Positions 1-64,000 of a stretch of 64,000 bases of DNA are shown here, piece by piece (position 1 is the stretch's first letter; every line of letters starts with the position of its first letter). The notes beneath the pieces are model-generated. The model saw only the letters and a program-made list of their open reading frames with translations. It was not told the origin of the DNA and ran no database searches. The stretch spans positions 202,740,001 to 202,804,000 of the forward strand of contig NC_042998.1 in NCBI RefSeq assembly GCF_006345805.1, written 5' to 3'. The stretch comes from Octopus sinensis (Eukaryota). Position numbers and translations under genes: made by a program.

Positions 1-277
1 ATTTTCATTAGATGTTTATTATTGTAATTATCTCGCGTTCTTATTTGAGATTGGCCCCAAATGCTATCACGCAATTATGCTATCTTTTATCTTATCTGAA
101 GCGGAGATAATTTTAATAAATACAGAACAACCTTTAGGCAAATTGCATATATCTGCCACGTAAATAAGCGTAAATATTTCACGGAATTGCACTTATGCGC
201 ATGCGTTAAGTGATAGGTGATATAGAAAAATTAGTTCACCATCCACGCACCATTGCCACTTCTAACACCACCACCAT

Positions 278-281
<4 letters not shown>

Positions 282-353
<72 letters not shown>
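282..353. repeat. (CT)n microsatellite
   Basis: Uninterrupted CT dinucleotide run; it explains the SL-repeat ORFs. Confidence 0.98.
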
Positions 354-356
<3 letters not shown>

Positions 357-791
357 CCTTTCTTTAACCTTGCTATCAGAACATCAGCCTTCTGCTAAAA
401 TTATATTTCTAGCTCTTTTTCTAAATATCACTACCTTCAACTAACTTTTTTAGCCACGTAATAAATATTACGTTCCCCTTACCCACACGTCATGGCTGCT
501 CTTTTTTCTATTTCTCTCTTTCTGTCTCACTTTTCACCTTATACTCTTTTTCTCTCTCCTTTTTCCCTTGAACTAATCACACGAAAGCGTAACAATTGCA
601 TTGAACGCTTCTCTCTCTCCCTTTCTCTCTCACGCTTTTCTTTCTTCCTCTTTTTGTCTAATCTAATGAAACCGTTCCCGACGGGCTAAGTAACCTAATG
701 ACAAGAAGAATTATTATAAGATAGTATTTAATATGTCTTTACTCGTTATTCAAATGGATACTCTTATTTCTCTTAGAGCATTTTCGTTTCA

Positions 792-1395
792 TATAGAGAG
801 ACAGATAGAGAAAGAGAAAGATAGAGAGAAAGAGAGAGAAAGAGAAAGTGTTACACACTCATGTATATAATATAGATAGATAAATAAATAGACAGACAGA
901 CAGACAGGCAGGTAAGTAGATAGACAGATAGAAAGAAAGATAGATAGACACATACATACATACATACATGCATGCATGCATACATACATACATACATGCA
1001 TGCATGCATGCATACATACATACATACATACATACATACATACATACATACATACATACATACATACATGCATACATACATACATACATACATACATGCA
1101 TGCATACATACATACATACATGCATGCATGCATGCATGCATACATACATACATACATACATACACATACATACATACATACATACATACATACATACATG
1201 CATACATACATACATACATACATACATACATACATACATACATACATGCATACATACATACATACATACATGCATACATACATACATACATACATACATG
1301 CATGCATGCATGCATACATACATACATACATACATGCATACATACATACATACATACATACATACATACATACATACATGCATACATACACATGT
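792..1395. repeat. Compound GA/GATA/GACA then (CATA)n/(CATG) microsatellite
   Basis: Tetranucleotide array read directly; source of the MYVC/HTYI ORFs. Confidence 0.97.
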
Positions 1396-1756
1396 ACATT
1401 TATGCACGAGAATCCACAATGTACCCACATAAAGAAACATAGAAAGGATCTCAGAGGAAGCAGCATAAAATAATCTCCTCCAGCAGAACCAGAAGCCTCT
1501 GTAGTTGCGCTGTAAAAAGAAAGAAGAGAGAAGGAAGTTGCAGGTCCGTAGGCTGTTCTTTGGATGCGGTATAGGATATAGTTTTGTTAAACTTCGGCTT
1601 CGTTTCATAGACACAAAACATACAAAATTTCAATGAATCAAATACGTACGAAATTGTCACAGAGCAGAACTCCTGGAAATGCGGTACACCAAACCAGAAA
1701 CTGGAACTAATAACAAATACAATAAATACTACAAAGACACTAAAATTTTCGAACAT

Positions 1757-1855
1757 ATTTATATATTCATTTATAAATATATATATATATATTAATTTAT
1801 ATTTATTTATATTTATTTATATTTATTTATATTTATTTATATTTATTTATATATA

Positions 1856-1894
<39 letters not shown>

Positions 1895-1908
1895 TTTATA
1901 TTTATTTA

Positions 1909-1950
<42 letters not shown>

Positions 1951-2253
1951 TTTATAGATAGATAGATTGATACAAATATATATATAAATATATATGTATA
2001 TATACATATATATATATACATATATACACACACACACATATATATATATACATACATACATATAGTTAAATATGCATCTAAACAGCACTCATAAACTGAA
2101 TATTCACTCTATAATATATATATATATGTAGATGTATAGATAGATAGATAGATACATAAGTGCACATATAAATATATGTATGTATGTATGTAAGTATGTA
2201 GTATGTGTGTATGTATGTATGTATATATAATGTGGGGAATGTATATGTATGTT

Positions 2254-2284
<31 letters not shown>

Positions 2285-2371
2285 GTGTCTGTGTATGTAC
2301 GTATTTATGTATGTACGTATGTATGTATGTATGTATGTATGTATGTATGTATGTATGTATGTATGTATGTA
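1757..2371. repeat. Compound (TA)n/(TATT)n/(TATG)n microsatellites
   Basis: Read directly. Confidence 0.95.
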
Positions 2372-2812
2372 TAACGCTACTTTGAAGCAATCGACTGAAT
2401 ACTTTTCAAGTGTATTCTCTTTTTGAAAGTTTGAAAATATTAGAAGTGTGTTTTTTTTAAATTCCCAATATTTTAACTACCCATCGAAATGCAAACAAAT
2501 GTTCCTTTTATTTCTGCGCGATATAGAAGCACAAACAAATGTCCTCGTTTATTTATACGCGTGCGCGATCAACTTGCACAACACTTAGAACAGTTGAACA
2601 GCAAATGTTCGTGTATGTTTTTACGTAAATAACAAATAAAATCTTATATTAGTCACAGAATATTTCACTCAGAACCACGAACAAATGTTCTTGTTTATTC
2701 TTGCACACAGAAGTTTCTATTAACAAAATCTATTTCAAAATCCTACTTGACACGTCTATTTTTGAAAGAAATGAATATACACTTCTCCTAAAAAGCTAAC
2801 GACAATATATGC

Positions 2813-2974
2813 GTGTGAGAGAGAGAGAGAGAGAGAGAGTGAGTGAGAGAGAGAGACAGAGATAGAGTGAGTGAGAGGGAGTGAGTGAGAGAGAGTGAGA
2901 GTGTGTGTGTATGTGAGAGAGAGAGAGAGAGAGTGAGTGAGGGGGAAAGAATGAGAGAGAATGAGAGTGTGTGT

Positions 2975-3016
<42 letters not shown>

Positions 3017-3297
3017 GGAGAGAATGAGAGAGAGAGAGGCAGAGACAGAGAGAGAGTGTGTGAGAGGGAGTGAGTGAGAGAGAGTGAGTGAGAGAGCGGG
3101 AGAGTGTGTGTGTGAGAGAGAGAGAGTGTGAGAGAGACAGAGAGAGAGTGAGTGAGAGGGAGAAAATGAGAGTGTGTGTGTGAGAGAGAGAGAGAGTGAG
3201 CGAGAGAGAGAGTGAGTGAGAGTGTGAGAGAGAGAGTGAGAGAGAGAGTGAGAGGGAGAGTGTGTGTGTGTGTATGTATGTGTGTGTGTGTGCGTGT
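2813..3297. repeat. Compound (GA)n/(GT)n microsatellite
   Basis: Read directly. Confidence 0.95.
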
Positions 3298-3941
3298 GCC
3301 TGCGTGCAACTGTCATTTAACGAATATTACTTCGAAATCCCACATCACGATACGCAAACCCGTGTCCGCAACAAACATAAAAGAGAGTGAAATTGATATT
3401 GTCAATGCCTGGTTGGGCTCGTCTCCAGCCGGAACACACACACACACCTATTATATTTAATATGCCAACACTTCCCCCCCACTCTTCACTAAACTATCAG
3501 CAAGACAATTTGAAAACAACTAAAGCAAATTTCGAAGGCCTTTCATCTCCTTAAAATATATGTGAAACAATTCCATTTAATATTCTCTTGATACAGTTCA
3601 GCTGCAGCTATCACAAAAACAATCATCTCTGTTTAGCACTGACCTTAATGACCTCGTTACTGTCCATCCTTTTACTAATGGTACAGCTTCTCACCTTTCC
3701 TCGATAACCATATCTACCATTATGGCAACATTATCCTCATTATCATCATCATTCTCCCTCTCTTCCTAGTCATCATCATCGTCTTCTACTTTTGCTATAA
3801 TTCCTACTGCTGCTACTTCTACTAACTCTATCAACAAGAGGAAACCATTTCCCATCATTTTCACCATCTGAAATCAACATGAAAGTCTTATTAAACTCAT
3901 CTAGCGTGGAAAGCATGACGTCATCCCCTAATGTACCTATT

Positions 3942-4354
3942 TCTTTACTACCCACAAGGGGCCAAACACAGAGAGGACAAACAAGGACAGACAAACGGAT
4001 TAAGTCGATTATATCGACCCCAGTGCGTAACTGGTACTTAATTTATCGACTCCGAAAGGATGAAAGGCAATGTCGACCTCGGCGGAATTTGAACTCAGAA
4101 CGTAACGGCAGACGAAATACCTATTTCTTTATTACCCATAAGTGGCTAAACATAGAAGGGACAAACAAGGACAGACAAACGGATTAAGTCGATTACATCG
4201 ACTCCAGTGCGTAACTGGTACTTAATTTATCAACCCCGAAAGGATGAAAGGCAAAGTTGACCTTGGCGGAATTTGAACTCAGAACGTAGCGGCAGACGAA
4301 ATACCGGAAAGCATTTCGCCTGGCGTGCTAACGTTTCTGCCAGCTCGCTGCCCT
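3942..4354 (-). mobile_element. SINE-A head-to-tail dimer (tRNA-derived SINE)
   Basis: On the minus strand: head GGCAGCGAGCTGGCAGAAACG (A-box-like), GAGTTCAAATTCC (B-box-like), body GCCTTTCATCCTTTCGGGG..AAGTACCAG, tail TGTGGGTAGTAAAGAAAT. 18-bp TSD tcccctaatgtacctatt at 3924-3941 and 4355-4372. Confidence 0.92.
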
Positions 4355-4850
4355 TCCCCTAATGTACCTATTACTAATACAACAATGCTAAAATCAATCA
4401 GTTCGGAAATTGCTCCACCGCTATCCGCGTAAAGAAAACGAGTTCACAAAATCTGCCGCTATACCCTTCGCAAGAGATTATGGCTACGTTATTACTGTAC
4501 ATTCCACCCATTTTCTAAGAACTCAATGCAGCCAATCCATAGCACTTACACTAAAAGCAACCCACTTGCTATTTTAATAAGATAAAGCCCAAGCACTACT
4601 ACAGCTCTAGCTGCTGTGTTGCTGTTCAGGTTTTCATATATCAACTAAGGAAACAAGACATTCGATGGTAACAAAAGTCACTATCAGTATCGTATCTTGC
4701 AGTGATATCACAGCTACAGGGGCTTTCTGTAATCAAAGAACGCCAGTTAGTATTATAATTGGCACCTTGAACGTGAGTGCTGTATACCAGAAGAGCCAAC
4801 TCGAAAACTTCAGCTGTGAGTGCAACTGATTCTACATTAAATCTATGTGC

Positions 4851-5065
4851 GCGGCGAGCTGGCAGAATCGTTTGCATACTGGGAAAAATACTTAGCGGTA
4901 TTACGTCCGTCTTTACGTTCTGAGTTCAAATGCCGCCGGGGTCAACTTTGCCTTTAATCGTTTCGTGTCAATAAAAGTAGTACCAGATTAGCACTGGGGT
5001 CGATGCAATCGACTCAGCCCCCTCCCTGAAACATCTGGCCTTGTGCCAAAATTTGAATGGAATAT
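4851..5065 (+). mobile_element. SINE-A, diverged copy with alternative 3' tail (tail-2)
   Basis: Same head and body as other SINE-A copies, ending ccccctccc..ggccttgtgcc. Confidence 0.85.
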
Positions 5066-5387
5066 AATTGATCTGTGTGAAATAGAATGGAATGGTGCTG
5101 ATAAAATATGATCAACTGAGAATACTACCGTTTCTTCCAGTGGGTGCAAGCACGAGAGAATATTTGAGTTTTTAATCACAGCAACCATAACTAAAAAAAG
5201 GATACATAGATATACACAAAATGTGTGCGTATGTGTATCGAGGTTTCCTTTGTATTAAGGTACATTCGCCCTGGGTGGATATATACCTGTTTTCTCTAAT
5301 GCACAGTTTTTCTTTGTACCCTGGTAATCATGCACTAACATTTAACATTCACCGGAGCGTGTAGCTTCATTTCTTTATAATTTTTGT

Positions 5388-5600
5388 TCGAAGGAGTGAT
5401 GAAAAGTTCCTGGCTTTAAAGGTATCGCCAAAGGTGTGGCTGGAAGCCCAACCTTCCGAGTTCTTTCACAGAGCATAGAAAAACTGAAGGACCGCTGCAA
5501 TAAGTGTGCGAATCTGAGACGAAAACATGTTGAATAAAATAAATTAACTCATTATCCTCCTGTATTTCCCTTTACAGGAACTTTTGAGCATCCCCTTGTA
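5388..5600 (+). mobile_element. Non-autonomous mariner derivative (MITE)
   Basis: Imperfect TIRs (gaaggagtgatgaaaagttcctg / caggaacttttgagcatccccttgta). The interior encodes a mariner C-terminus-like peptide SIEKLKDRCNKCANLRRKHVE*. Confidence 0.75.
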
Positions 5601-6766
5601 AGTTATCTGCATTCAAGTCTCATAGTTTTAACATATGCAGTCATACAATCTGACTTCCACTCTGGAAGAGAAGATATTTGTTGCCAATAGATTTCCGAAC
5701 GTTTTCTAATCGTACTTAGCCTACCTATTATACTTTGTGAGAAATGCCCTACCCTTCTAATTATGCTTCCTTGATAACTGAAGTTTATAGACCACCTCTC
5801 ACAAGTAGGTCGAGCATTTAAGAGACTCTATTTCCGCTTTACTCATAGAACCTATTATAGCAGTGAATTGTCACATCGGGGTTTACTTCATCGGTTACCC
5901 TGAGTGTAATTCCACCATACCTCCTGTGCATCCATAGTTTGCACAGGGTACAGCATGTGGAACTTATACCTACATTTTTCTTCTTATCGAGTAAGGCTAT
6001 TTCCCTGGTGACATCGGGGTCCTGTCTCCTTTACTCTGTGTTTGTGTGTGTGTGTGATATTTGTGTGATGTTAGGGGGATGCTTGTGTGTCTAAGCATGT
6101 GCGATTGTGCGTGTGTGATACACATCTGGCTATATTGATATTTGAAATTTATGCGTTGCTTAATCGAGCACTGCATTAAACATTATAATTATGTACGTAT
6201 CATGTTATCATAACATAAATTCATTATTTTCTTCCATAATTAGATATGAATCACTTTACTGCTTCTCTGAATTACTGATTACTGATGTGATACACATAAA
6301 TCACGAAGGGATATTTATTACGAGATAATATTGATTTATAGCTGAGACGCAATGTTTCAAACTTTGGAAGATGGCACTTTGTTGGTACTTGCTGTATCGA
6401 TGTTGGAAGAAATAAAGTCAGGTGACAATTTAAGAAAATAAAACTCCATCGCAAAATAACTCATCGCATTTTCCCGACATTCTTCTGCTTTTTCTACTGA
6501 ATGAAACAATGAAACTAGTGGTTTTAACTAGTAGTTTCTTTCGAACTAAAAATAATTAATCTATCATTATATATATATTAATAGTTTAATTAGGAAAAAG
6601 TAACGGCAATCAGGACATTCCCAGAGTTTCTAAAACTAGTGACATCAACGTTTCTAGTGTTCACCACTACAGGAAAGCGTGTGTGGAGATCTGTGATTTG
6701 GCTGCAACTTCAGAGTCAGGGCGTAGAAAGTATAACGAAAATATGCGAGGTACATGTAATGGAGAG

Positions 6767-8044
6767 TATTAGGTCGTCGAGTATGAAATTTGTAGTAAGG
6801 TATATGGTAAACTTTGACAACTGCTCATTTTGCACCATTATTATATTCTGACAATCTTTACCATTTGTGAGAAAGCTGAGACATCTATCTCTTCATTTTA
6901 ACTCATTTTGCCTTTTATAAAGTATTTATAAATCATGTTTTGCTATTTTCGTTTAGAGATGGATAAGTCGGAAATTCGTACAGTTTTGAAATATGAGTTC
7001 TTTCTTGGAAATACAGCATCACAGGCAGGGCAGCTCGGAATATTAATGGAGCATTTCATTCTAATGTTATTACACAGCAGACAGTATCAAATGATTTGCA
7101 ATATTTCGTTCTGGTAACTTTGACCTCACAAATTAGGAACGCGGTCGACCAGAATCAAAGTTGGATAATGACATATTGAAAGCCACCGTCGAGTCAGATC
7201 ATTCTCAAAGTGCCCGTGAATTATCGTTGTTGTTTGGTGCTAGCAAGCAAGCAATATTGACTCACCTAGTTCAAATCGGTAAAGTGAAAATGTTGAGTTC
7301 CACATGAACTCAATGAAAATCAGAAACAGCAACGTTTGGAAGACTGCATTATGCTACTTTCTCGTCACAAAAATTAATCATTTTTGTATCGAATTGTAAC
7401 ATGGGATGAGAAATGGATCCAATACAACAACCATAAACGTTCAGTACAATGGTTGGACAAAGCTGAAACAGTCTGAAAAGCAAAATTCATCAAAAGAAGC
7501 TGATGGTGCGTATTTGGTGGTCTGGCGCAGGTGTGATCTATTATGATTTCATTAAACCTGACTCATTAATCACGGTCGAGGTATACTGCAGCCAAGTGGA
7601 CCAAATGATGCAGAAACTTACAACAAAACAGCCTAGATTAATCAACAGATCCACTCCTATTTTATTGCAAGATAATTCAGACCATACATCGCAAAGATGA
7701 CATTGGCAAAACATAACGGAGTTGGGGTTGGAAGTTCTCCATCATCCACCATACACACCGGATCTTGCTCCCACTGACTAACCACGTCTTCCAGAATTTG
7801 GATAATTTTTTGATAGGAAAGAAATTTAATTCCAACAATGCTGTAGAACAGCCTTTCCAAGTTTTTATTGAGTCTAGGATTGCTAGATTTTTACAGTTCC
7901 GATCTGGACAAGCTACCGCTGAAATGGCAAAAGTGTATTGACAATGTGGGTGCATATATTTGATGAATAAAACTATTCCTTGTATTTATAAAACATTAGC
8001 AAATATTTTTTTCTTTCTAAAAATTTCATACTTGACGACTGGAA
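6767..8044 (+). mobile_element. Full-length decayed mariner (DD34D) transposon
   Basis: TIRs ggtcgtcgagtatgaaattt (6772-6791) / aaatttcatacttgacgact (8021-8040). Broken transposase with MDKSEIRTVLKYEF, DEKW, WWSGAGVIYY, LLQDN and HPPYTPDLAP motifs; about 1.28 kb. Confidence 0.9.
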
Positions 8045-8759
8045 AGATATCCATTGTTTAATGTAGAAAAAAAGTTTCATGTTAGTTTCTAGATTTTATC
8101 GAAATTAAGAGCTGTGTTGAATGAATGTTTTGAGTGAATTAGAACTGTCTGTAATAGAACTCCATTTTTTATATCACAAACATGATGACTTAATTCCTTT
8201 TTTTTTTTTGATAACCTTGCGATGTTATTTCTATGAATGTTATATAGTATAGAACATTTGAGAGAATAGTTAAGTTGATTTTATTAATACTAGCACCTGA
8301 GCACATCATTATCAAAAATAAAAAAAAACAGTGATATAAGACAAAGATAGCACTAGTGTGTTATTTGAACGAACAATTTAATGAAATGTAAATAAATACT
8401 GCGATTCATTTTGTCCAATTCTCTAAGAGTACTACTGACACAAATCACTATTTTAAAATTTAAAAATATGAGAAATAATATTTAATTATTGATGAAGTTT
8501 AAATTAGATATAATTGAAAATCTATATTCACTTACTTCCTCTTTTTTTTACGCTCGTTATCTGCTGTATCTTATTTATTTAACTATGAATACGATTATTT
8601 TCAATGTTTTTACTATGTTACTACCTAAGTGACAATAATGAGAGACTATATTGTAACTTAGGCAGACTGACACACATATAGAAACAAGATTACAATTTTT
8701 TTCAAGTATTTTCTAGTTTATGATTAAATATACTGACAGCATTATTATAGATTCTTTTA

Positions 8760-9300
8760 AGGCGACGAGCTGGCAGAAACTTTAGCACGCTGGACGAAAT
8801 GCCGAGCGGTATTTCGTCTTTCATCTGCCGTTACGTTCTGAGTTCAAATTCCGCCTAGGTCGACTTTGCCTTTCATCCCTTCGGGGTCGATTAAATAAGT
8901 ACCAATTACGCACTGGGGTCGATGTAATCGACTTAATCCCTTTGTCTGTCATTGTTTGTGCCCTCTAGGTTTAGCCCCTTGTGGGCAATAATGAAATGTA
9001 TAATTGTTTATTTTAGAGAAAAAAAAGCTGAGGTCGACTTTGCCTTTCATCCTTTCGGGGTCGATTAAATAAGTACCAGTTACGCACTGAGGTCGATATA
9101 ATCGACTTAATCCGTTTGTCTGTCCTTATTTGTCCTCCCTGTGTTTAGCTCCTTGTGGGTAGTATAGAAATAGGTATTTCGCCTATCTTTACGTTTTGAA
9201 TTCAAATTCCGCCGTCGCCGACTTTGCCTTTCATCATTTCGGTTGACTTACCCCCACTCCGAAAATTTCGGGCCTTGTGCCTATAGTTGAAAGGATTATT
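8760..9300 (+). mobile_element. SINE-A cluster (full copy, truncated copy, tail-2 unit)
   Basis: Family match; junction gaaata|ggtatttcg at about 9172. Confidence 0.9.
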
Positions 9301-9774
9301 ATAAATTCATTAAGCAAGTACTAAAGCATTTCTACTGATCACTCTCTATCCTAGTACACTAACTGCCAGGAGAAAATGCTAAAAGAGGTTAAATTCCTGT
9401 GCTCTTCACGAACAAGAAATTAAATATGTGTGCGCACGTCTATTTGGGTGTGTATATGCATGCATACATATGTTTGTATTTAAAAATCTATTTATATATT
9501 AGTATCCACTGTCATCTAAATGACACGAGCGGAATTTCACGGGAAGAATAATATTATTGAATGTTACATAAATGATTTTGCCCGTCATTTTGTCTGCTAG
9601 CTAAGGTGAAATGGTTGTATGGTGTACGAGTCAGAAATGACTAACGACAAACACTTTCTTCAAGTCTACATCGGATTTCTCAAATTCCACTTGCGAAAGA
9701 TACTCTTCTCTTGTGAATTCGTAGTGAAACTAACTTCAGCGGATTAATCTACTCTAAGCATGTAGATCGTAGAT

Positions 9775-10253
9775 TGTGGGATGACGTCAGCAGCTGGGGA
9801 GCTGACCGGAACTTGGGGCTGGCCGGAAGAGGAGGGGCAGGAGTGACGCGCGCGCAGGCAGCACAGCATTGGGCCTTTTCGATCGAGGTAACCGAGGGAG
9901 TTGGACGTGTGAGCGCTTTGTTAAGGTAGGGGAATAGCAGTTGCTATTTCTAGTGTCCGAGTCGGGCTGCGTGGAAGGGTGCATTACCACTGGAGACGTC
10001 TCCATCGAAGAAGAGATGGTAGGTGTCGTTATTTCAAATCTCCCGCATACACCACATAACAGATGCAAAAGATTATATATTTTTAGTCATCAGGGTGAGC
10101 TTCGATCTTTAGGTTTCCTTCGTTTGGTTGCAGCCCTCTTGTATCTGGAGTTCTGTATAGTTCATATATTTATATATTTGTATAATATGTTTATTTGTTA
10201 GTTTATATCACGTTTTTATCCTTTTTACAAATACACCCGGGTGTATGTTAACA
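9775..10253. promoter_or_regulatory. GC-rich segment with CRE and ETS-like motifs (possible solo LTR or TE promoter)
   Basis: TGACGTCA at 9782-9789, two CCGGAA motifs and a CGCGCG run in an AT-rich background. TGT..ACA bounds are possible, but no TSD was found. Confidence 0.3.
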
Positions 10254-10656
10254 CCTGCACAAAATTGTCCTTTTCCTCTGATGTGATACCTCTGTGGCAA
10301 GTAAAGGAAATCATTATTATTTTATTCTTACTATTTTGCAGATCAATACAGTGTCGGGCACAATGCTTTGTGTTATTTGATCTGGAACTTTAAGCTCCGA
10401 GTTCAAATCCTGACGCAATCAGCATTACTTTCCATCCTTTCAGCGTCAATGAAATAAAATACCAGTCAAGTACTTGGGTCAGTTGTATTTGCAAACGCTC
10501 TTCACAAAATTTCAGGCCTTGGACTTATGCTAGAAATATTATTATAGACATTAGCACATCACCTATCTACTCAGGTTCCAGTTTACTCCTTTTTGTTGGT
10601 CTTCGTTATTATTTTTCATAGTTATTAAGTTCCAGTGCATGAGGCAATATTAAGTA

Positions 10657-10973
10657 GTGGAGGCACATGGCCTAGTGGTTAGAGAAGCGGACTTGCGGTC
10701 GAGGGAACGCGGGTTCGAATCTCAGACCGGGCGATGTGTGTGTTTATGAGCGAAACACCTATGCTCCACGCAGCTCCGACAGAAGGTAATGGCGAACCTC
10801 TGCTGACTCTTTCGCCACGACTTTCTCTCACTCTTTCCTTCTGCATCTTTCAGCTCACCTGCGACGGACCGGCGTCCCATCCAGGTGGGGAACCTATACG
10901 CTAAGGAAACCGGGAAACCGGCCCTTATGAGCCAGGCATGGCTCGAGAAGGAACAAGCAGACAAACAAACAAC
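10657..10973 (+). mobile_element. SINE-C, tRNA-derived SINE
   Basis: Canonical A box TGGCCTAGTGG and B box GGTTCGAATC, (CAAA)-type tail, 15-bp TSD aggcaatattaagta at 10642-10656 and 10974-10988. Confidence 0.9.
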
Positions 10974-11363
10974 AGGCAATATTAAGTAATTTAACTGGCA
11001 TGGGATTGGAAATTATCACACGTAAAAGATAGTTTCAACTGGAAAATAAACTTACATTGCAGTGTCGAATCGTCGAACATCATGTTGCTCGATTTAGCAT
11101 CACAGATACGAGCCAATGAGGTGGCCTCTACACGAACGCCTAACTGGCTAGAACTAACAGCCAAGTCTTCCTAAACTCACAACCTACCATATTAGAAAAT
11201 GAGGATATATTGGATGTGTAAATAACATAGTTATAGGTACACTGCTTCTAAAGGTAGAGGAGATGGTTACGGATAGAAGACATTTCATCATAAGTTTGCT
11301 CTCATCTGGGGTTAAATCGTAAGTGTCGCCATAAAATTTGTTTTCTTCTGACATAGTGCAATG

Positions 11364-11813
11364 GGTACTACTAGCGAACAGTGGTCCCGGTGCGCACTCG
11401 AGCATCCACGCAAGCTAGTCGTAAGTCGTCGATCCTACAACGACTTGCGCGTATGTTTGTATTTCAAGGCTGAATACATATCAAAGAAAATTAAATATTT
11501 TTCGAACAAAGTAAATAAAACGCAAAGTAAATATTTTTTTAATTAAGTAAATGAATTATTTTTTAAAACAATGTATATAATTTTTTTACACAAATTAAAT
11601 ATTTTTCGAACAAAGTAAATAGAACGAAAAGTAAATAATTTTTTAAAGTAAGTAAATAAATCATTTTTATAAACAAAGATTAGGGATAAAAAATTAGGTT
11701 GTAGGTTAGGGTTAGGTTTAGGGTTAAAAAGTCGTTGTAGGATCAACTACTTACGACTAGCTAGCGCAGATGCGCGAGAGGGCGCACCGGGACCACTGTT
11801 CGCTAGTAGTACC
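11364..11813. mobile_element. MITE with about 84-bp TIRs and 8-bp TSD
   Basis: TIRs begin GGTACTACTAGCGAACAGTGGTCCCGGTGCGC. TSD gtgcaatg at 11356-11363 and 11814-11821. Confidence 0.9.
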
Positions 11814-13459
11814 GTGCAATGTCCTAGTTTCGAACATTCATGCTTCTCCGATAAGAATTAATCGACTAATAAGAATTATATTGCGTTAATGATGAGAGCG
11901 AAACTGTGTTCGGCTCACGGTTTGTCAAGAAAATTTTGTTCTAGGTTGCTATGAAAGATATTGATTTATGATTAATATTGATTTATGCAACTGGTATAGA
12001 TTTCTAACATTAGTATCAATATTGTATCTAGTATCACTAACTTTCAATAAGATCACGACGCAATTTCGATTCCTGTTTGGAGCCGTTTTCCATTCACTTC
12101 TCTATTGACTCCTGTACAACATTTCAATCACACATCCTCCTATGGCTAAGTGTCTCAATTTGCGGTACCTGTGTAAGAAACAAATTATTTTTATATCCAG
12201 ACTACATTATTCCAGCTGAATGTTAATTTTAATTATCACAAAATCAAAAAACAGCCGGAAGGATTAAGATATCAATTCTTACTTAATATTCATGGTTTTC
12301 TTTTTTAGAATGTTTTACTGTAGATTTTCTTCTTATTGTTGTTATCGTTTTAGATGTTCTTATATTTTTCCCTTGTTCTGGGTGATTTTTCAACACGTAA
12401 ATTATATCTTTAAGAATCTATGAAAAATTACTGTTTGTTTACAATATAATGCACAGCTAGCAAAATATATATAAATATAAAAGGAATAAATCTTTTTCTG
12501 ATTTGTTCTTGTTGAGAGATGTCTGCTAAAGTTACTGGTGAATGAAACATAGGTTTATAAAGGTATAAACGAAACATATTGAGCGACACCACCCTTAAGA
12601 CATACAAATGACTAAATAATATGTCTGCCTCTATATATTATCACATATCATCAATGTTTGTATCTGGCTATGAATCAAGTTATGCGTATATATGTATATA
12701 CGTGTGTTTTTATATTACTATAACATTTTGTACAAACACAGTGAAATAGAAATATATCCACAATACATGAAGATAAAGACGTAATTAGAAAAGAAGAAAA
12801 ATCAATAATAAATAAAGAAAATAGATATAAATATATGTCTATTTGATTGAAAACTGCTGTAAATTTACAAATCAAATTAATATTGAGATTTTCATGTTTA
12901 GCGGTGCGTCTCGTTAAAATACGACTTCAGTGAATTTCTTGTGTTAAAGCGTAGTGACAAAAACTTAATGAGTACTTGGTTACACACGTAGAGCCGTTTT
13001 CACGAAGAAAAAAAAAATGAAATACTCATGACTATCTTCAGAGATTCTAAGACAGGTGGCAAAAAATTATCCTCAGATCGAAAACCTATCTCGAATGCTT
13101 GCAACAGAATTTGTTCCGCTAGAAGCACTCCAGGAATATATGATGATGTTAAACCAAGTAAATATAATACCGAAGAATTACCTTCCACGAACTTTCTAAG
13201 AAATTTTAGGAATGAAGAACAGGAAAAAAATATCACAAGATATGTTATCTAACTCTCAGGCCAGAAAGTTAGAGAAAGTAGCACAGACGATTTTATTGAC
13301 TCCTGTACTTGACTAGCATTTATTTTATCGATACTGAAACGATGACAGGCATTGTTAGCCTCGGCGGGATTTGATATATAAATGTAATAATAAAATAAAA
13401 TTTATCATTGTATATTTCTCACGTAATTTGTAATTGTATGTATAGTATTACTAATCCTT

Positions 13460-14189
13460 TCTACTATAGGCACAAGGCCTGAAATTGTGAGGAGGGGGGA
13501 CTATTCGATTACATCAGCCACAGTGTTTCACTACTACTTAATTTATCGACCCCGAAAAGATGAAAGTTAAAGTTGACCTTGGAGGAATTTGAACTCAGAA
13601 CGTGGTGACGGCCGAAATACTGCTAAGCATTTCGTCCACCGTGCAAACGAGTCTTTTGTTTTCTTCTCTAGGCACAAGGCCCGAAATTTTAGGGGAGGGG
13701 GCCAGTTGATTAGATCGACCTCAGTAGGCAACTAATACTTTATTTATCGACCCCGAAAGAATGAAAGGCAAAGTCGACCTCGTCAGAATTTGAACCCAGA
13801 ACGTAATTACAGAAGAAATAGCTATTTTTTTTACTGCCCACAAGGGGCTAAACACACAGAGGACAAACAAAGACAGACAAACGGATTAAGTCGATTATAT
13901 CGACCCCGGTGCGTAACTAGTACATATTTAATCGACCCCAAAAATGAACGGCAAAGTCGACCTCGTCGGAATTTGAACCCAGAACGTAATTACAGAAGAA
14001 ATACCTATTTTGTTGCTGCCCACAAGGGGCTAAACATAGAGAGGACAAACAAGGACAGACATAGGTATTAAGTCGATTATATCGACCCCAGTGCGTAAAT
14101 AGTACATATTTAATCGACCCCGAAAGGATGAAAGGCAAAGTCGACCTCGGCGGCATTTGAACTCAGAACGTAGCGCGAGACGAAATACC
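13460..14189 (-). mobile_element. SINE-A tandem array (about 4 units, mixed tails)
   Basis: Repeated units of about 185 bp joined at GAAATA-G(G/C)TATTTC. Confidence 0.9.
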
Positions 14190-14472
14190 GATTTCTTTAT
14201 TACCCACCTAACATAGAAGGTACGTGCACAATATCGGGGAACTAAAATTATAAAAAGGAGGCATAAAGAAAGAAGCGAAATTAAAAGAAACGAATGAATC
14301 ATGAAAAAGATGATATAATGAGGTGGAATGCACACTCGATCCCCGAAGTCGAGTGGTTACATTGAAACCGTTTTACCGTTCAATCATACTTATCTAAAAT
14401 TCAGCAGTTCAATACCGTAGTCATTTTTTAGTTCGATATTACATGTCTGTTTTGGCGATTGCTCTCTTTCCC

Positions 14473-14703
14473 GGTGGCGAGCTGGCAGAAACGTTAGCAT
14501 GCCAGGCGAAATGCGTAGCCGTATTTCGTCTGCCGTTACGTTCTGAGTTCAAATCCCGCCGAGGTCGACTTTGCCTTTCATCCTTTCGGGGTCGATAAAT
14601 TAAGTACCAGTTACACACTGGGGTCGATGTAATCGACTCAATCCGTTAGTCTGTCCTTGTTCGTCCCCTCTATGTTGAGCCCCTTGTGGCTAATAAAGAA
14701 ACA
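14473..14703 (+). mobile_element. Full SINE-A inserted into gag-only element 1
   Basis: 16-bp TSD gattgctctc(t/c)ttccc at 14457-14472 and 14704-14719. Confidence 0.92.
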
Positions 14704-15054
14704 GATTGCTCTCCTTCCCGTATCACCTTCCACAACTCAATGCCGTTATCATACTTTTTTGCTATCTCCATTTGTGCCTTATTTAATAATTGACATATAA
14801 TAGGATCACCATCTACATCGAAGAATTCCACATCGACCACATCCTTCCACTCACTCATCAGGCTTACAACATCATCCTCCGCGTCCGCATACAAAACGCA
14901 AGCAAAACAAACAGGGGGAGAGGGAGCCATATCTACATCATGTGTGTTTGCATTTCTTCTCTGTTTTGTTGTTCGAGGGGAATGGGTAGATTTGGTGTTT
15001 GCATGGGGAGGGTGTGGTGAAAAGGGAGAGGGAGGGTACTGGGTGGGTTGGGGT

Positions 15055-15890
15055 TCAACAAGTTTCTTTTATTTCTTTTCTTTTCCCGGCTATTTCCCAT
15101 TCCCTATCTTCTAGTACTGGAGTTTCTCTTTCTCTTTCTACTTCTTGTATCCTCTCCTGTGGTGGTGGCTGTCGGTCTTCTACCATTTTGGGTGGTGGAG
15201 AGCAGTTCACTCTTATGTGGACGCCTTTCTGGCCACATTTAAAGCAGCGAGAAATCCTGCCCTCCACCCACACTTTCAGGATCAAATCCCCAATCCACAG
15301 ATTCTCGGGAAGCACTTCGAGGACCTCCACCTCAGCTTGGACGGTAATTTCGATGATTTGTCCCTTCCATGTTGCTCCTTCCATCACTTCCGCTTGAATT
15401 ACCTTCACCTCTTTTTCTCGTTCAATAATAAGAACCGCTACCAATCAAGCCGCATCGATTTCAGGGGAATCCCTTCCACTTTGATTTTGGCAATCCTCTT
15501 GCCCATGTAAGACGACAAGAGGACTACCTTTTCCGTTTTTAACACTTTGGCAGCGTGGGCTATCATTTTTTCCTCTGTTTTATAATGAACAATAATCGTC
15601 CCGAACTTGCTACCCCTGGCCAGGTAGGTAATTTCTGGACAGACTCTCATCAGCACCTTGTCTATCTCCTCCATGTGGTCGACTCTCTTTTTCTCAACTG
15701 AGTAAACTTTGTACGTTACCATCTTCTTTTGGATTTCATCCATCCTTGTCTGCCGTGGGGACAACCTCATGTCGTTCCCCACCTTTACAGCCATTCTACT
15801 GTCTCTTTCCATATTTGCCAGGCTTATTTTCTTCCTTCTCATCGCGGTTGCCTCTGCAAAACTTTTCTTTTCCAGACATGCGTCCAACAT
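15055..15890 (-). pseudogene. L1/Tx1-type ORF1 (gag-like; RRM-like region plus CCHC knuckle), frameshifted near 15440
   Basis: ORFs 15438-15890 and 15055-15444 join as ..KIKVEGIP(P)EIDAA*LVAVL..; motifs SFAEAT and VEGRISRCFKCGQKGVHIRVNC. Confidence 0.75.
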
Positions 15891-16024
15891 CTTTACTGCC
15901 TTAGGTTTCGCTTAGGTCCGAATATACACGACTTCCACCTGCCATCTCTCAGTACAACCGAGAGACAGCACAACAACTCAAAAACCGCTGCAAACGCAGC
16001 ACAAACTTCTCGTACAACTCACAA

Positions 16025-16958
16025 AGACGAAATACCTATTTCTTTACTATCCACAAGGGGCTAAACACAGAGAGAACAAACGAGGACAGACACATGTATT
16101 AAGTCGATTATATCGACCCCAGTGCGTAACTGGTACTTATTTAATCAACCCACAAAGGATGAAAGGCAAAGTCGACCTCGGCGGAATTTGAACTCAGAAC
16201 GTAGCACCAGACGAAATACCTATTTCTATTTCTTTACTACCCACAAGGGACTAAACACAGAGAGGACAAACAAGGGCAGATACACGGATTAAGTCGATTA
16301 TATCGACTCCAGTGTGTAACTGGTACTTATTTAATCGACCCCGAAAGGATGAAAGGCAAAGTTGACCTCGGCGGGATTTGAACTCAGAACGTAGCGCCAG
16401 ACGAAATGCCTATTTCTTTATTACCCACAAGGGGCTAAACACAGAGGGGACAAGCAAGGACAGACAAACGGATTAAGTCGATTATATCGAACCCAGTGCG
16501 TAACTGGTACTTAATTTATCGATCCCGAAAGGATGAAAGGCAAAGTCGACCTCGGATGAATTTGAACTCGGAACGTAGCGGCAGACGAATTACCCATTTC
16601 TTTATTACCCACAAGGGGCCGAACATAGAGGGGACAAACATGGACAGACATAGGTATTAAGTCGATTATATCGACCCCAGTGCTTAACTGGTACTTAATT
16701 TATCGACCCCGAAAGGATGAAAGGCAAAGTCGACCTCGGCGGAATTTGAACTCACAACGTAACGGCAGACGAAATACCGCTAAGCATTTCGCCCGACGTG
16801 CTAACGATTCTGCTAGCTCGCCGCCTTTTCTGCTAGCTCGCCGCAGACGAATTACCGCTAAGCATTTCGCCCGACGTGCTAACGATTCTGCTAGCTCGCC
16901 GCCTTTTCTGCTAGCTCGCCTCAGACGAATTACCGCTAAGCATTTCGCTCGGCGTGCT
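16025..16958 (-). mobile_element. SINE-A array (4 units plus repeated heads)
   Basis: Junctions near 16220, 16410 and 16595; 78-bp head duplications at about 16770-16940. Confidence 0.92.
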
Positions 16959-18886
16959 GATTTCTTTATTTGTTATTTGTTTATTGCCCACAAGGGGCTA
17001 AACATAGAGGCGACAGACAAAACAGCACAGTGGGGGTATAAAACATAGAACGAATAAATGATAAATGGATTATAATAATGAAAATGAAATGTCTAACCTG
17101 CTCCCCACTCGCAAGCAGTGTTATTTAAATGTTTTTGGTTAACGTTTGAAATTCAGTTCTTTTTTTCCCTCTTTCTTGCATCTTTTTTTGTGTTTTTTCT
17201 TTGAACGTCACTAACAATTTTTAAAATTTTACTTACATTGGTTCTTCCTTTTTATCATGCTAGGAACGTCATCAAATCTTGGAAGTCCACCACTAGTGGT
17301 AATACGACAAATTGAACTCATAATGCCGTTATCTATATCTTGTTCCCAAATTGTTCACTTAGTTTCTCACCTCTCGCTCTATCAAGTAAGATTGCTTTGG
17401 CGTTTACTGAGAATTCATTCGGTGCTAGTCTCACCCTAATTGCTGTTTTTATTTTTGTAATTTTCTCTTCTATTTCCACACTTTTAGTATATGTTATCAT
17501 GTTCCATATATGTTTTGGCTCTTTTTCTGTAGTCCTTCTTGCTTTCCCATGTTGGTTTCTTTATATGTTGTTGGTATTGGTACTTTTTTTATCTGTTGGT
17601 TTTTGCAATCCCACTTGCTTTTCCACTTCGACCTCTTTCGTTGCTGCTGGCATCTCCCGACGTGTTTCCCTCTCACTTGCTTGTTTGTGCAGTCCCACCT
17701 GCTCCTTCGTCCTAACCTCCCTCGACGCTGCTGGCATCTCCTGTCTTACTTCTTTCCTCTTCTGCAGTTTCACCTGCTCTTCCTCGCTGGTTCCCTCGAT
17801 GTCGCTGGACTTCCTTCTGTACTCTCTTTCCTTTTCTTTAGCGGACTCTTGGGAGGTGAGTCCACATTTCCTTCCCACTTCTTTCTCTTTACCACCATAA
17901 ATTGTTCCTCGACATTTTCTGAACTCTTTTCACCTTTTGGGTTTTGCACTTTGGCGATATGCACCTTCTCCTCGCCCTGCTTTTTCTGTTCCATTACATC
18001 CTCGTTGCCACCATGTATCCCCGTACTCCACATTAGTAGCAGGTTGTAAGTCTTCCTTCCACCACCACTCTCAAAATCACATCTTCCGGCAGTTTCACCT
18101 CCTCTATGTTTTGAAGGTCTGGCAAACTGACCTGGATCGAAACCTCAAGTTCGTATCTCCACCAGTCCGCCTATCACGTTTTCATCACTTTTAATACATT
18201 TACTTCCTCTTCCATGTTGAAAAGGATGGCTTCCACCAGCTACTCTTCTTCGATCTCAGGAGGCACTCTGCCGATACTTACTCTGACTACACGTTTGCCA
18301 CAGTAGGTCGGCAGAATTGGCCACTCTGTTGTTCTCAGCGCCACAGGGGAGTGGTTCATTGCTTCTTGATTATTGGCGAATCTCAACTCCACTGTGCCGC
18401 ATTTCTTCCCTCTTGTATAAAAAGTTGTGAACTCTTCACTTCTTTTAGGCATTCTTCTATCACCTACTCTGCGACTATTACAATTTTCTTTGTCTTCAGG
18501 AACAGGGTTCTGTATACCACTGTTCGTTCCATTATATTTGCTGTAAATATAATGGTGGTGTTAACTTCAGGCTGGTACAATCCTTTTTCCAAAAGTTTGT
18601 TGAATTCTTTCAACCTCTTCTGGTCGATTCTAATTTCTCACACTTGCAACACATCTACAGTTAAACTCCTACCAGTGGCTGGCGCATAGCTGCCGGCTGG
18701 AACTAGTTCACTCTCCATTCTTTCTCCTACATCACCCATAAATGGGGAGGAAAACAAATATAATATACTGACAAGAAAGCAGTAACAAATAATTCAAAAA
18801 TTCAACAATAGGTTCACTCTTACGGAAGACCTTCAACAATCAGACAAATCCAATTGAATATCTTGGTCACAAAAACAACATGACTC
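16959..18886 (-). mobile_element. gag/ORF1-only non-LTR-like element 2
   Basis: Exact 16-bp TSD tttcgctcggcgtgct at 16943-16958 and 18887-18902 splitting a SINE-A head; 3' end CCTCTATGTTTAGCCCCTTGTGGGCAATAAA matches the SINE-A tail; no pol seen. Confidence 0.87.
17260..18739 (-). pseudogene. Decayed ORF1 homologous to that of element 1
   Basis: MGDV..SYAPAT.., RGKKCGTVELRF..YCGKRVVRVSIGRVPPEIEEE*LVEAIL and VILRVVVEGRLTTCY*CGVRG align by eye with element 1; K/E-rich C-terminal region; several stops and frameshifts. Confidence 0.72.
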
Positions 18887-19313
18887 TTTCGCTCGGCGTG
18901 CTAATGATTCTGTTCGCTCGCCGCCTTATATATAGCAATAATAATTATTTTTACTCTAGGCACAAGGCCTTGAAAATTTTAGTGGGAAGAGTGTTAGTCG
19001 ATTATGTCACCCCCAGTGCGTAACTGGTACTTATTTCATCGACCTCGGTGGAATTTTAACTTAGAACGCAAATGAAATACCTATTTCTTTACTGCCCACA
19101 AGGGGCTACACATAGAGGAGACAAATAAGTACAGACAGACGGATTAAATCGATTATATCGACCCCAGTGCGTAACTGGTACATAATTTATCGACCCCGAA
19201 AGGATGAAAGAAAAGTCGACCTCGGCGGAATTTGAACTCAGAACCTAACGACAGACGAAATACCGCTAGTCATTTCGCCCGGCGTGCTAACGTTTCTGCC
19301 AGCTCGCCTGCCT
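18887..19313 (-). mobile_element. SINE-A head remnant plus SINE-A dimer
   Basis: Family match; junction at GGTATTTC near 19085. Confidence 0.85.
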
Positions 19314-19336
19314 TATATAAATAGTATTAATAATAA

Positions 19337-19648
19337 GGAGAACGGAGATTTTTCACATTCATAATTTCATTTAACAGTTATTTATAACATCTTTCCGGGA
19401 CCTACACGTGTTTCAACTGCAGCGACTACACACTGTTGGATATGGAACCTAGCAAAATACTTTATTCACTCAGTTTGTTGATTCGAAATGGCCGAGGGTG
19501 TGGGCCCTGATGAAACTGTACCGACCATGGTGCTAAGTTGCATATTCAACAGCGTGCAGTTGTTGAAGTTGAAACACGTGTAGGTTCCAAAAAGATGTTA
19601 TAAATAACTCTTAAATAAAATTATGTATGTTAAAATCTCCGTTTCCCG
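19337..19648. mobile_element. Fold-back element with about 120-bp inverted arms (Penelope pLTR-like)
   Basis: Arms at about 19337-19455 and 19530-19648 are roughly 80 percent identical by eye and contain hammerhead motif parts. Confidence 0.75.
19502..19588 (+). ncRNA. Type I hammerhead ribozyme motif
   Basis: GGGCC-CTGATGA-AACT..AGTT-GAAA-CACGTG-TA|GGTTC: intact core, palindromic stem III, GUA triplet. Confidence 0.65.
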
Positions 19649-19851
19649 AAACATTATTGATAGTGTTACAAAAGAACATACGCAGTCCCGAAAAGGTCAT
19701 TCGGTTTTACTCAGCGAGAAAAGTTACCAGAGGCTAACAACTTGGGTACCACATAAGAACCGTTGTGATTAGCCGGCATATGAAACCGACTTGAGAGGAA
19801 GCATGGCAATCGCCAGGATGATATATCCCTTTAAAATCATTTTGGTAATTA

Positions 19852-19893
<42 letters not shown>

Positions 19894-20004
19894 TAATTTT
19901 ATCTATCAAATTCACTTACAATGCATTAATCTACTTGAAGCTACAGCAGATGACATTTCTTAGGGTGCCGCACAATGAGACTGAAGCCGAAGTCATCATC
20001 AGTG

Positions 20005-20041
<37 letters not shown>

Positions 20042-20069
20042 TATTATCACTATTATTATTGTTATTACT

Positions 20070-21495
20070 ATGAAAGCGGTGAACTGGCAGAATCGTTAGC
20101 ACGCCTGGGAGTATGCTTAGCGACATTTCATCCATGAAACACAGCCGAGGTCGACTTTGCCTTTCGTCGTTTGGGAGTCAATAAAGTAAATAGCAGTGAA
20201 ACACTGGGATCGATGTAATCGACTTATCCCCTCACCCGAAACTGCTGGCTTTGTGCCAAAATTTGAAATTTTTATTATTGTGGGGGAGGCAGCAAGCTGG
20301 TTTAACTGTTAGCACGCCGGACAAAATGCTTGCGGTATTTCGTCTGTCTTTACGTTCTGAGTTCAAATTCCACCAAGGTCGACTTTGCCTTTCATCCTTT
20401 CGGGGTCGATAAATTAATTACCAGTTGCGTACTGCGGTCGATCCAATCGACTGGCCCTTCCCCCAAAATTTCGGGCCTTGTGCCTAGAGTGGAAAAGAAT
20501 CATTAGCACGCTGGCAGAAATGCTTAGCGGTATTTATATAAAGGCGGCGAGCTGGCAGAAACGTTAGTACGCCGGGCGAAATGCTTAGCGGCATTTCGTC
20601 TGCGTTACGTTGTGAGTTCAAATTCCGCCGAGGTCGACTTTGCCTTTCATCCTTTCGGGGTCGATAAATTAAGTACCAGTTACGCACTGGGGTCGATGTA
20701 ATCGACTTAATACCTATGTCTGTCCTTGTTTGTCCCCTCTGTGTTTAGCCCCTTGTGGGTAATAAAGAAATAGGTATTTCGTCTGCTGCCAAGGTCAACT
20801 TTGCCTTTCATCCTTTTGGGGTCAATTAAGTAAATACCAGTTACGCACTGGGGGTCGATGTAATCGACTTAATCCCTTCGTCTGTCCTTGTTTGTCCCCT
20901 CTGTGTGTAGCCCATTGCAGGCAGTAAAGAAATAGGTATTTCGTCTGTTGCTACGTTTTGAGTACAAATTTCGCCGCGGCCGGCTTTTCCTTTCATCCTT
21001 TTGGGGTCAATAAATTAAGTACCAGTTACGCACTGGGGTCGATGTAATCGACTTACCCGCTCCCCACAAATTTCAAGCGTTGTGCCTTTAGGATTCTATT
21101 TTTTATTTTACATGGCGTCGTACCGAGTAAAATGCTTAGCAACTGTTCGTCCGTCTGCATGTTCTGAGTTCAAATTTCGCCGAAGTCGACTTTGCCTTCC
21201 ATCCTTTCAGAGTCGGTAAGGTAAGTACCAGTTGGGGTCGATGTATTCGGCTATTCCCCTCTCCCTAAAAATTTCAGGCTTTGTGTCTATAGTAGAAAAG
21301 AGGGGACAAACAAGGACAGACATAGGTATTAAGTCGATTACATCGACCCAGTGCGTAACTGGTACTTAATTAATCGACCCCGAAAGGATGAAAGGAAAAG
21401 TCGACCTCGGCGGAATTTGAACTCAGAACGTAACGGCAGAGGAAATACGGCTACGCAATTCGTCCGACGTGCTAACGTTTCTGCCAGCTCGCCGC
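20070..21495. mobile_element. Nested SINE-A cluster (mostly + strand; last copy minus)
   Basis: At least 6 units; joins at TTAGCACG (about 20502) and GGTATTTC (about 20774 and 20934). Confidence 0.9.
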
Positions 21496-22034
21496 GATAA
21501 TATTAGTACCACTTGAACACTGGTGTCGATGTAGTCGACATACCCCTTCATCTCCCCTCTGAAGCCTTGTACCAAAATTTGAAACTATTATTATGATTAT
21601 TAATGTCATTAATTGGAAGAAGTTACAAAGTCACACAAGGGCCCATGAGTTTCATAAGCACATTTTCGCTCTTTGTGTCATTTGGTTACTTCTGAAGAAT
21701 AGAAACTATATATTTTATAACTTCGTGTTCTATATAACTTTGTTATATCAATGCAGTTCTCTCTCTCGTCTCTCTCTCTCTTTCTTTCTCTCTCTTCTCT
21801 CTTTCTTTCTTTCTCTCTCTCTCGTTCTCTCTCACTCCTTTTTTCGTTTTACTTTTGTTTCTCTATCTATCAATTTTTTAACCCTGTCTCTCTGTATGTG
21901 TGCGTGTGTCTGTAAAGGAACATATAGGGATATATAATATATATATATATATTTGCATAGGCACACATATACGCACTCACAGACACGTATAAGTATATAT
22001 GTTTGATGTGTGTGGGGTGTATATATGTATATAT

Positions 22035-22108
<74 letters not shown>

Positions 22109-22739
22109 CATATGCTTATATATGTACGTGTATATATATGTACATTTATACGTATATGTATTATGCGTATATGCGTATATGAATAATGACCGAACTAGAC
22201 ACCTGGTTGTCGTGAAAGAGAACTATTATTAAAAGTATCCAGAATACATATATATATGCAGATGTCAGTTGCCGGCGATTACAGCGAGATAGTACTGACT
22301 GATCATATATACACCCTAATTATACATGGACCCAGACGCACCTCTTGTTAATGAGTAGTAGACACGATTCGTATTGCTTTACACGATACATGCTGAATTA
22401 TATCCGCATATATATGAAGGTTTATATATATACAACCTTGGGTGCCTGTATTTATGAACTTCCATAAAGCATTATGTAAGCAGCATATATGCGTGTGTAA
22501 GTGTATGTGTCTATGTATGTATGTACGCAGATATGCATACACGTATACATGTACATATATATGTATACACACACAGACTTATTTACATATATGTATTCAT
22601 GTTTGTACGTCTATGTATGTATATATAAACGTGCGTGTGTTGAAAAAGAAAGAGGGAGATAGTATCATATAATATCGGATTATATTAGCTTATCAGTTGT
22701 TGTTGATTTCTTTTTTTTTTGGCTTTTTTCTTAAAAACA

Positions 22740-23510
22740 GGTTGCTCTCTGGTTAATGGTATTAATGGACGGTATTTTGCTATAAATCCATTGATAAAGA
22801 TTGTCTTATCTGCTTGTTTGCATTTGAATCCAAATTAGCAAAGTTTATATCATTTTCTGTGCTAAATTTAGTTTCTGTCCGTGAACATCGCTGATGAATT
22901 CCTAATGATGACTGATGACTGAAAACAACCCGCAAGAAATAAACGAGTCTTAACAAGTAATATTTCTATGATAATTATTTATCCAACAGAGTTCGAATTG
23001 TGCGGTAAGAGCCTACCTCGCTACAGCTGAATATTAACACCTGATCGTCGTGCATTGAATTCGGAGAATATGTGACCAGATTGAAGATTTTAACAGTTTC
23101 TGTTAACAGGTTCTATTCCACGACGAAGATTTCAGTATGGTGTAATACATTAGGTTAAGTCATTCGGAGAGACGGGGAGATGTGCATAAATTACCTCTGC
23201 GGGTATAACCATGTATACCCTGAAGGTCTGGTATCTCTGAGAATAGCCTCTTAAGTAAGAAGGCCCCAACCAAGTCATTCACCTGAGCTGAATTGCTCGA
23301 GCCCATAGCCACATCGAAGCTATCAGGGGTATCTGACCTAATCCAAAGCTTACCCTCAAATTCAATTACTGTCTTCCAAGCTAAGAGTATTATATCAATT
23401 TTTCTCTATCTATAAGTGAAAGGTTACGAGCATATATTAGGGCCTTATTCAATAAAATTGGGGAAATACTCACGTAGTAATTTGATATGTCGTATTGTAT
23501 AACCATGTAT
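22740..23510 (-). mobile_element. Penelope-like element RT remnant
   Basis: Manual translation IQYDISNYYVSISPILLNKAL..(frameshift)..LWIRSDTPDSFDVAMGSSNSAQVNDLVGAFLL resembles the PLE RT motifs FDI..YPSI and FDVTMGS.DGAE..ELVG. Confidence 0.7.
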
Positions 23511-23569
23511 ATATATGGCATTCTTTCCCATACTTCCTTACTTTGACTGAGCTGTAAGTCCACTAATGA

Positions 23570-23931
23570 AGTCTAACGAAAGACGCTTCATATCCGAATT
23601 TGCCATCAATATGTAGGACAAGATACTGCGATAGCCTGAGTTTCAGAGGTCCACAGCTCTTCAATATCCTCCCGAAGGACCTGAGAGACCTGCATGGGGT
23701 GGATGCAGATGTCTTCAAAATAAAGTTGGATCTCTTCCTGTCAGGTGTCCCAGATGAACCAACTTCACGGCAGGAGGTGCAGATGAGGGCAGCTGCATCA
23801 AACTCTCTCATGCATCAAATGTCAATTGCTAAAAAGCATTCGTGAAGTAAAATCATGTAGCAACGCCGAATGGCGGTGCCCCAGCATGGCCACAGCTCGT
23901 GAGCTGAAACTAGATGAAGATAAAGATGAAG
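23570..23931 (+). mobile_element. 5'-truncated CR1/L2-group LINE 3' end
   Basis: ORF2 C-terminus GPQLFNILPKDLR..FKIKLDLFLSGVPDEP..SNSL*, short 3' UTR with stem-loop, GATGAA-type repeat tail. Confidence 0.8.
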
Positions 23932-24059
23932 CTTTCACAGTCGGTCTTTCATCTTCTTTACAAAACCATAATGGTTAATAAGAATAATTGTGGCCTGGGT
24001 GATTCTATCCAACATCGACGTGGATGCATTCAGCATCGGTATCCTCTATGAAAGAACAT

Positions 24060-24189
24060 TAATTTGGAGATCATGGACAGCTGCTAAAGTAGTTGAAAGT
24101 AGGGCTATCGGGTGAAACTGCTTGCAAGCAGTTTCACCCGATAGCCCTACTTTCAACTACTTTAGCAGCTGTCCATGATCTCCAAATTA
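24060..24189. repeat. Perfect 130-bp palindrome (65-bp arms, no spacer)
   Basis: Checked base by base; centre cttg|caag at 24124/24125. Confidence 0.97.
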
Positions 24190-24926
24190 TCCTTGTCTTT
24201 ACCTGCAATTTCTGAGCATAGCTTGTATATGTATATATATATATGTATATGTATATATATGCATGTATATATATATATATATGTATGTATATATAAATAT
24301 GTATATATATGTGTATATATATGTGTTTGTATGTATGTATATGTACGTATATATATATGTATATATATGTATGTATATGTATATGTATGTATATATATAT
24401 GCATATAATATATGCTTTATATATTTTTACATATTTTTCTGTATTTTACCCTTCACCTGCAATTTTCTTGTGCATGAACATATTTGTGCGCGTATGGGTA
24501 TATACAAGTGTGTATGCGTGCGTGTGCGTGGGTATGTATATATGTACATGTATATGCATATATGTATGGTTGCATATATATGTTGGTGTACATGGTGTAC
24601 TTGAATGGCACATCACACTATATGAGACACGTTCATGAAATCATGCATACTGCACATACATCCGTACATGCCATATTTGAACAATATACTAAGGGCAAAC
24701 ACTTCCAGTGCAGAAGTACTCACAGCGTCAGCTAACACTTCCATGAAAACACAGGCCCTCACCTACGCACTATAACACCATCACATTCCTCTCATCAAAA
24801 CACCGCTAAATAAAGCACATTCGCTTGCATGCACACTCACATACACATACAGTCCAATAAGCATGTACTCCAATAAAAAGTATTGAATGAACCTTCAGTT
24901 TAACGTTGAATTGATTTTATATATAA

Positions 24927-52229: not shown

Positions 52230-54530
52230 TTCACACATTTGAAAGCATTTGCAATGCATAATCTTCCTTCGTAAATCTTTTATTAAGTAATTTCTAATCT
52301 GTCCTTCCAAACACATTTCTTCGATCCATTGACTAAGTCTTCATAATTTCTGTTTTATCGGTATTTATCTTCAAACAACACCCTTTACCACATTTATCAA
52401 GTATCGTATATCATTCTTTGTATATACAATGCTGAATTAGTAAGTAAATCTTCAGAATATTCCGCATACTTTCCATAAACCCATTCTGTTCTTTCCCTTC
52501 CATCTCAAGATCCTTTCTTCCTAATGTAATCTATCATAACTGCAAACAAGAGAGGTGACAGAATGATTCCCTGCTGTACTCTACTTCAAAATTTGTCTGA
52601 GTGTTCAACGTCTACGCTTACTCGGTATTTATTTTCACCGTATAGTACACGTGCTAGATTGATATAGTTTTCTGTCGAATAGTAGCATAGCTCCTTCTAA
52701 ATTATAGGCCCATGTGCACTACTAAAGGTCTTCCCAAAGTCTGCAAAAGCCATTAGAAACATGTCTAAAAATTAACGCATAGCTTTATGATGTACCTCTG
52801 CAAATATGTCTGATTCTTACAACCACAGGACCGTCAGAACTCCACATGCCCATCTCTTGGTAGTCTGTCCAATGCAATCCTTATCCAATACAGAATAAAC
52901 GAACGCAACATTTTCAATACTACGGTGAACGGTTATAATCCTCCGATCACCACGCTCTTTGAGATCAACTTATTTTGGTATGTTAGTTGCCGCGCAGATC
53001 TTCTTGTCTTCAGGTATTTGTTCAATCTTCTGTATATCACGAAACAGTTTCGATAATGTTTTTCCATTCCCTTGCTTATCTGGTTTTAGCATTTCTCCTG
53101 TAATTCCATCTAATTCAGGATTCTTTCCGTTTTGCAATTGCTCAGTGGCTCTTGCTATTTCTTCAATGGATATTTCAAGTACAGCTATTTGCTCCTCCTT
53201 TTTTGGATCAGAAATGATCAGATAACCTATCCTATAAAACGCCTTGTTCATGATTGTATTAAAATATTCGTTCGAACTTCCTTGGATGTTTATATTAAAT
53301 GTTATTAGTCGCCCATCAGTATAAAACCGAGGTAGTCTTTTTGATCTCTTTATTTCTAATCCCATTTATTATTTCATAAATTTTTCGAATTCCTCTACTG
53401 TTTCCTGCATTGAGTAATTTATCTGCTTCATCAACTTTCGCTTTCAAGAATCTTCTTTTATCTTTGGAACACCTATTGACTTCTCTGTTGAGACACCAAT
53501 ATTTAGTTATTTGCCTCAATAAATTTCCATTTATCATCCAAAATGCATTTCCTGCTTTTTATCTTTCTGCCTATAACACCTTTACCTACAAACTGGTATA
53601 TTTCTTTTAGCTCCTCCCATGCACTATTGATGTCCACATCTTCATCTATAGACTTCAAAACACTGCAAATCGATTTCGACATCCAATTGCATATTCATCT
53701 CTAATTACATCATCCTTCAACTTTCTGCATCAAACAAGATACTCCATCCTTTTCTGTAGCTTCCAGCTTTAAATTACTTATCCTTGAATTGGGGTCCATT
53801 TCCGATATCTGAACTTCGATGTGTTTGTTCTAAAATCTAGCACTGATATTTTTTACGTTGCCCATTTAGTATGCTGTTACCTAATTTGATTTGGAAACTT
53901 TTTATTACAATATTTTTATCTGTAGATTACCATGCATATTTATGTATAATCATTTTGTTTGAAGAAAATACCTCCTATGATGAGAGTGTTGTTTACACAA
54001 ACACTGACAATTTTATACCATTTTCAAGGGCATCGCTATGATATCGTATGTTCTTCATCCTCGTTGCTACTGCCAGCTTCTGCAGTTATATGACCAATCT
54101 TGATCTACATATCTACTTCTAGTATACTTTAAATTCCCTCTTGCTATAATTGGTAGAAAGAATCTTTTGATCTATCGGTTGCATTATTTATAACTCTGTA
54201 ACAAACAATAAAATCGATGTTGCATCGCTCCACTTTAAGCTTCACCAACGAAATTTCTTAACGTTTCCATTCAAGTAAGCTTCCATCACCCTCATTTTCA
54301 TATTTTACCCATTGTATTAATTTTCACCCAACCTCCGGATACAGTTTCATTTATGGTCGACTTATCAATTTTGTAGCATTCCATTGTCTTCTATGTCCTC
54401 TTCTAATACGCATTATTTTGTTTATAGTTTTCATTTCTGTGTTATAAATCAGTCGAAGATTCGTTGGTTAGACACTTCGTTGATTGGTTACGCAGTTTCC
54501 ATCTACCAGCAGTTAATTCCCATTCAAAGC
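52230..54530 (-). mobile_element. Decayed RTE-clade LINE (EN-RT)
   Basis: QLQNGKNPELDGITGEMLK, GIILSPLLFAVMIDY and EN-region NNTLIIGG..HKYAW motifs. Confidence 0.8.
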
Positions 54531-54728
54531 AAACATACAAAACTATTGTGAGATATATTTATTGGGGAACTGTAATAAGGGCACAGGTAAAAATGGCACA
54601 AGTAAAAATGGCACGGTGAAAATGAAACAATAAGCTTACTGAAAGAGCTAATGGCAAAAGAAGCGGTTTTTACGTAGGTATGCATATGTTTATATGTATG
54701 TATATGTTTATATGTATATAGTCACCAC

Positions 54729-54796
<68 letters not shown>

Positions 54797-55289
54797 ATAC
54801 ATTACGCACACACAGAGGCTTATACAAATTTACAGTCATTGCTTATACGCACTCCCAAACAAATGTATATGCTTATTATAACTATATATAAATATACACA
54901 TGAAAATATACATACACAAACTTACATTCAGATATTTAGATGTATGTATGCATGTATAGTGTTATGTAATACTATATATATTTATATATACACTCACATA
55001 CACATACATACACACACACTGTTTCTTTCTCTTTTTCTCATTGTGAATATATATATAATCAAAAGAAGTAACAAGGATATACAGAGGTAATGCAGTATGA
55101 TCGTTTCATTCAACTCCATTGAATTGAACAATGCAATCATTATATCAATTTAAAATGTAGAGCAATCTTCAGCTGCACAAAGACATAGAATTTAATAAAA
55201 TTAGAACAGATGGACACATTAGTATAATTATACCAAAAATCTCCGAGAAGTTAAGGAGATAGACAAAGAACATGTACCTACAAGAACAT

Positions 55290-56340
55290 AGCCGTAACTA
55301 AAGTTTTCAAGGAGACACTGCCTGTCACTGGTTTTTAGTTTCTTACCACTAAGAAACTATAACTATTATGTAGGGAGTAATAATAATAACTTCTTAAACT
55401 TATAAAATAACCCTAAATTAAAAAAAAAGATTCGTGTAAAATAGAATTGTCCCATAACTTAAATATTCCTTTAGCCGATACCAAACATCAGTCTTATAGA
55501 TAAATAAGTAAATATAATTTTCAGTTTAATATATTTCGAATTCTTATACTTTTTTCTGAAAAATCTTCTCTATTGGTGTTGACGAGCTACATATTCTTTA
55601 CCATAGTATTAGTAATTTAACCATTTTATTCCTTTTCTATGGTGTTTTGCCGTTGATTATTTTATTTAGTTTATAATTAGCCTTTATTTATTTATAAATT
55701 TATTCTAAGTTTTGTATCTCTATAAATTCATACTTAGCTTAAATAAAACTATACTGATATATTCACTACTTATAAAAACAACTGCTTAGATTAAAATGTT
55801 ATTAATATATAATTAGCATGTTCTTTTGCCTCAATACTCCTTTATTAATACCAGTGAATATCATTTTAGTCAATATTCACAGATACCAGCTAATGAGATA
55901 GTATTTAAGTATACAATATGTAGAAATATCAAACTATTTCTATATTTTTTTCCTCTCTCTATTGTGGTAAAAGTTTGATATATACTCAAAGGTATTCATA
56001 AATTTATATCCTTTTGTTACAATTTTCTTCTTAATAATCTTTTAAATAACCCTAAACTTTAATTGTATACAATATAGCAACATTTTAAAAAGTATTTAAC
56101 TATGGTGCTACAGGATAAAACTTCCTCCTGTTTCATTATCAATAGTCTGCTAGTGGGCAACCCTTTAATTATCAGGTAACATCTTATTTTAAGTTTTCCC
56201 TTACTAAACCTCATGACATTTCTTCTAATATCTGGATATCCTTGTTGCTTGTTTTGATTTTAATCACCTTATTTTGAAATTTTATGGATAATGACGTACT
56301 AAATTCTGGTGTCTTACCTTAAGTACCATATTCATCTGAA
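55290..56340 (-). mobile_element. Possible Penelope-like RT remnant
   Basis: FDIST/LYT*I.H across a frameshift resembles FDFSTLYT.IPH; otherwise weak. Confidence 0.35.
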
Positions 56341-56349
56341 TCTATCTAT

Positions 56350-56770
56350 ATCTCTTTCTCTTTTTCTCTTTTATTTGTTTCAGTCATTTGACTGCGGCCA
56401 TGCTGGAGCACCGCCTTTAGTCGAGCAAATCGACCCCGGGACTTATTCTTTGTAAGCCCAGTACTTATTCTATCGATCTCTTTTGCCGAACCGCTAAGTG
56501 ACGGGGACATAAACACACCAGCATCGGTTGTCAAGCAATGCTAGGGGGACAAACACACACACACAAACACACACACATACACACACACATATATATATAT
56601 ATATATACATATATACGACAGGCTTCTTTCAGTTTCTGTCTACCAAATCCACTCACAAGGCATTGGTCGGCCCGGGGCTATAGCAGAAGACACTTGCCCA
56701 AGATGCCACGCAGTGGGACTGAACCCGGAACCATGTGGTTGATTAGCAAGCTTCTTACCACAGAGCCACT
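56350..56770 (-). mobile_element. SINE-B
   Basis: Family match. Confidence 0.92.
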
Positions 56771-56789
56771 CTTGTATATATTTTTTATA

Positions 56790-57660
56790 CATGTATATAT
56801 AATTTAGAGAAAAAACACTATTAAACAATTCAATAAAGAAAGATGTTACTCACACAATATAGAACGAAAAATCAAATGTAGACATAAATTACTTATATAA
56901 TAAGTTTAGATAATTTCTGTATATATATATATAAACCCTGTTTTATATTACTAATTGTTGTAGTAATGATTTGTAGTAGTACAATGTGTATAAATTAGCA
57001 CGAGATTATATAGTCTATATTACATAATTAGAATAACTTGAAAATTACATGTTTATAAAATAAACTAATTAATGAAAATATATAAAATTTTAGAATTTTA
57101 GCTTAATTTATGTTTATTATATTATGTTTTTCAAGTTTTTAGTATTTAAATTATTTAGACTTTACAATTTTCCAGTTAATATTATATTAAAGTTAATTTT
57201 TTCCTTATTCTTACAGCTAAAATACATTTGTAATTTAAATTTTAATAGCTTATATACATATTTCTATGTATTTCTTCTATAAATTCAATTTACGCCATAT
57301 TTTCACGCGATATATATTTTATATATCTTATAAACGCTAAGTTCGACGTTTTACGTTTAAATTGGTAGTTAACGAAAATCCTTCGACAAGATAAGTTTAT
57401 ATTTTTATTTTAAGAAATATTGTTAAATGCTTTTCGATTATTTATAGTTAATACACGTATTTTTTATATATTTATTTCACAATTACTATAAGTTAAGTAT
57501 ATTTATTCTATTATTATTATTTTTTATTATTTATTCTTAGACCTGATGAGTGACTATATTTTTAAATAGAATTAATTTTACTTCGATTTAATTTTGAATC
57601 GAATTGATTTTATTATTATTATCTATTTGAAAATATAGCCATGAAACGTGCGTAGTCTTT
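56790..57660 (+). mobile_element. Probable Penelope-like 3' end (EN C-terminus plus hammerhead-bearing UTR)
   Basis: LEKKHY..MLL..R and IKCRHKLL resemble the PLE C-terminal EK..I..LLN.R.E..KCRH motif; hammerhead downstream. Confidence 0.5.
57539..57658 (+). ncRNA. Type I hammerhead ribozyme motif
   Basis: AGAC-CTGATGA-[21-bp stem II]-GAAA-CGTGCG-TA|GTCT; all core nucleotides present. Confidence 0.8.
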
Positions 57661-58269
57661 TTACTACTGCTTATTATTTATTGTACTTTATTGATTTAAA
57701 GTAAGGTTTTTTTTATAGTATGTTTTCTATATGGTGTGAATAACATCTTTCTTTATTGAATTGTTTAATAGTGGTTTTTCTCTAAATTATATACATATAT
57801 TATGTATTGTGAAATTTGATTTAAAATTGTTACATTAAACTTTCTCTGTAAGTTTGGGAATTATATTCCCTACTATTATTAATATAATATTCTATATGTG
57901 TGTGTGTTTGTATGGATGGACGGATGGACGGATGGATGGATGATGGATGGATGGATGGATGGATGGATGGATGGATGGATTTATCTTTATGTTGAAAGTA
58001 AAGAACTGAACTGGTAAAATACGGACTACGAGCCAATAGTGTATATTTCAGTAAGCTTATTGTGCCATTTTTGCCCATTTTTACCTAAATTACTGTCGCT
58101 GTTAAATTCATCGGTGCCAGTCTGCTGTCAGTGATGTCTTTGCGTCTTATTTGGCTGACTAGAGGAGGCCATTACCAGGTATACATCGAACATACCAGGT
58201 TTACAGTGAGACAGGTTAACGAAGCCTAGATAATCTCTCTCATAACACTAAAATGACTTTGGAGCATAG

Positions 58270-58740
<471 letters not shown>

Positions 58741-58860
58741 ATATACACACAGACACGCACACAAACAGAAACAAACAGAAGACACTCACACAACACACAC
58801 ACACATACGCACGCATGCATACACATATACACACACATATGATGTTCGCTAGACTTTCAG

Positions 58861-58955
58861 GTCATCGAAGGATCTTTGTTGTCAACTATTATTTTTTCAT
58901 ACAATGGGAGGTTCTCTGTTTTGAAGTTTACGAGAAGGAATTTGAACAATTTTCA
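58861..58955 (+). CDS. Candidate internal exon F (phase 0-2 or 1-0)
   Basis: gactttcag|GTC..TTCA|GTAAGC; two frames are open, phase 0 gives VIEGSLLSTIIFSYNGRFSVLKFTRRNLNNF. Confidence 0.35.
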
Positions 58956-60375
58956 GTAAGCTCCAAAAAAATCTACATCTACTTCGCTTGTTTAGACTAG
59001 ACCTAGATAGATGGTTACAGTAAAATTCACATGTAAATGCACATCGACATTTTTTGTTCGATGATTGTACCTTGTTCTTTATTTACCAAGTAGTACTAAA
59101 ATGGAGAGCTAACCCACTCATGAAAAGTATTGGTAGACTTTTCTGTTGAACCTCAGTGAAATTTAGACATAAAAGATCATAAATTATGATTTGGTGCATA
59201 TAATAGAAGCACGTGGAAATAGCACTGTAAATCAGCAGCTTCGCAGATATTAGCAAGCTAAAGAGAAGTGTTGAAGTAATAAGTTATTAAGGATAAGTGA
59301 AAATAAACCATCTCTGAAGAACTAATGAAAAACCTGCTGGACTATAGCTTTAGAGTTATACTAGTGATTATTGGAGCATCTGTAATTAACTGCTTCCTTC
59401 CCAATCATTTAAAACTAAGCTTCACAAAATTAAAAAGTATGCAGCTAATAACGGATTTAAATTTACAAGCTATTACTACAAATGCGATTGCAAAATAATC
59501 CAAACACTTAGACGTAATAACTACATATAGACACTTATTAATACATAGATGGCTAAACACTACATATATAGAAACATAAGTACATGTATGAATACATAAA
59601 TACATATCTTTTTTCCATAAACAGTTATCGAACATGTAGCTACAACTATTTTATTTCAATGAAATTCTAAAATATGATGTTAACTACAATACGAAGTTAA
59701 ATTTTGAAGCCAGTCGTCTTGGATCACACATTCTACATAGTTTAAATTATGAAGAGCCTTAATAAATGACCGTCCAATTAAAGGGCCTCTGTTGTCCGTG
59801 GAATAACCAACAATTTTACATGGGTTTTGCATAACTAACATTATTCAAACTTCTTGCAATATTTCGCTTCGTTTTATCTAGAGAAATTGATGAGTTACTC
59901 GCATTTCCCAATAGACTTTCGCTTGTAGCCTTTATAATGATTTGTTTGACAACGACAATTGTATCGTGTGCAAGTAATGTTGAGAAGCTTTTAGAAAGAC
60001 AGCTTTTGTTTCTTCGAAACGATTAAGCGATGGCGTTATAATAGTTTGGGATGGTTATTAAGAGATCTGAGGTCCTTCACATAAACACGCATTTATGTTG
60101 TGTCACTGTTCCCATCATTATATTGCGCGTAAATCATTCTCAGTTAGTTTTCGTTTCAATTCCATATTTACGAGTTAAATGAAATACTTCAACTGTGACA
60201 TAAATACAACTATGATATGAATAAATTACATACGCAGTTCTGATCAGACGATGAAATCAATGATTGTTTTGACCGCTATAACTTGCCCTCACACCATGTG
60301 TGTTAGAGAAAGTCATACACATACAAGAGTACTCACTTTGCTGTGCATGTGTGTGCTTGTGTGTGCTTGTGTATT

Positions 60376-60422
<47 letters not shown>

Positions 60423-60503
60423 TCTAAATATTTGGATCTTACCTAAAAAGTATAAGGTGATTTGTGAAAAAGAAAAAACCTCCATCACAGGGGTTCAGTT
60501 AAG

Positions 60504-60724
60504 TTAAGTTAAGTTAACTTTGGGGCTCAAAAAGCAAAAAGCAAGGCCATGTAGGGGGACATGGAGTTATGTACAGGGAGGGTGTTCATGCAAAGAGTTC
60601 AGGCCATTTCTGGTCAAGAGAGACTTTGAACCGAGCGGTCGTCGGCATCTTCACTATCTCGTCCCGCAGCTTATTCCACGGATCCGCAACCCGGACTAAG
60701 AAAGCCCCTCTCCTTCAATTGAGA
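60504..60724 (-). mobile_element. 5'-truncated CR1 LINE 3' end
   Basis: RRGAFLVRVADPWNKLRDEIVKMPTTARFKVSLDQKW*, (CTTAA)n tail, 10-bp TSD ttcagttaag at 60494-60503 and 60725-60734. Confidence 0.85.
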
Positions 60725-61255
60725 TTCAGTTAAGAAGATTTGCATCTTCAGTTGTGTTTCATTCACTGAACGTCATCTTTGTTATTTCATTACATACCCA
60801 TGGTTGCTAATTAGATTCTAGCGAAGAAATTTTTTTTCTAAACTTAAAGTAATAGCATACTTATCTACTAGTAGAAATCCTTATTCACATTATTATCCTT
60901 ATATTGAAAATAGAGGTTGAAAAGTACGATATACATGTCAATGAATCAAATATAAGATAGCCGTCGACTATCAAAACAGATCAAACGTAGTTTAGGTTTA
61001 AATGTTTAAAACAGTTTTATTTCTAAAGGTGAAGTTTAGTAAACATAAAACATAGAATCGTTACAACTCATCTTAGACATTAAAGTAAAAATAGGTAAGT
61101 GAATATAGTTTGTATATCCTTTCCATTGGATAACTATACTTTTCGATATTTCTTTGCTGTATACTCTCCCTCTTCTTTTTCCTTCTTTCCTTTCCTCGCC
61201 TTCTTCATCCTTTAAAGTTTGCCGATATATGTACATCTAAATTTATATACTACAC

Positions 61256-61413
61256 AGTAGTGGCTGTGTGTTAAGTAGCTTGCTTACCAACCACAAGGTT
61301 CCAGGTTCAGTCCCACTGCGTGGCACCTTGGGCAAGTGTCTTCTACTATAGCCTCGGGCTGACTAAATCCTTGTGAGTGGATTTGGTAGACGGAAACTGA
61401 AAGAAGTCCGTCG

Positions 61414-61457
<44 letters not shown>

Positions 61458-61950
61458 ATCCAAACAAGAACGCACAAAAAACACAACTACGCGAGGACGT
61501 GGAACAAATATAGTATTATTGGACGCTCAGGAAAGAAGGAAAGAAGGAGGGTTTAACGTTTCGAGCGGAGCTCTTCGTCGGAAACATAGGAGAAGGAAAG
61601 ATCCAGAGAAGGGAAGACAGAGGAAAAAAAATCGCCAACGGTACACACGCGGTCACATTTTGATATATGTGTGTGTGTATGTATGTATGTATGTATGTAT
61701 GTATGTATGCATTTTTGTATGTATGTATGTATGTATGTATGCATGTGTGTGTCCGTGTTTGTCCCCCCAACATCGCTTGATAACCGATGCTAGTGTGTTT
61801 ACGTCCCCAAAACTTAGCGGTTCGGTGAAAGAGACCGATGGAATCAATACTAGCCTTACAAAGAATGACTCCTGAGATCGGTTCGACTAAACACGGTGCT
61901 TCAGCATAGCTGCAGTCAAATAACTGAAACAAATAAAATAGTAAAAGTGT
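61256..61950 (+). mobile_element. SINE-B with a 209-bp insertion (61454-61662) in its internal microsatellite
   Basis: Both SINE-B halves flank the insert. Confidence 0.88.
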
Positions 61951-62574
61951 ATTCGAATACCTAGAAAGAATAAAGCATTTGTTCACCATCTTGCAAACGC
62001 TCGAAAAACACTAGAAAGAGACGTGTTATATAATATGCCGTACAAAGTGCCTAGATTTCTCTAGTCTGACATGTAAGATGGAGTGATGTCGGTGTGTATT
62101 ATTTGACTTTCCAATCAACACAGGTCTAAGTGTTTGTTGTAGACGTGGCCGCCGATGTTGGAAGTTAAGTATACATGTCATCAATCAGTTTAGTATTTTT
62201 ATTCGAAATTATTTATTCTTGCATGTATACTTAGCTTAGCATTGAATATTGTATATGAATACGGAATCCATCATTAAAAATATTGCTTTGTGGCGAATTC
62301 TGTAGTGTACAATTGTGTTGTCCTCAAATGTTTTTTTCTCTTGCAAGCTTTCTAAATTTTTGTCTGCGTACAGCGGTGCAGTGAATTGCAGTTGCTCTTT
62401 GTTGTAAATGCATAGAAAGCTAACTGACTGAGGAGTGTAATACTTGTACAACAATTAATAGCTGGAGTGAAATTTAGATCCCTCACGGCAATCAAATTTA
62501 CAAACGCCATTGGTCGTTAGTAACTTCTTCGAGCGTTTACACATTTGTGGTTTGTTATCTCTCTGTTTCTCTCT

Positions 62575-62995
62575 CCCTCTCTCTTTTACTTGTTTCAGTC
62601 ATTTGACTGCGGCCATGCTGGAGCACCACCTTTTTAAATCGAGCAACTCGACCCCGGGACTTATTCATTTGTAAGCCCAGTACTTATTCTATCGGTCTCT
62701 TTTGCCGAACCGCTAAGTGACGGGGACGTAAACACACCAGCATCGGTTGTCAAGCAATGCTAGGGGGACAAACACAGACACACAAACACACACGCATATA
62801 TATATATATATAATATATATATATATATACGACGGGCTTCTTTCAGTTTCCGTCTACCAAATTCACTCACAAGGCTTTGGTCGGCCCGAGGCTATAGTAG
62901 AAGAAACTTGCCCAAGGTGCCACGCAGTGGAACTGAAACAGGAACCATGTGATCGGTAAACAAGCTACTTACCACACAGCCACTCCTGCGCCTAT
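62575..62995 (-). mobile_element. Full SINE-B
   Basis: Family match. Confidence 0.93.
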
Positions 62996-64000
62996 ATGAA
63001 TAACATATGTTTTAGTTTTAGTTGTTTTTGATAATTTATTAGTGTTTGCTTACGGTTGTAGGTCATGCATATATGTTTTCTTATAACGTACTCAAATATT
63101 TTATATTTGATTTATCCCTTGGTATATAAGTTTCTTTTTAATGCCTAATGATTATTAGTACTCGTTTTATTCTACCGGTTTCTGTATTTAATATTCCGTT
63201 TATCGAGGAAAATTTAACTGTCATTCAACTTACCAGTTTGTGTCTATGTGAACATTCGTTATTTCCATGTAATTATTTGCATTATTTGCGTTATGATGTA
63301 GTTTTGTCTTCTGCGTGAATGTTTATGGATATAATCCTAGAGTGTGTCTATTGCAATTAATATATTATCCACATACATTGTGCATGTTGTCTGTTTCATT
63401 CTTCGTACTACTTCATTCTATATTATGACTACGTAGAACGACACAAATATGGGTTCTAAAGGTGAGCCAGTGGCTACGTCGCTTTCTTGTTTTTTATAAC
63501 ATCATTTCAATTGTGTAGGGTGTTAATGTTGTTTTATAGTACGGGACACAATTTTTTCTTTGGTGTCTTACCAAACTATCGGAAAAGCTGATCTAACTGA
63601 GTTTTGCATCTATTGATTATGGCTTTTATCATCTCTAACAGCGGATCATTGTTAGGCAGACTTGTTTCGTCTAAGAAGGAGCTGTGGTTTGCATTGTTTA
63701 TACGTATTTGGATGAAATTTCTTTAAATCTTTAAATGCAATATAAATAACGAACTAATTGACCAAATCATTGCACAATACAGTAAGAAAAAATGCACGAA
63801 ACGCATGAGACATCACAGCAATTAAAAAGACACAAACCACATATAAAGCGTATTATATGAACCAAATGCATATTAAGAACAGAAAAGTCAAATACATTGT
63901 CACAATTTTTATAAAACAAAACACAATATGCATTGTACCAAGTGATAAATTAATAATATACTACGAAAATATTGAAATTAAAGCATTAATGATAAAAATC

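What the first reader, a model, noticed from the sequence alone, without database searches (positions are those of the whole stretch)
14178..18902. Two diverged gag/ORF1-only retroelements that carry the SINE-A tail and sit in SINE-A heads with exact TSDs
Seen in sequence: element 1 (14190-16024, minus) is bounded by the 12-bp duplication GGTATTTCGTCT. Element 2 (16959-18886, minus) is bounded by the 16-bp duplication AGCACGCCGAGCGAAA, which includes a copy-specific variant base. Both duplicated sites lie in the tRNA-derived head of SINE-A. Both elements run from a T-rich leader through homologous but highly diverged ORF1 proteins (SFAEAT/SYAPAT, GIPPEI/RVPPEI, VEGR..CxxCG knuckle) to a 3' end resembling the SINE-A tail (CTATGTT..GTGGG(T/C)AATAAA..GAAATC), with no room for EN-RT. 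Established: ORF1-only elements exist (HAL1, HeT-A), Tx1-clade LINEs are often target-specific (Keno/U2, Mutsu/5S), and SINEs borrow the 3' tail of their partner LINE. Inference: a three-part system in which an unseen autonomous L1/Tx1-like LINE mobilises both SINE-A and long-lived gag-only families and directs them into SINE-A heads.
Basis: partly seen in the sequence, partly recalled or inferred. Interest (0 to 1): 0.92.

Follow-up and report, generated by a model that had tools for sequence, protein, structure and literature searches.

The report
Gag-only Tx1-like retroelements in SINE heads
Two decayed octopus retroelements keep only the first (gag-like) gene of a Tx1-type LINE, share their 3' end with that LINE and with an abundant SINE, and sit inside the heads of that SINE, so they are real ORF2-less hitch-hikers of a LINE/SINE partnership rather than chance look-alikes.

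Summary
E1 (14190-16024, minus) and E2 (16959-18886, minus) are bounded by exact 12-bp and 16-bp target-site duplications. Removing each restores an uninterrupted SINE-A sequence. Both encode decayed, homologous ORF1 proteins, have no ORF2, and end in the SINE-A tail.

The "unseen" autonomous partner exists. Full-length about 5.3-kb LINEs in Octopus vulgaris, O. sinensis and Argonauta hians carry the same ORF1 family. Their ORF2 has an APE endonuclease, a reverse transcriptase and zf-RVT, and is closer to Xenopus Tx1 than to human L1. They carry the same 3' motif (CCCTTGTGG..AATAAAGAAA).

Further ORF2-less copies with the same architecture occur at other loci in O. sinensis and O. bimaculoides. 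One of them again lies in a SINE-A head, with an 18-bp duplication. ORF1 comparisons between gag-only copies give dN/dS of about 0.2-0.3 with saturated dS.

Insertion into SINE-A heads is a preference, not a rule. It holds for 4 of 8 tail-bearing non-SINE insertions, against about 1-2% expected. None of the three full-length LINE loci shows insertion into a SINE head.

Verdict: a HAL1-like ORF1-only lineage of a Tx1-clade LINE with a Tx1-style preference for a repeat target. It is a new variant of known kinds. Trans-mobilisation and the targeting mechanism are inferred, not shown.

The parts
14178..14189 (.). Target-site duplication of E1, downstream copy in element orientation (AGACGAAATACC). 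It is also the start of the next SINE-A array unit.
14190..16024 (-). E1: ORF2-less (gag-only) derivative of a Tx1-like LINE. 1835 bp, or 1588 bp without the nested SINE.
14190..14219 (-). E1 3' tail, CTTCTATGTTAGGTGGGTAATAAAGAAATC. Same motif as the SINE-A and full-length LINE tails.
14335..14353 (-). E1 3'UTR hairpin CTCGA-CTTCGGGGA-TCGAG. It corresponds in position to hairpins with a G-rich loop in E2, L007, L009 and the full-length LINE of L005.
14393..14930 (-). E1 ORF1 C-terminal acidic region, homologous to the same region of L007. It is interrupted by the nested SINE.
14457..14720 (+). Later full-length SINE-A insertion (14474-14703) inside E1, with a 17-bp duplication GATTGCTCTC[T/C]TTCCCG (14457-14473 and 14704-14720).
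15058..15890 (-). E1 ORF1 N-terminal part, RRM-like region and CCHC-like knuckle. One frameshift near 15465 and a TGA at a Trp codon (15445-15447).
15891..16024 (-). E1 5'UTR, homologous to the 5'UTRs of the L001 and L007 copies.
16025..16036 (.). Target-site duplication of E1, upstream copy. It lies between the tail of the preceding SINE-A unit and the E1 5' end.
13704..14188 (-). SINE-A array units downstream of E1, each starting at the head site GGTATTTCGTCT.
16037..16825 (-). SINE-A array between E2 and E1: one nearly full-length unit followed by three units that start at the head site.
16765..16958 (-). 78-bp tandem repeats of SINE-A head sequence (2.5 copies, 96% alike). The last one is the head that E2 interrupts.
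16943..16958 (.). Target-site duplication of E2, downstream copy in element orientation (TTTCGCTCGGCGTGCT).
16959..18886 (-). E2: second, highly diverged gag-only element, 1928 bp.
16959..17021 (-). E2 3' tail module. It matches the SINE-A tail module at 83-90% identity.
17098..17118 (-). E2 3'UTR hairpin CTGCT-TGCGAGTGGGG-AGCAG.
17258..17512 (-). E2 ORF1 C-terminal domain. It matches the C-terminus of P0001 (32.6% identity, E 6e-11) and of P0120 (46%).
17997..18718 (-). E2 ORF1 N-terminal part, RRM-like region and decayed knuckle. Several stops and frameshifts, including a TAG at the Trp codon (18240-18242).
18887..18902 (.). Target-site duplication of E2, upstream copy.
18903..18925 (-). 5' remainder of the SINE-A head interrupted by E2 (GGCGGCGAGCGAACAGAATCATT).

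Best explanation
E1 and E2 are old, now-dead copies of two deeply diverged subfamilies of non-autonomous retroelements. They derive from a Tx1-clade (L1-group) LINE of octopods.

Each element keeps four parts of the LINE: the 5'UTR, the complete ORF1, about 200-330 bp of 3'UTR, and the terminal motif ..CCCTTGTGG(G/C)NAATAAAGAAAT. The ORF1 comprises an N-terminal region, an RRM-like ferredoxin fold, a CCHC knuckle, a low-complexity linker and a C-terminal domain. The 3'UTR includes a stem-loop with a G-rich loop. The whole of ORF2 (APE endonuclease, reverse transcriptase, zf-RVT) is missing.

Inferred mechanism: the elements are transcribed from their own 5'UTR. Their RNA is recognised through the shared 3' end by ORF2 protein supplied in trans by full-length relatives. 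It is then copied into the genome by target-primed reverse transcription, which leaves the 12-18-bp duplications seen here. The abundant SINE-A carries the same 3' module and is taken to use the same enzyme.

Integration shows a marked but not exclusive preference for the head of SINE-A, always in the SINE's orientation. The sites fall between what look like the A and B boxes. One site (GGTATTTCGTCT) is also where SINE-A copies join head-to-tail into arrays.

Shown: anatomy, homologies, duplications, empty sites, the existence of full-length partners, purifying selection on ORF1 in the history of the lineages, and enrichment in SINE heads.
Inferred: trans-mobilisation, present or past activity of gag-only master copies, and what causes the target preference.
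For: TSDs and empty sites.

ORF1 homology and spread:
- E1 and E2 are homologous at protein level.
- The ORF1 family is large and octopod-wide: 630 cluster representatives at E<=1e-3, with named members from O. bimaculoides, O. sinensis, O. vulgaris and Argonauta hians.

Full-length LINEs with ORF1 plus ORF2:
- L005 in O. vulgaris, L003 in O. sinensis, L004 in A. hians.
- L002 shows the start of ORF2.
- ORF2 domains are Exo_endo_phos, RVT_1 and zf-RVT.
- The best named ORF2 homologues are 'transposon TX1 149 kDa protein', including Xenopus YTX2. Scores are 307 bits against Tx1 and 211 bits against human L1 ORF2p.

Same tail on full-length LINEs, gag-only copies and SINE-A.

Absence of ORF2 and shared architecture:
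- No ORF2 homology in the window, L006, L007 or L008. In L009 the only ORF2 hit is a weak RT match about 7 kb upstream, on the opposite strand.
- Independent gag-only copies with the same layout: L007, L006, L009.
- The spacer after the ORF1 stop is shared by E2, L006, L008 and L009, and the 3'UTRs are homologous.

Selection: dN/dS is 0.19-0.31 with saturated dS between gag-only copies. The same nucleotides read out of frame give about 1.

Targeting:
- E1, E2, the L007 copy (18-bp TSD, 17/18) and a 5'-truncated 80-bp copy in L001 (TSD GGTATTTAACC at the same head site as E1) all lie in SINE-A-type heads, in the same orientation.
- SINE-A head sequence makes up 0.9% of the 215 kb sampled and 1.6% of the window.
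- 11 of 16 SINE-A tails in the window abut the same head site.
- Array neighbours are no more alike (89.3%) than unrelated copies (89.4%), which argues for independent insertions rather than local duplication.
Against:
- Two of the four head insertions are the ones that prompted the finding.
- None of the three full-length LINE loci shows insertion into a SINE head. L003 sits in (ATT)n. L004 sits in sequence that is not SINE-A. In L005 the first copy follows unique DNA.
- Two gag-only or truncated copies in L001 are outside SINEs. The L006 copy's downstream flank is not SINE-A.
- No SINE-A tail abuts a head in the loci outside the window (0 of 4).
- The three head sites differ, and no endonuclease motif is evident.
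- Every gag-only copy examined has at least one frameshift or stop, so no intact master copy was seen.
- The ORF1 tree has weak deep support. Part of the dN/dS signal could therefore have accrued in full-length ancestors.
- The L001 copy carries a different internal deletion, so sporadic deletions also occur.
- Clade assignment rests on score comparison, not on an RT phylogeny.
- The SINE head is not recognised as tRNA by ARAGORN or Rfam.
Confidence: 0.72

Rival explanations
1. E1 and E2 are sporadic, dead-on-arrival, internally deleted copies of ordinary full-length Tx1-like LINEs. On this view each arose independently and there is no self-propagating ORF1-only family.
For: The L001 copy has a different internal deletion, running from mid-ORF1 to the last ~100 bp. 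All gag-only copies seen carry disabling mutations. Deep nodes of the ORF1 tree are unresolved.
Against: Copies that differ by 50-60% at the amino-acid level, sit at unrelated loci, and come from at least two species have the same organisation. In each, the ORF1 stop is followed by a conserved spacer with GTAAGT, a homologous 3'UTR and the tail. None of the E1-like or E2-like copies sampled has ORF2. dS is saturated while dN/dS is 0.2-0.3 between ORF2-less copies.
Confidence: 0.15
2. The position inside SINE-A heads is not a property of the integration machinery. It reflects chance, or better survival of insertions, in a region that is almost wall-to-wall SINE-A.
For: E1 and E2 lie 1 kb apart in one SINE cluster at 13.2-21.5 kb. 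SINE-to-SINE junctions are confined to this window. Full-length copies and several other copies are not in SINEs. The three head positions differ.
Against: The L007 copy was picked only by protein similarity, from another species and chromosome. It is again in a SINE-A head with an 18-bp TSD. A truncated copy in L001 uses exactly the E1 site in a solitary related SINE. All four are in the SINE's orientation and in the head, not the larger body. Head sequence is only about 1-2% of the DNA sampled, so 2 of 6 independent cases has a binomial probability of about 6e-3 (own arithmetic).
Confidence: 0.2
3. Gag-only copies are retrotransposed spliced RNAs of full-length LINEs (like spliced integrated L1 copies). 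On this view they are made again and again by removal of ORF2 as an intron.
For: All four full-length elements have GTAAGT at or just after the ORF1 stop, followed by a pyrimidine-rich spacer.
Against: Gag-only copies retain the GTAAGT-like motif and 20-150 nt beyond it, so that donor was not used. No acceptor-like junction is shared with the ORF2 end.
Confidence: 0.07
4. The structures are template-switch chimeras made during one reverse transcription (SINE RNA, then LINE-derived RNA, then SINE RNA), not insertions into pre-existing SINEs.
For: Non-LTR reverse transcriptases can jump between templates (own knowledge). Head-to-tail arrays of SINE-A, of gag-only elements (L009) and of full-length LINEs (L005) exist.
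Against: Exact 12-, 16- and 18-bp duplications flank each element. The SINE continues without gap or overlap across the empty site. A chimera would not duplicate 12-18 nt of the head on both sides.
Confidence: 0.03

Closest known systems
HAL1 (half-L1) elements of mammals; HeT-A of Drosophila telomeres (own knowledge)
   Same: These are non-autonomous LINE derivatives that keep a gag-like ORF1, lack ORF2/pol, and depend on a related autonomous element. They persist as families in their own right.
   Different: The parent here is a Tx1-clade LINE with an RRM-like plus CCHC ORF1, not an L1 with a coiled-coil/Transposase_22 ORF1 and not a Jockey-clade element. The 3' end is a specific shared motif rather than poly(A). 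Copies show a preference for a SINE head. No telomere role is implied.
Tx1-Mar LINEs and SINEU of crocodilians (Kojima 2015, PMC4494074); Tx1L in Tx1D of Xenopus; Keno in U2 genes
   Same: These are Tx1-clade LINEs whose insertions, and those of the SINEs they mobilise, concentrate in one other repeat family. They do so at more than one position and with fixed orientation at each position. Target sharing is used there as evidence of the partnership.
   Different: The preferred target here is the head of the LINE's own tail-sharing, tRNA-type SINE, which produces self-nested SINE arrays. The preference was seen for ORF2-less derivatives and truncated copies, but not at the three full-length loci sampled. 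The partnership is also marked by a shared 3' tail, whereas all SINEU groups end in poly(A).
Stringent-type LINE/SINE pairs with a common 3' tail (e.g. UnaL2/UnaSINE1; Ohshima and Okada; cited in PMC4824008)
   Same: The SINE's 3' module (about 60 nt) matches the 3' end of a LINE, and the LINE 3'UTR has a conserved stem-loop upstream of the end.
   Different: Tail sharing is best known for L2, CR1 and RTE partners. Here the partner is in the L1/Tx1 group. Recognition of the tail by the reverse transcriptase was not tested.
TRE5/TRE3 non-LTR elements of Dictyostelium and Ty3 of yeast (own knowledge)
   Same: Integration is position- and orientation-biased next to or at Pol III promoter elements.
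   Different: Those elements insert outside tRNA genes through contacts with TFIIIB/TFIIIC. Here the insertions are inside a SINE head, and no protein contact is known. This is a resemblance only.

Membership tests
Tx1 clade (L1 group) non-LTR retrotransposons: applies to the full-length partners | ORF2 with an N-terminal APE-type endonuclease | tested here: met
   Pfam Exo_endo_phos in L004 ORF2 (E 1.1e-8) and L005 (E 6.9e-6). An endonuclease-like N-terminus begins the ORF that follows ORF1 in L002.
Tx1 clade (L1 group) non-LTR retrotransposons: applies to the full-length partners | Reverse transcriptase followed by a C-terminal Cys/His motif | tested here: met
   RVT_1 (E 6.5e-31) and zf-RVT (E 1.7e-8).
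Tx1 clade (L1 group) non-LTR retrotransposons: applies to the full-length partners | RT groups with Tx1 rather than L1 in a phylogeny (e.g. RTclass1) | tested here: inconclusive
   Score comparison only. 307-314 bits and 31% identity over 777 aa against Xenopus Tx1 ORF2, versus 211 bits against human L1 ORF2p. No tree with reference clades was built.
Tx1 clade (L1 group) non-LTR retrotransposons: applies to the full-length partners | Target preference: one sequence type in more than 20% of flanks (criterion of Kojima 2015, PMC4494074) | tested here: inconclusive
   4 of 8 tail-bearing non-SINE insertions with readable flanks are in SINE-A-type heads. None of the three full-length loci is. The sample is too small.
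Autonomous LINE: applies to E1 and E2 themselves | Presence of ORF2 (EN and RT) | tested here: not met
   tblastn with ORF2 of L003, L004 and L005 finds nothing in the window. The element lengths leave no room.
ORF1-only non-autonomous LINE derivative (HAL1-like) | ORF1 homologous to the ORF1 of an autonomous LINE | tested here: met
   E1 against the L005 ORF1 (P0005): 38.5% identity, E 7e-46. E2 against P0005: 31%, E 3e-27. Profile search.
ORF1-only non-autonomous LINE derivative (HAL1-like) | The same 3' end as the autonomous element, and target-site duplications around the whole unit | tested here: met
   Tail and 3'UTR alignments. TSDs of 12, 16 and 18 bp.
ORF1-only non-autonomous LINE derivative (HAL1-like) | Several independent copies that share the ORF2-less architecture, i.e. 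a family and not a one-off deletion | tested here: met
   E1 with L007. E2 with L006 and L009, and with L008 up to an assembly gap. Only a handful of copies could be fetched.
ORF1-only non-autonomous LINE derivative (HAL1-like) | ORF1 kept under purifying selection while ORF2-less | tested here: inconclusive
   dN/dS is 0.19-0.31 between gag-only copies against about 1 out of frame. The tree does not show that the divergence happened after the loss of ORF2.
ORF1-only non-autonomous LINE derivative (HAL1-like) | Mobilised in trans by the partner's ORF2 protein | not testable with these tools
   Needs a retrotransposition assay.
ORF1 protein of the RRM plus CCHC type | CCHC zinc knuckle | tested here: met
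   Pfam zf-CCHC in relatives P0001 (E 4.7e-5) and P0010 (E 1.6e-4). In E1 the motif is CX2CX5HX4C and scores only E 0.64. In E2 it is broken.
ORF1 protein of the RRM plus CCHC type | RRM fold | tested here: inconclusive
   The AlphaFold2 model of P0001 has a confident (pLDDT 90-96) beta-alpha-beta-beta-alpha-beta domain at residues 41-140. Foldseek finds only generic ferredoxin-like folds, none at E<=0.001. There is no Pfam RRM hit.
tRNA-derived SINE with a LINE-derived tail (SINE-A) | 3' module shared with a LINE | tested here: met
tRNA-derived SINE with a LINE-derived tail (SINE-A) | Head recognisable as tRNA | tested here: not met
   ARAGORN finds no tRNA in the window and Rfam finds no tRNA match in 13000-21600. 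Only box-B-like GAGTTCAAATCCC and a box-A-like stretch are visible by eye.

The most novel reading that the evidence does not exclude
The ORF1-only lineages are not passive deletion products. They would be long-lived 'parasites of a parasite pair', whose own ORF1 protein steers the borrowed reverse-transcription machinery to Pol III-type SINE heads. One route would be contact with TFIIIC/TFIIIB or with SINE transcripts, as Dictyostelium TRE5-A ORF1p does with TFIIIB. This would explain three things: why ORF1 stays under selection without ORF2, why gag-only and truncated copies but not full-length LINEs are found in SINE heads, and why insertions are orientation-fixed but position-variable between the A- and B-box-like motifs. 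It would also explain how SINE-A arrays grow by repeated self-nesting.
Probability: 0.15. Interest if true: 0.8.

Novelty: new variant of a known kind. Interest (0 to 1): 0.55.

Why it matters
SINEs make up about 12% of octopus genomes, and their LINE partners have not been named in the papers I could read. Here one abundant SINE is tied, through a shared 3' module, to a specific Tx1-like LINE family that is still young in O. vulgaris.

ORF1-only LINE derivatives are rare and best known from mammals and fly telomeres. An old, diversified example in a mollusc would show that selection can maintain a gag-like gene in an element that has no polymerase of its own.

The preference for SINE heads offers a testable case of a LINE system that inserts into its own dependants. 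That behaviour limits harm to the host and builds SINE arrays.

For genome annotation, these elements explain a set of 'uncharacterized CCHC-type' gene models in octopus proteomes.

Tried and rejected
- Pfam on the raw E1 and E2 translations gave nothing significant.
- The word-indexed homologue search found only 2-3 octopus proteins, even with a profile. The exhaustive profile search was needed.
- Exact look-ups of P0001, P0003 and the E1 ORF found no contig.
- No second copy of E1 or E2 is in the window.
- Two other LINE remnants in the window were checked: about 51.3-54.3 kb on the minus strand, and the ORF at 31110-31538. They do not end in the tail motif and are unrelated.
- The ten longest family proteins were scanned for RT. 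They are chimeric gene models with WD40, LDLa or C2H2 domains and have no RT.
- The shared in-frame stop of E1 and E2 was considered as a shared ancestral lesion or a read-through signal. It was rejected because the codons differ (TGA and TAG) at a Trp codon.
- Local tandem duplication as the origin of the SINE arrays was rejected: identity within arrays equals identity between arrays.
- Splicing at the GTAAGT after ORF1 as the origin of the ORF2 loss was rejected, because gag-only copies keep that motif.
- Microhomology between the gag-only tail (..GAAATC) and the starts of the three TSDs: none is consistent. SINE-A itself ends ..AAATAGGTA and could pair with the nick at GGTA.
- The NJ tree of ORF1 was too weakly supported to decide between one or several origins. 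The first attempt timed out.
- Foldseek on the ORF1 model was uninformative.
- A full-text search for SINE-A and tail sequence strings found no paper. A search for ORF1-only LINE literature returned only noise.

Full report
**What is in the window.** A full-length copy is about 230 bp, for example 14474-14703. Two longer elements interrupt the cluster. The sequence is octopod: the encoded proteins find their only named relatives in Octopus bimaculoides, O. sinensis, O. vulgaris and Argonauta hians.

E1 (14190-16024, minus strand) is flanked by AGACGAAATACC at 14178-14189 and 16025-16036. E2 (16959-18886, minus strand) is flanked by TTTCGCTCGGCGTGCT at 16943-16958 and 18887-18902.
- Joining the flanks with a single copy of each duplication restores SINE-A without a gap. 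E1 then occupies SINE positions 46-57 and E2 positions 21-36 of the 230-bp unit.
- Both copies of the E2 duplication carry a base that the neighbouring heads lack.
- The E1 12-mer is also the first 12 nt of every array unit. The proof of duplication is therefore the extra copy between the preceding SINE tail and the E1 5' end.
- E1 later received a full-length SINE-A with a 17-bp duplication.

**The coding part.** Both elements have one broken reading frame. The two are homologous over about 140 residues (27-35% identity, E 1e-21).
- An exhaustive profile search found 630 cluster representatives at E<=1e-3.
- The family protein has an N-terminal region and a confidently modelled beta-alpha-beta-beta-alpha-beta domain (pLDDT 90-96). 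Foldseek places that domain only among generic ferredoxin/RRM-like folds.
- It also has a CCHC knuckle (Pfam zf-CCHC in P0001 and P0010), a lysine/glutamate-rich linker and a conserved C-terminal domain.
- E2 retains the C-terminal domain at 17258-17512. E1 and its relative in L007 share a different, acidic C-terminal region.
- The stop that both elements show at the same position is a parallel hit on a Trp codon: TGA in E1 and TAG in E2.

**The autonomous partner exists.** In four fetched loci the same ORF1 family is followed by a second ORF.
- L005 (O. vulgaris): ORF1 at 10001-11331 and ORF2 at 11337-14734. There are three head-to-tail copies 99-100% alike, with a period of 5.28 kb.
- L003 (O. 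sinensis): ORF2 decayed.
- L004 (A. hians): flanked by a 16-bp duplication.
- L002: a 2.2-kb contig that ends in the first 35 codons of the ORF that follows ORF1, which read like an endonuclease N-terminus.

ORF2 has Exo_endo_phos, RVT_1 and zf-RVT. Its best named relatives are 'transposon TX1 149 kDa protein', including the Xenopus protein itself. It scores 307 bits and 31% identity over 777 residues against Xenopus Tx1, and 211 bits against human L1 ORF2p. This places the LINE in the L1 group and nearer to Tx1, but I built no RT phylogeny. L1-Tx1 families are already listed as recently active in O. vulgaris (PMC13282606). An RT fragment 70-76% identical to L005 lies in the O. bimaculoides locus L001.

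**The shared 3' end.** All three full-length LINEs end in a version of ..GTCCCCTCT.TGTT..GCCC(C)TTGTGG(G/C)NAATAA(A)AGAA... SINE-A ends in the same motif, and so do E1, E2 and the other gag-only copies. The last 63 nt of E2 match the SINE-A tail module at 83-90%. The tail is therefore native to the LINE family and is not a SINE fragment that landed separately. The duplications enclose tail and ORF1 together. By the usual tail-sharing argument (PMC4824008 and references there), SINE-A is a dependant of this LINE family. That step is inference.

**ORF2 is truly absent, and not just in these two copies.** tblastn with three ORF2s finds nothing in the 64-kb window, nor in L006, L007 or L008. In L009 the only hit is a weak RT match about 7 kb upstream, on the opposite strand. 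Other copies, chosen only by ORF1 similarity, have the same layout.
- L007 (O. sinensis, E1-like, 9458-11056): 5'UTR, a nearly intact ORF1, a 3'UTR of about 200 bp, and the tail ..AATAAAGAAATC.
- L006 (O. sinensis, E2-like, 5'-truncated): also carries two later SINE insertions.
- L009 (O. bimaculoides, E2-like): ORF1 stop, a 3'UTR of about 330 bp and the tail, followed directly by the 5'UTR of a second copy.
- L008: the same up to an assembly gap.

E2, L006, L008 and L009 share the spacer after the stop (..GTAAGTAAAAT-like). The 3'UTRs align with the 3'UTR of the full-length LINE. They include a stem-loop with a G-rich loop whose stem sequences differ between copies. One copy in L001 carries a different, larger internal deletion, so sporadic deletions happen too.

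**Selection.** On codon pairs taken from collinear tblastx matches, gag-only copies give dN/dS of 0.28 (E1 vs L007), 0.19 (L007 vs L001) and 0.31 (E2 vs L006). dS is above 1.7, or too saturated to compute. The same nucleotides read one or two bases out of frame give 0.7-1.9. ORF1 was thus under purifying selection along the lines that lead to these copies. A neighbour-joining tree supports an E2-like clade (76%). It does not resolve whether all ORF2-less elements form one clade or when ORF2 was lost. Selection during the ORF2-less phase is therefore likely but not proven.

**Target sites.** Four insertions of tail-bearing, non-SINE elements lie in SINE-A-type heads, all in the orientation of the SINE.
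- E1.
- E2.
- The L007 copy, with duplication AGAAA[C/T]GTTAGCACGCCG at SINE positions 14-31.
- An 80-bp 5'-truncated copy in L001, with duplication GGTATTTAACC at the position equivalent to the E1 site in a solitary related SINE.

Four others are elsewhere: two copies in L001, the full-length L003 in (ATT)n, and the full-length L004 in sequence that is not SINE-A. SINE-A head sequence covers 0.9% of the 215 kb sampled and 1.6% of the window. At 2%, four or more of eight has a probability of about 1e-5. Without E1 and E2, two of six has about 6e-3 (own arithmetic). The nick sites share no clear motif. The preference is real on this sample, is not absolute, and is not shown for full-length copies.

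**SINE arrays.** In the window, 11 of 16 SINE-A tails are followed directly by the head from GGTATTTCGTCT onward. That is the E1 site. Neighbouring units are no more alike (89.3%) than unrelated copies (89.4%); for example, unit 16597-16780 is 97% identical to the copy at 42 kb but 88-91% to its neighbours. The arrays therefore look like repeated independent insertions at one head site, with the 5' junction resolved through homology, and not like local duplication. Solitary copies end ..AAATAGGTA. The RNA end could thus pair with the nicked strand ..TACC-3' at this site. This is a plausible mechanism for SINE-A but is inferred. No such junction was seen in the four SINE-A tails of the other loci.

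**Comparison with what is known.** The ORF2-less elements work like HAL1 of mammals and, more loosely, HeT-A. The concentration of a Tx1-clade LINE system in another repeat family, at several positions with fixed orientation, has a close precedent in Tx1-Mar and SINEU of crocodilians, and in Tx1L/Tx1D of Xenopus (PMC4494074). Four things differ here. The parent clade of an ORF1-only family is Tx1-like. The partnership is marked by a shared specific tail. The preferred target is the head of the system's own SINE. The preference shows up in the ORF2-less and truncated copies. I found no description of this in the octopus repeat papers I could read (PMC9115989, PMC8967140, PMC13282606), and no paper holding the SINE-A strings. 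Repbase and Dfam could not be consulted.

**Verdict.** It is a new variant of known kinds, of moderate interest. The interest would be higher if a genome-wide census confirms targeting of SINE heads and selection on ORF1 within ORF2-less clades.

Noticed in passing
window 3937-4348, 9027-9242, 13704-14188, 16037-16825, 19081-19308, 20543-21053: SINE-A copies are joined head-to-tail at one fixed point: the tail ..AAAGAAATA is followed by GGTATTTCGTCT of the head. This holds for 11 of 16 tails in the window and 0 of 4 in other loci. Units within an array are no more similar to each other than to unrelated copies, which suggests repeated insertion at one head site rather than tandem duplication.
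   Followed up: partly
window 16765-16958: There are 2.5 tandem copies of a 78-bp unit made of SINE-A head sequence, 96% alike. Each unit carries an internal duplication of the first ~14 nt (GGCGAGCTAGCAG). Unlike the 184-bp arrays, this one does look like a local duplication.
   Followed up: no
L005 4441-19185 (O. vulgaris OX597840.1): Three full-length Tx1-like LINE copies lie head-to-tail (period 5.28 kb, 99-100% identical), tail abutting 5'UTR with no duplication between them. The array ends in an assembly gap. This may be true tandem integration or template jumping, or partly an assembly effect.
   Followed up: partly
L009 8447-10400 (O. bimaculoides CM046615.1): Two E2-like gag-only copies are head-to-tail: the tail ..CCTAATAAAGAAAAC is followed directly by the 5'UTR of the next copy. 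This is the same arrangement as for the full-length LINEs and the SINE arrays.
   Followed up: no
window 14335-14353 and 17098-17118; L007 ~10921-10942; L009 ~9578-9602; L005 ~14778-14812: The 3'UTRs carry a stem-loop with a G-rich loop (..GGGG..). The stem sequence differs from copy to copy (CTCGA/TCGAG, CTGCT/AGCAG, GTTATCC/GGGTAAC, CTGCATGG/CCATGCAG, GCTCG/CGAGC). It is a candidate recognition element for the reverse transcriptase. Single-sequence z-scores run from -1 to -3.4, and L006, L003 and L004 are unclear.
   Followed up: partly
L005 11325-11345, L003 11800-11870, L004 11575-11625, L002 2055-2105: In all four full-length LINEs the ORF1 stop overlaps or is followed by GTAAGT/GTAAAT. 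A pyrimidine-rich spacer then runs up to the ORF2 ATG. Gag-only copies keep a GTAAGT-like motif after their stop. This might be a splice donor or a signal for ORF2 translation.
   Followed up: partly
window 15445-15447 and 18240-18242: E1 and E2 have an in-frame stop at the same ORF1 position, a conserved Trp in relatives. The codons differ (TGA and TAG), so these are independent TGG-to-stop transitions.
   Followed up: yes
window 13285-13374, 13505-13634, 13704-13820, 18996-19047, 20144-20224, 20292-20452, 21130-21252; L001 15294-16018: Many SINE copies share the SINE-A head and body but stop matching at about position 165-177, before the Tx1-type tail module. They probably belong to sister SINE families with another 3' module and another LINE partner.
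   Followed up: no
window ~51300-54300 (-) and 31110-31538 (+): A decayed LINE of another family (endonuclease and RT remnants) lies at 51.3-54.3 kb, and a 142-aa ORF typical of a LINE region lies at 31.1 kb. Neither has the Tx1-type tail nor matches the Tx1-like ORF2.
   Followed up: partly
L006 11107-11526: A different SINE (GGCGCAGAAGTGGCTGTGTGGTAAGTAGCTTGC...) is inserted in the 3'UTR of the E2-like copy. A full-length SINE-A is inserted in that copy's ORF1 linker (10447-10672).
   Followed up: no
octopus protein sets (P0104, P0043, P0012, P0002): Several annotated octopus 'genes' are chimeric models that fuse gag-only ORF1 fragments to WD40, LDL-receptor or C2H2 exons, or splice across the element. 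One O. vulgaris ORF1 is named 'EPM2A-interacting 1-like'. These are annotation artefacts of this repeat family.
   Followed up: partly
window 19755-19901 (+): A weak Rfam match to SCARNA7 (24 bits against a gathering score of 65, E 0.011) lies in a TG/TCA-repeat region. It is most likely chance.
   Followed up: no
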